From Flaccisagitta enflata (Eukaryota): a stretch of DNA of 64,000 nt. The notes below the pieces were generated by a model. That model did no database searches. It was not told the origin of the DNA and worked only from the letters and a program-made list of their open reading frames with translations. Location: positions 6,634,001 to 6,698,000 of the forward strand of contig OZ231126.1 in the NCBI GenBank assembly GCA_965153355.1. Direction: 5' to 3'. Each line of letters opens with the position of its first letter. Within the stretch, counting starts at the first letter, position 1. Position numbers and translations under genes: made by a program. Positions 1 through 64,000 of the stretch are shown piece after piece.

Positions 1-243
1 GATTGAGTCTGGTTTGAGTCTGGTTTGAGTCTGGCTTAAATATGGTTTATGTCTGGTTTATGTCTGGTTTATGTCTGATTTAGGTCTGTTTTTGGTCTGG
101 TTTAATTCTGGTTTGAGTCTTGTTTGAGTCTGGTTTGGGTCTGTTTTGGGTTGCGTTTAAGTCTGATTTTCGTTAAAAAGATACAATAAGGAGTCAGGTC
201 AGTTATTTTTGTCCTGCACGCGACTTATAGATGTTGGCCTTGT
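1..243 (+). mobile_element. 3' part of a DINE-1/Helentron-like non-autonomous element with 11-bp (GTCTGGTTTGA) array
   Basis: Same end sequence (GTCCTGCACGCGACTTATAG..GTTGGCCTTGTT) and array as the 50878-52279 copy. Confidence 0.65.
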
Positions 244-446
244 TTGACCATAATGCCAAAGTATCTATTTATGTAACTTTTATGCATCACTCAATTCATT
301 TATCTATGATCGGCTTTCGATCAACCTCGATAAATTTCAATATCCCCTTTCTCTCTATCTCAGTCTGTCTGTCTGTCTGTCTGTCCGTCCGTCCGTCCGT
401 CCGTCCGTCCGTCCGTTCGTCCGTCCGTCCGTCCGTCCGTCCGTCC

Positions 447-538
<92 letters not shown>

Positions 539-1389
539 TTTCCGCGGTCTACATTTCGATCTTTATTTGTTTTTGATTGATTCATGGTAGCCATGAAGAG
601 GCATGAATACTGATGATCAGCTTTTGGTGGCAGTGAAGATAGAAACTTGTATCGGCCGGCTGTGCTGCTTATCTTAGCTCTCTCTGTCTGTTTCTGTATC
701 TGTCCCTCTCTCTGTCTGTTTTCATGTGTCTCTGAAAAAAACCCTAATAGATACTCTTCCCAATTTTTATCAGGAGTCAGTGAATTTCAATTCAGTTTAC
801 TCAGAATTGTATAAAGGGTGTCATTATTTTGGTTAAAAGAATGGGCCAAGAAGCGCCAAAGTAATGGCTTATGCATGGCCCAGGGCCAGGGAATAGCCCG
901 GAATGTTTTGGTCATAGTCCAGGGACCGGGGATTGCACAGAGGTTTCCAGACATGGCCCAGAGTCTGAGGAAAGCCCAGAATTTTTTGGACATGGCCCAT
1001 GGCCTGGGGATTTTCCAGGCAAAGCCCAGGGTCTTGAGATTGCTCAGTATTTTCCGCGCATGGCCCAGGTCACGAAATAGGGTCAAATTTAAAGAAATGA
1101 TAGACTCTAGTTTTTTGCATAAATGCACCAAAAAAGGTTTTCCCACAAGTAGAGGTCTGAATTTGAAGATTACAAAAGAAAAAAAGGAAGAGATTCTTTG
1201 AACAGCTACACCCGGTCAAACCAAATTGAAGGGTAGTAAAAATCTGTCTATAATGGACTTTCATTCTTAGTCCCTTCATTTCATTTCTTTTCATTGCTTT
1301 TGTTGGAAATAATGGAATTCCGTCTATTACCAATAGAATTTGTTGGTGCCTTGACAACTGCTATTGTGGGGTTCACCTGTAGTTTTGTA

Positions 1390-2292
1390 TAAGTGCCATA
1401 CTTAGGCATTGTTGGATTGGAAGGCAATAAAACAAATGTGTCATTTTTCCCATTTTTGTTGTAGTTTGGCACTCTGTGCATTCTTGGAGTGACAATAAGG
1501 AGGATAGGAAAGTTAGGCACAAACAAGTTAATCTTGCCACTTTTGTTCAAGTTGGGCACTCTCGGCATTCTTGGAGTGACAAGTGGGAGGAAAGGAAATT
1601 TAGGCACAAATCAGTTAATTTCGCCATTTTTGTTCTAGTTTGACACTCTGTGCATTCTTTGAGTGACAAGTAAGAGGAATGGAAAGTTAGGCACAAATCA
1701 GTTAATCTCGCCATTTTTGTTCTAGTTTGGCACTCTGTGCATTCTTGGAGTGACAAGTGGGAGGAAAGGAAAGTTAGGCACAAATCAGTTAATCTCGCCA
1801 TTTTTGTTCTAGTTTGGCACTCTGTGCATTCTTGGAGTGACAAGTGGGAGGAAAGGAAAGTAAGGCACAAATCAGTCAATCTCGCCATTTTTGTTCTAGT
1901 TTGACACTCTGTGCATTCTTGGAGTGACAAGTAAGAGAAAAGGAAATTTAGGCACAAATCAGTTAATCTCGCCATTTTTGTTCTAGTTTGGCACTCAGTG
2001 CATTCTTGGAGTGACAAGTAAGAGGAAAGGAAATTTAGGCACAAATCAATTAATCTCGCCATTTTTGTTCTAGTTAGACACTCTGTGTATTCTTGGAGTG
2101 ACAAGTAAGAGGAAAGGAAATTTAGGCACAAATCAGTTAATCTCGCCATTTTTGTTCTAGTTTGACACTCTGTGCATTCTTGGAGTGACAAGTGGGAGGA
2201 AAGGAAAGTTAGGCACAAATCAGTTAATCCTGCCATTTTTGTTCTAGTTTGGCACTCATTGCATTCTTGGAGTGACAAGTGGGAGGAAAGGA
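1390..2292. repeat. 87-bp minisatellite, ~10 copies
   Basis: TTGGAGTGACAAG recurs at an 87-bp period; explains the 29-aa periodic ORF 1547-2413. Confidence 0.92.
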
Positions 2293-2414
2293 AACGAGGA
2301 AAATCATTCTTTCCATCATCGGTAAACCATTTCAAACTGAATTCAAAATGAGGCAGAGAGAATTTGTTTACAATGTAATCACCTTGTGTCAATATCTCTC
2401 TGGATACATTCACT

Positions 2415-3125
<711 letters not shown>

Positions 3126-3648
3126 CAATTAACTCGATTCCGCGTTTTTGGGAAAAATGCAAAAAAAGCGAAAAAACAAAAAAAGATTTAAAAAATCATA
3201 GCTCCAAAACTATCGATCGCACAGAATTCTGGCGTCATCTGAAAGAGGAGAATTAGCTCTTTCTTAGCTATTAATTTCATGCGTAGTCCCATTCTGCCCT
3301 CAAAATGCACCAACTTTCCCAAACGCCTCATAAAACAAAGGGAAATCCGTTTTTCTATGCAGGACTCAAAAAGACCGAAGGGACTTCGTCTCTTCGACTT
3401 TTTTCCAAATCATCACCATCATCACCTTGTCATTTTCATACTCGTCATTATTATCGTTTTCATCGTGGTCGCCATGTTCTTATCATTTTCATCGTGTTCA
3501 CCGTCGTCATCGTCCTCATTGTCGTCTTCGTCTTCGTCGTCGTCATCGTCATTATCGTCGTCATCGTCGTTATCGTCATCATCATTTGATACAAAAAATG
3601 GCGGTAATGGATATGGCAACCTTCGACCCTTTTGTATCGGCCTCTTTG

Positions 3649-3728
<80 letters not shown>

Positions 3729-3786
3729 ACTTTGGCGACCCAATCTCTGGAGAAAGGAAAAGGTGGAGACATTGCTTAAAAGAATA

Positions 3787-3983
<197 letters not shown>

Positions 3984-4042
3984 AAGAAATACAGAAAGAA
4001 AGACCACTTGTACAACCCTCGCAGTCGGCAGGGCAGTAATGC

Positions 4043-4188
4043 AACAAGGCCGTATACACGGCAGCATTAGTCGCGGACGGGTAGGCAGGAGCGGAAAACC
4101 TCAAAAAGTGACTTTGCTACCGACGGACCGACGGACGGATCGACGGACCAAAAAGTAGCTTACAGAGTCGCGTGTCCGCGACTAAAAA
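4043..4188 (-). mobile_element. DINE-1/Helentron-like non-autonomous element, family A
   Basis: Reverse copy of TTTTAGTCGCG...CGCGACT hairpin, (GTCY)n core, GCCGTGTAT..GGCCTTGTT end. Confidence 0.6.
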
Positions 4189-6144
4189 CAGCTCGCTATG
4201 GAACGTGACGGTGGGACCGACGGGAGGACCAACATCTGCACGGACCAACACCGGCTCTTAAAGAGTGGCGTGCATGGGTGGTCAGGAGGGGGGGCATGGG
4301 TGAACAGGGGCGGACAGGGGTGGACAGGGGCGGACAACAAGAGGATTCATCCATATCTGAAACAAACAACCTTTAATGGTCAAAATGGAGACGACAATTT
4401 GGGTTGAGCAGATTGTTTTTGCATATCTACGTGAGGCTCTGCCTGTCTGTCAGCCCCTCGGTCAGTCCGTCTCTTCATCACCCCCTTAGTTCGTCCATCT
4501 GTCCATCAGCGCCTTGATTAGTCCGTCTGTCCATCAGTCCCTTTGTCAGTCCGTACCTTCACCCGCTCCTTGGTCATTCCATCCCTTCATCACCCCCAGT
4601 CTGTCACTCCATACGCCCCTTATCTAATCCCTCTGTCCATCAGCTTCTTAGTTGGTCCGTCCAAGCGTCCCGCATGAGTAAAATCTCGTCTGGCTATCTA
4701 ATTCCTGTTTCCTTTTTGCGTCCAAAATTTGCCTCTTTTTCCCTTTTAATCAAAAAGAAGAAAAAATGTTTCCTTATCTGTTGCTTTCATTTTGGCCACT
4801 TGTCCATGACGGGAAAAAATCATAAAGTGTCACGCATCAAAGCTAAAGCATCAAGTACATGGTACACCAAAAATGGACAAAAAACAAAAGCGACTGCGCA
4901 AAACCCACATAACAAACAAAAAACTGACAAAAGGCATAAGTGTAAAGTCACGGCACACCAAAAACTGACAGAAAACAAAAGCGACACCGCAAATTCACAT
5001 TCACGCATTTTTCGCCATGCATCACTCAGCGCATATCAAGCCCCTCTCATAAGTCAAAACACACCACGCATTTCTTGCCACACATCACACAGCACATATC
5101 AAGCCCTTATCATAACACACCACGCATCACTTGCCACGCATCACTCATCACATATCAAGCCCCTCTCATAGCAGGCCATGCGTTTCTTGCTACGCATCAC
5201 TCATCACATAACAAGCCCCTCTCCATCTCAGACATCTGCCTAGCGTTTTCCTGGCTGAAAGTAAACAAACGAAAAACTAGCTTAGCGCGTTTTTGCGCTT
5301 ACCGTGTTCTGACTAGAAAACTTAAAAATGAAGGAAATTTCTGTCGTTTTCGGTCTGTCTTATCGGTAACAGTAGCAAAGACGAGCTCAAATCAATTAAT
5401 CATGTTCTAATTGTTTAAATACATAAAATACATTAAATCACGAAATTCATGTTCAAGAACGATCAAAAGCACGAAGGCGCAATTACGCGTTTGATGTAGG
5501 GTGAAAGGAAATGAGGGCAACTTTTAATTTCCTGTATGTGAATAAAAAACTCGGTTTTGGCCTTTTTTTTTCAAGAAAAAAATGATAGTGGGTGGACCAC
5601 TCATAGTTTAAGTCTTAGTCTTGAGGATTGTTCAGTGGTCAATTTCATTATCTTCAACATTGTCTAACGCAAGAATTCTTCCGATCTTTACGAAGTGAGT
5701 GCGCTTGATTTCGTCGTTGCAAGCTTCTGCGAGCGCGAGCTCGGCGCTGAAACAATCGATTCCGCCGCACGACTCAACGCCCATGGGAATATGGAGGTGA
5801 AAAGATGCGCGTAAGAAGTGACTTTCATCCTCAGTGACAGAAACGGCGATCCAATGCCGCGTGCGTGCCCCCAAGCGTCGGCATCTAAGCGTTGACGTTT
5901 TCCCGCAAAACGTTTCTTTAAAAAGAAAAGCGAAATTCTCTGTCAGGGCTATCGATGCTTAACAGTTAAGGATTAACGGTTAATTAATCATTGATATAAT
6001 TATTTATCATTGAAATAGTTAAATATGATTAACCGTTAATTGTGATTCATTATCAAGTCTTTGTTTTGCTATAGATCACTTCATCATAAGATGATTCACC
6101 TTTACCAAATTTGGCAAATTCATGTAAAAAAAAGAGAGAAAAAA

Positions 6145-6585
6145 AAGAGGGCAATATGTGGTCAGCGATACCCATTGCCCTGCTTTGCTTGGTTATAAAT
6201 CGGAATGACAAGAAGCAGGGCAGCAGTGATGGGGACGAAGTCTTGTAGAACACAGAGGAACTTTTGTTTGTCTGTCTGTTTGTCTGTTCGTTCAAATCTG
6301 CCCTCTCAGGCCTGAAATCCACCCTCTCAGGCCTGAAATCTGCCTTCTCAGGCCTTGAATCTGCGAGGACAGATGTGAGGCCTGAGAGGACAGGTTTTAG
6401 GCCTGAGAGGGCAGATTCAAGGTTTGAGAGGGTAGATTTCAAGCCCTGAGAGGGCACGTTTCAAGCCTGACATGGCAGATTTTAGGTCTGAGAGGGCAGA
6501 TTTCAGGCCTGAGAGGGCCTGGGGGGAATAGCGAATGAACGAACAAACAGACGAACGGACCCTTTGGGGCCGCTGCCCAAAAAAT
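6145..6585 (-). mobile_element. Non-autonomous element, family B, with internal 21-bp repeats
   Basis: Shares GGTCAGCG.TACC..TGCCCTGCT and GGGCCGCTGCCCAAAA termini with 11352-11892. Confidence 0.55.
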
Positions 6586-7044
6586 CAGACCTCTCAGGCC
6601 TCAAATCAAGCCTTAGACTAGGTTTCTCAACCCTAGCAAACCTTAGTTCTCTTAGGGCCTAATTCAGCCATATAAGCCTCAAATTAGCCCAGTCTGTCTT
6701 TGAATCAGTCCTTTCATGCTTTTCAGGCAGGATGAACGTCGAACAAAAGTCCTTGTGTTCTACAGGACTTTGCCCCCTTTGGGGCCGCTGCTCTGCTTCG
6801 TGGTCTGTGCTAGATACTTAATCATTGGCGGCTGTCTGAAATTCGTACGGCTCCGGAGCAATTTCCGTCTCGAGTTCATCCACGGCGGTTTCAATATGAG
6901 AGCCAGCTCGTCTTTGTTGACGAAACATTCGGCAAAAGGCGCGGCGTCGGCATCGAGGATGAAATGATGGGTGCAATGCAAAGGACGTCCTCATTATCCT
7001 CTTCCATATCTGAATACATAATACGGATTTCAAGGAACCAATAA

Positions 7045-7192
7045 TTTTTAGTCGCGGACACGCGACTCTACATCTTGCCGTGTCGGTCGGTCGGTAGGTC
7101 GGTCCGTCACATTTTTGAATTACGAGCCGTTTCCGCATTACTGCTCCTGCCCGACTGTCCGCGACTGGATTGCCGTGTATCCGGCCTTGTTT
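7045..7192 (+). mobile_element. DINE-1/Helentron-like non-autonomous element, family A
   Basis: TTTTTAGTCGCGGACACGCGACT hairpin, (GTCG)n, GCCGTGTATCCGGCCTTGTT; near-identical copy at 17187-17345. Confidence 0.7.
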
Positions 7193-7391
7193 TCTTTCAT
7201 AGGCGGACTTCTGTTATTGCCAACAAAGGAGAGAAAAGGAATTACCATGAAGGGACTGCCAATAAAGGCAGCTCTCGCCGACTGGAAAAAAGTCGTAAAT
7301 GGGAGTCTTTTTTTCTTTGTGCATGTTCCTCTGTGACTGTGTGTTAATCTTAAGATGTCTGGTTGACTGCTGGTCTGTTTTTGTCATTCAA

Positions 7392-7484
<93 letters not shown>

Positions 7485-8051
7485 AACTCTCTCTCTCTCT
7501 GTTCTCTCTCTCTCTCAACTCTCTCTCTCAGTCTTCTTCTCTCTCTCTTCTCTCTCTCTCTCTCACTATTCTCTCTAGCAAATTGATCAAATTAGCATCA
7601 ATTTGTAACAAACTATTCGATTTTTGCAAAAATGTGAAAAATGAAAAAAAGATCTAAAAAATCATAATGCAAAAAAAAATCATAGTAAAGACCTCTGGTT
7701 AGCGCCATTGGAAAGAGAAAAATATATTATCTCAGCCTCAAAAAGGGCTCAACTTCCTTGAATTGACCACAAATCCAAAATAGATTATTTTATTCCTCCC
7801 CTATGTTTTAAAAAAGTCGAATTACGTAATTCGACTTTTTTCCAATAAATCTTAATGTTATAGACCTGTGGAGTTCCGTTGGAAGCGGGTCTGGAACTGT
7901 TGTGGCCGTCGAGGCGCTGTCATCAAATTCCGAAAAGTTGCCAAACAATTGTACTGAGATGGTCTCTTCGGATATGTACTGAGCTTGTCATATCTGAGAG
8001 AATTATTGCAGAACAAAGACGAAATTTGACTAGAAAATGTCTACTGATTCT

Positions 8052-8101
<50 letters not shown>

Positions 8102-8489
8102 CGCGCTTTTGTAGCGGATGTACAGACCGATGGTAGGGTGGACTAACAGACGATTGGACAGACAGACACACAGACAGACCATTAAAGCCTTTGATGTAGT
8201 TGCAAGGGTGCAAAAAATGTGATTAAGAGCCTCATCTTTGCGGTATGAAATATTGCGCTAGCTGCGAATGACGTTTGAAATACCTTTTCTTTTACCTACC
8301 AATTATTTCGCTTGTATCCGCGATAGTTCCGGGAATATCCATAATAACTAGAACATTCGCAAAGAGTTTCTCTGCTTTGCTGAGAAAAAAAATCATTGAC
8401 AGAATAAATTCGAGCTGCTTTCGGACGTTGAGCTCGATAAATGCCGATCGGATGCTCATCTTCTTCGCGTATGTTTTCTTTCAGATGCC

Positions 8490-8970
8490 ATAACACGCAA
8501 CACATTTCTCGCCATGCATCACACAGCACATATCAAGCCCCTCTCATAACACGCCACATAAATTTCGCCATGTTTCGCACAGCACATATCAAGCCCCTCT
8601 AATAACACGCCACACATTTCTGGCCACGCATCACACAGCACATATCAAGCCCCTCCCATAACATGCCACGTAAATTTCGCCATGTTTTGCACAGAACATA
8701 TAAAGCCCCTCTCATAACAAACCACATATTTCTCGCCACGCATCAAACAGCACATATCAAGCTCCTTTCACACCATGCCTCACATTTTCCGCCACGCATC
8801 ACATAGCATATATCAAGCTGATCTCATAACATGCCATGTAAATTTCTCAATGTTTTGCACAGCACAAATCAAGCGCCTCTCATAACACGCCACACGTTTC
8901 TCGCCACGCATCACACAGCACGCATCAAGCCCCTCTCATAACACGCCACACATTTCTCGCCACGCATCAA
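8490..8970. repeat. ~56-bp minisatellite (second array at ~5010-5220)
   Basis: CACAGCACATATCAAGCCCCTCTCATAACACGCCAC units. Confidence 0.85.
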
Positions 8971-9917
8971 GTTCCACACATCACGCCTCATCTCTTCTCC
9001 AAACAAAATTTCTGGGCCTCGATTAAAAAAGTTGGCTTGATGAGCAAAACGAAACATCGAAGAGAAGAGAAGGATTTTTGATTGAAGCAACGATTTGGGT
9101 GGCTGGGTTAATGACAGGGATGTTGGATGGTGGAGGGATGACAAGGTGGATGGGTAAATATAATAGGAATGGTGGATGGTGAGTCATGAGCAAAATGTAT
9201 GCGATTTGTTGGAGTGGGTAAATGACAATGACGGCTAGGTGTTGGGTTGATGAATGTTACATCATTAAAGAAGTAAATGATTTGACGGTGCATGATGTTG
9301 ATAGACGCAAAGGCAAGAGTTCATTAGGGAGGGGATGGGTGGGTAAATGACGAGGATACTGGCTGGATACTGGCTCATAACAAAGTTAAACAGAACAGTG
9401 TAAACAAGGCGAGGAGATGCATAACTACAATGACCAGTTAATGGCTAGACTTCTCTAGAAAGTCTACAGATGATATAGACCACCATTCATCACTGATCAT
9501 TGACCTGGAAACGTTTTAGTGATGACTGATTGGCCTTTTCAGTGAATGGGTGGTTAAGAATGGGAAATGTCACTGATAGTAGATGAGAAACGGTGGAAAA
9601 GATGAGATGGGCAAGAGAAGGAGAATAAGAAAAGTGGTAAAAAAAGGCGTGTAGCAAGTGTAGCAAAAAGATTATGAGACGGAAGTAGGAAAGTAGGAGG
9701 AAGTAAAGATTGTGTGAAGATGAGGCGGAGTTGGATGAGGAGGATGAGGATGAGGATGAGGATATAGAGGAGCAAGAAAAGTCTTTGGGAAGAGGAGGAG
9801 GCAAAAGAGGAGGAGGAGGATGAAGAAGAAAAGACTGGGGGAGGAGACCTGATTTACGATTGGAGTAAAATCTTCAGCCTTCAAAACTCCACCAACATTA
9901 TCTAAGGGGAAACAAGA

Positions 9918-11075
9918 TGAATTGGCAGCCACTGGAGAGATGAACAGACCCGCAAACCAACTGCTCATACACACAGAAATTGGCAGCTACCGGAGAGATG
10001 AACAGACCAGCAAACCAACTGCTTATAGACACGTAAATTAGCAGCCGCTGGAGAGATGAACAGACAGACAAAGCAATCGCTCACAGACACGGAATTTGGA
10101 AGCCACTGGAGAGATGAACGGACCAACAAACCAACTGCTCATAGACAAGGAGATTGGCAACCGCTGAACAGATGAATGGACCAACAAACCAACCGCTCAT
10201 GGACACGAAAATCGGCAGCCGCTGGAGAGATGTATGGACAGACAAACCAACTGCTCATAGACACGGAGATTGGCAGCCGCTGGAGAGATGAATGGACCGA
10301 CAAACCAACCACTCATGGAAACAGAAATTTGCAGCCATTGGAGAGATGAACGGACCGACAAACCAACTGCTCATAGACACGGGATTGGCAGCCACTGGAG
10401 AAATGAATTGACAGAAAACCAACTGTCTATAGACACGGAAATTGGCAGCCACTGGAGAGATGAATGGACAGACAAACCAACCACTCATGGAAACGGAAAT
10501 TGGGCCGCTGGAGAGATGAATGGACAGACAAACCAACCACTCATAGACACGGAAATTGGCAGCCACTGGAGAGATAGATGGACAGACAAACCAACTGTCC
10601 ATAGACACGGAAATTGGCAGCCACTGGAGGGATGAATGGACAGACAAACCAACCGCTCATAGACACGGAAATTGGCAGATGCTGGAGAGATGAATGGACC
10701 GACAAACCAACTGTCTGTAGACACGGAAATTGGCAGCTGCTGGAGAGATGAATGGACCAACAAACCAACCGCTCATAGACACGGAAATTGGCAGCCACTG
10801 GAGAGATGACTGGACAGACAAACCAACTGTCCATAGACACGGAAATTGGCAGCCGCTGGAGAGATGAATGGACAGACAGATAAATTGCTCATGGACACGG
10901 AATTTTGCATATGATGGAGAGACAAACAAACAGACAAACTGCTTATAGACACAGAAATTGGCATACGATGGAGAGATGAACAATCAGACAAACTAACCGC
11001 TCATAGACATGGAAATTGGCATAAGATGGAGAGATAAACAGACAGACAGACAAGAAAATTGGCATACGGTGGAGA
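9918..11075. repeat. 58-bp minisatellite, ~20 copies
   Basis: GACACGGAAATTGGCAGCCACTGGAGAGATGAATGGACAGACAAACCAAC units. Confidence 0.92.
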
Positions 11076-11351
11076 GGCAATCGGACCAATAAATCAATCG
11101 CTCTTATGCTTAGATACAGACAGCATCCCATGGAGAGATTCATATGTTGCTGTTTCCATCCATTGGTCATGTGGTCTGTTGATCATTTGGTCCATCTGTC
11201 AAAATTTTTTTTTGAAAGGTACATATATTAATCTCATAGTACCTCGTTCTCTCGCTGCTCAATTTGTATTCCTCAGTCCTTTTCCAATGTCTCTTTCAGT
11301 TTCACTGTCCCCTTCACCTTAACCCTGCTTTCATTTTCCACCTTTTCTGTT

Positions 11352-11892
11352 CTTTTTGGGCAGCGGCCCCAAAGGGCCGATGTCCTGTAGGACATAGGGG
11401 GGAATTTTGAGACTTCGGTCCATCTGTCCGTCCTTCCGTCCTTCCGTCCCTCCCTTGGCCATCGGAGCCTCAAGTCTGCAGTCTCAGGCCTGATTTTGGC
11501 CCTCTGAGCCCTCAAATTAGCCCTTTCAGACTTCAATTTAGCCCTCGAGAGCTCAAATCAGCCCTCCAGATTTTCATATCTGCCCTCAAGACCTCAAATT
11601 AGCCCTACATACCTCAAATCCGCCCTCCAGGCCGCAAATCAACTTTTCAGGCCTAAAATTTGTCCTCTAGGCCTCAAGCCTGCCCCCTAAACCTCAAATC
11701 TGCTCTTTTGTACTAAATTCTGCCATCCTGACTTCAAATCCGCCTCAGGACGTCTCGAAATTCACCCCTGTGTCCTACAGGACGTCGGTCCTTTGGGGCC
11801 GCTGCCCTGCTCTCACTCCACTTCTTCACTTGATCACTCCAAGCAGGGCATCGGGTACCGCTGACCATGTGCGATCCTTGGATGACTAGTTT
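11352..11892 (+). mobile_element. Non-autonomous element, family B (Helentron/HINE-like), with internal 21-bp repeats
   Basis: Subterminal inverted repeats GGGCAGCGGCCCCAAAGG / CCTTTGGGGCCGCTGCCC and 3' tail GGTACCGCTGACCATGTG..ATCCTTGGATGACT.GTT; relatives at 25211-26624, 39663-40503, 19030-19375, 48383-48720. Confidence 0.65.
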
Positions 11893-12627
11893 AACCATAT
11901 TCTCTATTCTTGCCTTAAATCCAAACCAGCTGAAAGAAAGGAGAAGAAGAAAAAATGAGAGTTGGAAGGAAGCAGAAGAAAGAGAAGGAGGAAGATGAAA
12001 AAGATGATTAAGAAGAAGAATAAGATGATCTTTGAGTTTGGCACAACACAGTGGCTATTCTAAATCAGTATAGCACGTCAACACGGTTGTATGATTTGGG
12101 GAAAAAATGAAAAGGAAAGAGAAAGAAAAATGAAAACATGAAGAAATTAAACAAAGCTGAATAGAAGCAACTAACTGCTGACAAATTGTGCTACTGACCT
12201 CAAAAGGTCGCACCTGAAAGAGTTTGAACAATACTTAAAGCTGAAACCAATCTGTTACTTATAGCTTTATTCGTTAAGGAGCCACAATCTTCCAAAGTCG
12301 ATGCTTGTTTTTTGATGCACCATTTTTTTATCCCCAAGATTACATAAATTGATCTCTCAATGTTTTTTAGCCCACTGGGTTTTCTCAAGAGAAGGAGACT
12401 AGATATAAATTGAATAAGAAGAACAAGCCCAACTGGACAACTTGATGCATCTTCTGCGCGATTTGAGAAGAGGCATGATGGACGATATGCGGACAGATGG
12501 ACAGATGAACGGACAGACTGAGGGAGGGATGGACAAATGGACAAATAGACAGAAGGACGGACAGATATATGCACAAATGCATGCACAGACAGACGGGCCC
12601 TCTGATGTAGTTGCAATGAACCATATA

Positions 12628-12962
12628 CTACGCGAATCAAAAAAAAGCCGCACCCTATTATAGGTGAGTGGAAGAGGCAAAGAAAATTATTTTGAAATCC
12701 GTTTAGAAGTTAGAGCTTGTCAAAGTTGACCACTTTTTTGTAAAAATGCTCATTTTTCAATAGGATTGCAAAACTGAAAATGGCAATGTTTTACTCTTTT
12801 TTATGCCATTTCTAAACGAATAGAGCTAGAAATACCAGATTGGAGCCAAATGAAAGTTCTTTTTGAAAGCTTTAAAATGGTCTAAGATTTCATTTGATTA
12901 TTTTGAAATTCAATATGGTAAATTGTCATTTAAAAGTGCGGCTTTTTTATTGATTCGCGTAG
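12628..12962. mobile_element. TA-flanked MITE
   Basis: TA|CTACGCGAATCAA...TTGATTCGCGTAG|TA; relative at 43010-43407. Confidence 0.8.
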
Positions 12963-13249
12963 TAAAAAGAAGGATATCAAGAAGATGACAAAGAAGATGA
13001 ATGAGAACAAAGATGAAAGATGGGAGAGACGAAATTCGACGTCACTTCCCCCCTTTACCCATCTAGACCCATCGAGAAACCACCCTGTTCCTTCTTTTCT
13101 TTCTGCTTGGGTTCATTCCAAAACCTTGAATGACTCTTTTACGACATGACATATTTCCCTCTTTTCACTCTTTCAACTCTTTTCAACCTCTTCAACAACT
13201 CTTTTATGACCTCTCTCATTTTCCCTTATGACCTTTTGCATCAGCGATT

Positions 13250-15110
13250 GCGTGACTTTTCCCTTTTCTCTCTCCCTTTCCTTCAATGTTCTCCTTACTA
13301 TCTTTTACGGAAATTTCCCCTTTCTCCTTTCTCTTGCCTTTTCCTTTATTGTTTTCCTTACTCTTTTTTTCTTTTCTCTTTTCTCTTCCCTTTTCCTTCA
13401 ATGTACCCCTTACTCTCTATCTGGAAACTTCCCTATTGTCCTCTCTCTTGCCTTTTCCTTCATTGTTTTCCTTATTCTCTTTTTCTTCTCTCTTTTCTCT
13501 CACCCTTTCCTTCAATGTTCTTCTTACTCTCTTTCCGGAAATTTCCCTATTCTCCTTTCTCTTGCCTCTTCCTTCATTGTTTTCCTTCCTCTCTTTTTCT
13601 TTTCTTTTTTCTCTTGCCCTTTCCTTCAATGTTCTCCTTACTCTCTTTTACGGAAATTTCCCTTTTCTCCTTTCTCTTGCCTTTTCCTTCATTGTTTTCC
13701 TTATTCTCTTTTTCTTTTCTCTTTTCTCTTGCCTTTTCCTTCAATGTTCTCCTTACTATCTTTTACGGAAATTTCCCTTTTCTCCTTTCTCTTGCCTTTT
13801 CCTTCATTGTTTTCCTTACTCTCTTTTTCTTTTCTCTTTTCTCTTGCCTTTTCCTTCAATGTACCCCTTACTCTCTTTTACAGAAATTTCCCTTTTCTCC
13901 TCTCTCTTGCCTTTTCCTTCATTGTTTTCCTTATTCTCTTTTTCTTCTCTCTTTTCTCTCGCCCTTTCCTTCAATGTTTTTCTTACTCTCTTTCCGGAAA
14001 TTTCCCTATTCTCCTTTCTCTTGCCTTTTCCTTCATTGTTTTCCTTCCTCTCTTTTTCTTTTCTTTTTTCTCTTGCCCTTTCCTTCAATGTTCTCCTTAC
14101 TCTCTTTTACGGAAATTTCCCTTTTCTCCTTTCTCTTGCCTTTTCCTTCATTGTTTTCCTTATTCTCTTTTTCTTTTCTCTTTTCTCTTTTCTCTTGCCT
14201 TTTCCTTCAATGTACCCCTTACTCTCTTTTACAGAAATTTCCCTTTTCTCCTCTCTCTTGCCTTTTCCTTCATTGTTTTCCTTATTCTCTTTTTCTTCTC
14301 TCTTTTCTCTCGCCCTTTCCTTCAATGTTCTTCTTACTCTCTTTCCGGAAATTTCCCTATTCTCCTTTCTCTTGCCTTTTCCTTCATTGTTTTCCTTCCT
14401 CTCTTTTTCTTTTCTTTTTTCTCTTGCCCTTTCCTTCAATGTTCTCCTTACTCTCTTTTACAGAAATTTCCCTTTTCTCCTCTCTCTTGCCTTTTCCTTC
14501 ATTGTTTTCCTTATTCTCTTTTTCTTCTCTCTTTTCTCTCGCCCTTTCCTTCAATGTTCTTCTTACTCTCTTTCCGGAAATTTCCCTATTCTCCTTTCTC
14601 TTGCCTTTTCCTTCATTGTTTTCCTTCCTCTCTTTTTCTTTTCTTTTTCCTCTTGCCTTTTCCCTCAATGTTCTCCTTACTATCTTTTATGGAAATTTCC
14701 CTTTTCTCCTTTCTCTTGCCTTTTCCTTCATTATTTTCTTTATACTCTTTTTCTTTCCTTTTTTTTCTCGCCCTTTCCTTCAATGTTCTTCTTACCCTCC
14801 TTTACGGAAATTTCCCACTCCTCTTTTCTCTTGCCTTTTCCTTCGTTGTTTTCCTTACTCTCTTTTTCTTCTCTCTTTTCTCTTGCCCTTTCCTTCAATG
14901 TTCTCCTTACTCTCTATCTGGAAACTTCCCTTTTCTCCTTTCTCTTGCCTTTTCCTTCATTGTTTTCCTTATTCTCTTTTTCTTCTCTCTTTTCTCTTGC
15001 CTTTTCCTTCAATGTACCCCTTACTCTCTTTTACGGAAATTTCCCTTTTCTCCTTTCTCTTGCCTTTTCCTTCATTGTTTTCCTTACTCTTTTTTTATTT
15101 TCTCTTTTCT
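13250..15110. repeat. ~115-bp polypyrimidine satellite, ~16 copies, with ~3-unit higher-order structure
   Basis: CCTTCAATGT...GGAAATTTCCC recurs every ~115 bp; the + strand is overwhelmingly C/T. Confidence 0.92.
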
Positions 15111-15852
15111 CTTTAGTCTCTTTTCCGTCCCTTTCCGTCCCTTTCCGCCTTCTTTCCTTTCTTCATCAATTTCAGTCGCTGCTTAAATCCTCTTTAGACT
15201 TTACTCGATACTCACTCGCTTCGCTTTGCTTGATCCAACAATCTCTCACTCGCTCACTTCCTAGAATCATTTACTATCAAACCGCTCATTAATCGGACAA
15301 TGATGGGGTCAAGGTGTTTCACTTTCAGCGAAAACAGCAAAAAGATGAGTAAAGAGTGACCGACCGTGTCATGAATTGGGGATGAAAAGAACTTGAACAA
15401 CTGACCAAAGTCACGTTGGTGTTTTGACATCAGAATCTCCGTGAATGAATGAATGGACACTCGTATGAATGGATGAATGGATGAATGGATGAATGGATGA
15501 GTGGATGAATGAATGAACGAATAAAGAAAAGAAAAAATATTAGATGTGTCCTAAGAAAAACTGTAAAAAGCCAAATCAATTACAAAAAAAAAAAAAAAAA
15601 AGAAGAAAAAAAGAAAAAAAAAACGTAGAAAAGGACTCACCGACAAACCAATGCACGGATCGAAGGGTTGCTTCTAGATCCGCGTAGCACGCTGCTAAAA
15701 AAAACCAACACGTTTCTCTCTTCTTTCCTCCTTTCTTTTTTCTCTTTTTGTACCGATTAAACATTCATTATAAATGTGGATTCCTCCTTCTACTTCTCAG
15801 GTAAGTGGATTTGTATTTCCCATGAGTTAATTCTCTGTAGAACAGTTAAAGG

Positions 15853-16438
15853 AAACAAGGCCAACACCTTTAAGTCGCGTGCGAGACTTACAGATTGACT
15901 AAGAATGACTTAGAATGACTTAGAATGATTCAGTATACTCTTAAATGGCTTTAAATGACTAAAAGAAATAAAATTGATAAAAAAAGTAAAAGTGTGATGA
16001 ACCGACAGACCGACGGACGGACGTACGGACGGACGGACGGACGGACAAAGCGGGGTGTACTACTTAGCTCATAAATATACGGACACCTGAAAATGAGCAT
16101 CAACTTTACAAAAGTGCTTCGCTTAAGCAAATAAAGTTAAAGACCCCAGATTGGTCGCATTTGAAAGTTTTTAAACAACTCGTGCACGCGACTAAAAAGA
16201 AAAAAAAAAAACTAAAACGAGTAATACTATCATTTTTAGTCGCGTGCACGCGACTCTACACGCCGCTTTGTCCATCCGTCCGTCGGTTGGTTGGTCGGTC
16301 TGTCTGTCGGTTCATCACATTTCTACTTTTTTTTATCACTTTATTCCCTTAAGTCATTTTAGAGTATTCTAAGTCATTCTAAGTCATGCTAAGTCATTCT
16401 GTAAGTCTCGCACGCGACTTATAGGTGTTGGCATTGTT
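15853..16438. mobile_element. Two family-A elements in inverted orientation; the left one carries a truncated MITE (16060-16180)
   Basis: AACAAGGCCAACACCT..AAGTCGCGTGCGAGACTTACAGA at left is mirrored by TCTGTAAGTCTCGCACGCGACTTATAGGTGTTGGC at right. The insert matches the left arm of the 22936-23127 MITE. Confidence 0.7.
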
Positions 16439-16558
16439 AAATGTAAACATTGTCAATACATGGACGACCAGATGAAATCACAAAAGCGTCAAAAAAGTCT
16501 ATGGTTACAACGGAACAACGGACAGACAAACAAATTTATTTGGCACATCACATGAGTA

Positions 16559-16589
<31 letters not shown>

Positions 16590-16749
16590 GAAAGAAGAAA
16601 AATGCACTCCTGTTGTTTCTCGAGCTGATATCACTGTTGACTGCTGTTTTCGCTTTGATTGACTGCATGAAGTGTTGTTGAGGAACAGCTGCCGAGTTGG
16701 GAGCCATAACTCATTATGTTGTTGTTGTTGTTGTTGTTGTTGTTTTTGT

Positions 16750-16933
<184 letters not shown>

Positions 16934-17449
16934 TTATTGACTGAATGAAATATTCTTGCAACAGCTGCCATTTCTATCTTAGAAATAAGTTTATCACATT
17001 TTCATCCAGATAATTCACCTTTGATACTTATATAATCACAAAAAATCATCTAGAATGAGAGGTATGCAGGTGGCAACCTTTGAAAGATCTTTTGGGGTAG
17101 TTTCAAAAGGCCATCATGCATCTTTTCTTCTTGAAAATCCATGAGAGATTATACCTGATGATTCGATGAGATGAGGAACAATATACTTTTTAGTCGCGGA
17201 CACGCGACTCTACACCTTGCCGTGTCGGTCGGTCCGTCAATCCATCCATCGGTCCTTCGGTCACATTTCTGAATTCCGAGCGGTTTTTGCAATACTGCTC
17301 CTGCCCAACCGTCCGCGACTGGATTGCCGTGTATCCGGCCTTGTTCCTAAAAGAAGAGAAAAACATACGAAAAAATTATGATGAGAGATGCGATAAACTT
17401 ATTTCTAAGGTAATACTTAATTTCACGGTTGTTGTTAATGCTGTTGTTT

Positions 17450-17559
<110 letters not shown>

Positions 17560-17639
17560 GCTTTGATTGACCGCTTGAAATGTTGTCTTGGAACAGCTGC
17601 CAAGTTGAAAGCCGTAACTCAATTTCACGCTTGAGGCAG

Positions 17640-18530
17640 AAAAAGTCGAAGCTTCGAGTTGAGTTGAGAGGAAAACTGAAAAAATAAACAAGGCTAGTTA
17701 CTTAGTGAGCCTATCTGTGTAAGAGGGTAGGCAGGGGCAAAACTAAAGGAATAAACAAGGATAGTTGTGTGCATGTAGTAAGCCTATCAGTGTGTGAAAA
17801 TTGGCAGGGGCAAAGTTGAGTGGAAAACTGAAAGAATAAACAAGACCGATTACGTAATAAGTCTATCTGTGTGTGAGGGTGGGCAGGGGCAAAACTAAAG
17901 AAATAAACAAGGTTAGTCAGGTGCATGTAGTAAGCGAGTGAGTGTGAGTGTGAGTGTGAGTGTGTGATAATGGGTAGGGGTAATGTCGAGAGGAAAACAG
18001 AAAAAATAAGCAAGGCTGATTATGTAATGAGCCTATTTTTGTGTGAGGGAGGCAAGAGCATGACTGAAGGTATAAACAATGCTGGTTATGTGGTAATCCA
18101 ACCTGTGTGCGAAGGTGGGCAGGTGAAAGGTTGAGAGGAAAACTGAATGAATAAACAATGTTGGTTACGTAGTGAGCCTATCTGTATATGAGGGGGGCAG
18201 GGGCAAAACTAAAGGAACAAACAGGGCTAGTGATGTACATTTAGTAAGCCTATCAGTGGGCACGAAATGGCAGGGGCAAAGTTCAGTAAAAAACTGAAAA
18301 AGTAAACAAGGCTGATTACGTAGTGAGCATATTTTTTTTTTGTGTGTGTGGGCAAAGGCAAAATTGAAGGAATAAACAAGGCTGGATATGTGGTAATCCT
18401 GTCTGTGTGTGGGGGTGGGCAGGGGAAAAGTTGAGAGGAAAACAGAAAGAATAAACAAGGCTGATCACGTAATAAGCCTATCTTTTTGTGAGGGTGATCA
18501 AGGGCAAAACTGAAGGTATAAACAAGGCTG
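17640..18530. repeat. Degenerate satellite (GGGCAGGGGCAAA..ATAAACAAGGCT..GAGCCTATCTGTGTG), resuming at ~20145-20437 and 21178-21262
   Basis: Recurrent ~60-70-bp units. Confidence 0.75.
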
Positions 18531-18730
18531 CACTGTGGCTGATATCAGATATTCTGAGGAATTCACCTTTTTTCTGAATTTCTATTATGCATGTTTATGG
18601 CAGAAGAGGGCACTCCAATCAGATTGCAATGCTGGCAAGATGTTGCAATGAAAAACATGAGAACAAGTTTGGAAAGGCTTCTGCTTTTTCTTTTTCCATA
18701 ATGATAATCAAAAAGTCCCATAAAAAATGA

Positions 18731-18797
18731 TCCTGATCTGGTTCAGTGGTAAGATGAGGGACTGTCATTCAGAGGTAGGGGTTTGATTCCCATGGAA
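18731..18797 (+). pseudogene. Degenerate tRNA-Asp-like sequence (tRNA pseudogene or SINE head)
   Basis: A-box-like TGGTTCAGTGG, CTGTCA anticodon loop, B-box-like GGTTTGATTCC; stems pair poorly. Confidence 0.4.
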
Positions 18798-20437
18798 AAT
18801 ATTTTTTCTCTACCTAACATTTCATCAGAAATTAAGTGTAAATTAAGACTCAAACATTTTAAGATGCTAATCTAAATTGAACAAGTTGCATTAATGCTAG
18901 TGTGTATATTCATAATGTAATATCTATTCACCAGCACTCACACTTATCTCAAAAAACGATCTTAGGACTTATGACCTACAATGGTGGTTCACTGTTTTTT
19001 TTGTTTTTTTGTTTTGTTTTTTTTTTTGAGAGGCCAGAGGACTGATTTGAAGCTTGCGAGCATTAAATTGAGGTTTAGATGGCTGATTTGAGGCCTGAGA
19101 CGCCTAATTTGAGGCATGAGAGGCCAGGTTTGAGACCTGAGAGGCCAGATTTGAGGCCTGAGATACCAGATTTGAGGCCTGAGAGGCTTGATTTGAGGCC
19201 TAAGAGGATGGATTTGCAGCCTGAGAGGCTGGATTTGATGCCTGATAGGCTGGAATTGAGACCTGAGGGGCCTGATGAATCGGGGGATGAACAAACAAAC
19301 AAACAAATGAATGTATGAACGGAAGTCCCCCTGTGTTCTACAGGACTTTGTCTCCTTCGGGGCCGCTGCCCAAAAAGAGGGAAACCATGAAACTCATTAA
19401 ATCAAATTAAATCAAATTAAATTGAATTAAAGTAGATTAAATTAGATTTCCATGTGACTGGGAGAAGGATTTACTATTTTCCCTTAAATGTTGTATTTGA
19501 GGTAAACCTAACAGGCTTACCATGAGTTATACAAAACAGTAAACTTTAATTCTGACCCAAATTCACTTCTATAAAAAAGAATTTTGAGTGAGGCTTGAAC
19601 CCCAGACCTCTACACAAAAAGAGAGCAACCTAACATGTCGCCACTGCCTAACAACTAGAAAGGTGTTTATCATGTTTTATGATTCAGATTTTATTTTTTC
19701 ATCATCCTGAGCTTGCCAATTTTTGATCCTCTTCCTCTTCCTCATTTTTCCATTTCTGTTGATGACTAGATCGGGGATTCAACTGGACATCATCGATGAA
19801 GGTGATGGCTGCCAGAATGATTTTCCATCTGCTCTCAATGCCAAACCGGCAAGTTTATGCCCATATGCTTACATACATAGAATTGTCTGCTTCTCCTCTA
19901 CACAATGGTGTAAAAATCTTTTTGATGAGGGATGATGCGGGCGTTGTCACTTTTTCTTGCAATGACAAGGCAAAAAATATTTTTTTCAGGACTTTTTTTT
20001 GCTTACCCCCTTATAATATCTGCCTCTAACAGAATTTAACTCCCTTTTTTTTCTCCCCTCCTCACAGTAAGAGATATAAAAGAGAAAAGTTTATCAAAAA
20101 TCTTTCATTTTTTTCCTCAGAATTTGGGATTTCAGCCATAGTGGGCTGGTTATGTGGTAATCCGATCTGTGTGTGAGGGTGGGCAGGGGAAAAGTTGAGA
20201 AGAAGACTGAAAGAATTATCAAAGCTGATTATATAGTGAACCTATCTGTGTTTGAGAGTGGGCAGGCGCATAAGTCGCAAAGCGTAAGATGGCCAGCGGT
20301 ACCCATCGCCCTTATGTAAGTGTATGTGTGTGAGGTGGGTAGAGAAGCATAGGCCCTAAAGGTTCCAATGACCAATGCTTTCACAATGGAATAAACAAGG
20401 CTGATTATATGGTACATGTAGTAAGCTTACCTGTGAG

Positions 20438-20929
20438 CAGAGATTAGCGGTACTGAGCGTTAGTGGTCGGCCGTTATGAGGTTGTTATATGGTAAAAATC
20501 CGCCATTTTATGCTAAGGTCGTTATCCCTAAATAACTGGACGTTATTTATATAAGGTTTCACATTATCTAAGTAAAAGGAACAGATTTTGTAAAAGGTTC
20601 ATTGCATTTGACTCATGGAAATCCTCGTTATGAAAGATGGACAACATTACCACTATCCTTACTAAACTTACTTTACTTACCATACCATACTTACTAAATT
20701 TACTATACTTACTATACTTACTATACTTACTATACTTACTATACTTACTATACTTACTATACTTACTGTACCTACTATACTTACTATACTTACTATTTTT
20801 ACTTTTCTTACTATACTTTCTATAGTTACTATACTTACTATACAAGGCCCTCTTCTATTCATTTCAGTTAGGGTAGAGAGAAGGATATTGTTCCACCTAT
20901 CATACTTTGGCCTAAACACTGTTAAAAGC

Positions 20930-20978
<49 letters not shown>

Positions 20979-21177
20979 CACACACCAAAAGCGGTATAAG
21001 ATCGACTTAAAGAAACAAAGGATCTTGGAAGAATAGAAGAGAAGGAGAAGAAAGAGGAGGAAGAAGAGGAGGAGGAGGAAGAGGAAAAATCGGTTTTCAT
21101 GGTGATTTATCCGTTATTCGTTATCCCATATATCCTATCCGTTACACGGATAGCCGGATCTCGATACCTAATCTCTG
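20438..21177. mobile_element. Non-autonomous hAT-type element
   Basis: TIR CAGAGATTAG...CTAATCTCTG with a perfect 8-bp TSD CCTGTGAG (20430-20437, 21178-21185); internal (ACTATACTT)n. Confidence 0.88.
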
Positions 21178-21514
21178 CCTGTGAGTGAGAATTGGCAGGG
21201 GCAAAGTTGAGAGGAAAACTGAAAGAACATGTAATGATAACGTAGTGAGCCTATTTTTGTGTATGCAACTGAAAAGGATGGTCTAGATGACTATTCACTT
21301 CAATTCTGCTTTAGCACCACCATAGTGGGGTAGACGAAAACTAATGCGAGTGGTAATCGGGAAGACTTTAATTTCAGTTGCGGTCCATTCAAATGCTTCT
21401 AGCGCCATCATAAAGGAAATGATTCAGGACCTTTACAACCATTTCTCACATTTTCTCCACACAAAAGCGCGAATTACGTCACACTTACGACTGATTATGA
21501 TACTTGAGGCAAAG

Positions 21515-21735
21515 GAATCCATGGGATCCAGGATCCGGTGTCTGTGGGATCCAGTGTCTTGGATCAATGGGATTCAGAATCTGGGATCCATGGGATCCAG
21601 GATCCGGTATCTGTGGGATCCAGTACCCTGGATCAATGGGATCCAGCATCTGGGATCCATAGGATCCAGGATCCGGTGTCTGTGGGATCCAGTGTCCCGG
21701 ATCAATGGGATCCAGCATCTGGGGTCCATGGGGAA
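21515..21735. repeat. 69-bp tandem repeat x3, GGATCC-rich
   Basis: GGATCCGGT at 21531, 21600 and 21669. Confidence 0.85.
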
Positions 21736-22935
21736 TTCATCCGACACCCATTAGAGCGCACGTGTTATTAAGGCAGGGCCGCCTACGATTTTTTGTAGAC
21801 ATATAGTCATTTGCAGTAAGGCAGCGTCACTACATGGCATAAATTTGTCGGGTCCCTTGGCATGAGGCTCAACTGTCATCAAAATTGACTTTCAAAACAA
21901 ATGAGCAGAATATGAACAATCAATAGGAGAGGAAGAAGAAGTAGCAGAGGAAGAAGTAGCAGAAGATGAAGAATCAGAAGGAGAAGAAGAGAGGGGTGCA
22001 GAAGAAGATAAGAATGAGAAAAAAGAAAAGAAAAACAAGGCCAAGTAGCCCAATATGTAAGCTGGGAAGATTGTCAAACGTTTCCGTGATGGACTGAAAG
22101 AGTGACCCACAGATGGACAGACATGACCGGATATACTTGTCCGTTGGCACACCTGAAGAGAAGAAGAAGAAAAAGAAGAAGAAGAAAAAGAAGAAGAAGA
22201 ACAAGAAGAAAAAGAAAAAGAAAAAGAAGAAGATGATGAAGAAGAAGAAGAAGGAGAAGAAGAAGAAGAAGAAGAAGAAGAAGAAGAAGAAGAAGAAGAA
22301 GAAGAAGAAGAAGAAGAAGAAGGAAACAACTAAACTGAACTGAGACGACGAAGACCAAGACAAAGATGAAGATGAAGACAATGACAAAGATGAAGATGGA
22401 GAAGATGAAGAGCATCAAGCAGAAGAAAAATCAGGAATAACAAGGCCGGATACACGGCTACCCCAGTCGCGTGCGGGGGGCAGGGGCTGTAATTGAGGTC
22501 AATGCATCATTTGGGCAGGAGCAGTGAGGCCAGACTAGCACTAGCACTAGCACGCGACTAAAAAAGAAGAAAGATCAAGGGTGGGGCCAAAAAGGGATTA
22601 ATAGAACAGTAGTTAAGAGCAGAAATTGGAGGGAAAACGAGTACGAGTGGTCAACTTCCCTTCAACCTCCTCCTCCTCCTCCTCTTCCTCCTCCTCCTCC
22701 TCCTCCTCCTCCTCCTGCTTTTTCCTCTCATTCTTTTTTTGGTGGTCAAGCCTTATCTCTCTAAAGCGGATTTCTTTTATCTTGCAAAGAGTGAATTTCT
22801 TTAATGATCTCTTTTATCTTCAACCCACATTTTTGGTGTTTTTTTTCAAGTGGACATGTTAGTCTATCTGTTGGTTTGTTGACCGGTTGGTCCATTGCGT
22901 GGTCCGTCATGCAATTGATTATTTAGTCATTTCTA

Positions 22936-23127
22936 CTATCTAGCTCATAAATAAACGGACACCTGAAAATAAGCATCAACTTTAGAAAAGTGTTGCGCCT
23001 AAGCAAATTAAGTTATTAACCCCAGATTGGTCTCATTTAAAAGTTTTTAAACACATTTGTTTAAACACAGCACTTCTCTAAAGTTGATGCTACTTTTTAA
23101 GTGTCCGTATATTTATGGGCTAGATGG
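22936..23127. mobile_element. TA-flanked MITE (~190 bp)
   Basis: TA|CTATCTAGCTCATAAATAAACGGACAC ... GTGTCCGTATATTTATGGGCTAGATGG|TA. Confidence 0.8.
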
Positions 23128-23157
23128 TAAGATCATTCCGAGTCTTAAATGTAGTTA

Positions 23158-23711
23158 CAGTAGATCTCGTCTAGACTTGAGATAACGGGGGCAAGCGTTG
23201 TAGATTAACAAATAAAGCTAGGGGATTGATATTTGAAATATAGACTAATAAAATGATGCTTCATTGCCCATGATAGTTGGTTGCCATGGAAACTCTTTTC
23301 CATGTATTTACGCTAAAGTATCAATATTTTGAGAAATTTTTTGATCGAACATAGCTTAAAATCAAATTTGCTACAACTTTCCCACAGTATGTTCTGTAAG
23401 AATGTCGCTCGTTTAGCGGTTGCTAGGGGTTGTCACACATGGATACGCTCCCTAGCAACGGCCAAATTCTTACAGAACATACTGTGGGAAAGTTGTAGCA
23501 AATTTAATTTTAAACAATGTTCCCCCAAAAAATTTCTCAAAATATTGATATTTTAGCATAAATACATGGAAATGTGTTTCCATAGCAACCAAGTATCATG
23601 GGGAATAAATTATTCTCTTATTGATCTATATTCAAAATATCAGCCCTCTAGTTTCATTTGTGCTTCCACAGTGCTTGCCCCCGTTATCTCATGTCTAGAC
23701 GAGATCTACTG
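23158..23711. mobile_element. Tc1/mariner-type foldback MITE (554 bp, near-complete palindrome)
   Basis: TA|CAGTAGATCTCGTCTAGAC.TGAGATAACGGGGGCAAGC ... GCTTGCCCCCGTTATCTCA.GTCTAGACGAGATCTACTG|TA; arms pair to a centre near 23435. Confidence 0.9.
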
Positions 23712-23981
23712 TATGTAATTTTGTTAGTTAGTGAAAAACACAACGGATGGGCTCTGATTGGCTTGATTTTGATCTCAAGCCAACAACTATGAGAAACTTG
23801 ATAGACGAATTAAACAAATCAAACAAAGTAAAGGAACTAATTAAACAAATTAAATGTTAACATGATGTTTTGGTGCAATTTCTTCAATGATATTTTTAAT
23901 CATTCAGCCTTTCCTTATGATTTCATTTTGTCACCAAATAAAACAATTCAGGGGAATTTACTCGAAGGGCCCTGTCTGTCC

Positions 23982-24084
<103 letters not shown>

Positions 24085-24125
24085 GTCTATCTGTCTGTCT
24101 GTGAGTCTGTCTGTGTGTCTGTCTG

Positions 24126-24167
<42 letters not shown>

Positions 24168-24253
24168 ATCTCTATCTATTTTTTGTAATCTTTAAAGCTA
24201 ATTAATAATTAGATTCTTTTTCAGGAGAAAGCATGATTTTTTTCAGAGAGAGA

Positions 24254-24352
<99 letters not shown>

Positions 24353-25337
24353 TGACTAAATGACTAGATGACTAGATGACTAGATGACTAAATGACTGAA
24401 TGACTAAATGACTAAGAGACAAAAAGACGAAGAGACTTTAAGACCAAAAGACTAAACAACTAAAAGACTTAAAGACTAACTGACTAAAAGACTAAAAGAC
24501 TGAAAGATAAAAAAACAAAAAGAGCAAAAGATTAAATGTGAAATGACTTAAAATGACATAAAATGACTTGAAATGACTTAAAAGGACTTAAAATGACGTG
24601 AAACAACAAATAAAGCTAAGCGTTACGGACAGACGGACCAACAGACGGACAGAGCGGGTCGTTGAGTCTTGTGCACGTGACTAAAAACACAGATGGTCAG
24701 ACAGACAGACGGAAAACCGGTACTTGGAAAAAAAGACGAAAAGGCAGAATAACAGACAGAACAGAGATGATCACAGGCAGAGTCAAAGACAAAAAGATTA
24801 AAGAAAAAAGAATAATGACAATTCCCGGATTTTAGCTGAAAATGTATTATCTCCTGCTTGTGATATCGTTCCTCCCCCTGGGGTATTTGGATAATCCCTG
24901 GGGACACGTTGCGTCCCCCCTTTACATGTTGATGCTCACCCCCCTCCCCTCCCCTTTTTTAGTTGCGGACACGCAACTCTATAAGAGGCTTTGTCCATCC
25001 ATCCGTCAGTCCGTCAGTCCGTCCATTTGTCGGTCCGTTGGTCCATGAGCACGTGTAGATGGGGGTTGACTCCTTTTTTCCCCTCCCGAATTATATTCCC
25101 CCTCCTTCCGCTTTCCCTTCAACTCTTTCTTCCTTTTTTTCCCCTCCTTTTCATATTCTTCCTTCTTTTCCACCTTTTTTTTATTCTCCCCCTTCTTTCT
25201 TTCCTACCCTTTTTGGGCAGCGGCCCCAAAGGGCCGATGTCCTGCAGGACACAGGGGTGAATTTCCTTATGTCCGTCCGTACGTCCATACGTATGTCCCT
25301 CCCCAAAGCTTCTCAATTCTCAAATCCCATAGAATAA

Positions 25338-25952
25338 CCATAAGTGCAATAAAAATGGCCGATTTTTCAACAGCTTTGAGCACAGGTTTTGGTCAAAAGA
25401 TTCTTGAAACAATAGAAAAATTCATGCAGTGTAGACAGATATCAAAAAATATCTTTCATTTGAGTCCATGCAGCAACTTTTTTCTCAATTCTTTTAGAAA
25501 ATATGACAGATAAAAGGTTAACAACTAAATTGCCACCTCATGAAAAAACAGCTGAAATTGTCGCTCGGATTTTCTAAAATATTTCAGATAAGTAAAAATG
25601 ATAGAAGATCTTTATCGATTTTGATGAAATTTTAGGTGCTAGTTGACCTGTATTATGACCAATATCAATTCAATTTTCATCAATATCGGGCAACGTCTTC
25701 TGTGATTTTTTATGGAACTTTGTAAAAATACCATGGGCAGTTTCAAAATTGAGGGCTTTGGCTAATCTTACTCTCATTTGCATATTCGTTTGGACTCGAT
25801 GGATATTTGCATCGAGTTGGTGGTCCCACAAAAATTTTAAATGAAAGATCTTTTGAAGGGCTTTCCAGGTGTCATAAGTTTTGCTATCTTTGGACAAGTT
25901 CTAGCTCCTTTACAGACCTTTTAAAAATCGGCCTTTTTTTTTGCACCTATGG
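25338..25952. mobile_element. piggyBac-like MITE nested in a family-B element (25211-26624)
   Basis: ATAA|CCATAAGTGCAA..AAAA.GGCCGATTTTT ... AAAAATCGGCCTTTT..TTGCACCTATGG|TTAA. Confidence 0.7.
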
Positions 25953-27005
25953 TTAACACAGGAAAATGTCAAAATGCAAACTTCCCATTGAATAACATGG
26001 AAAATTTACAAAAAAATAGAAAAATGTAAATTTCCCATTGAATAACATTGAAGATTAACAAAAAATGAAAATGATACAAAATTCCTACTGGATAGCATGG
26101 AAAATTGATAAAAAAAGAAAAATATGAAATTCTCATTGAATAACATGGAAAATTGACAAGAAATTAAAACAAGGTCATTAGACCTAAGTCGCGTGCGTCG
26201 GCACTTTCAAAAAAAGTCAGGCAGACAGACAGACAAACATTTTTTTTTCAAAAAGACGTTTGAGTAGACTTCTAACTTTTCCAAGTTTCTTCTCTGCAGT
26301 TCAGAGACATAAAAAAATGCGATTAAAAGCCTTTTAAACGACTTTGTTACGGACCGACGGACCGACTGACGGACCAACCAAAAAGTGGCTTATAGAGTCG
26401 CGTAGCACGCGACTAAAAAAAGTATAACTCCCATTGAATATCATGGAAAATTGCCCCAAAGGCTTGAAATATGCCTTCTCAGAACGTAAGGAAATTCAGC
26501 CCTGTGTCCTATAGGACTTTGGCCCTTTGGGGCCGCTGCCCTGCTCTCACTCCACTTCTTCAGCTGATCACTCCAAGCAGGGCATCGGGTACCGCTGACC
26601 ATGTGTGATCCTTGGATGACTTGTTCCTCCTCTTTCTTCACCTTTGCATCCGTCTTTTCCTATATTTTTTTTCCTCCTCCTTTTCTTCCTCCTTCCTTTT
26701 CTCATCCTCCTTCTTTCCTTTCTCCTCCATTTTTCCTTTCTCCTCCATTTTTCCTTTCTCCTCCATTTTTCCTTTCTCCTCCATTTTTCCTTTCTCCTCC
26801 TTCTTCTCCTTTCATCTTTCTTCCTCTTTCTCCTCCTTTTCTTCCTCCATCTTTTCCTTCTCCTCATTCTTTTTCTCCTTCTTTCTGGCTGTAACTCCTC
26901 CTTCTTCTCCTCCAACTTTCCTTTCTCCTTCATCTTTTCTTTCTCTTCCTTCTTTTCCTCCATCCTTTTCATGTCTTTATCTCCCTTCTCCACCTCTCTT
27001 ACCTC

Positions 27006-27245
27006 TTTTTAGTTGCGTGCTATGCGACTCTACACCCCGCTTTGTCGGTCAGTCCGTCGGTCCGTTGGTCCATTGGTTCGTTGGTCCGTCTGTCCGTTGG
27101 TCCGTCGGTCCGTCCGTCACACTTTACTTTTCCGTCGTTAATAGGGGTTTTGGATCTACTGCTCCTGCCCAAATGCTCCACTGACCTCAAATATTGCCCC
27201 TGCCCATCCGCACGCGACTAGGGTAGCCGTGTATCCGGCCTTGTT
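27006..27245 (+). mobile_element. DINE-1/Helentron-like family-A element
   Basis: 5' hairpin, (GTCC/GTTG)n core, GTAGCCGTGTATCCGGCCTTGTT end. Further copies at 22438-22562, 26168-26418, 35893-36580, 40744-40902, 43985-44138, 46160-46360, 55460-55658. Confidence 0.7.
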
Positions 27246-27454
27246 TTTTAACCCTCCTCTGCGCTTGTAACTCCTCCTCCTTCATTCTCTCACCTATCTC
27301 ATTCCCATCCACAGCATCTTTCCCACTCGGAATTTGATGCAAGGCTAAACAACGGAATTCTTTTTCGTTTTAAAATCGAAATTGATTTTTTTTTCTTCCC
27401 TATCCTGCCTGCTACTTATTCTGTGTGTTGTGTGAGTGTGTCTGTGTATTTGTT

Positions 27455-27511
<57 letters not shown>

Positions 27512-29030
27512 TTTTGAGATTTTGTTTGTTTGTTTGTTTGTTTGTTTGGTTAAAATTGGAAAAAAGTGAATCAATATCTAGGACATGAGCAAACTAAGAA
27601 TCTTAGTATTTGGTAGTTCATAAAGCGATATTCTCCTTTTGAAGCGGAACGACAGTAAAAGGATATCATTTGGCTAAAAACAGGTGTCACGATAGGGCAA
27701 GCATGGGGGGGGGGGGAAGGTTTCATTTCAAGGAGGCTTTGAATGAAGAAGGCGCAAAGATCTGTTTCTGACCTGAGCATTTCTTCTTTCTTTGTCATCT
27801 TTGCCGTTCCAATTAACAGATAAATTGTACTTGCTTACGCCAAGCGCATCTACAGATTCTTATGTTCAGTCTTAGTTTTCTATCCATCTCGCTTTTTCTG
27901 TCGTAAATTCTTAGCTAAATTTAGCCCCATTTCCGAGGTCAGATCCTTTTTGTTTCTAGCCCATATTTTGTAACAGGAATGTAGAAAATGTCTCCGCATG
28001 ATTTTGCGCAAATATTTATACTTTTCTCAAGGCTAGGGAAGCTTGATTTTTAATGACTGATAAAGTTTGAGCCTTGTAACTGGGTACCACTTCTTTGTTA
28101 TTGTCATTTCCAAGAATTTACGAAAGTTTTTCTCTGATGACAACATCAAGAGTAGCATTTGAGAGCGGGTGCAATGTATGGAGGCACCAACAGACAGACG
28201 GACCAATGTAGTGGCCAACCATTGGAAAATGAAACTTCCTAAAAAGTTGCTAAATTGGGTTTTGCATAGAAACTTGATTTCAATCAAACGCTAGATTCCT
28301 GTAGGCCATGCGACCTTACAGACGCAGCACCATTTCATTACGTTTTCTCTACGGAAAAGCTCTCAGAGACAAATTTCACTCAAAGAATGAACTTTTAACC
28401 AAAAAACAATAAAATAACGTCAAAAGACATCCGCAATAATGGAGTTTTGCTCAAACTTAAATCTATTTCCATAAAAAAGCTAAATTGAGAAGCGTGTTTG
28501 GAGTTAAGATATAAAGTAAACTTAAAACGTTTTATCTTCCGGCTGCTTAAGATGGCCTCTTTACACGCATCAAGGACCGCAAATAAACCTCTCCAATGAC
28601 AAATGACTAACTATCAACGAATTACTTTTTTGCAATTTTCTTTTTGACAATGATATCTCTCCTGCTTCTCTGTTCAAAACTGTGCACGTTAAGTATTAGT
28701 CGTCGGACGCCTCGTCACCTCTATCCATAAATCACTTCAGAGTCTCTGGGAGGATTGATCAATACTTCTTCTGTAGACAGACAAAGAATATGTGCCGGAC
28801 ACGGATCGCCCATTTATTGTCAAAGGGTATGACCAAGATCAAGGCCGGATACCCGGCCGATAAATACTCGCTTGCGGGTTTGCGATTTTGGTCAGGGGCT
28901 GCAATGTTCGAAAATCACACAAAATTTCGGCCGATTTCGTTTTATCCAAAATTACGCGTTACAGACTTATATACCCAAGGCACACCCCCTCATAGAGTCG
29001 CCTAGCAATCGACTGAGATAGAGAGAGAGA

Positions 29031-29083
<53 letters not shown>

Positions 29084-29336
29084 AACTTAGGTCTGCCGTT
29101 GATATGTTATAAAGAAAGAATTGACTGAAAGACTGATTGTTTTGTGCTCTTAGTATAAAGATAGAATAATAGTTTGTGAGTTATTTATTTCTTCAACTGA
29201 TTTCAGAGGACCAGTGAATGGTGACGACAAAATGTATGAAGAAAAATTGCATAAAGGGAATCAGATTTATGCTACAGACTATTTCAGTGTTTATCAAGCA
29301 TACTAAATATATTACGATACTAAAATTTATACATTA

Positions 29337-29946
29337 CGCTGAGGAGAATACATTTTTTTTCATGCGGGGACCCAGAGGAGGGCCCAGATTTTTTTTATTT
29401 TGATGTAACTAATGTATTATAAAAATTTCAGGACCATAGCCGTTCTTAAACCTTCATCATATTGCACCTGAAAAATGGTTCATCCTTAAGGGGGCCAAAA
29501 TTTCAAAATCATTTTTCCTCAAATTTAATGCCAGATTCAGATTCCTTGTGAAAATCTTTGTCAGATACTGTATTTTCTTTTACCAAAATTTTGTTTTTAA
29601 ACTGAAAAAATGCAAAAAACCTCCAAAAATAAGGGTTTCTAAAAAACAAAGTCTTTTCAGAGGTTTTTTGCTTTTTTTTCAGCTTAAAAACAAAATTTTG
29701 AAAAAGGAAAATATAGTATCTGACAAAATTTTTTACAAGGAATCTGAATCTGGCATCAGTTCTGGGGAAAAATGAATTTGAAATTTTGGCCCCCTTCAGG
29801 ATGAGCCATATTACAAGTGCAATATCATGAATGTTCAAGAACATCTATAGTCCTGAAATTTTTAGAATAAATTAGTTACATCAAAATGATAATATCTGGG
29901 CCCTCCTCTGGGTCCCTGTATGAAAAAAAGTGTATTCTCCTCAGCG
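29337..29946. mobile_element. TA-flanked foldback element (610 bp, palindromic)
   Basis: TA|CGCTGAGGAGAATACA...GGGACCCAGAGGAGGGCCCAGAT ... ATCTGGGCCCTCCTCTGGGTCCC...TGTATTCTCCTCAGCG|TA; arms pair to ~29640. Confidence 0.9.
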
Positions 29947-30546
29947 TATTATACATGTTTCCGCAGATGAACATCAAAATGTTTTAGTGAGTTAGTTGCA
30001 AATTTCCTAGCGAGCCTTCTGTACCAGAAGTTGAACAATCAATGAGCAAGGTAAACGTTGAAAATGAAGGCAGAAATAAAGAACTACATATCAGTCAAAG
30101 GTAAAAGGAATCGAATTCCAAACTGGCTCCAAAAAACAATGTAGATGAGAAAATATGATATTCCCACTTTGAAAAGTAACGTGGTATCTACTGGCAAAAT
30201 AGCAAGTATACAATGAAAGGATGTTTAGTGCTACAACAATGTCATCAAAATACGGTAAACTTCCTTCTCTAACGGACAAAAGGGATATATGTTTGTTGTT
30301 TGTAGTCTTTCTTCAGCTGTTTCATGAAATCAGTATGAAAAAAAACTAGAAATTTGCATCTTTTATCTGGAAATTCCGTCACTAGGTGGTCTGTCAGAGC
30401 GAGATTAACAGCGTGCAATCTAGGTACGTGGGCAAGTATAAAGATACATCCCTGGCCAAGTGTTTTTATCTGAGGAGTCTAAAAGCCTTGGTCCCAAAAG
30501 GCTGTGATAAACAGTTATAAAGATATGAGCCCATGTTTGATAAAGT

Positions 30547-30552
30547 TTTATT
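30547..30552 (-). terminator. Candidate polyadenylation signal of the receptor gene
   Basis: AATAAA on the minus strand about 430 nt after the stop codon. Confidence 0.35.
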
Positions 30553-30976
30553 TTGAAAAACACAAAAATTACCCATTTTGAGTTTTGCTATTTTTCTTTT
30601 GGTTTCTGCAGAAAAAATTTTAGTCACCCATGCCATTTTTCCTCTCTATGACGGCCCAAAGTAAAAAAAAAAGAAAGCCTAATTGTATACGGTTTTCTTT
30701 CTTGGCCTTGCAATTCAATATGGGGTTGTATGTAAAAGAAAAAAAAAAGCAACTTGCATAATGGCAGTCCATCATGTAGTGATGCCAGTCTAGTAATGAT
30801 TGTGGAAAAAAAGACATTCTCTACAACTACCAAAAAATCCATGATTTTGGTTTTACACTGTGATGGTGATGCTGTGTTGATGTGAATACTGGGAAGTAAA
30901 GTGCTTGTAAAAAGAGTTCCGATTTTCCTCCTGTTGCTTTGAGGAATATGATTACATCATCGCTCGAGATTTCCAT

Positions 30977-33900
30977 CTACAATTCACCCACATTCCTTGG
31001 GATGAACTCCACAACAAAAGGTAAGTTGATGAAATTGAGCTCGGCCAAATTCTGCTTATCTGAAAGCAGCACTCCGCCTGATCGCACCAGCCAATTTCCA
31101 TCAGTCACATCTCGATGCATCTTTGCCAAAAGGCCTTTCACCGCCTTGACGTTGTAGGTCGGTTTGATTTCCATCTTTATAGATGGCTGCCCACTCTTTG
31201 CAAACTCAATCCTGATTTCGGGTTTAAGAACTTCCAAAGTCGAACCCTCTGCGATGTGTAAGTTTGCATCTCTAATTGACGCCGTCGTTTCCACTGCAAA
31301 TTCCTCCTCTTGAATCGGATTTGGAATAACCTTTCCCTTGCATTTCAGTAAGAGGCTCTTGAAAGGGATGTCCTCTTCCATGCTTTTGACCAATTCTGTC
31401 ACTTTTCCGAAAATGTCGCTGAAATGAATGGAAGATCTTAATCTTTCCAGTTTAACCTGTCGCTCAACCGAACCATCCAAAGAGCCGTACTTAATGGTGA
31501 CATGGCTCTCCGTCTGAAGTGGAGCCAAGTGTCCTTGCATCAATCCTTCAGCGCAAGCTTGTTGCTCCAATTGTTCATAAGCCAATGCGTAGAGTTTTGG
31601 CATCGATTCAGTTCTCTCGCCTTTGAAAAATTTGAGGAAACAAAGATAAGAGTGAGGATAAAAGAATGGCAATCTGGAGAGAAAATAGAGAAGAATCTCC
31701 TGGAGGCTCGGTTTTGGCTTCCCACACATGATCAGCATGGACGCCGGGTTCTCGTGACCGTGTTGCAGTATGTTACGAATGAATCGCAACAGGTCCACGT
31801 AAGTCGTTATGTCAAGGGTGTTTCTACCCAAACCAAATTCCTCCATGACCACATCATCGATCTTCTTGTTCCACCCTCCAAGCCCGCCAATGACGAGGCA
31901 CGCGTTTTTCTCAGCTTCGGCGAACATCCACTTCATGGCTTTGTTGTTCTTTTGCCCTTTGAGCGAAGCGTTCAATTCGGATAAGATGGAAATCTTGTTG
32001 TCCGTGGATTGAAAGGCGGGAGTTTGAAGTGCCTCGGCCGCGGTCATTCCTCTTTGGAGAGCAAAGATCAATGAACACAAGTCAACGTTGGATAAACCCA
32101 CAAGATTCTCAATATTGACTGGATGAGAGGATGATTTTCCAGATACAAGATAAAAAATGATGTTGGCGACTGCGCTTATATCCTTTTGTTGTTCTTGGAT
32201 GTTGGTGGTCCCCAATAACGGCGTTTCTTCCATGGCCATTTCCAATGATCCGATGCAGGCTTGATGAAAACCACCCAGCTTTACCACCCACTTTCCAGTG
32301 GTATTGTCAAATCTGACAAATACAGATTCGATGGAGATATTGCGGTGAAAGATAGGACATTCTTGAGATTGCAAAAAGTCGACGGCGCCCAAAATTTGGT
32401 GGCAAATATCAACAACATCGAATGATGAACCATTGAAAAGCCCGCACAACTGTGCATCAAGAATAGAAGCATCAACCTTTTCAACAAACATATGGCCCAC
32501 CCTCTTAATGAATGGAAACCATGTGACAAAGGAAGTGTGAAGTCTGATGATGTTTGGATGATTGATCTGACCCAGAATCTTTACCTCTCTCCTGAAAGAT
32601 TCTTTTCCATCGCGATTTTCCATCAAAAACCGAACATGAAGATACTTTTTTCCCAATTTCTTGGCATAAATTGATTTACCCATTTGATACGAGAGTGCCG
32701 CTGCTAAAACTGCAAATATTCCTACACAACTGTATGGCACCACTTTCAGCTCTAAGATACATTCCATCACATGCGCGTGAAATTTTCCATCATCTCTGCA
32801 GCTGATGTTTTGTGGGAGGTTTTTAATGACTGTCCTTAACATATCTACGACATTGCATTCATTACAAAAGAAATCATTCCCTTCTAAGTAAACTTTTGTC
32901 TGTGGTAATAGCGAAAATTGAGATGGAAGTTTCAACAAGTTATTATACCTCAAGTCCAATGCTGAAAGATTTCTCATTAATAGCAATGAAGGACCATCGA
33001 TGCTGCTTATTTTGTTCCCTTGACAATCTAACGATGATATGTTTTCCAGATTAGACGAAAACTTGACAAACTCAAGTTCATTTTTGGAGAAGTCAGCGAA
33101 TATTTGGTCGTATGGCAGGCAAGAGGGTAAATTGTTGAGATTTCTTGAAGCACAGTTCATTTGCAGTATGTTTTTGCTCCATTGGCATGAGCAGGGTGTT
33201 GGACAGCATGGTATAGGTCCAAACTGTGGTAAGAAATGCATCAAAGTTCTATCATTCCATGAGCAGCTGCAAATCCATGGATTTTTGGCAAGGTACACTT
33301 TTTTTAAGCTGTTGATCTTTTGCATAGTTTGAGGCCTTATGTTAGAAATATGGTTACCGTATACATCAAGAGTTTTTAGTTCAGGCAACCCTTCTATGAA
33401 AGAAATGTTTTTCAGTTGATTGCTGTGCAGGAAAAGTTCCTTCATTGTAGAATCCTGGAATTGGTTCATATCAATCTCCTCGATTTGATTATGGCTTAAG
33501 TTAAGAGCAACAAGGGCGTCATATTCGTCGCCATCGATGCGACCACTAAAGTGTTTGATTCTGTTGTGACTTAAGTCCAGAGGTTCGATAGGGATAGATA
33601 TGAAGCAAAAGCTGTCAGGCTCAATGGTCGAAATTTTGTTACCCTGAAGCTTCAAACTCATAGTGAACCCTGTTGGAACGTCATTGTCTTTGAAGAAAGA
33701 AAAGTCACTGGTTGAAATTGTTTCAATCATGTTATTGCTGAGATCTAAAAACTCCAGAGTGACGAGACCTATGAAAGATACGAATTTCAGATTTTGTATT
33801 CTATTGTGGCCAAGACTTAGTTTTCTTAATCGGGTACAGTTTGAAAACGCACCGTTTTCTATATTGGTAATTTGGTTGTAGTCAAGATCCAGAATCTCAA

Positions 33901-35179
33901 GTTCTTTTTGATCATCAAAAACTCGGCTTTGAATTCGTGTCAAACGATTGCGACAGAGATGTAAGTCACGTAGATCTGTTTGCCCTTTCAATAAAAGTGG
34001 ATGAATATCCTCGATACGATTATCACCTAGACTAAGGCTATCAAGATGAAGATCGTGAAATGCATATACATCAATCACGCTCACGTGGCAGAATTGGATC
34101 CACAAATCGCTGAGATGTTTTATATTTTTGAACATATTTCGTGTTAATGTTGTAATTGGACTAATTCTTATGTCTAGCGTTTTCGTGTTCAACTCAAGAA
34201 ATGGAGGGATTTCAGTGAGACAATGTCCAATCTTAACATAATCCATCACAGTCTTAGTCACTAGACTTTTTGCACCCAGTGTAATATTTGTCTTGCAACA
34301 TGGGTTTCTCGAGGGTGATCCGAGGTCAATGTCCTGCATAACAGTTGAATTGATAAAACCTGTGGGTATGGATTCGATTGGATTGTTAGTCAATTCTAAA
34401 ATAATTAAACTAGACAAAGGACGTATGAACTTGATTTGTTCCGAGGATAGGTTGTTTGAATCAAGATACAAAGTCCACAAATCTCTTAGGTGATCGAATG
34501 CATTTGGATGAATCGTGGATATTTCATTTCCCTCTAGTATCATATGCTTCAAACCGACTTGGTTCTTAAAAAGATCTTTTTCAATTTTGTTAAATCGTGT
34601 ATTACATATCCATATTTGTTGCAAGTTGATCATCCCGTCAAAAACCCCCACCTCGATGTCAGTCAGTTGAGAGTCATAAAACCCAACATGACGAAACGAT
34701 TTTTGATTCGTTCCAGAAAAAAAATGTTTCCCTATACTCATTAAACGGCTACCAAACAAAGCAAAGGAACTTATGTGTTTATAATCTGATAAAAATCCAT
34801 CTTCAATCTTTTCTAAATTCAACTCAGGAAGAAACATGATGGTGAACAAAGGTTTCGTTGAGGCATTGAAGAGGAACGGAAAATTAGGATTGTCTGTTTT
34901 CGCATTTTTCATTATGTCCCGCGTCACGACAGTGCAACCCATTCTTCTATAGCGCCAACTACATCCCCAGTCGTCCCAACCCTTCTCAAACTTTTCGTGG
35001 CAAATGAGCTCACAGTCCGCCGCTTCTTCTCCATGAAAATGCGTCGCTGAATCCAGAAAAATTTCTTCTGGATTTTTCGGAGGCTCCTTGGAAAAGGACG
35101 TCATTCTGTATGCCACGGTATTGAACGCCATAAGCAGAAGAAGCCACACGATGGACCAACGAGCATCCATCATCCCCAT
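30977..35179 (-). CDS. Single-pass receptor, ~1400 aa: signal peptide, Toll-like LRR ectodomain, TM, pseudokinase, KEN (IRE1/RNase L-type) ribonuclease, 2x ubiquitin-like
   Basis: Uninterrupted 4.2-kb high-complexity ORF. The track start at 35263 is a TTG; the first ATG is at 35179 (GTG-ATG-G context) and is followed by hydrophobic WSIVWLLLLMAFNTVA. Many LxxLxLxxNxI repeats; NPWICSC, CPTPCSC and NDFFCNEC caps; hydrophobic VVPYSCVGIFAVLAAALSY then basic KKLGKK; kinase motifs REVKIL/HPNIIRL/HRN/VKLGGF; KEN motif DLLRFIRNILQH...YFLSRLP; ubiquitin-like C-terminal pair. Confidence 0.93.
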   Translation of the reverse strand: MGMMDARWSIVWLLLLMAFNTVAYRMTSFSKEPPKNPEEIFLDSATHFHGEEAADCELICHEKFEKGWDDWGCSWRYRRMGCTVVTRDIMKNAKTDNPNFPFLFNASTKPLFTIMFLPELNLEKIEDGFLSDYKHISSFALFGSRLMSIGKHFFSGTNQKSFRHVGFYDSQLTDIEVGVFDGMINLQQIWICNTRFNKIEKDLFKNQVGLKHMILEGNEISTIHPNAFDHLRDLWTLYLDSNNLSSEQIKFIRPLSSLIILELTNNPIESIPTGFINSTVMQDIDLGSPSRNPCCKTNITLGAKSLVTKTVMDYVKIGHCLTEIPPFLELNTKTLDIRISPITTLTRNMFKNIKHLSDLWIQFCHVSVIDVYAFHDLHLDSLSLGDNRIEDIHPLLLKGQTDLRDLHLCRNRLTRIQSRVFDDQKELEILDLDYNQITNIENGAFSNCTRLRKLSLGHNRIQNLKFVSFIGLVTLEFLDLSNNMIETISTSDFSFFKDNDVPTGFTMSLKLQGNKISTIEPDSFCFISIPIEPLDLSHNRIKHFSGRIDGDEYDALVALNLSHNQIEEIDMNQFQDSTMKELFLHSNQLKNISFIEGLPELKTLDVYGNHISNIRPQTMQKINSLKKVYLAKNPWICSCSWNDRTLMHFLPQFGPIPCCPTPCSCQWSKNILQMNCASRNLNNLPSCLPYDQIFADFSKNELEFVKFSSNLENISSLDCQGNKISSIDGPSLLLMRNLSALDLRYNNLLKLPSQFSLLPQTKVYLEGNDFFCNECNVVDMLRTVIKNLPQNISCRDDGKFHAHVMECILELKVVPYSCVGIFAVLAAALSYQMGKSIYAKKLGKKYLHVRFLMENRDGKESFRREVKILGQINHPNIIRLHTSFVTWFPFIKRVGHMFVEKVDASILDAQLCGLFNGSSFDVVDICHQILGAVDFLQSQECPIFHRNISIESVFVRFDNTTGKWVVKLGGFHQACIGSLEMAMEETPLLGTTNIQEQQKDISAVANIIFYLVSGKSSSHPVNIENLVGLSNVDLCSLIFALQRGMTAAEALQTPAFQSTDNKISILSELNASLKGQKNNKAMKWMFAEAEKNACLVIGGLGGWNKKIDDVVMEEFGLGRNTLDITTYVDLLRFIRNILQHGHENPASMLIMCGKPKPSLQEILLYFLSRLPFFYPHSYLCFLKFFKGERTESMPKLYALAYEQLEQQACAEGLMQGHLAPLQTESHVTIKYGSLDGSVERQVKLERLRSSIHFSDIFGKVTELVKSMEEDIPFKSLLLKCKGKVIPNPIQEEEFAVETTASIRDANLHIAEGSTLEVLKPEIRIEFAKSGQPSIKMEIKPTYNVKAVKGLLAKMHRDVTDGNWLVRSGGVLLSDKQNLAELNFINLPFVVEFIPRNVGEL
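30980..31504 (-). other. Two tandem ubiquitin-like domains (aa ~1254-1347 and ~1349-1428)
   Basis: Ubl2 IRIEFAKSGQPSIKMEIKPTYNVKAVKGLLAK...WLVRSGGVLLSDKQNLAELNF parallels ubiquitin [30 protein letters not shown]...LIFAGKQLEDGRTLSDYNI. Ubl1 ends LLLKCKGKVI...SIRDANLHIAEGSTLEVL (cf. LSDYNIQKESTLHLVL). Confidence 0.7.
31628..32011 (-). other. KEN / RNase_2-5A ribonuclease domain (aa ~1085-1212)
   Basis: Colinear by eye with the IRE1/RNase L KEN domain: PAFQSTDNKISILSELN (cf. HPFFWS..KQLQFFQDVSD), GWNKKID (cf. DWRENIT), DLLRFIRNILQH (cf. DLLRAMRNKKHH / DLLKFIRNLGEH), YFLSRLPFFYPHSY (cf. YFTSRFPHLLAHTY). Confidence 0.88.
32009..32644 (-). other. Protein kinase-like domain, predicted catalytically dead (aa ~874-1085)
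   Basis: LHVR (VAVK equivalent), FRREVKILGQINHPNIIRL, ICHQILGAVDFLQSQECPIFHRNISIESVFV, VVKLGGF, KDISAVANIIFYLVSG, TAAEALQTPAF. No GxGxxG; HRD is HRN; no DFG. Confidence 0.85.
32681..32746 (-). other. Transmembrane helix (aa ~840-861)
   Basis: VVPYSCVGIFAVLAAALSYQM directly after the LRRCT, followed by GKSIYAKKLGKK (positive-inside rule). Confidence 0.8.
32759..34846 (-). other. LRR ectodomain, multiple-cysteine-cluster (Drosophila Toll-type) layout
   Basis: About 20 LRRs (e.g. LEILDLDYNQI, LRKLSLGHNRI, LEFLDLSNNMI), LRRCT NPWICSC (aa 661), internal LRRNT CPTPCSC...NCASRNL (aa 687-709), ~3 more LRRs, second LRRCT NDFFCNEC...C...C (aa 796-835); about ten N-x-S/T sequons. Confidence 0.9.
35111..35179 (-). 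other. Signal peptide (aa ~29-51)
   Basis: MGMMDARWSIVWLLLLMAFNTVA|Y: basic residue, hydrophobic core, small residues (T-V-A) before the likely cleavage site. Confidence 0.8.
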
Positions 35180-35207
35180 CACGAAGGTGCAAACAGGATG
35201 ACCGTAT

Positions 35208-35249
35208 CTTTTAGAAAACGGGAAAAGGGAATAATAAACAAAATTAGTA
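35208..35249 (-). promoter_or_regulatory. Probable 3' splice acceptor of a 5'-UTR intron
   Basis: Minus strand TACTAAT (branch-point-like), then TTTGTTTATTATTCCCTTTTCCCGTTTTCT (pyrimidine tract), then AAAAG; the ATG lies 28 nt downstream. Confidence 0.6.
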
Positions 35250-36056
35250 CCGCCGCTGCTCAAGCTATTGTTTGCATTTTGGTGTATTGGTATTCAGTTT
35301 CTTATGATTCTGAATCTCTTGAAAACCCTATGGACTGGTAAGCCTCTCAGTTTGTCTATATGTCGGTCTGTCTGTCTGTCCATCTTTCCGTCAGTTTATC
35401 TAACTGGCTGTCTAACTGTCTATCTATCTGTCTGTTTCTCTCTGTCTGTGTCTATGTCTGTGTGTTACTATGTAATTTGTGTTCATGCACATCTATGTCA
35501 TCATATAGGTGAATGGGTGGTGATGAGGAGGTGATTGGGGGGTGACAGGTACTTATTTTTTGTGGTGGTGGGATCCGGAGCACTGTGTGTCATGTGTAAA
35601 ACTCAGGCGGAAAAGAACTTAATGATAAGGAAAAAAACAAACAAACAAACATAATATACTTCTTGTTGGTCTAGTACGACAAAAGTTTTACTGAAGGGCT
35701 TTCAAACCTTTGGGCTGCTACGACAAAAGAAATTGTCTCGCTAAGCCAACGAGAAGAGTCCTTTCATATTCTTTATGCTAAAGCATTTTTCCGCCTTCTT
35801 ATTGCACATTTGTTATGTAACCTTGGGGACATAAAAAATGGCGAATTTTGGAAAACTAAATCTATCTACCTTAATTTGAAAAAAAAACTATAAACAAGGC
35901 CAACACCTATAAGTCGCGTGCAGGACATAAATAGCTTAAGATGACTAAAATTGAGTTTAAATGACTCAAGGTGACCTGAAATGACTTAATTCTTAAAATG
36001 ACTTAAAATAACTTTAATGACCATATTGACCTTATTGACTTTAGTGACTTCATATA

Positions 36057-36411
36057 CCATATTTTCTCCATTTATCGCCCCCCCCTCCAATTAACGCCCC
36101 CCCTATTTTTCTTCTCTAGATTGTTGATAAATGGGAAGAAGAAAAGGCAAATTGTCAAAGATTTTGAATTTTTTCAGTGCTTTTTCAGTGCTTTTTCAGC
36201 GCTTTCATTGAAAATAGGCAAAAAAAATCATATCAAAATCACTTCATTGTACTTTATCTTATAATTCTGATATTTCAAGTAGTATTCATGGTAAAAAACG
36301 TTAGATAACAATGTACGTTTATATCAAAAGGGGGCGCTAATTGGAGGGTAAAATGACAATGTCATTTTTCAATTTCAAAAGCGCCCGGGGCGCTAACTAG
36401 AGAAAATACGG
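36057..36411. mobile_element. pogo/Tigger-like MITE inserted in a family-A element
   Basis: TA|CCATATTTTCTC...CGCCCC ... GGGGCG...GAGAAAATACGG|TA. Confidence 0.75.
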
Positions 36412-37850
36412 TAACTTAACATGACTTAAAATGACTTAAAATGACTTAGAATGACTTATAATGGCATTTGGGAAGGAGCCCGAAAAGCTTAAAAACGCCA
36501 AAAAAGTAAAAAGGGGACCGACCGACCGACCGACCAACTGACCAACCGACGGACCAACAAAGCGTAGCATGCGACTAAAAATTGGTGATCATTTTGAAGC
36601 TCTGCGTGATCTTTCAAATGAGACGATGCTGGTTGTCCTAGCTTTATCTGTTTAAAAATTGCACTGGGATGAAGTCAGGTTGTCAGGAATTTGAGAATTT
36701 GCTACAGCATTTGCATGTTTTTCGTTTTATCTGTGGTTAATAGAAGTAGGAAAGATAAAAGTTCAGATAGAGAAGAAACTTAACAAGAGGAAAGTGAAAG
36801 AGAAGAAATATAACAAGATGAAAGTGAAAGGTTTAGTTTGAAAGGAGGAAAAATTAGAATAGACAGGCCTAACCAGAGCGGGCTGTGGACCGTCTTAAAA
36901 ATAAGGCTGGGTTAAAGCTTCCATCCCCAATTTATCTCTGGTAAAAATTTTTGAAAAGAGCTCTACATATCATACCTGTCATTCATCAATTGACTAATGC
37001 CAATTGACGAATAACAAATATGAAAGTAAGCATCCCTTCCATTATTAACAAAGAAAAAAGGAAAAAGAAATGTTACGGTGAAAATGAAAGGCGAAATGAA
37101 AAGTTACAGTAAAAGCAAAATTGTACATGAGGATAACAGAATGAAAAAAAAAAAAAAGTGTGAAAATTAGAGAGCAAAAAGCTTAGAAAAGAAAGAGAAA
37201 TGGTGGAAAGGAAAGAATGAACCCTCAGGAGAAGGCTTCTGAAAAGTAAACATCAACTGAAGCCCTCAGTGACCATAAAACAGGTGACCACTGAGAGAAG
37301 AATGGTGAAAGTAAGAGGATTAAGAGGAAGGAATGAAAAATTGACCAATAAGAGGGCAAACAGACACATGAGCACATCAAGTATCATACTGGCAAGAAAA
37401 ATGAGAAAGAGCAATGGAAAAATAAGATAGAAGAGATAGTCAAGATAACTATCAGTTTATAGTTAGAATTATAAAAACAATTATCATAGATCAATAAAAT
37501 AAATTGAATTAAGATAAACCAAATCAAATCTGACAAATTTGAAACAAAAATAAAATAGAATCAGACTAAATCAAACCTAATTAGATTTAAAATATGCATA
37601 CCAGTCTCTAAAGGAGAATGTCCAGACCTCCGAATTCCCACCCATACAGAAGTGCAAAATTCAAAATATTTAGCTAATTTCTAGTTAGTTAACTATTTCA
37701 AATTAATCTATTTTACTAACTCTAAGGAGGGAGGGGAATGGTGTTAACCTTTCAGAGCTAGGCTACATAATAGCATCTAGATGAAAGCAATATAATAAAT
37801 TCAGGCTACATAATAACATCTGAATTTATTATATTGAGCTAGCTAAAAAG

Positions 37851-38460
37851 TTATTGGCTAAGAGTGGTGAATCTCTGAGGGATAATGTCAGGTAATGGTT
37901 GGGAAAAGGAGGGAATTAAGGAGTTGGGAGGGGTACTGACTGGTGAAGTGTTATCTTGAGGGGTGTTAAAAATGCTACTAAACCATACTTGACTATTTAC
38001 AGGAATGCTCCATCTTTCAAATTCAGCTCTATAGTTACCTACCACTAGTCTAAATTCTTTTGCTAATTTATCTATGCTATAGCCTCGATTGATTAGTGTG
38101 TTTCCTAAAAGTCTAACTCTATCTGTGAAATCTGTAATAAATGTACACAACCTTTGGTATCTAAGAATCTGACTATAAAAAACTTTATAACAAATCTTAC
38201 TATCTATGTTACTTTCTATGAAGGGCATTGAAACCACATCAAAGGGGAAGCTATCTGTTTTATTGTACACCCTAGTTCTAAATCTACCTTCTACTATAGT
38301 TACCTGCATATCTAATACAGTCGCCTGGCTATAGTTACCTGCATATCTAATACAGTCGCCTGGCTAAGATCCTCGTTCTCCTGTGATAGTTCTAAACTAG
38401 GTGGATATATATCTCTAGCTAAGTCTCTAAAATTATCCAGATTGTTTGTTGTAACATAGA
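37851..38460 (-). pseudogene. 5'-truncated Penelope-like retroelement RT fragment (C-terminal RT/thumb, Naiad/Chlamys-like)
   Basis: DIYPPSLEL..ENE...ATVLDMQVTIVEGRFRTRVYNKTDSFPFDVVSMPFIESNI...YSQILRYQRLC...F..R...L...L..RGY matches PLE RT C-terminal motifs. The frame is broken by a 35-bp tandem duplication (38294-38363); no GIY-YIG downstream. Confidence 0.75.
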
Positions 38461-41400
38461 AACTAAACGCATTGAGTGAAGAATTCGCCCTTGGCGCCAT
38501 TTTGAAGAAAATTCGAAGTTCTTTAATTTGCTCATGGAAATCAAGTAGCTGTGACAATTCTGAATTGCATCATTAAGAAAAACGTTGAGACAAACATTGC
38601 TAACAGAAAAAAACAAAAAAACAAAACAAAACAATATTTGCCCTTTTTCCAATCGGTGATATTTTTCTTCAAACCTATGCCATTTCTAAACAAATACAGC
38701 TACAGCTACCAGACACGACTCAAATGAAAGATCTTTCAAAGGGCTTTCCAGGCACACAGCCAAACTTGGACAACCTTAAGGTCGCACGTGCGACATCCAT
38801 TCATTTCAATGTTAAATAGGAAGTCACCCATAACTCGAAGCAAGTTGTGTGACAATCTGTGTGACATTCTGGTGGACATTTTGTGCGACATTGTGTGTGA
38901 CACATTGCCTTTAAGAGAGCGATGGAGCGACATCTCACTTGAGCTCTCCAAATAATGCCCCATGACCTCAGCACTAACACTAGAGGGCGGTGCTATATGT
39001 GTTGGGACCCATAAAGTGACGATATCATCCAAACTCGACAACCAAACCTTGGTGGTACATCATTCCTAACTGTCCAGACCCCCACCTGGGTATGAATTCC
39101 CCCTAAAGGGTCGGCGCATCATGGATACATATCATTACCACTTGACTACTGATTTTTGAGGAAAAAAAGGTCTTTTTTTCTTCATATCGGTTCTTTTAAA
39201 CTAATATTGCATACAAGAAAGACCTTAAGATCATTTCAAGAGGAGTGACTGAGATGAGCAACGTACACTTGTACAGTGCAATGTTGAACTATGTCTACAT
39301 CTTTAAGATTGCTGCGAGTTGCTGCAATTTTACTATGATCTTGCAGCAAATTGCGGCAAATCACCAAAATTTTGGGGAAAAAAAGAAAAAAATTTCCGGA
39401 GGTTGATGATTAGTGCCCTTGTGATATTCTCAGTTGAAATATGTATTATCAGCTTTTTAATATCCAAATTAATACCCTAGCATTTATAGCAGTAGCATGC
39501 AGCAAATCATATTTTATGCGATTACGCAACTAAAAATAGAAACAGATCAGCCGCAAACTACCTAGATGAAAGATGAGAAACTTACGAGAGTAATGCTGTC
39601 TTGGAGTTGGATGAAAAGTGATGTGAGAATAAACTACTCTACTTTACATGACACTTTAAGAGTAGTCGCAAAAGCGTTAGATGGTCAGCGATACCTGTGC
39701 CCTGCTGAAATAGGTTGTGGTTAAAGTTTAAGGGGGAACAGGGCAGCAACCTCAAAGGGGTCGATGACCTATGCTTTCACCTATGGGGGATTTTTTACTC
39801 TTTCTCCTTCTCCTCCTCCCCTCTCCCCAATCTCAGCATCAAGGCTCAATTCCCGGCCTTGAGGTTCAAAATCCCAGCCTTGCAGCGTAAATCTCATCCT
39901 TGAGGCCCAAATCACTCTTTGGGATTCAAGGATGGGATTTGGGCCTCGAGGCAGAGATTTGGGCCTCAAGACTGGGATTTGGGTCCCAAAGCTGGGATTT
40001 GGGCTTCAAAGCTGGGATTTGGGCCCCAAGGCTGGGATTTGGGCCCCAAGGCTGGGAATTGGGCCTTGAGGCTAGGATCTGAGTCAGAGGGAGGTTTTAA
40101 TGGCCCAAGACTAGGATTTGGGCCTCAAGGCTGGGATCTGGGCCTCAAGGCTGGTATCTGGGCCTCAAGGCTGGGATATGGGCCTCAAGGCTGGGATATG
40201 GGCCTCAAGGCTGGGATTTGGGCCTCAAGGCTGGGATTTGGGCCTCAAGGCTGGGATTTGGGCCTCAAGGCTGGGATTTGGGCCTCAAGGCTGGGATTTG
40301 GGCCTTGAGGCTAAGATCTGAGTCAGAGGGGGGATGGATGGAAGAGGAGGAGGAGGAGAAGGAGGAAAAAATCCCCAATATGTGTGAAAGCTTAGGTCAT
40401 CGACCCCTTTGGGGCCGCTGCCCTGCTTCCTCCTCAACTTCAACGACAACCTACTTAGGCATGACACGGGTACCGCTGACCATCTAACGCTTTTACGACT
40501 ATTACGTTTTACTTTATCAGCGTTTACGGCGTTTTTTTTCTTTTCTGCCCTTGCCCCAATGCAAGAGTACAGTTGAACCCCACTCTTACAGGCCGGCCAC
40601 TAACGGTATTTCATCTACAATGGATGCAACTTCTTAGTCTGTTCAACTTGTTTCTTGTTATTTCCTGAATGACTTAAACAGAATTACATTAAAGGTTAGA
40701 AAGTCGCTTGAAATCCGTAGGAGCGTGATTTAACTGTAGTCTTTCTAGTTGACACGCAACTCTATAAGAGGCTTTGTCCGTTCGTCGGTCCGTCAGTCCG
40801 TCCGTTGGTCCGTCCGTCAGCACGAGTCAAAAAGTGGGAAAACGCGCATATCCGCCCCTGCCCACCTGTCCGCAACTGGTGGCCGTTTACCCGGCCTTGT
40901 TTTATCATTGCCCATATCCACCCGCCTTGGGTAGCCATGTATCTGGCCTTGGTTTTCCCGACAGGTTTCTTAAAGAATCCCATCATAATCATTTTACACC
41001 CCAGAGATGCCCTTGAAGCTAATGCTACTATTTACTAACTTAGACAAGTCTTACACCCTTAATTTTCCAGACCCCATCCTCAATATTTTCTTTGTCTTTT
41101 TTATGTGCACCCGTAAGAAGTCTGTCTGTCTGTCTGTCTATCTGTCACACAAACATTAAAACCCTGCAAAAAAGATGATTCCGACGTCTTTCTTCATTCC
41201 CAATACCTTTCACGCCAATATCTTTCATTTTCCTTCAGTCATTCATTCACTTATTATTATATTCATTCAGAACCGCTCATTCATCGAAAAGTTCATTCAT
41301 TCATTCTTAACCAGCGAGGCACATATATTGGTCATGACTTGACACGCGACTTCACCTTGCCGTGTCGCTCGGTAGGTCGATAGGTCGGTCCGTCCGTCCA

Positions 41401-41760
41401 TCGCATTTTTAGGTGCGACAAAGCACCTCTATAACTGCTTGTGTCCGTTGGTCGGTTGGCTGGTCCGTTGATCGGTTGGCTGGTCGGTTGATTGGTAGGT
41501 TGGTCGGTCGGGTAACGCATTCGTTCGACGGTCCACACGTCGCACCTTACTGGCCTACTTGGCCTTGTTGAATTCCATGCGGTTTTTGCATTGCTGCTCC
41601 TGCCAAACCGTCCGCGACTAAATTGCCGTGAATCTATCCTAAGTTTGAGAGCATTTTTCTTTTGCCCTATGTTTTAAGAGGTTAAACGACCATTCAGGAG
41701 CAACAGAGAAGTGCAACTGGTGGCTGTTTATACCATGAGAGGGACAGCGGCTCCAAAGGG

Positions 41761-42686
41761 GAGATAGTCCGCCAGCGAATTTGGGGGTGTTCATCAACGG
41801 GGAATGAACGCATGTTGCTGAACAATGCCATAGAGCTGTTCATGAACGACTAAAAAGAGGCTCTTGGCAAACGATTTTGTTCATGGAGGGCCCAAAAAGA
41901 CCTGTTCGTGAACGACCGTTCATTGAGGGGTAAAAAAAGCCGTTGCTGAACAGGTAAAAAAAAAGACACTCCACCAATGGTTTTGTTGGTGGAGTGGGTT
42001 TTTTACCTGTTCATGACACATGCTCATCTGGCTGTTAAAGAACAGCAAAAAAAAGTTTTTTGATAACAGTTTTGAGCATCTAGTTTAATCTAACAAAGAG
42101 TTCATTAAGAAAACTTTTTTGACTCTTCATGAATGGCTGGGTTAAAAGACATTTTGTTAGAGATGAGGTGATCTTAGGACTATGTTCATCAATACTGATT
42201 TTTGGCCGTTCATGAATAGCAAAATTTCATTGAGTGGATAAAAAATCCAGTGATTGAGTAGACCTTTTATGGGCACATATAAAAGAGATTTTTTTGCCAT
42301 AAATGGATTAGACTTGACACTAGCTTCATAATTCTTAAACCATAAATGATGCTTATCTGGCTGTTCATGAAATACCAAATTTTACCTTTTGATGTACAGT
42401 TTTGTTCATTGAGTAGATGAGTATTAAAGTGAAGACTGAAGATAATACACATTGAGTATGAAGATATTTTGTCATAAGTGGAGTTAATTACCACTCCACC
42501 AACAAAATCATTTGTGGAGTGGATTTTTTAGCCGTTCATGAACGCGCTTTTTATGGCCCTCTTTGAACAAAACCGTTGGGCAAAGGTCTCTTTCATTGTG
42601 TTCATCAACACCTGTATGGCATTGTTGCTGAACAGGCGTTCATTCCCCGTTGCTGAACGCACCCAAATTCGCTGGCGGACTACCTG
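41761..42686. mobile_element. Non-autonomous hAT-type element (926 bp)
   Basis: Long TIRs ..TAGTCCGCCAGCGAATTTGGG / CCCAAATTCGCTGGCGGACTACCTG; 8-bp TSD CCAAAGGG (41753-41760, 42687-42694); GTTCATGAAC-like subterminal motifs. Confidence 0.85.
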
Positions 42687-43009
42687 CCAAAGGGACTGAT
42701 GACCTTTGCTTGGGTTATGAGAAATCATGGAAAATAGCAGTCTCAGGGCGCGTTTCCAGCCACAGACAAGCATGTTTTGAACAGGCCACTCGGTCGCTTG
42801 CTACATTCGTTCGCTCGCACCACTCACTCTCTCTGCTCTACCCCGCACCGCTCCTTTTGTTCTCTCCATTCACGGGCTCGCTCACTCACTTTGCTCACTC
42901 CCTTGTGAAATAGTTGAAATTCATAAATATGTGTTCACACTGTAATCACGTTCAATGGGAACAAACGCGTTTTTGGTCGTTAAAAGAGACCTAAAGATGC
43001 GACGATGTA

Positions 43010-43407
43010 CCACGTGGATAAGAAAAATACGCACCTATTTATTCATAGATAAAAAAGATATAAAACCAAATCGATTTTCAGTCAAAACATTTTTAAAGAT
43101 TTTTAAAAAAATTCTGATTCAAGACCAATCCCAGATCTGTATCTCAAATGATTTAGGAGCTAGAGCTCTGACAAGACAAGCATTATTTTGCTAAAATGCA
43201 TCTTTTACTTAGTGATTGCGAAACTGAAATGGAAATGTTTTCATTTATTCTAATGCCATTTCTAAACAAAAAAAGAAATACCAGAGTGCGCCAAATGAAT
43301 GTGCATTTAAAGAGCTTTAAAACAATCTAAGATTTTACTTACTTATCTTAAGATTCAGAAGCAATATCAGCTATTTAAAAGTGCGTCTTTTTTCTTGATA
43401 CGCGTGG
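43010..43407. mobile_element. TA-flanked MITE, same family as 12628-12962
   Basis: TA|CCACGTGGATAAGAAAAATACGCAC ... GTGCGTCTTTTTTCTTGATACGCGTGG|TA; shared internal ATGCCATTTCTAAAC..GAAATACCAGA. Confidence 0.75.
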
Positions 43408-44652
43408 TATATGAGAAGCAAAATTTAAATTGCCTGTCCACCCCTTAACTTGATCAGTGAGACAAAGATACCACAAAAAGTTTGACAAGCTAGAAGTTTG
43501 TCAAAATTTCCACTCATATCTCGCAGAGGCACAGACAAAATGGGCACAAAGAAAAACTGACAAATGGGAAAATTGTACGTTGATTTGTCTATCAGTATCT
43601 GTTGTAATCGCCAATTTGGCCTTTTTTTTCCTTAGTTTCATAGAAAAACGAAGTTAGGCAAGTCAAAGAATCAGAAAGAAGATTGAAATCATAGTTGCAG
43701 AATTGCGACTCTATAACAGGTTTTGTCAGTCCATCGGTCTGTCAGGTTTTCTGTTGGTCTGTTTGTCCATCAATCAATCCATAATGATTGAGTCAAAAAG
43801 TGTAGAGATGAGCAACGTTACCCTGCCTGAGTATATGGGAGTGGAAGGGGGTGTGAAAAGGATTTATACGCCCTTGCCCACCCATCCACAATGATATTGT
43901 AAAGCAGCATTATTTGTTTTGTTTAAAAATCCAGTCTCAAAATTCATTCAATAGTCCCACCGGAATAGAATGAATGAATGAACTAACAAGACCGGATACA
44001 TGGCCAAAAGCAGTCGCAGCCAGGTGGGCACGGGCGAGAATGCGCGTTTTCAACTTGAGCGTGACAGACAAACGGACCAACCGACGGACCGACCGACGGA
44101 CAAAGCCTCTTATAGAGTCGCTTGTCCACGACTAAAAAGTAAAAAACAAACTTAAAAAAAAACAATGAATGAATAGATAATTGAACAACTGCCCCAGGGT
44201 TACAATACCATCATGGACAGAGCAAAAATGCCATTTTACACTTTTGGTTTATGGACCCTCAAATCGACAGACATAGCCTCTTATAGAGATTGAAAGACAT
44301 GTGAAGAGGTAAAGAGGCTGAAAAGATTTCAAAGTTCTACCCTGTTGACCAAAGAAAAAAGACTGTGGGAATCAATCTTAAGCAATGCAAAAAGGTTAGC
44401 ATGAAGGAAAAACGCTTGGTTTGTTCATTGTCATAGTCGTCCTCCTCTTCCTCCTCCTCCTCCTCCTCCTCCTCTTCCTCTTGATTTACACTTTTTTAAA
44501 TTTTTAAAAACTTTTTTTAATCTTTAAAGACTTTCTTAATCTTCTCATAATAAACAGCAATAGCTCAGTAGCAAGATATAAACCCAAAAGTTTCAACTTT
44601 ACACCTCCCTCTACTAACACTGATCGTTCATGATTCTTGGAATGGGAGGTTG

Positions 44653-44776
<124 letters not shown>

Positions 44777-46622
44777 GAGATAGAGAGAAAGAGAGAGAGA
44801 CATAGAGATAGAGAGAAGAGAGAGAGACATAGAGATAGAGAGAAGAGAGAGAGACATAGAGATAGAGAGAAAGAGAGAGAGACATAGAGATAGAGAGAAA
44901 GAGAGAGAGAGACATAGAGATAGAGAGAAAGAGAGAGAGAGACATAGAGATAGAGAGAAAGAGAGAGAGAGAGAAAGAGTGTTTGTTAGGACCAGACTAT
45001 TTATATTTTCCATTTCATATCTTATATTTTATATTTTATATTTTAAATTTTTTTCATATTTCCATTTTATATTTTCCATTTATATTTACCAGACTATTTA
45101 TATTTTCCGTTTGAAGCAGTTACAATTGTTGATTTGAATTTATTGAAGGTAGCTTTTATCTTCTTCATTTTGTCTGTTTTCCTATCCATCGGTCTATTTG
45201 TATTGCCGCTCACTCTTCCCCTTCCCACAGACTTGGCTTTTTTTCTAGATGCGCCAACGCACCTACTTAAGCATTTGTGTTCGTAGGTTGGTTGTTTACG
45301 CTAACCTTTGATGATCCACCTATTGGCCTACACTTTGTTTAATTGGGTGCTGCGCGACTCTTCACTCCACTTTGTTTTTGCGGTCTATGGCCTCACTGAT
45401 ACTGCCCTAATGAGCAATTGACCTCAAATACAGCCACTGCCCACCCGCATGCGACTGGGGTAGCCGTGTACCCGGCCTTGTTTATAGACCCAGCCAAGCC
45501 CAGCCTCAAATATTTTATGAATTTAAGCAAATTGCTGAGCATGCTCCTGGCTGAAATTTCTAATTTTGAAAACAATTACAGTAAATTTAAGAAAAAATAC
45601 CAATGTTTAGGTATTATTTTTCAGAATCTTACAAAAATCAGTATTTGTCAAAGATGTTTTCAACCTCATACTAAATTATTAGCTGAACATGCTTAACCTT
45701 CAGAGTTTTCAGGATTTTGATATTGACAGTAGTATTCAAATTTCTTGTTATAACAATATCAATGCTTAGATACTATTATTTATAAGAATTTATTTACTAT
45801 TGTTTATGAGAGCTCATCTCTGTTCAAAAATCAAAGGAAGAACAAAAAAATAGAAATACATCAAAACATTGAAACTCACTTCTAAAAGATTTGTCTTAGT
45901 TCAAGATAATAATTTTATACCATTATCATAACATTACTTTGTACGAAGCTCGATTCGCTATGACAAATTTTAGGGGTAAAATTTTTTTATCAAATGACCA
46001 TTCCATATCAAAACTTGACCACAATCTATTGAATCACAGTCTATACTGATGTTTAAAACCAAAAACTGGCCCATTTTTGCATTTCGCATAGTCGTCACCC
46101 CAACCTGAATTTAGAGCCTTTTATCTCATTTGCAATTGTGGATAAATCAATTTTATAGGAAACAAGGCTGGATACACGGCTATCCCAGTCGCATGCGGGT
46201 GGGCAGGGGCCATATTTGAGGTCAGTGGAGCATTTGGGAGGGAGCGGTAAAGCCAAAAACCCAATAAACACTAAAAAAGTAAAGTGTGAGGACGGATGGA
46301 TGGACGGATAGACTGACGGACAGACAAAGCGGGTGTAGTTGCGTAGCACGTGACTAAAAACGCCAGGAATAGCCGGGCCAGAAATAATCATACGAAGGAC
46401 ACAAATGGCGTTACTCAGGAGGAAAACATAGTGGGAATAGGTCAAACTAGGGCCAACATACCTTCATCCCCCGGTTTGATGATGAGTATGGAGTATGGAG
46501 CTTTTAATTCCTTTGTTGCTATCTCTATCTCTTATTCAGTTAATTTATATGTGGTAATCTCTCTCTCATCCGAGTTAATCTAAAAATAGAAAAAGAAATG
46601 CTATTCTTCATTTTTTTTAACC

Positions 46623-47003
<381 letters not shown>

Positions 47004-47810
47004 TCCTTTGCTATGAAAATAAAGAGGCAGGATGCATCTTTCACAGGTTGTCTGGATGGTTGCGAAGAAAGTCACACAGAATGTCACACACAATGTCGCA
47101 CAGTATGTTGCACAAAGTGTCACACAAGATAACCGTCTCAAAAGTTGAGTTTATGCATTTGTGTGACATGTCGCACGGGCGACATTAAGGTCAGCTTTAC
47201 TATCAGGAAGTTTGGCTGTGAGGCATCCCCAATTTCAATCCATTTCACTTAAGTTTCGGTTTGAGAGAATGGTATTAAAAATTCGCCATTTTTTATGTCC
47301 CCAAGGTTAAGTTTGCAAGGTATTTCCCGTGAAAATTCATTACCAGTTGAATGTTTCCGTTTTTTCCCTATTGAATACTTGTCGAGTTGTTTATCATTTG
47401 AAGGTAACAGTCCAATCTAATTGCAAGGTACTCAAGAAGTACGAGGGGAGAGCTCCTGCTAGTTTACTTTATTTGAAAATAGGCGCACTTGCGGAAGTAA
47501 AATATAACCATTATTCCATAGGTAACTTTGTCAGGAAGAAGGAATGCCAGTTCAGAATGAATAAGGATGACAGAAGTGCAGAATCATGATTTCAGGGCGG
47601 GAAGGAAATCCCATATTAGTCACGGTCTGCGGAAGCCCGGATTATAAGATAAAGGGCCAGAACTAATTCAAGACTCCACTACTTATTTTTTTTTTATTTC
47701 CATTATCTCAGTCTCATCGACAAAGTTTTCGATCTATATTTACGGTGGTTCCTGTCGCTCTCCAGTTTAAGGCGTCTTTTTAAGACGAGAAAAAAATTCC
47801 CTATTTGCTA

Positions 47811-48358
47811 CAGGGTGATTCTTTTTAAGTGGGGGAAAGTGTTAGGACATAAAATTTGTATGATGCAATTTTGAGATTAATCAAAATCAGTTAATAATTA
47901 TAAACTACTTGACATCTTTCATTCAAGAAAGAAAAAATATTTTTGACTTCAATTTAGCTTAGTCGACCATTTTCAAATCATGAGGTTTACACAATTTTTT
48001 TACAAAAGTGAATTTCTAAGTTTTGAACAGAAATTATTTATTTTGTTAAAATGTTGAGCACCTGTTCATTTGTATCACTAATTTCAATATCTAAACTTCT
48101 ACTTCTATCTAAAAATAGTTTTTCACTTGGATTTTGTAATTTCAGCTTGAATCACATAAACAAAAGTATAAAAAACCTTGATTTTAATGAAATTCTAGTT
48201 TTGATGAAAACGCAAATACAATTTATCAAAAAAAATTTTTCCTCTTTTAATATATGTCAAGTAGTTTGTAATTATAAACTAATTTTTGTTCATCCTAAAA
48301 TTTCATAATTGAAATTTAATGCCTTAATACTTTCTCCCACTTAAAAAAAATCACCCTG
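47811..48358. mobile_element. Tc1/mariner-type MITE
   Basis: TA|CAGGGTGATT.TTTTTAAGTGGG.GAAAGT ... ACTTTCTCCCACTTAAAAAAAATCACCCTG|TA. Confidence 0.85.
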
Positions 48359-49097
48359 TACATTGGTCATTTCATTATTAGATAGTCGCAAAAGCGTTGG
48401 ATGGTCAGTGGTTCCGATAGCCTGCCTTTGTAGGACCTATACTTTCGCTTATGAAGAAAATTTTCCATCTCCCTCTCCCTCTAGTTGTTAGGATTCGGGA
48501 CTTTGGGCAGATATTTAGGCCTTTGGGCTGGGATTTTGGCCTTGAGGCTGGGATGTGGGCTTTGGGGCTGGAATTCAATTTGGGTAACGAGGCTGGGATT
48601 TGGGCTTCAGGGCCGAAATTTTGGCCTTGAGGCTGGGATAAGGATTTCAAGATGGGGATTTAGGTCTCGAGGCCAGGGGCGGTGGATGGACAGACTTAGA
48701 GATCATCGACACTAGCTAAAAACCAATTGGTTATCAAAAGTTTCGTTTCCCTTAAATGTCTTCTTATGATTTTCGACATCTTCACTGCTTAATGGTGTTG
48801 CCGCCATGCCATTTCCATTCCGTTTCTTCATTATGCAGCAGACTGTAAGACATGCTTTTTGAAATTTGGTTCCCACTCAGTCTCAGTCTACATATGTCAC
48901 TGATATATATGACATGCTTATTAACAAAGCATTTATAAATGAATGAATGAATCAATGAGTGAATGAATAAATGAGTGAATGAATGAATGAATGAATGAAT
49001 GAATGAATGAATGAATGAATGAATGAATGAATGAATGAATGAATGAATGAATCAATGAATGAATGAATAAGGGAATGAGTTAATGAATGAAAAAATG

Positions 49098-50532
49098 ATA
49101 TGAAAGTCGGACAACATTACTACTCAACCCTACCTTACTTAAGGATAAGAGCCTTTGGAGCTCTCACTGGTGTTTAATCCGGACCCATCACAACTATCCT
49201 TATTAATGAAAAACAACCAAGTGTATCCTTACATTATGATGAAATTGTTCAAAAAAAACCATCCAACCAAACAGAAAAAAACCAATAATTTTAAGCTGTT
49301 TGCTACAAGTGCCAATGACAAGAAAGAGTACCAGATGAGTGTGCTGAACCGGTGGGTCCTAATCCAAAGTCCTTCACATCCATCCGATCTTCCCATTGTA
49401 AAAGGCTCATGCAACCCACAACTTAAAATCAAAATTTTTCCACTGATTGTGACCATTTTCTCAAACATTCCATGTCAACCCAAAATAAAAAGATGCAAAG
49501 TAGTCAGCATATCCCTATTATTTATAGCAAACAAATTACCAAATGATTATGTAGCTATCCAAGGATAATCTAGATATCAAAGGCAATGTTGTTAAAAACC
49601 ATACCATTAGAGGCAAGAATCGAGAATCAACCATATGGGATCGCCGGCATTCTATACCATGGTACTGAAATATATGAAAGTCGGACAACATTACTACTCA
49701 ACCCTACCTTACTTAAGGATGAGAGCCTTTGGAGCTCTCACTGGTGTTTAATCCGGACCCATCACAACTATCCTTATTAATGAAAAACAACCAAGTGTAT
49801 CCTTACATTATGATGAAATTGTTCAAAAAAAACCATCCAACCAAACAGAAAAAAACCAATAATTTTAAGCTGTTTGCTACAAGTGCCAATGACAAGAAAG
49901 AGTACCAGATGAGTGTGCTGAACCGGTGGGTCCTAATCCAAAGTCCTTCACATCCATCTGATCTTCCCATTGTAAAAGGCTCATGCAACCCACAACTTAA
50001 AATCAAAATTTTTCCACTGATTGTGACCATTTTCTCAAACATTCCATGTCAACCCAAAATAATAAGATGCAAAGTAGTCAGCATATCCCTATTATTTATA
50101 GCAAACAAATTACCAAATGATTATGTAGCTATCCAAGGATAATCTAGATATCATAGGCAATGTTGTTAAAAACCATACCATTAGAGGCAAGAATCGAGAA
50201 TCAACCATATGGGATCGCCGGCATTCTATACCATGGTACTGAAATATATGAAAGTCGGACAACATTATTACTCAACCCTACCTTACTTAAGGATAAGAGC
50301 CTTTGGAGCTCTCACTGGTGTTTAATCCGGACCCATCACAACTATCCTTATTAATGAAAAACAACCAAGTGTATCCTTACATTATGATGAAATTGTTCAA
50401 AAAAAACCATCCAACCAAACAGAAAAAAACCAATAATTTTAAGCTGTTTGCTACAAGTGCCAATGACAAGAAAGAGTACCAGATGAGTGTGCTGAACCGG
50501 TGGGTCCTAATCCAAAGTCCTTCACATCCATC
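49098..50532. repeat. 574-bp unit in 2.5 near-identical tandem copies, abutting a (GAAT)n tract
   Basis: ATATGAAAGTCGGACAAC at 49098, 49672 and 50246; only a few substitutions between copies. Confidence 0.92.
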
Positions 50533-50746
50533 GTAACATTTTTCCTTTTTGTAAGAAACAAGTTAGTAAGAACTGCTAATTTTCTCCCTATTTTTAGTCG
50601 CAAAATTTCTATGCATCACTGCCCCTGCTTATCCACATCACAGCCCCTGTTCTTCCATGTGCACCCTCAGAATGCCCCTACCCACAAGCAAGCGATTACT
50701 AATTTGCCGTGTGTCCTGCCTTGTTTAAAAACCTCATGAAAGGATT

Positions 50747-50781
<35 letters not shown>

Positions 50782-50877
50782 AGGCAAAGTAGGCTGTCAC
50801 AGGCGCAGAGAGAGAGAATGGAATATAAAAAGTGATAAGTGAAAAGTCTGTCTCTCTCTCTTTTGCTGTACCAATTT

Positions 50878-52279
50878 ATTAGTCGCGTGCACGCGACTCT
50901 ACAACCCGCTCCGTCGGTCCGTCGGTCGGTCCGTCCGTCGGTCCGTCCGTCCGTAAAACTTTGCTTTTTTGCGTCGTTTTTTGTCGTTTTAGGTCGTCTG
51001 GAGTTATTTTGAATCATTTTTTTTGGTGTTTTTGAGAATTATTGGTTGTTTTTGGTCATTTTTGGTCATTTTTGGTCATTTTTGGTCATTTTTGGTCATT
51101 TTAGTCATTTCGGTCATTTTGGCCACTTTGGTCATTTTGGTCATTTTTGATCATTTTTGATCATTTATGATCATTTTTGATCATTTTTGGTCATTTTTGG
51201 TCATTTTTGGTCATTTTTGGTCATTTCGGTCATTGTTCATTTCAGTCATTTCGGTCATTTTTGGTCATTTTTGGTCATTTTTGGTCTTTTTTGGTCATTT
51301 TGGTCATTTTTGATCATTTTTTAGTCTGCTGGTATAAGTCTGCTGGTTTAAGTCTGCTGCTTTAAGCCTGCTGGTTTAGGTCTGCTGGTTTAAGTCTGCT
51401 GGTTTAAGTCTGCTGGTTTAAGTCCGCTGGTTCAAGTCTGCTGCTTTAAGTATGGTGGTTTAAGTCTGCTGGTTTGAGTTGGCTGGTTTAGGTCGGCTGG
51501 TTTGGGTTGGCTGATTTAGGTCTGCTGGTTAAGTCTGCTGGTTTAAGTCTGCTGGTTTAAATCCACTGGTTTAAGTCGGCTGGTTTAATTCTGCTGGTTT
51601 AAGTCGGCTGGTTTAAGTCTGCTGGTTTAGTCTGCTGGTTTAAGTCTGCTGGTTTAGGTCTGCTGGTTTAGGTCTGCTGGTTTAGGTCTGCTGGTTTCGT
51701 CTGCTTGTTTTGGTCTGCTGGTTTAGGTCTGCTGGTTTAAGTCTGCTGGTTTAGATCTTTGCTGGTTTAGTCTGCTGGTTTGGGTCTGGTTTTGGTCTGG
51801 TTTAAGTCTGGTTTAAGTCAGATCTAAGTCTGGTTTATGTATGGTTTAGTCTGGTTTAAGTCTGGTTTGAGTCTGGTTTGAGTCTGGTTTGAGTCTGGTT
51901 TGAGTCTGGTTTGAGTCTGGTTTGAGTCTGGTTTAAGTCTGGATTGAGTCTGGCTTGAGTCTGGTTTAAGTCTGGTTTAAGTCTGGTTTAGGTCTGGTTT
52001 TAGTCTGGTTTAAGTCTGGTTTAGGTCTGGTTTAGGTCTGGTTTAGGTCTGGTTTAGGTCTGGTTTAGGTCTGGTTTAGGTCTGGTTTTGGTCTGGTTTT
52101 GGTCTGGTTTTGGTCTGGTTTAGGTCTGGTTTAATTCTGGTTTGAGTCTGGTTTGAGTCTGGTTTGGGTCTGGTTTGGGTCTGGTTCAAGTCTGATTTTC
52201 GAGAAAAAGATATAATAAGGAGTCAGGTCAGTTCAGTTATTTTTGTCCTGCACGCGACTTATAGGTGTTGGCCTTGTTT
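50878..52279 (+). mobile_element. Family-A element with large internal minisatellite expansion
   Basis: AGTCGCGTGCACGCGACT hairpin, (GTCC/GTCG)n, then ~10-bp TTTTTGGTCA, 14-bp GTCTGCTGGTTTAA and 11-bp GTCTGGTTTRG arrays, ending GGTGTTGGCCTTGTT; partial repeat at 52460-52720. Confidence 0.75.
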
Positions 52280-52819
52280 GTCTGTCAGTAAGTAGGTCGT
52301 GATGGTTTTTGACCATGATGTCGAAAGACCGACACCACGGGGTGTGACTGTCGATTCCGACAGTCACGACATAAGTTCTCCCAACTCTTGGACAGACAGA
52401 GGTGATTTAGATAAATCCGCAGTGACATCCCTCTTCTAGGCTTTGACATTCATTTGTGTCTAAGTCTGGTCTAAGTCTGGTTTAGGTCTGGTTTAGGTCT
52501 GGTTTAGGTCTGGTCTAAGTCTGGTCTAAGTCTGGTCTAAGTCTGGTCTAAGTCTGGTCTAAGTCTGGTCTAAGTCTGGTCTAAGTCTTGTCTAAGTCTG
52601 GTCTAAGTCTGGTCTAAGTCTGGTCTAAGTCTGGTCTAAGTCTATAAAGTGATACAATAAGGAGTCAGGTCAATTCAGTTATCTTTGTCCCGCACGTGAC
52701 TTAAAGGTGTTGGCCTTGTTTAAGTACAAACTATAAAAGCTGCATTGATACTATGGCACTCTGTTTTGTTTCAGAAAGTGTTAAAATTGAAATATTCGCT
52801 TTTATAGGGTTCAACACTA

Positions 52820-53379
52820 CAGTATGATTCATCTCGATTGTAACATTTCATGACGGCATTGCTAAAAAAGTAATAGAGATAATCTAATTCTGAAAAAAAT
52901 CTCTGTTAGGTAATGATTTGGCATTTTATGATGATTGATGCCCAGGATTTTTTTAGAAAATCTAAACCCCGAAATTTTTGATGAACCAATAATCATGCTT
53001 GGCAAAACAAGCATTTTTGTGGCTTTGTCCAAAAAAAAATTCTTGGAATTGCTTTAATTTTTTAAAAATTTTCAGTTTTTGATATAAGATAGGTCTCAAA
53101 TATGAAATATATTGATGTAGTTAAAGGTAAAAGTGAGAAAAATTGTAATTGGATGCAGTTTTATGAAAAAAAGAAGGGAAAATGACCTTTTTTAGCATAA
53201 TTTGCTACTTAGTCTTTTATGGGTAAAAAGTATCAGATTTTGATAGAAAAGTCTGGGAAATAGTTTATCATAAAATGCCAAGCAGTAACTTTTCATATGC
53301 TGCTATCAGAATTGAACTGTCACTTTTAGTTTTTGAGCAATGCCGTCGTGAAATGTTACAGTCGAAATGGATCATACTG
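52820..53379. mobile_element. Tc1/mariner-type MITE
   Basis: TA|CAGTATGAT.CAT.TCGA.TGTAACATTTCA.GACGGCATTGCT ... AGCAATGCCGTCGTGAAATGTTACAGTCGAAATGGATCATACTG|TA. Confidence 0.87.
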
Positions 53380-53387
53380 TAGGTATA

Positions 53388-54672
53388 CAGTCAGCGGACA
53401 AAACACAATAGGTATATATATCACTCTGTTAGTTTTGATCCAACCTACTGATGTTGAACAGAATGCTGTAAACAACAACTGGTTGTTTAAATTACAGCTG
53501 GCTGTTATGCTACAAAGTTGGCAAAAATCCAACTTTCACCAAAAAGAATGAGACCTGCAGATTTATAATCCTAATGAAATGCTGAGAAGTTTGATATGTT
53601 ACACTTAACACTTTTTTTAAGAAATATTTTTTTAAAAATTGCATTATAATTAAATCAAACATCCATAAAAATTTTTTATTATGATATAAAAGTATATGTT
53701 GTGACATATCAAACTTCTCGGAATTTCATCAGGATTATGAATCTGCAGGTGTCATTCTATTTGGTGAAAGTTCGATTTTTGCCTACTTTGTAACTTAACA
53801 GCCGGCTGTAACTTCAATAACCAGTTGTTGTTAACAGCATTCTGTTCAACATCAGTGGGTTGGATCAAAACAGAGAGATATATATACCCTGTCTTCAGAA
53901 GCAACTGTAACCAGCAAAAGTTCTGTTGTATCAAAACTATGCACACCACAAATTTCGGATTTGTCTTATAGCATATTACTGCCGGTTTTTTCATACAAAA
54001 TTTCAGCACTCTAGGTTGAGTAGTTTAGCTTCTACATCATTTTGAAGTAAAGAACCCTTTTTTGGTTAACAGTTTTTCATTTTAGACATTGATGGGGGTC
54101 TTTCACTTTAAACTCATATAACTTCCGAATGCTTTGAGTTAGAACTCTGGGGTTGGTCTCAAATTGAAGATTTTTTGAAGGAGATAATGTAAGGTTCAAG
54201 AAAAAAGCATTTCACGCTGCATCTATAGCAATTTTCATGTTTTTTCCATGATTTTTCTTGTTCAAACAACTTTTCATGTTGAAAATTCATCTTTTTCCAG
54301 CTTGAGATCTCATAATTATACACAAATTGACAGAGAAAAGATTTATCAATTATAAGACCATAAAATGGGATCAACTTAATTACTTCAAATCAATATCTAC
54401 TTAATTCTGATAAGATTTAAGAGGCTAAACTCTTTCATTTTTCATAAAAATTGCAATTTTACATGTAAATTTTGGTTATTTTCAAAACTATGTAGAAGCT
54501 GAACTACCTGACTTGGAGTGCTGAAATTTTACATGAAAAAACCGTCAGTAATATGCTATAAGATAGAGAAAATCCGAAATGTGGGATGTGGATAGTTTTC
54601 ACACAATACATCTTTTGCCGGTTACAGTTGTTTCTGAAGACAGGGTACCAATTGTGATTTGTCCGCTGACTG
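53388..54672. mobile_element. Tc1-like non-autonomous element with a foldback MITE (~53415-53886) inserted in its left TIR
   Basis: TA|CAGTCAGCGGACAAA ... TTTGTCCGCTGACTG|TA; removing the insert restores GGTA-CCCTGTCTTCAGAA, the complement of the right TIR. Confidence 0.87.
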
Positions 54673-55832
54673 TATATGTGACCCTTGTTACTGTTTTAGA
54701 TATCCCAAACACAAAAGAAAAAATTAGCTCTTTAGCGAATCTTAAAAAAACCGAATGGTTTTAAGATTTTTTCTTAATTCATTGAAAACTACTTGCCTAA
54801 TTCTACCTAATTCTGTCGTGTTACTTGTCCAAGAGGAAGAGAGAGAGAGAGAAAGCCCATCCAATCTTCTCCTTTTCTGCATGTTCTTATGATCAATTCG
54901 ATTTCTTTTCATTGAACAGTTCTTTTGTCATGACTATCAAGATTACTGGGGGAAGCGGCTGAAAGCTAAATTATTCCAGTGGCCTGATGTCTAAAAATTA
55001 TTTTGGCCTGACTTCTAAAAAAAATGTTTAGACATGAGGCCAATTTAGAACTACAAGTATTGGCATGGTTTGAAAATCTAAGTGCGCCTAACAGCTAAAA
55101 AGTAAGCGCCTAATGTCTAAAAAGAGGAAGGCATTGAGAAACATATGAAAAAAAGATAACAGAAACAGATATAAGAAACAGATATGAGGAACAGAGATAG
55201 ATTGATTGATCAACCAAGGGAGCAATAGACAAACAAGAGGACAAAGCCTTTGATAGTCACTAGTGCGCAACAAAAACACATACAAAATCAGAAAGGGCAG
55301 TAAATGGTAGAGCATGCACAAGCAATAGTAGATTTAAATAAAGTTCATTTGCAAAGTACTGTTTATTGATACATTTGAGAACTGTTGTTCACCTGCTATT
55401 AAGACTTGCCTGCCTACAAGGTATACTAGTTGCTGTCTTTAAGAATTTTTTTAATTTTAAGGCATGTGCTACGCAACTCTATGACCCCCTCTGTCAGTTG
55501 CTCGGCTGGTCTGTTGGTTGATTGGTCGGTCCATTGGCAATAACTTTTTATGACATTTATGGGCGGTTTACAGCTCCTGCCAAATTGCTTAAATAACCTT
55601 TTTATCACTGCCCCTGCCAACCTGCACGTGACTTTGGTAGCCATGTATATGGCCTTGTAATGGCAGCTTCACTAAAAGGCATGAATTTGCAAAGTCCTGT
55701 AGTGAAGTCCAACTGTACTGTATATTTGAATTGTAATATCAGCAAATAAAACATGTGTAAAAGGATGAGAATTGATTTGTGTATTGTTTTAAATGTGGCT
55801 TTAGACCTTATTTGTTCCCTTTTATCTTTGTC

Positions 55833-56125
55833 CAGGGGTGTATATCATTGAGTCACTTTCAATTTTTTCTCCCTGGCATTGATTTTCTTCCCTACGACGC
55901 GTTATATCAATGATTTTCTTCCCCATATAGAAATGAAACAATGTTGTTAAGGTTTAAATAGTGTTAAATTGTGTTTCATGATTTGGTACTGTTATATTTT
56001 CCCAAAAATTCATTTTTTTCTTTTTTTTTCCCCTTTTGATTTCCTTTTCCATCTCCAGACCCTTTGATTTCTTCCCCCCTCCCATGGGGGGGGGGGGAAG
56101 GGAAACTCAATGATATACAGGCCTT
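55833..56125. mobile_element. Possible MITE
   Basis: Inverted TGTATATCATTGAGT / ACTCAATGATATACA; TSD not clear. Confidence 0.45.
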
Positions 56126-57625
56126 TCCTTCTCTTCCCTCTTTTTTTTTAGAAATTAGGCCAATCACTTATAAAAATTTTAGAAGTTATACCACTTTTTC
56201 TGACAATATCTTTAGAAATAAAATCTTTCAAAATTGGCTGCAAAGCTAAAAAAATATTTTAGCTCTGGGGCCAATCTGTAAGGAAAAATTTTAGCTATTG
56301 GGCGCTTTAGCTGTGGGGAGATACACCCGTAAGTTACTTACACGAGTCCGCGACTAAAATGGCCAAGAGACTCACATTAAATTTTCAAGTGAACCGCGAA
56401 TACGATCGTAAGGGACTGTAACAAATTGCCATCAAACAAGGCCAAGTAGGCCAATAGGTCCGACGTGTGGATTGTCGAACAGATGCGTTACCGACCGACC
56501 GACCGACCAACGGACACAGCCACTTATAGAGGTGCTTTGTCGCACCTAAATGGCAAGGGTCACAATTTTATTACTGACGGCAGACGGGCTGAGGAATGGA
56601 CAGGTGGATGGATGAAGGGATGGAATTACAGATGGTTAGAAAGATGAACAGATTGATGGACCAACAGGTTGATTATTGAGTGGATGGATGGACGGATGGA
56701 TGGACCGACGGACCGACAGATGGATCGACTGATAGACCGATGGACAGATGAACCGAGGGACGGATGGATGTATGGATGGACCAGTAGGTGGCAACTAAAA
56801 ATGTATCTAAATGAATTCAAATGTCACGTCAATATGTAAGATATAATTCATTCAGATCAGGAGCTTTTGACATATATTGAATTATTGATTGAGAAAAACA
56901 AACAAACAAGCCCGATCAGGCAACGATACGTCATGGGTCACTGCGAGGAGAGATTATGAGTGATAAATTTCGTGGACATACATATTTATTTGAAGGAAAA
57001 AAATCGAGTTTATCCATCAGTTAGATTGGATCCCATGCGTGATCTTTCTATTCCCCAAGAAAGCGAAGAAGTATTGTTTTTTAAACATGTATGGTTGGAC
57101 CGACCAATCGACCAGCGGTCCAACAGACGAGGTATTCCATGGCGTCTCTCAGACCGCCGGGAAGTAGTGCCAGTGGTAAGCCAAAAACGTGACGGATAAA
57201 TCAAGATTCATCTCAATGAAACATAGACAATGTATTGTAATGTAATGTAATGTAATACTTAGATTCATCAAAAGGGATTATTCTTCAGCAGATAGTGATG
57301 AATTATATAAGTTTTGAATTGAAAATCTAAATAGCTGTACATCACTTCATCACAATTACGGTGACGGAATACCTGCTTATGTCTGATGTGCATGTGCAGT
57401 CTCCAACCATACAACATCTCAAACGACCTTCGTTTCAATTTGTTCATAACATTCATACGCAGCGGGTCTCCAACCATATCATGAACGTAATAACCATTCA
57501 ATTTTAGCATGATAACGCCGTCAGTTTGTCCTCGTCGATGCGCGGGAACCGGATGCGGCCCGGCGCTAAGCATAACGGCCCTAGTGACATTTATGAGGAA
57601 CTGAGAGTGCGCTTTCTGTCTGCCT

Positions 57626-57728
<103 letters not shown>

Positions 57729-58529
57729 CTAACGCCGCCTAACGACCTTCAAGCTGAAATGGAGCGAAACAAAAGGTCAACAAATGATTGATTCTTTTTG
57801 GCCAATATTTAGCAGGCCTCGATTTCTACTACCTGGGCAAAATAAATAGTGTTAATTTTTCTGTTTGAAAAAACAAAAATTGTGTGATTTCTTGAACAAC
57901 AGCTTTTTGTAGCTTTAACCAATAAGACCTAGTATAGATATACTTGAAATTTGCTATTGAAAGTAACAAGAGGCTGAAAATGCGAGTGGTTTCTCATTTG
58001 GTTGATTCAACTTCCCTTCTCATGTTCGTTGATAGCATCTGTATGCTGACCTTCACTACTCCTCTTAGTCTATGTCCCTTCCCACCATCCTGTATTCCTG
58101 TTTGCCTACCATGCCCCTGCCCACCATCCTGTTTGCCTACCATGCCCCTGCTCACCATCCTGTCTACCTACCATGCCCCTTTCCACCATCTTGTTTACCT
58201 ACCACTCACCTTCCCACCACTGATGCTTCCTATCAGAACCATGACTCCATCTTTCCTCCTCTTTTTTCATATATGATTATTCCTTCTACCAATCATTCTT
58301 ACATTCCTTCTCTTTCCATTCTCTCTTTTCCCATTCCTTTTCTCACTTTTCTTTCTTTCTCTGTTCTTTTCTTTTCTTTTTCTCCATTCTTTTCCTTTCT
58401 TTTTTTCCTTTCCTCAACTTGGTCGTCCCCGCTGTTTATTTCCTCCTCCTCCTTCTTTCCCTCTCTCTCTCTCTCTCTCTCTGTTTTGGGTCTTGGAAGT
58501 CTATCACTTTAGAAATGTGTTGCAAGTGA

Positions 58530-59870
58530 CCAGTAGCAGTTCTCGTGGGCTGGGCACGTTGGTGGCTTGGTAGCGTTGGTAGTGGTTGTGGGCTGGGCAC
58601 GATGGTGGCTTGGTGGCGTTGGTAGTGGTTGTGGGCTTGGTGGCGTTGGTGGTTTGGTGGCAATGGTAGTGGTTGTGGGCTTGGTGGCGTTGGTGGCTTG
58701 GTGGCGTTGGTAGTGGTTGTGGGTCTGGTGGCGTTGGTAGTGGTTGTGGGCTTGGTGGCGTTGGTAGTGGTTGTGGCGTTGGTGGCGTTGGTGGCGGTGG
58801 AACGGCCAATGGTATACGGAGCTGCGGTGTAAAAGGTTCTGTTGGTAGCAGTAGTGTTAAAGGTGTTGGTGATAATGGCGATAGTGTTGGTAGTAATGGT
58901 GTAAAAGGTGACGGTGATAATGACGTTGGTGTTGGTAGTAGTGGTACCAAAAATTGTGGTGAAAATGGCGATGGCGTTGGAAGTGGTGGTGGCAGTGGTG
59001 TTATCATTGGCAGTCGAGTTGATGGCACCAGTGCAGTTGTGTCATCATGGGCAGCAGTGGCGGCAGCAGCAGTGTCGATATTGACATTTGTGGAGTTGGC
59101 ACCAGAGCATTGGTGTTATCATAAGCAGTTGTGGCAGTGGTGTTGTTATTGATAATTCTAGTGGTGGCTCTAGTGCAGGGCTGTTGTTATTGGCAGCTGT
59201 GGTGATGGCATCAGAGCATTTGTGGTGGTAGCAGTGGTATTGCTATTGACAAATGCGGTGGTGGCAGTAGGGATGTGGATGATTTTCATGCCATTTCCGC
59301 TTCTGCTTCCATTTTGAAGTTCAAGTATCAGCTGCTACCCACTTACCAAAATGGAAGTGGTGAATCGCTTCCACATCCCAAGGTGGCAGTAGTGTTGTTA
59401 TTGGCAGTTGTGGCGTTGGCACCAGTACAGTGGTGTCTTCATGGCAGTTGTGGTGGTGGTACCAGAGCAGTGGTGTCGTTATTGACAGTTGTGGTGGTGG
59501 CAGTGGTTTGTTATTGGCAGTTGTGGTAGTGGCAGTGGTTTGTTATTGGCAGATGTGTTGGTGGCACCAGAGCGGTGGTGTCGTTATTGACAGTTGTGGT
59601 GGTGGCAGTGGTTTGTTATTGGCAGTTGTGTTGGTGGCACCAGTGGTGTCGTTGTTGACAGTTGTGGTGGTGGCAGTGGTTTGTTATTGGCAGTTGTGGT
59701 GGCACCAGAATAGTGGTGTCGTTGTTGACAGTTGTGGTGGTGGCAGTGGTTTGTTATTGGCAGATGTGGTGGTGGCACCAGTGGTGTCGTTGTTGACAGT
59801 TGTGGTGGTGGCAGTGGTTTGTTATTGACAGTGGTGGTGGTGGCACCAGAGTGGTGGTGTCGTTATCAGC
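58530..59870. repeat. GT-rich degenerate minisatellites
   Basis: GGTGGCGTTGGTAGTGGTTGTGGGC and GACAGTTGTGGTGGTGGCAGTGGTTTGTTATTG units. Confidence 0.8.
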
Positions 59871-59948
59871 GGTTCTCCCTTTCATTCAAAGTTGCCGCCT
59901 GGTCGTTGGACTAATTGACTGTTCGACTCAATCTCTCTCTCTCTCTCT

Positions 59949-59985
<37 letters not shown>

Positions 59986-60212
59986 CTGACACAGCTATGG
60001 CCTCGAAATTTTTTTTCCTTTCATTTTGCTTCCATTTTCTTTTTGTCTGTCCATTCTACTTTATCTTTATCTAGTCTGGCTGTTTCATTGTCAGTCAGTC
60101 AGTCGGTGGACGGTGGGTTGGTCCACAGGTCCAGCCAGCAAACCAGCCTCTCTCTCTTTCTCTCTCTCTCTGTCTCTTTCTGTCTCTGTCTCTCTCTGTC
60201 TGTCTCTGTCTG

Positions 60213-60310
<98 letters not shown>

Positions 60311-61439
60311 CCTCTGTTTCTGTCTTGGATGGGGGAGGATAAGTAAACAGTCACCACAGAAAACTTCATCAACTCCACTGAGCATTTCCGCAAAAGTAAT
60401 GAAGAAACATGTCAGGATAAATTGGTTCTTTCTGTAAGTTGTTTATGCATGATTCCCATGTAACTCCTATTCATGTGTAAAGAAGAGCGCCGCTGCCAAA
60501 GCCTAAAAAGGGGTATTACCCTGCACCTTTCAATGATTTTGAAAAAAATTAATCTTTTGAATTTTTTTTTCTAAAGCTTAAGCGGAAAGGCAAAAACAAT
60601 TTCTAATGATGGGAACCAAGAGACAACAACTCCCTAACTCGATTTTTCATCAGTTTTCAATGTTTAAGCATGCAGTATCCTTATAATTTAGCATAAGAGT
60701 CTGTTATGATGGTAAAATCAAATAGAAAAAAAGCGGCGGCATATGAATTCCAGTATGTATTCTGTTCCCTTCTTGGTTCATTGTTTATGATGACTTCTTT
60801 CTTTGCATGGTATTCATTTCATACCATGTTAGATTGCAGGCGGTATTTTTTGTTGGATGATATTCAGTTGCTTACTAAGGGCGAGTTTCTAGTGAAGATG
60901 AAAAACGCGTTTGTTCATGTCAAATGCGTTTACAGCATGAACACATAATCAAGATTTTCAACTGTCTTACGAGGGAATGAGCGAAGCGAGTGAGCAAGCC
61001 CGTGAATGGAGGGAGCAAGCGAAGCATAGTGTTGCGGAGCGAACATAGCGAGCGACCGAGTGGCCTGTTAAAAACGCGATTGTCTTTGACTAGAAACGAC
61101 TCCTAAGAGTTGCTGTGTTGGTTGACAAATTGGTTGATCAGTATTTGATATTTACGGGCAATATAAGCATCACTGCTCCTGCCCGAATGTATCTGGCCTA
61201 ATTGTTATTCGACGCCTCCTTAGTTGCATATAATGAGTTTTTGTTGTATGCCATCTTTTTTTTTTTTTTGTGTGTTGTTTATTGTTTGACAAAATGTCAT
61301 GACTTGTTGTTGATTTTAATGCATTTTCATCGCAAGTCTTTTGTGTTTTGAATTAGATGCATTATTTGTTGCATGCAATGCTTTTATTCATCGAACGCAA
61401 TTCTTGTATTTGATGTCCTCTTTCGCCTTTATGTATCAG

Positions 61440-61615
61440 GAGATGACATGTGATTATGATGATCGCATGAGATGACATGTGATTATGATGATCTCACAAG
61501 ATAACATGTGATTATGATGATCTCATGAGATGACATGTGATTATGATGATCTCATGAGATGACATGTGATTATGATGTTCTCATGAGATGACATGTGATT
61601 ATGATGATCTCATGA
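61440..61615. repeat. 29-bp tandem repeat x6
   Basis: GAGATGACATGTGATTATGATGATCTCAT units. Confidence 0.9.
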
Positions 61616-62259
61616 ATAACTCGGTTTCCTCGTTTTGCGTCTTGAGTTGCGCCTACACACAGTATTTCAAATTTGATGAAAAGTTGATATTAGTTGATAT
61701 CAGTTTTTAGATGCGTCTGTCAGGAACGCATCTCTATAAGAGGGTCTGTCCATCCGTCTGTCGGTCGGTTGGTTGGTTGGTCGGTCGGTCGGTTGGTCGG
61801 TTGGTTGGTTGGTCGGTCCGTTACGCCCGTGCAAAAAACGCGTTTCTCAGCCAATTTTAGCCACGGTGAAATCCTACACTGAAACAAATGATCAACCAAC
61901 ATGTTTTGAGAGTCTTTTCACCCGTCTGTTTGTCCATCTGTTTCTCCCATACATACAGCTGGCGGACCTTAAATCCGTTGGAATTAGCGGGGCCCCTCTT
62001 GATTTTGTTGATTTCAACAGCTTCAACAGGATATTTACTATAGTTTATATAGTAAGAAATATATATTACAATTTTACTCAAAATACGTCATCTTCGATTT
62101 TTTTCATTTTCTGCCCATTAAGGGCCCTAAGTGAGCCAACTTTGGTAGAACATTAATCTCAGACACTCCCCGCCCCTAAGGGGCCCAAAATTGGGTCAAA
62201 AAAATTTTTACGTTAAATCCGTTGATTTTAGCAGGGGCAGGGTCACGTTTTTACAAGAC

Positions 62260-63065
62260 CATGCTAAAACCGCTGATTTTAACGGGTTTAACGCCAAAAT
62301 CCCTTTTTTTGGCCCTCTGCATGCTAATTTGACATCATGAGACCCTCAAAAAGAGCAAGTGAGCACACATGAGCAGGCATGAGCAAGCATGAGCAAGAAT
62401 GCTAAATCCGCTGATTTTAACAGGTTTAACTTCAAATCCCTTAAGTTGGTCCTCCACATGCTTTTTTAACATCATGAGACCCTCTATGGTGACAATAAAG
62501 AGCAAGTGAGCACACATGAGCAAGCATGAGCAAGCATGAGCAAGAATGCTAAATTCGCTGATTTTAACGGGTTTAACATAAATGTCCCCTATTTTGACCC
62601 TCCACATGCTTATTTGACATCATGAGACTCTCTACGGTTATAAAAGAGAGCATGTGAGCACACATGAGCAAGCATGAGATAACATGAGCAAGAATGCTAA
62701 ATCCGCTGATTTTAACGAGTTTAACATAAATATCCCCTAATTTGACCCTCCACACCATTATTTGACATCATGAGACTCTCTAAGGTTACAAAAGAGAGCA
62801 AGTGAGCACACATGAGCAAGCATGAGCAAGAATGCTAAATCCGCTGATTTTAACCGGTTTAACATAAAAATCCCCTGTTTTGGTCCTCCACATGCTTATT
62901 TGACATCAAGAGACCATCTATGGTGACCATAAAGAGTAAGTGAGCACACATGAGTAAGCATGAGCAAGCATGCTTAATCTGCTGATTCTAACATGTTTAA
63001 CATAAAAATCCCCTATTTTGGTCATCCACATGCTGTTTTGACATCAAGAGACCCTCTATGGTGAC
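62260..63065. repeat. ~120-130-bp satellite, ~6 copies
   Basis: GAGCACACATGAGCAAGCATGAGCAAGAATGCTAAATCCGCTGATTTTAAC units. Confidence 0.85.
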
Positions 63066-63273
63066 AAAAAAAATCTCTCTTAATTCAAAATCAACACCAT
63101 GCTGGTTCAAGTCCTTTTTAATTTTGCTCAACTCACATCTTAATTTTGAATGCGACAACAATACAACTAAACATGGAAGGAATATATGATGGAATTCAAT
63201 AGTAATCCTGAAATTGCACTGTTTGTATCATGTATTTCGTCATCCCGTTTTCATTTTCCTGTTCTGTGCCCAG

Positions 63274-63681
63274 AGCGTGAAGTGGAAGAAGGGGCCGATG
63301 CTTTATTCTATTTCATACTCAAAGCCGGAATTCGCCAATGTAATTTTGAGTACTTTTGGACAGGGAACCTTTTCTTCTCCAAAAATCACCCACTTTATCG
63401 GAAACTGACCCTCTATTTGGATTTTTGACCTGGCCCAGATGCCAGAGACAATGTATAATCAATACAAGTCGACCGTTGGCGTTAAAGTGGAAGGAAAGGG
63501 CGGTTCAGAAGTATCTACTTGTGAAAACTTTGACTTTGTCGTCAAATGGTGCAATAAAGCTTTGAAACAACATTTGAGTTGGGCGCCAACCCACAAGACC
63601 TGGCTCACAGCTTGTCGTTTGTACAATTTCATGAGAGAACTAAAGTCAAATTTGGATAATTTTCTGCCAATATCAAGGTTC
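63274..63681 (+). pseudogene. Possible coding exon of unknown product with one in-frame TGA
   Basis: Pyrimidine tract and CAG acceptor at 63273; ~135 codons open except TGA at 63406-63408; donor-like GTTCGT/GTGAGT at ~63678-63682. Confidence 0.3.
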
Positions 63682-64000
63682 GTGAGTACTATTTTGGTTG
63701 ATTTCATGTCATCCAAGAATTTTCATTACCATCCTCCAACCAACACACCCTCTTAGCCCACAGAATTGTCTAGCAAGCGAATCCTCAATAATCTTTGATT
63801 ATCAAAACCAAGGCCAAGCATGTCATTTTGTTTTACTTATTTGCTATGCCACTTTTAGGTCTGTATGTCAGTCAGTCCATCCTTCTCTTTGACGGCCCTT
63901 ACATTTTACTTTTAGGGTGCTTTTATTGTGTGATAAGTCAGGCATGCATTCCTTAGCCCAGCAAGGGCCTCATCAGGTTTCAATGGATTTGCCAGGGATG

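Follow-up and report, generated by a model that had tools for sequence, protein, structure and literature searches.

The window analysed here, a 64,000-nucleotide (64-kb) stretch of Flaccisagitta enflata contig OZ231126.1, contains a single long open reading frame (ORF) that is not made of tandem repeats; the long 'ORFs' elsewhere in it are tandem or simple repeats. This frame occupies exactly the positions that an earlier note on this DNA had given it, runs on the minus strand, encodes 1400 amino acids and lies within a stop-to-stop frame of 1438 codons, with a G-3/G+4 context at its start codon (Table 1). We refer to it as the LRR-KEN gene; it is real and intact, and codes for a predicted type I membrane receptor. 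Very high-copy repeats lie on its flanks. Of the ten neighbouring ORFs scanned against Pfam, nine lacked any family. The tenth (1550-2413, minus strand), which sits in an 87-bp tandem array, was set aside because none of its Pfam matches does more than just reach the cut-off. The idea of a mobile element was likewise dropped, as direct repeats were sought around the gene and none were found. A MITE-like inverted repeat is present downstream of the gene.

Table 1. Features of the LRR-KEN gene and its product, with positions in the 64-kb window.
Feature	Residues	Position	Strand	Basis
Complete CDS without introns	1400 aa plus stop	30977..35179	minus	ATG at 35179, stop codon ending 30977
Probable signal peptide	1-25	35105..35179	minus	Read by eye: Arg7, then a 12-residue hydrophobic run
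LRR ectodomain	26-806	32762..35104	minus	Pfam LRR_8, LRR_4, LRR_5, LRR_1 and LRR motifs
Internal LRRCT-like to LRRNT-like cysteine cluster	633-690	33110..33283	minus	Cysteine patterns beginning at aa 633 and aa 659
Membrane-proximal four-Cys LRRCT-like cap	766-807	32759..32884	minus	Cys 772, 775, 794, 807; read from sequence
Single transmembrane helix	about 813-833	32681..32743	minus	Only hydropathy peak >=1.6
Pseudokinase domain	834-1058	32006..32680	minus	Pkinase match, WNK1 match, model fold
KEN (kinase-extension nuclease, HEPN) domain	1059-1195	31595..32005	minus	PF06479 and structural match
L1122, auxiliary catalytic Tyr column (13 residues before Arg)	1122	31814..31816	minus	Alignment with canonical KEN proteins
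Catalytic HEPN motif R1135-N1136-I-L-Q-H1140	1135-1140	31760..31777	minus	HMMER alignment to human IRE1 RN-x3-H
Ubiquitin-like (beta-grasp) domain 1	1225-1285	31325..31507	minus	Strands and helix of tail model, residues 8-68
Ubiquitin-like domain 2	1308-1394	30998..31258	minus	Structural matches to Ubl domains
Possible polyadenylation signal AATAAA, ~425 nt past stop		30547..30552	minus	Hexamer match only, without RNA support

Only LRR families were found by Pfam N-terminal of the transmembrane (TM) segment, with no IRE1-type luminal domain among them, and the LRR_8 match (E 8.6e-66, 11 stretches), 18 strict LRR-motif matches at a spacing of 22-26 residues and the cap patterns bear out the reading of this region as LRRs with cysteine caps; about 20 LRRs are present in all. 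An LRRCT-like NPWxCxC (aa 633) runs straight into an LRRNT-like CPxxCxC (aa 659; weak Pfam LRRNT match, E 0.35, aa 659-689), and the resulting cluster divides the repeats into two blocks, an arrangement that we take to be the 'multiple cysteine cluster' layout of TLRs. The signal peptide claimed in the earlier note stands as a reading by eye, and the relative P0005 has a hydrophobic N-terminus likewise. A single TM helix is confirmed by Kyte-Doolittle hydropathy, where 19-residue windows of 1.6 or more start only at aa 807-813 (maximum 1.96), and the Lys-rich stretch that follows forms a positive-inside flank. The ectodomain holds 10 NxS/T sequons and 25 Cys, both more numerous outside than inside; from these features of the sequence the LRRs would lie outside the cell or in the endosome lumen, with the kinase-KEN part in the cytosol.

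The resemblance to Toll, proposed in the earlier note, holds for this layout and is less clear at the level of sequence. The best matches of the ectodomain are LRR-Ig proteins and chaoptins (23-31% identity, with all hits at 20-32%), and a TIR domain is present in only 13 of its 58 hits. Neither TIR nor TIR_2 was matched anywhere in the protein at E up to 1 in Pfam, as had been claimed, and the same search returned no ankyrin family. Judged by these comparisons, what the ectodomain appears to share with TLRs is its layout, and no specific TLR orthology is apparent.

An AlphaFold model of the cytosolic part (pLDDT 92.9, pTM 0.88) aligns over model residues 1-362 with human IRE1 564-962 (VIA Z 21.7, 328 residues, rmsd 3.8; Foldseek E 2.8e-14) and with RNase L 354-728 (Z 18.9, 311 residues). 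Plain kinases align only to model residues 1-225, with Z of at most 16.5, and in the structure search of the model only IRE1 and RNase L matched both kinase and KEN. The model is thus of the IRE1/RNase L kinase-KEN fold, in which a predicted all-helical KEN domain is packed on the kinase C-lobe. The kinase fold is confirmed by this structural match to the model despite a borderline Pkinase score – 31.7 bits, exactly at the cut-off and covering only profile positions 39-145 – and the pseudokinase is also matched by WNK1 (E 6e-6). Among ESM Atlas features, which serve as leads only, generic kinase clusters appear at 0.90-0.92 and IRE1-like clusters at ranks 11 and 19. Rank 3 in that comparison, again only a lead, is a TBK1/IKK-epsilon kinase-ULD cluster.

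While the IRE1/RNase L type proposed for this domain is upheld by its fold, the domain is, as far as its sequence tells, more degenerate than its counterpart in either protein. The modelled N-lobe is reduced to a juxtamembrane helix, three strands and helix C, without a Gly-rich loop, and only 12 residues separate G834, the first after the TM stretch, from the first strand. The beta3-Lys column is occupied by V849, while HRD has become HRN947 and DFG has become G970-F-H. These losses are not peculiar to this protein: across the family the HRD Asp is found in two of 21 rows, the DFG Asp in six of 21 and the beta3 Lys in five of 15. Since the Gly-rich loop and all three nucleotide and Mg ligands are missing, nucleotide-assisted activation as in IRE1 and RNase L appears unlikely, and the nucleotide-assisted dimerisation of those enzymes cannot simply be transferred to a protein with such a sequence.

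The KEN domain shows the opposite pattern. The claim of a KEN domain in the earlier note is substantiated by a PF06479 match at aa 1080-1185, which scores 40.5 bits where 23.3 would suffice (E 3.5e-10). Both kinase and KEN are matched by Pfam and by fold. The R-N-x3-H site, a HEPN Rx4-6H with a polar residue after the Arg, is intact. Within the family the site is nearly invariant (R in 28 of 29 rows, N in 27 of 29, H in 28 of 28); the retention of these residues while the kinase catalytic residues drift freely indicates that selection has acted on the RNase site and not on the kinase. The domain is highly divergent and matches Pfam weakly, at 25-47 bits within the LRR-KEN family, where canonical IRE1-like proteins reach 120-145 bits, and the KEN segment alone, compared with PDB sequences, reached IRE1 only at a non-significant E of 0.65. 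One catalytic position departs from the rule. The auxiliary Tyr column (yeast Ire1 Y1043) has Tyr in 14 of 24 family rows, His in seven, and Leu, Gln and Asp in one each; the sole Leu row, against 23 others, is the LRR-KEN protein itself, with His in its closest relatives and Tyr in more distant ones. With L1122 in place of the auxiliary Tyr, catalysis by this copy may be slowed or impaired.

The two ubiquitin-like domains that the earlier note read in the C-terminal tail are invisible to Pfam, which gave no match for either, and are recovered in structure. Foldseek aligned both domains of the tail model (pLDDT 91.4) with ISG15 and with linear di-ubiquitin, in alignments of 173-188 columns with E values from 3e-9 to 1e-6, and the structural matches of the second domain (Z 9.8-8.0) include the Get5 UBL (9.8), the parkin Ubl (9.6) and the chicken OASL di-Ubl (8.8). 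Sequence identity of the tail to ISG15, di-ubiquitin and OASL is 13-20%. The protein ends in PRNVGEL; lacking a C-terminal di-Gly, the tail is evidently not a conjugatable modifier. All family members that extend to this region have conserved it.

Relatives carry the same architecture, and the domain order is therefore real, recurring as it does in independent proteins. P0005, which has a signal peptide and a TM segment of its own, aligns collinearly across aa 56-1393 at 36.6% identity, and P0002 does so across aa 90-1392 at 38% identity. P0021 has the order LRR-TM-pseudokinase-KEN-tail and matches the LRR-KEN protein in two stretches; like P0021, P0007 carries LRR, TM, pseudokinase and KEN, and all four relatives have TM segments equivalent to aa 813-833. 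In P0132 the pseudokinase-KEN module instead follows an LRR-Roc N-terminus, which makes the module look like a shuffled cassette. Searches of JGI metagenome contigs, by a small KEN alignment or by the single protein, returned no relative. Near full-length collinearity in P0005 and P0002, the two matching stretches of P0021 and the recurrence of the module in P0132 together show that the LRR-KEN architecture is not an assembly artefact.

We suggest that the LRR-KEN protein is a ligand-clustered receptor ribonuclease of innate immunity, a reading that we hold to be somewhat better than evenly supported. Binding of a ligand would cause the ectodomains to cluster or dimerise, bringing together the pseudokinase-KEN modules, with the dead kinase serving only as a dimerisation scaffold. 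Once paired, the KEN domains would provide a surface on which RNA can dock, and cytosolic RNA near the membrane would be cut at their R-N-x3-H sites, which need no metal, giving an innate immune response by translation arrest or RNA decay. The di-Ubl tail might either restrain the module or recruit ubiquitin-binding partners as the OASL tail does. A homodimer prediction with two copies of aa 834-1217, run without alignment or controls, scored 0.00 and 0.00 and is uninformative on binding.

The nearest competitor to a receptor ribonuclease, which we regard as unlikely, is a non-catalytic or weakly catalytic receptor or scaffold, whose KEN domain would bind RNA or partners without efficient cleavage and which would signal through its pseudokinase and di-Ubl tail, for example by attracting adaptors that bind ubiquitin, in the manner of OASL. 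Alternatively, this copy would regulate paralogues that are active, or serve as a decoy for them. L1122 would fit such a role, Tyr or His being found at its column in 21 of 24 family rows, as would the full degeneracy of the kinase and the conservation of a tail that resembles the non-conjugated tandem Ubl of OASL and that of ISG15. The primary HEPN site, however, retains its R, N and H, and the weight of these residues can be judged from yeast Ire1, in which the catalytic His accelerates the reaction at least 3e5-fold and the scissile phosphate is coordinated by Arg and Asn, whereas the Tyr hydroxyl contributes only about tenfold (Korennykh et al., 2011, PMC3149027). HEPN RNases in general are described as requiring only Rx4-6H (PMC3710099).

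A second alternative changes the place of action. If the LRRs replaced the IRE1 luminal domain, the protein could be a lumen-facing sensor of stress or cargo in an ER or endolysosomal membrane, and not a pattern receptor of the cell surface, and would report by RIDD-like decay of mRNAs close to the membrane. Its predicted topology is that of IRE1, with the N-terminus in the lumen or outside the cell, a single TM and the kinase-KEN part in the cytosol; IRE1 rather than RNase L is its best structural match, and the nucleic-acid-sensing TLRs of vertebrates are endosomal. Sequence does not tell these compartments apart, and this proposal, which we consider distinctly unlikely, departs from that of a receptor ribonuclease in location only.

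We give little weight, and less again, to the gene being a silent or dying copy: an intact-looking, unexpressed recent duplicate in a repeat-rich region, without present function. Such a copy could account for the lack of reads on the ORF in the approximately 6% of polyA RNA run X5 that was sampled (12.2 million records), where all 15 mapped reads fell on the flanking repeats, as well as for the very high-copy repeats on both sides, the Leu that sets this row apart from 23 others and the fact that the exact protein is missing from a collection of 15 billion proteins. The RNA sampling, though, covers a small fraction of a single run on a single sample, and low or purely inducible expression is common among immune receptors. 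A stop-free 4.2-kb frame cannot last long without selection, and apart from the Tyr column all other conserved family positions are retained. The 28 differences listed within the CDS, 12 synonymous and 16 not, comprise fewer replacements than neutral drift predicts, although the sample is small.

An assembly chimera, in which an LRR receptor gene was joined to an unrelated kinase-KEN gene, is nearly refuted: although DNA depth in run X1 is about twofold higher over the cytosolic half than over the LRR half, with a low of 18.6 at 33014-33264, and although none of the short-read contigs covers the ORF from end to end, the contigs of that run tile the continuous frame at single-copy-like depth with no joints listed inside it, P0005 and P0002 are collinear across the TM junction in other assemblies, and P0021 and P0007 likewise combine LRR, TM, pseudokinase and KEN.

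Two kinds of sensor are known for kinase-KEN RNases: unfolded proteins are sensed by the luminal domain of IRE1, and 2-5A by the ankyrin repeats of RNase L. The earlier note saw in the LRR ectodomain a third sensor class; this is not simply so, as P0132 has the module behind LRR-Roc. We therefore put forward, as a tentative proposal that falls short of even confidence, that pseudokinase-KEN-diUbl is a portable RNA-cutting cassette belonging to a marine eukaryote lineage and mounted on at least two sensor chassis, a Toll-like LRR-TM form (the LRR-KEN gene, P0002, P0005 and P0021) and a cytosolic LRR-Roc ROCO form (P0132). The former would be a true receptor ribonuclease, coupling clustering to RNA decay without TIR/MyD88 or 2-5A, the ISG15/OASL-like tail might be a ubiquitin-mimic signalling arm or an autoinhibitory one, and the vertebrate logic of OAS, RNase L and OASL would be united in one independently arisen polypeptide. 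If so, the LRR-KEN family would show a kinase-KEN effector repeatedly rewired to different innate sensors, and a pattern-recognition-type receptor would carry its own RNA-degrading output in place of TIR-adaptor signalling. The family also offers a testable system for whether KEN activation needs nucleotide binding, the nucleotide site being gone here, for the role of a tandem Ubl beside an RNase, and for how invertebrate or protist immunity attains RNA decay without interferon.

The earlier note knew of no described protein of this architecture, and our literature searches found no description of LRR-TM-kinase-KEN-Ubl in the texts covered, while Figure 2 or the supplements of one paper on ten RNase-homologue clades (PMC10400998) could depict an LRR-bearing clade. 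The HEPN survey (Anantharaman et al., 2013, PMC3710099) lists kinase, ankyrin, CCCH, UBI, BRCT and solo forms of KEN, including a KEN-ubiquitin domain fusion in one plant protein, and its catalogue has no LRR ectodomain, TM receptor or ROCO form.

IRE1 (Ire1p/ERN1), the ER unfolded-protein sensor kinase-endoribonuclease, has a similar overall plan: it too is a type I protein with a far-side sensor, a cytosolic kinase fold with KEN, and R-N-x3-H. It differs in having a luminal domain where the LRR-KEN protein has LRRs, and the latter has a dead kinase without a Gly-rich loop, Leu for the auxiliary Tyr, an extra di-Ubl tail and a very divergent KEN (40 against 120-145 bits). RNase L shares the pseudokinase with KEN, and is an innate immune RNase switched on by sensor-driven dimerisation. 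Unlike RNase L, the LRR-KEN protein has no ankyrin repeats or 2-5A sensor and is predicted to be membrane-anchored; and while the RNase L pseudokinase still binds nucleotide, no sequence motif for binding either nucleotide or Mg is left here. RNase L is reported to be confined to jawed vertebrates (PMC10400998).

With OASL and ISG15 the protein has in common two tandem beta-grasp domains at the C-terminus of an antiviral-type protein, only distantly similar in sequence to theirs and placed on an RNase module, not an OAS fold; the C-terminal di-Gly of ISG15, absent in OASL as well, is not found in it. With Toll and the multiple-cysteine-cluster TLRs it shares the signal peptide, the LRR blocks split by LRRCT-LRRNT, the membrane-proximal LRRCT and the single TM, but not the TIR. 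In sequence, chaoptin and LRR-Ig proteins resemble it at least as well as receptors with a TIR do (22-25% for the latter). The choanoflagellate 'Kinase TLRs' (LRR-TM-Pkinase-TIR), in which adaptor recruitment is proposed by their authors to be bypassed (PMC6040629), likewise fuse a TLR-like ectodomain directly to a cytosolic enzyme-type domain. They keep the TIR, however, and lack KEN and Ubl, whereas the kinase of the LRR-KEN protein is proposed to be the scaffold of an RNase.

The single continuous open reading frame (ORF) proposed by the earlier note is present, and its product joins leucine-rich repeats (LRRs), a transmembrane (TM) segment, a degenerate kinase domain, a kinase-extension nuclease (KEN) domain and two predicted ubiquitin-like (Ubl) domains in one chain. 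Its stop-to-stop frame spans 1438 codons; the first ATG carries G at -3 and +4, and a signal-peptide-like N-terminus follows directly. The gene is an island within repeat-rich eukaryotic DNA: the remaining 64-kb window consists mostly of tandem and simple repeats (a repeat listing of 48 rows), and the minisatellite arrays among them produce spurious long ORFs in several frames. Against Pfam, nine of the ten other long frames had no family, and the tenth, within a tandem array, had matches only below or barely at cut-offs.

Features of the gene and of the repeats around it (window positions)
Feature	Position	Strand	Description
Uninterrupted ORF	30977-35179	minus	1400 codons
Antisense ORF within the coding sequence (CDS)	31502-31984	plus	160 aa; probably chance, without support
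MITE-like nested inverted repeat, 3' of the gene	29323-29960		arms of 228 nt at 86% complementarity, outer arms of 70 nt; embedded in a repeat at depths of 1e5
Flanking repeat, 3' side	29500-30001		
Flanking repeat, 5' side	35273-37000		extremely high copy, summed contig depth up to 2e6; many alternative joints skip ~500 bases (35921 to 36420-36442)
Large minisatellite arrays	1450-2294, 9920-11048, 13256-15113, 62261-63071		units of 87 bp x 9.7, 58 bp x 19.6, 115 bp x 16, and 138-286 bp

Pfam recognized the kinase domain exactly at its cut-off (Pkinase, 31.7 bits) and over profile positions 39-145 only. An AlphaFold2 model of the cytosolic part (aa 834-1400), based on an alignment with 45 relatives, had a mean pLDDT of 92.9 and a pTM of 0.88, and Foldseek returned the IRE1 kinase-RNase in every listed row to rank 47 (best match 3lj0_B, E 2.8e-14, 402 columns). 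With VIA, human IRE1 aligned at Z 21.7 over 328 residues (rmsd 3.8, model 1-362 on IRE1 564-962) and RNase L at Z 18.9 over 311 residues (chain 354-728), whereas ordinary kinases reached Z 16.5 at most and covered model residues 1-225 only. Since only IRE1 and RNase L span both domains, the kinase-plus-KEN arrangement is specific to their kind, and the model thus bears out the module that had been suspected. Within it, only 12 residues separate G834, the first past the TM stretch, from the first strand, and the modelled N-lobe lacks a Gly-rich loop, being made up of a single juxtamembrane helix, three strands and helix C. The VAVK, HRD and DFG columns, read from the one canonical-looking relative (P0035), hold V849, HRN947 and G970-F-H in the protein studied, and they drift across the family (the HRD Asp is present in 2 of 21 rows, the DFG Asp in 6 of 21 and the beta3 Lys in 5 of 15). 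RNase L is a pseudokinase that retains nucleotide binding; the kinase described here is predicted to be dead and more degenerate than that of RNase L, and would act as a scaffold only.

The KEN domain scored above its cut-off, as the earlier note had anticipated (Ribonuc_2-5A, PF06479, aa 1080-1185; E 3.5e-10, 40.5 bits vs 23.3). HMMER aligned the stretch containing R1135-N1136-x3-H1140 with the human IRE1 motif, and in the alignment of the cytosolic part 28 of 29 covering rows keep the Arg, 27 of 29 the Asn and all 28 the His, the exceptions being P0042 and a poorly aligned fragment, P0018. In yeast Ire1, R1056 and N1057 coordinate the scissile phosphate, H1061N lowers the rate at least 3e5-fold, and Y1043F costs about tenfold (Korennykh et al., 2011; PMC3149027). 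By this alignment, the primary catalytic apparatus is intact and under selection. The column of the auxiliary Tyr, aligned with canonical KEN proteins, holds Y in 14 of 24 rows, H in seven, and L, Q and D in one each; the only Leu is L1122 of the protein studied, and the absence of the auxiliary residue is a real caveat for its putative RNase activity. The family's KEN sequence is also far from the canonical one, scoring 25-47 bits vs 120-145 bits for IRE1-like matches to PF06479. A non-catalytic or regulatory copy, to which L1122 and the missing nucleotide site would point and with which the conserved R-N-x3-H motif fits less readily, is rather unlikely.

On the other side of the membrane segment, LRR_8 matched at E 8.6e-66 in 11 stretches, together with other LRR families, and a strict LRR pattern matched 18 times at spacings of 22-26 residues. 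The expected cysteine caps are there: an LRRCT-like NPWxCxC (aa 633) is continuous with an LRRNT-like CPxxCxC (aa 659), and a second cap with four Cys lies just before the sole strong hydropathy peak (about aa 813-833), which is the predicted TM segment. Because 10 of 14 NxS/T sequons and 25 of 36 Cys are N-terminal of this segment and a Lys-rich stretch follows it, we infer a type I protein whose LRRs lie outside the cell or in a lumen. A lumen-facing IRE1-like sensor, which would use the same mechanism in another compartment, agrees with this topology and with the IRE1 fold matches, as does a receptor facing outwards; we consider the lumen-facing sensor improbable. Neither TIR nor ankyrin matched the whole protein in Pfam at E up to 1, in line with the reported lack of a TIR. 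With aa 1-830 as query, 58 proteins matched at 20-32% identity, headed by an unnamed multidomain LRR protein, amphioxus LRR-Ig proteins and insect chaoptins. TIR occurs in 13 of the 58, and BLASTP against three of these gave 22-25% identity in many overlapping repeat alignments; therefore 'Toll-like' holds as a description of layout and implies no specific TLR orthology.

Pfam has no family C-terminal of the KEN domain, and the proposed Ubl pair emerged from a model of the tail (aa 1218-1400, alignment of 36 rows; pLDDT 91.4), which predicts two beta-grasp units. Its best Foldseek matches were linear di-ubiquitin (E 3e-9 to 1e-7) and ISG15 (E 1e-7 to 1e-6), in alignments of 173-188 columns over both domains at 15-20% identity. 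An all-against-representatives search, which hardly tested the first unit, matched the second to Get5 (Z 9.8), parkin (Z 9.6) and the chicken OASL tandem Ubl (Z 8.8). Since the C-terminus reads ...NVGEL and lacks a di-Gly, the Ubl pair is an integral part of the chain that cannot be conjugated, in which the tail resembles OASL.

An exhaustive HMMER scan with the cytosolic part matched 122 proteins at E <=1e-3, 42 at <=1e-10 and 13 at <=1e-30. P0005 (1457 aa), which has a signal peptide and a TM of its own, aligns collinearly over aa 56-1393 (36.6% identity), as does P0002 (1300 aa, 5'-truncated) over aa 90-1392 (38%); P0021 (1393 aa) combines LRR and TM with a weak Pkinase match and KEN, and P0007 begins within the LRR and continues through TM, pseudokinase and KEN. 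The architecture is thus independently attested. P0132 (1599 aa), aligned to aa 972-1381, carries N-terminal LRR and Roc domains and the same divergent KEN (aa 1287-1407); the module is thus found on a ROCO-like chassis too, probably with a Ubl pair in its tail; the literature searched on LRR/TM receptor forms held no description of a kinase-KEN RNase on a ROCO chassis. P0007 and P0008 each align two or three times to aa 921-1070, the pseudokinase C-lobe region, which suggests internally duplicated pseudokinase segments before KEN. Of the 20 matches looked up, 19 are family members, and these occur only in ENA or Logan assemblies, where their contigs measure 1.1-6.6 kb; the remaining match, P0044, is the first to bear a name and comes from a plant, with kinase-KEN repeats of the canonical type. 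The exact protein is absent from the protein collection looked up, and its family is so far absent from annotated databases.

A run search found two DNA runs under one organism code, X1 (0.87 of words) and X2 (0.25), a polyA RNA run of the same study, and small shares in two marine metagenomes. Mapped on 29500-37000, X1 covers 30 of 30 bins, at depths of ~80-120 over the LRR half (32763-35272, with a dip to 18.6 at 33014-33264) and 140-270 over 31006-32762; both flanks consist of repeats, whose depths run from 1e4 to 2e6. X2 covers essentially the cytosolic half only, with differences common to the second contig set of X1. Together with the higher X1 depth over that half, this points to a second allele or a paralogue whose cytosolic module is near-identical and whose ectodomain is missing or differs by more than 5%; if so, this would fit ectodomain diversification or swapping. 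The 28 listed CDS differences (19 more are unlisted and those outside the CDS left out) comprise 12 synonymous and 16 nonsynonymous ones, a split that hints at purifying selection on a small mixed sample. In X1 and X2 alike, one contig links 29948 directly to 35891 and leaves out 5942 bases, the whole gene among them; with 24-25 letters on the shorter side and both ends in very high-copy repeats, it is probably a repeat-to-repeat join and less likely a gene-absent haplotype. None of the 15 mapped RNA reads (from 12.2 million records, about 6% of the run) falls on the ORF; all lie in the flanking repeats, at 35273-37000, and this speaks only weakly against strong expression, and for that sample alone. 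A silent copy would account for this, the long uninterrupted frame sits less easily with it, and we think it doubtful. An assembly chimera is most improbable: no short-read contig spans the whole gene, but X1 has no joint listed within the ORF and P0005 and P0002 are collinear across it.

We favour, with modest confidence, a receptor ribonuclease driven by clustering. Ligand would cluster the LRR ectodomains and bring the scaffold pseudokinases together; the paired KEN domains might then switch on metal-independent RNA cleavage near the membrane, possibly in an immune role, with the di-Ubl tail as regulator or adaptor. The main doubts concern L1122, the missing nucleotide site and the ORF without RNA reads in that sample.

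The suggestion that the architecture is undescribed has stood: the full-text literature searched on KEN, RNase L or IRE1 with LRR, TLR, TM or invertebrates held no LRR-TM-kinase-KEN protein, the clade architectures of one study being given in its figure and supplements (PMC10400998). That study of RNase L origins distinguishes ten clades of RNase homologues, most with a kinase domain. A HEPN survey reports KEN fused to kinase, ankyrin, CCCH, BRCT and, in one plant protein, ubiquitin domains, as well as solo expansions; an LRR or TM receptor form is absent from the KEN partners named in its relevant part (PMC3710099). A TLR-like receptor with an enzyme domain fused straight onto it has a precedent in the choanoflagellate 'Kinase TLRs', which are LRR-TM-Pkinase-TIR proteins (PMC6040629). 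The protein studied is of the kinase-KEN RNase kind, and what is new in it is the sensor, the more reduced kinase and the Ubl appendage.

Follow-up and report, generated by a model that had tools for sequence, protein, structure and literature searches.

Does a KEN domain that retains the arginine, asparagine and histidine of its active site and carries leucine in place of the catalytic tyrosine still cleave RNA, and in what kind of protein does it reside? This question is posed by a gene in a 64-kb window (the whole stretch of DNA analysed here), in which an initial annotation had marked a KEN domain at positions 31628–32011. The marked span corresponds to residues 1057–1184 of a 1400-residue open reading frame, the only one exceeding 700 aa in the window.

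30977..35179, minus strand: complete coding sequence of P0001, 1400 codons plus stop, uninterrupted and intronless

The first ATG of the reading frame lies at 35179 and is preceded by 38 in-frame codons without an ATG. Counted from this start, the residues of interest are L1122, Y1127, R1135, N1136 and H1140; the residue numbers of the initial annotation were all 28 too high. The gene is solitary and embedded in repeat-rich DNA, with very high-copy repeats on its flanks. A tblastn search with nine family proteins retrieved no second gene copy from the 64-kb window, and an Rfam scan of the window gave no matches. A prokaryotic or viral origin was considered and rejected in view of the microsatellite-rich, eukaryotic character of the DNA in the window, together with the animal-like type of the encoded LRRs with Cys caps. 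RNA depth over the gene, in one poly(A) library from the same organism, was zero except for 0.37 in a single 267-base bin; this is weak evidence, as the check covered about 6% of the library (12.2 million records) and one sample under one condition.

Predicted domain architecture

Judged from its sequence, the protein is predicted to be a type-I transmembrane receptor in which a signal peptide, an LRR ectodomain and a transmembrane (TM) helix are followed by a pseudokinase, a KEN domain, a helical linker and a tandem of ubiquitin-like (Ubl) domains.

35108..35179, minus strand: putative signal peptide, aa 1–24, MGMMDARWSIVWLLLLMAFNTVAY, a hydrophobic segment judged by eye from the sequence, with no dedicated predictor
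32750..35107, minus strand: ectodomain, aa 25–810 (Pfam LRR_8, E 8.6e-66, 11 stretches)
32681..32749, minus strand: single TM helix, aa 811–833 (Kyte–Doolittle 19-residue window mean 1.96, aa 811–829)
32063..32644, minus strand: degenerate pseudokinase, aa 846–1039 (Pfam Pkinase 31.7 bits, exactly at the cut-off)
31580..32062, minus strand: KEN (HEPN-type) RNase domain, aa 1040–1200 (PF06479, match of the family profile to solved Ire1, fold Z 21.0 to IRE1)
31508..31579, minus strand: helical linker between KEN and Ubl, aa 1201–1224 (helix at model residues 366–386)
31310..31507, minus strand: predicted ubiquitin-like domain 1, aa 1225–1290 (model m0e76e8912f76, pLDDT 91.5)
30986..31264, minus strand: predicted ubiquitin-like domain 2, aa 1306–1398 (VIA-align Z 10.3 to the Get5 UBL)

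A hydrophobic N-terminal segment also opens the relative P0003, and counterparts of the TM segment are present in P0003, P0020 and P0005. The ectodomain consists of two LRR blocks with a pair of Cys-rich caps between them (aa 637–687) and a second, membrane-proximal Cys-rich cap region (aa 772–807), and contains 15 LxxLxLxxN sites. Its sequence matches in the PDB are extracellular LRR proteins, TLR3, Toll and TLR13 among them; the top LRR matches are generic (IGFALS, 1.3e-39; LGR4) and rank ahead of TLR3 (~5e-27) and Toll (9e-21). The succession of signal peptide, LRR block, Cys cap pair, second LRR block, membrane-proximal Cys cap and one TM helix is shared with Toll and those TLRs that have several Cys clusters. 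Unlike in these receptors, the cytosolic part has no Pfam match to a TIR domain and is wholly explained as pseudokinase–KEN–Ubl2. The N-terminal 810 residues comprise LRRs with no other family detected, an IRE1-type lumenal domain thus being absent, and no ankyrin family was matched in Pfam at E up to 1. Since ankyrin repeats are missing, the protein would have no 2-5A sensor.

The kinase half is predicted to be dead. Alignments with WNK1 and the family place HRN where HRD is expected (aa 946–948) and GGF where DFG is expected (aa 970–972), and the secondary structure of the model displays a short N-lobe of three strands and helix C, from which the strands of the Gly-rich loop are missing. With a kinase half of this kind, IRE1-style trans-autophosphorylation could not be the switch. 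The AlphaFold2 model of aa 830–1400 (pLDDT 93.3, pTM 0.89) finds its best Foldseek matches in the PDB among IRE1 kinase–RNase chains (E 2.7e-13, 385 columns). The VIA-align comparison gave Z 21.0 to IRE1 (rmsd 4.0, 331 aligned, model residues 3–366) and Z 18.7–17.4 to RNase L, with KEN placed directly C-terminal of the kinase fold and the joint IRE1/RNase L fold extending across model residues 1–367, as against Z of at most 16.2 and a coverage limited to model residues 1–231 for plain kinases. A homodimer prediction for two copies of aa 830–1215, computed without an alignment, scored 0.00 and is not evidence either way. ESM Atlas clusters matched by aa 830–1400 at 0.89–0.92 (generic kinase, IRE1-like, IKK-epsilon/TBK1-ULD) are leads only, and aa 1040–1400 had no usable match there.

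The C-terminal tail is, according to the models, a tandem of two ubiquitin folds. Linear di-ubiquitin is matched by both halves in Foldseek (181 columns, E 2.4e-8), as is ISG15 (E ~1e-6), and VIA-align relates the second domain to the Get5 UBL (rmsd 2.4, 78 aligned) and to the di-Ubl of chicken OASL (7sbi_B; Z 9.2, rmsd 2.2, 71 aligned); the Pfam ubiquitin match to the second domain (E 0.005) stays below the cut-off. The protein ends in ...FIPRNVGEL, and the tail would not be a conjugatable modifier because the C-terminal Gly-Gly is missing. It is conserved among family members. OASL and ISG15 are similar in that two consecutive beta-grasp domains terminate the protein on an enzyme fold of the innate-immunity type, but they differ in that the tail here sits on a KEN RNase, not on an OAS fold, and lacks Gly-Gly. 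The OASL tail is a mimic of poly-ubiquitin.

Relatives of the protein

The homologue search found one relative and the profile search six, all ENA records, and the relatives all derive from short contigs. P0002 is a full-length relative with 38% identity, and the LRR–TM–pseudokinase–KEN layout recurs in P0002, P0003, P0020 and P0005, the last with its 5' end cut. Among the cluster members of ten proteins, the plant protein P0042 is the sole named one. A scan of metagenome contigs for KEN patterns produced 65 matches, none of them a confirmed relative. In the KEN tree, from which RNase L and P0135 were left out (P0135 because its phmmer match to this KEN domain was too short), the family forms a clade apart from the IRE1-like rows (support 100/98). 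The terminal branch of P0001 is short, 0.15 versus a median of 0.42.

The KEN domain and its catalytic core

The initial identification of a genuine KEN domain is borne out by Pfam: PF06479 (Ribonuc_2-5A/KEN) matches aa 1080–1185, and the match is not a chance one because it reaches E 3.5e-10 and 40.5 bits, where 23.3 would suffice, and coincides with the flagged span. The motif itself was likewise correctly located.

31760..31795, minus strand: DLLRFIRNILQH, HEPN R-x4-H core with R1132, R1135, N1136 and H1140 (direct translation)

The core is spelled R1135-N1136-I-L-Q-H1140, i.e. an HEPN R-x4-H motif in which a polar residue follows the Arg. The initial annotation had made its case depend on conservation of R, N and H among homologues, and R1132, R1135, N1136 and H1140 are indeed kept in all 33 aligned near-complete KEN domains as well as in P0133 (34/34). 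Among the 67 rows of the full alignment, four motif-spanning fragments have lost the motif wholly or partly (all of R, N and H are missing from P0029 and P0051; P0040 retains H alone; P0078 has R and N without H), so catalytic loss does occur in the wider family. KEN is the protein's most conserved domain in four of the four pairwise comparisons that span it; its identity with P0133 is 74% (75% over the aligned KEN columns) versus 46% for the pseudokinase, and with P0002 62% versus 39%.

The catalytic residues of yeast Ire1 are Y1043, R1056 and H1061 (PMC3149027). The IRE1-like spacing that had been proposed is found here as well, L1122 standing 13 residues before R1135 and H1140 five residues after it.

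Leucine in the column of the catalytic tyrosine

31814..31816, minus strand: codon CTT of L1122, which aligns with the catalytic Tyr of IRE1 (Y1043 in yeast) in the family alignment and the profile alignment to Ire1

The CTT codon is one base away from CAT (His). When the family profile is aligned to the solved IRE1 chains of yeast and human, the family consensus Tyr falls on the IRE1 Tyr, in agreement with the original alignment of this Tyr to a Leu in the present protein. Tyr occupies the column in 25 of 33 near-complete KEN rows. Within a subclade of nine members the column holds His in seven (the sister P0133 and six others), Gln in one and Leu in one, the Leu being confined to this protein among the KEN domains compared. 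The alignments thus indicate a history, at the position of the IRE1 general-base partner, from Tyr (family) to His (subclade) to Leu (this gene only), and the unique Leu in place of a His partner fits relaxed catalysis in this paralogue.

How much such a replacement may cost can be gauged from yeast Ire1, in which H1061N lowers k2 by at least 3x10^5-fold and Y1043F by only about 10-fold (PMC3149027). Given a 10-fold effect only, cleavage may persist without the Tyr hydroxyl. Y1043F removes the hydroxyl from an aromatic ring and is not a Leu substitution, which limits its transfer to L1122. The same source reports that Y1043 also helps RNA binding, and it leaves undecided if the Tyr takes part in proton transfer at all (PMC3149027).

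The initial annotation described the catalytic Tyr as displaced, judged the FIRN spelling nearer to that of RNase L than to that of IRE1, and expected a probably active RNase of possibly altered specificity. On the reading built from this, the displaced Tyr would stand in for the missing one, and the enzyme would be RNase L-like in specificity.

31799..31801, minus strand: codon of Y1127 (Tyr1155 in the original numbering), first residue of the catalytic helix (model residues 298–314, aa 1127–1143)

There is indeed a Tyr five residues beyond the Leu, and the F-I-R-N spelling is shared with P0135, an ankyrin–kinase–KEN protein; even so, we consider this combined proposal very improbable. The Y1127 column is hydrophobic across 33 rows (Y7/F12/V9/L2/I1/A2), and no conserved hydroxyl exists in it because the close relatives P0002, P0004 and P0007 have Phe. 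Y1127 stands at the start of the helix, 13 residues from H1140, a distance estimated at ~19 Å (1.5 Å per helical residue), whereas Y1043 and H1061 of Ire1 are 8 Å apart (PMC3149027), so that the Tyr is real but its catalytic role does not hold up. As for RNase L, the family KEN profile scores 32 bits with yeast Ire1 (E 8.1e-7), about 24.5 with human IRE1 and 15.1 with RNase L (E 0.12), the last match beginning only at the DLLR motif. The fold comparison ranks IRE1 above RNase L too, and ankyrin repeats are absent. By sequence profile and modelled fold, the pseudokinase–KEN module is thus nearer to IRE1 than to RNase L, contrary to what had been proposed.

The likeness to IRE1 extends to the overall plan of a type-I membrane protein with the sensor on one side and a kinase fold plus KEN on the other, and includes the best fold and profile matches, the R-N-x3-H core and the 13-residue spacing of the Tyr column. 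The protein differs from IRE1 in its LRR ectodomain in place of the lumenal domain, its predicted dead kinase, the Leu in place of the catalytic Tyr, the added tandem Ubl tail, Ile-Leu instead of the Lys-Lys that follows R-N in human IRE1, and the position of its family in a separate clade of the KEN tree. With RNase L it shares a pseudokinase joined to KEN, a hydrophobic residue after R-N and the fold similarity, but it is membrane-anchored, has no ankyrin repeats and is much more weakly related in sequence. RNase L is activated by dimerisation.

Possible function

The best explanation, to which we would give even chances, is that the gene encodes a clustering-activated and probably attenuated KEN RNase of an LRR receptor whose kinase is dead and which ends in a di-Ubl tail, as suggested by the sequence, the models and the analogy with known KEN enzymes. 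The KEN domain, predicted to be a metal-independent endoribonuclease of the HEPN type, would follow the logic of IRE1 and RNase L: ligand-driven clustering of ectodomains would bring the cytosolic pseudokinase–KEN units together, the pseudokinase serving as a dimerisation scaffold only, and the assembled KEN pair would cut cytosolic RNA by means of H1140, R1135 and N1136. The di-ubiquitin-like tail may recruit or regulate partners in the manner of the tandem Ubl of OASL. Since L1122 cannot transfer a proton, this paralogue would probably cut RNA more slowly than the relatives that carry His or Tyr, rather than not at all.

A less probable but serious competitor is a pseudo-RNase, in which the change from His to Leu at position 1122 has cost the domain useful catalysis, the protein now being an RNA-binding or scaffolding receptor that signals through the di-Ubl tail, or a decoy or regulator pairing with active paralogues. 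Such a role would accord with the uniqueness of the Leu in a subclade where seven of nine members, the sister included, have His and the ancestral residue is Tyr, with the loss of R/N/H from other family fragments, with a kinase half that is already a pseudoenzyme, with the similarity of the tail to poly-ubiquitin mimics, and with the near lack of RNA reads on the gene (in ~6% of one library). It is less easily reconciled with the intact R1132, R1135, N1136 and H1140, with KEN still ranking first in conservation in each comparison with a relative, with the short terminal branch, and with the mere ~10-fold value of the Tyr hydroxyl in Ire1 (PMC3149027). The near-zero RNA depth in the 6% that was read from a single poly(A) run, the lone position of the gene amid very high-copy repeats and its unique substitution at a catalytic position could also mark a silent or recently dead copy from a lineage-specific expansion, with a residue pattern devoid of functional meaning. 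We regard this as improbable, as the 1400-codon frame is intact from the signal peptide through the complete second Ubl domain, the domains are modelled with high confidence (pLDDT 93.3 and 91.5) and the terminal branch is short; immune-type receptors, moreover, are often silent unless challenged.

Wider context

The two settings in which regulated KEN RNases occur are, to our knowledge, ER stress (IRE1) and 2-5A antiviral signalling (RNase L). No description of the LRR–TM–pseudokinase–KEN–Ubl architecture was found in the literature searched. Anantharaman et al. (2013; PMC3710099) described KEN as an HEPN RNase with an Rx4-6H motif, noted a KEN–ubiquitin fusion in rice and reported a lineage-specific expansion of KEN genes, with kinase-less copies, in the marine tunicate Oikopleura dioica; the table in that paper gives kinase, ankyrin, CCCH, UBI and BRCT as partners of KEN, and no LRR/transmembrane receptor form appears in it.

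We tentatively suggest a broader scenario that is more doubtful than the attenuated RNase itself, namely that the family represents a novel class of membrane immune receptors in a marine eukaryote lineage, in which Toll-style LRRs would directly activate an IRE1/RNase L-type RNase, without a second messenger or kinase activity, with the di-ubiquitin mimic as a second output. The KEN site of the family would have been re-tooled from Tyr/His to His/His, a pair also seen in RNase A or T1, with this gene as a natural Leu variant. If this is true, the coupling of sensor clustering to RNA cleavage would be a reusable immune module, and a direct receptor-to-RNase pathway would exist outside vertebrates. 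The natural series of Tyr, His, Gln and Leu at one active-site position, with the rest constant, offers a ready test of the general-base partner in KEN, and the parallel between the tandem Ubl tail and OASL hints at a convergent logic among antiviral proteins.

The KEN domain and its reading frame

The minus-strand segment 31760-31795 encodes DLLRFIRNILQH and lies within an uninterrupted reading frame of 1400 codons, which runs from an ATG at 35179 to a stop codon at 30977-30979. This frame, encoding the protein P0001, is the sole long ORF in the window, the remainder of which consists of micro- and minisatellites. Counted from the ATG, the residues of interest are L1122, Y1127, R1135, N1136 and H1140; the numbers in the initial annotation were 28 too high and fit no start codon, because 38 in-frame codons upstream include no Met. 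Its KEN span (aa 1057-1184), on the other hand, agrees in position with a Pfam hit to Ribonuc_2-5A/KEN covering aa 1080-1185 (40.5 bits, cut-off 23.3; E 3.5e-10), and the KEN feature there is genuine, beyond chance. Essentially zero RNA reads map to the gene in one RNA library (~6% sampled), and pieces of it occur in two marine-metagenome runs, with 2-26 base differences per 155-343 bases.

Domain architecture and relatives

The N-terminus of P0001 is a hydrophobic segment resembling a signal peptide, Pfam LRR_8 matches the first ~800 residues in 11 stretches (E 8.6e-66), and aa 811-829 constitute the only strong hydrophobic window. The ectodomain comprises two LRR blocks with a Cys-rich cap pair (Cys 637-687) between them and is ended ahead of the membrane by another Cys cap (Cys 772-807), an arrangement matching that of Toll-type ectodomains. 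The top PDB sequence matches of the LRRs are generic extracellular LRR proteins (IGFALS, 1.3e-39; LGR4), with TLR3 (about 5e-27) and Toll (9e-21) ranking below them.

AlphaFold2, run on aa 830-1400 with a 67-row alignment, gave a model with a pLDDT of 93.3 and a pTM of 0.89. Every one of the model's top PDB fold matches is an IRE1 kinase-RNase structure (Foldseek E 2.7e-13, 385 columns; VIA-align Z 21.0, rmsd 4.0, 331 aligned, model residues 3-366), and RNase L chains come next (Z 18.7-17.4); plain kinases score Z ≤16.2 and span the first ~230 residues only. The kinase half is a pseudokinase, with a weak Pfam protein-kinase match (aa 854-974, 31.7 bits, exactly the cut-off), HRN in place of HRD, GGF in place of DFG, and an N-lobe of three strands and helix C from which the Gly-rich-loop hairpin is absent. 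HRD is similarly degenerate in relatives (HGN, HCK, HGG and others); the long-branch outlier P0033 retains HRDLKxxN and DFG.

The last 186 residues form two consecutive ubiquitin-like (Ubl) folds (model pLDDT 91.5), for which Foldseek ranks linear di-ubiquitin (E 2.4e-8, 181 columns) and ISG15 (about 1e-6) best, the second Ubl scoring Z 10.3 against the Get5 UBL and Z 9.2 against the chicken OASL di-Ubl. The OASL tail is a poly-ubiquitin mimic. As the C-terminus of P0001 (...NVGEL) lacks Gly-Gly, its tail is not a conjugatable modifier. The tandem tail was found again in many family fragments.

An exhaustive HMMER search with P0001 aa 830-1400 retrieved 124 proteins at E ≤1e-3, 42 of these at E ≤1e-10, and P0002, P0133 and P0134 were added by word-based searches. 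All family members examined are encoded on short ENA contigs, and the LRR-TM-pseudokinase-KEN arrangement recurs in P0002, P0003, P0020 and P0005 (the last cut at its 5' end); scanning of JGI metagenome contigs confirmed no relatives. As partners of KEN, Anantharaman et al. 2013 (PMC3710099) name kinase, ankyrin, CCCH, UBI (rice) and BRCT, and they mention an expansion of kinase-less KEN in Oikopleura dioica. Our literature searches found no description of an LRR-TM-pseudokinase-KEN-Ubl protein, and the words 'LRR', 'leucine' and 'transmembrane' do not occur in the main text of a 2023 PNAS survey defining ten clades of RNase L homologues (PMC10400998), the figures and supplements of which carry the domain architectures and might include such a form.

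Loss of the catalytic tyrosine

The initial reading of the F-I-R-N spelling as closer to RNase L than to IRE1 found no support. With the family KEN profile, yeast Ire1 reaches 32 bits (E 8.1e-7) and human IRE1 about 24.5 bits, against 15.1 for RNase L (E 0.12, the alignment starting only at the DLLR motif); the fold scores agree, and IRE1 is the only PDB match of the single P0001 sequence. The spelling itself varies freely: across the family, the first position can be F, I, M, L or V and the second I or V.

Across 33 near-complete KEN domains (21 from the family and 12 IRE1-like or plant) and in the sister protein P0133, the R-N-x-x-x-H core recognized initially (R1135, N1136, H1140) is retained without exception, as is R1132. 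Conservation is not blanket. In the 67-row alignment, four fragments that span the motif depart from it: R, N and H are all missing from P0029 and P0051, H alone is present in P0040, and P0078 has R and N without H. These four are not part of the 33 rows, as none yielded a near-complete KEN domain. After the pseudokinase C-lobe, where others carry LLRxIRNxxxH, P0029 reads ...LRIAYDLCDVP... and P0051 ...LNMAYDLCNIP..., which may represent a degenerate KEN-like unit of one family branch; a similar string, MYDLCNVP, occurs near the N-terminus of P0006.

The alignment of Leu to the IRE1 catalytic Tyr was also borne out: in profile alignments with solved chains, the family consensus Tyr, 13 residues before R-N, aligns with the yeast and human IRE1 Tyr, and L1122 occupies this column. 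Tyr is present in 25 of the 33 rows, His in five (P0002, P0003, P0004, P0007, P0026), Gln in P0009, Asp in the first KEN of the plant protein P0042, and Leu in P0001 only. With the fragment P0035 and P0133, both bearing His, the Tyr-less subclade counts seven His, one Gln and one Leu. KEN trees of family and IRE1-like rows (RNase L not among them) separate the two, with the family as a single clade (100/98). The Tyr-less proteins group together (98/97 in one tree, 94/97 in a later one), and P0133 is sister to P0001 (98/96). These states and trees are therefore most economically explained by two steps, replacement of Tyr by His at the root of the subclade and a later change from His to Leu on the branch leading to P0001; the L1122 codon is CTT, one base away from CAT. 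P0042, an IRE1-like protein of 922 aa named in NCBI, has two kinase-KEN units, with Asp in the Tyr column of the first and Tyr in that of the second. The first is a further natural loss of Tyr with R-N-x3-H intact.

Y1127, initially regarded as the displaced catalytic Tyr, does not qualify as such. Its column is mixed (Y7/F12/V9/L2/I1/A2 over the 33 rows): P0002, P0004 and P0007 carry Phe, and most IRE1-like rows Val, which makes it a hydrophobic position without a conserved hydroxyl. In the model the catalytic helix (model residues 298-314, aa 1127-1143) begins at Y1127, and L1122 sits in the preceding loop, as does yeast Y1043, on what the Ire1 paper calls the 'Y1043-bearing loop' (PMC3149027). 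By helix geometry, the 13 helical residues from Y1127 to H1140 would span about 19 Å at 1.5 Å per residue; the Y1043-H1061 distance in Ire1 is 8 Å (PMC3149027).

Is P0001 an active RNase?

In yeast Ire1, H1061N costs at least 3x10^5-fold and Y1043F reduces k2 about 10-fold only; Y1043 aids RNA binding, its part in proton transfer being left open by the authors (Korennykh et al. 2011, PMC3149027). KEN belongs to the HEPN superfamily, in which Rx4-6H is the primary active-site determinant (Anantharaman et al. 2013, PMC3710099). P0001 could have become a pseudo-RNase, a possibility we consider real but ranked below that of a working RNase with a lower rate than its relatives bearing His or Tyr; the latter we give about an even chance. 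The slow RNase is favoured because P0001 retains a complete Rx4-6H, because KEN surpasses all other domains in conservation wherever a comparison spans it (KEN/pseudokinase identity 74/46% with P0133, 62/39% with P0002, 57/36% with P0003, 48/35% with P0004), and because the terminal branch of P0001 in the KEN tree is short (0.15). His in the Tyr column would be better suited than Tyr to transferring a proton, and the subclade offers a natural variant of interest for KEN catalysis.

In the mechanism we propose, ligand binding would cluster the LRR ectodomains and the dead kinase, as in RNase L, would act as a scaffold for pairing; cytosolic RNA would then be cleaved by the KEN domains so paired, and the di-ubiquitin-like tail may recruit ubiquitin-binding partners or gate the RNase.

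Repeats and other features of the window

1450-2294, tandem array, 87-nt unit x 9.7 copies, 92% matches, open frame translating as a 29-aa repeat
9920-11048, tandem array, 58-nt unit x 19.6 copies
13256-15113, 1.9-kb minisatellite with a period of 115/229/344, the 115-nt unit occurring in about 16 copies at 88-90% matches
29323-29960, foldback element, about 1 kb beyond the P0001 stop
35141-36742, high-copy repeats directly upstream of the P0001 start
37851-38363, minus strand, 170-aa open frame in which Pfam gives nothing significant (top hit DUF4732 at E 0.031, below the cut-off)

The foldback has 228-nt arms, 86% complementary and 45 nt apart, flanked by a second pair of 70-nt arms. In the organism DNA run its summed contig depth reaches at least 10^5, in two marine metagenomes 10^3-10^4, and the element looks like a very high-copy MITE-like repeat. 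The 170-aa frame may be a mobile-element fragment. The 1.9-kb minisatellite is strongly C/T-rich on the plus strand, three frames being open through composition alone. At 36476-36742, RNA reads are stacked to a depth of about 84 on one strand and 75 on the other; 1070 of 1085 fit only in part and 964 jump back 40 (36555 to 36516), which points to a transcribed repeat with its true copies elsewhere.
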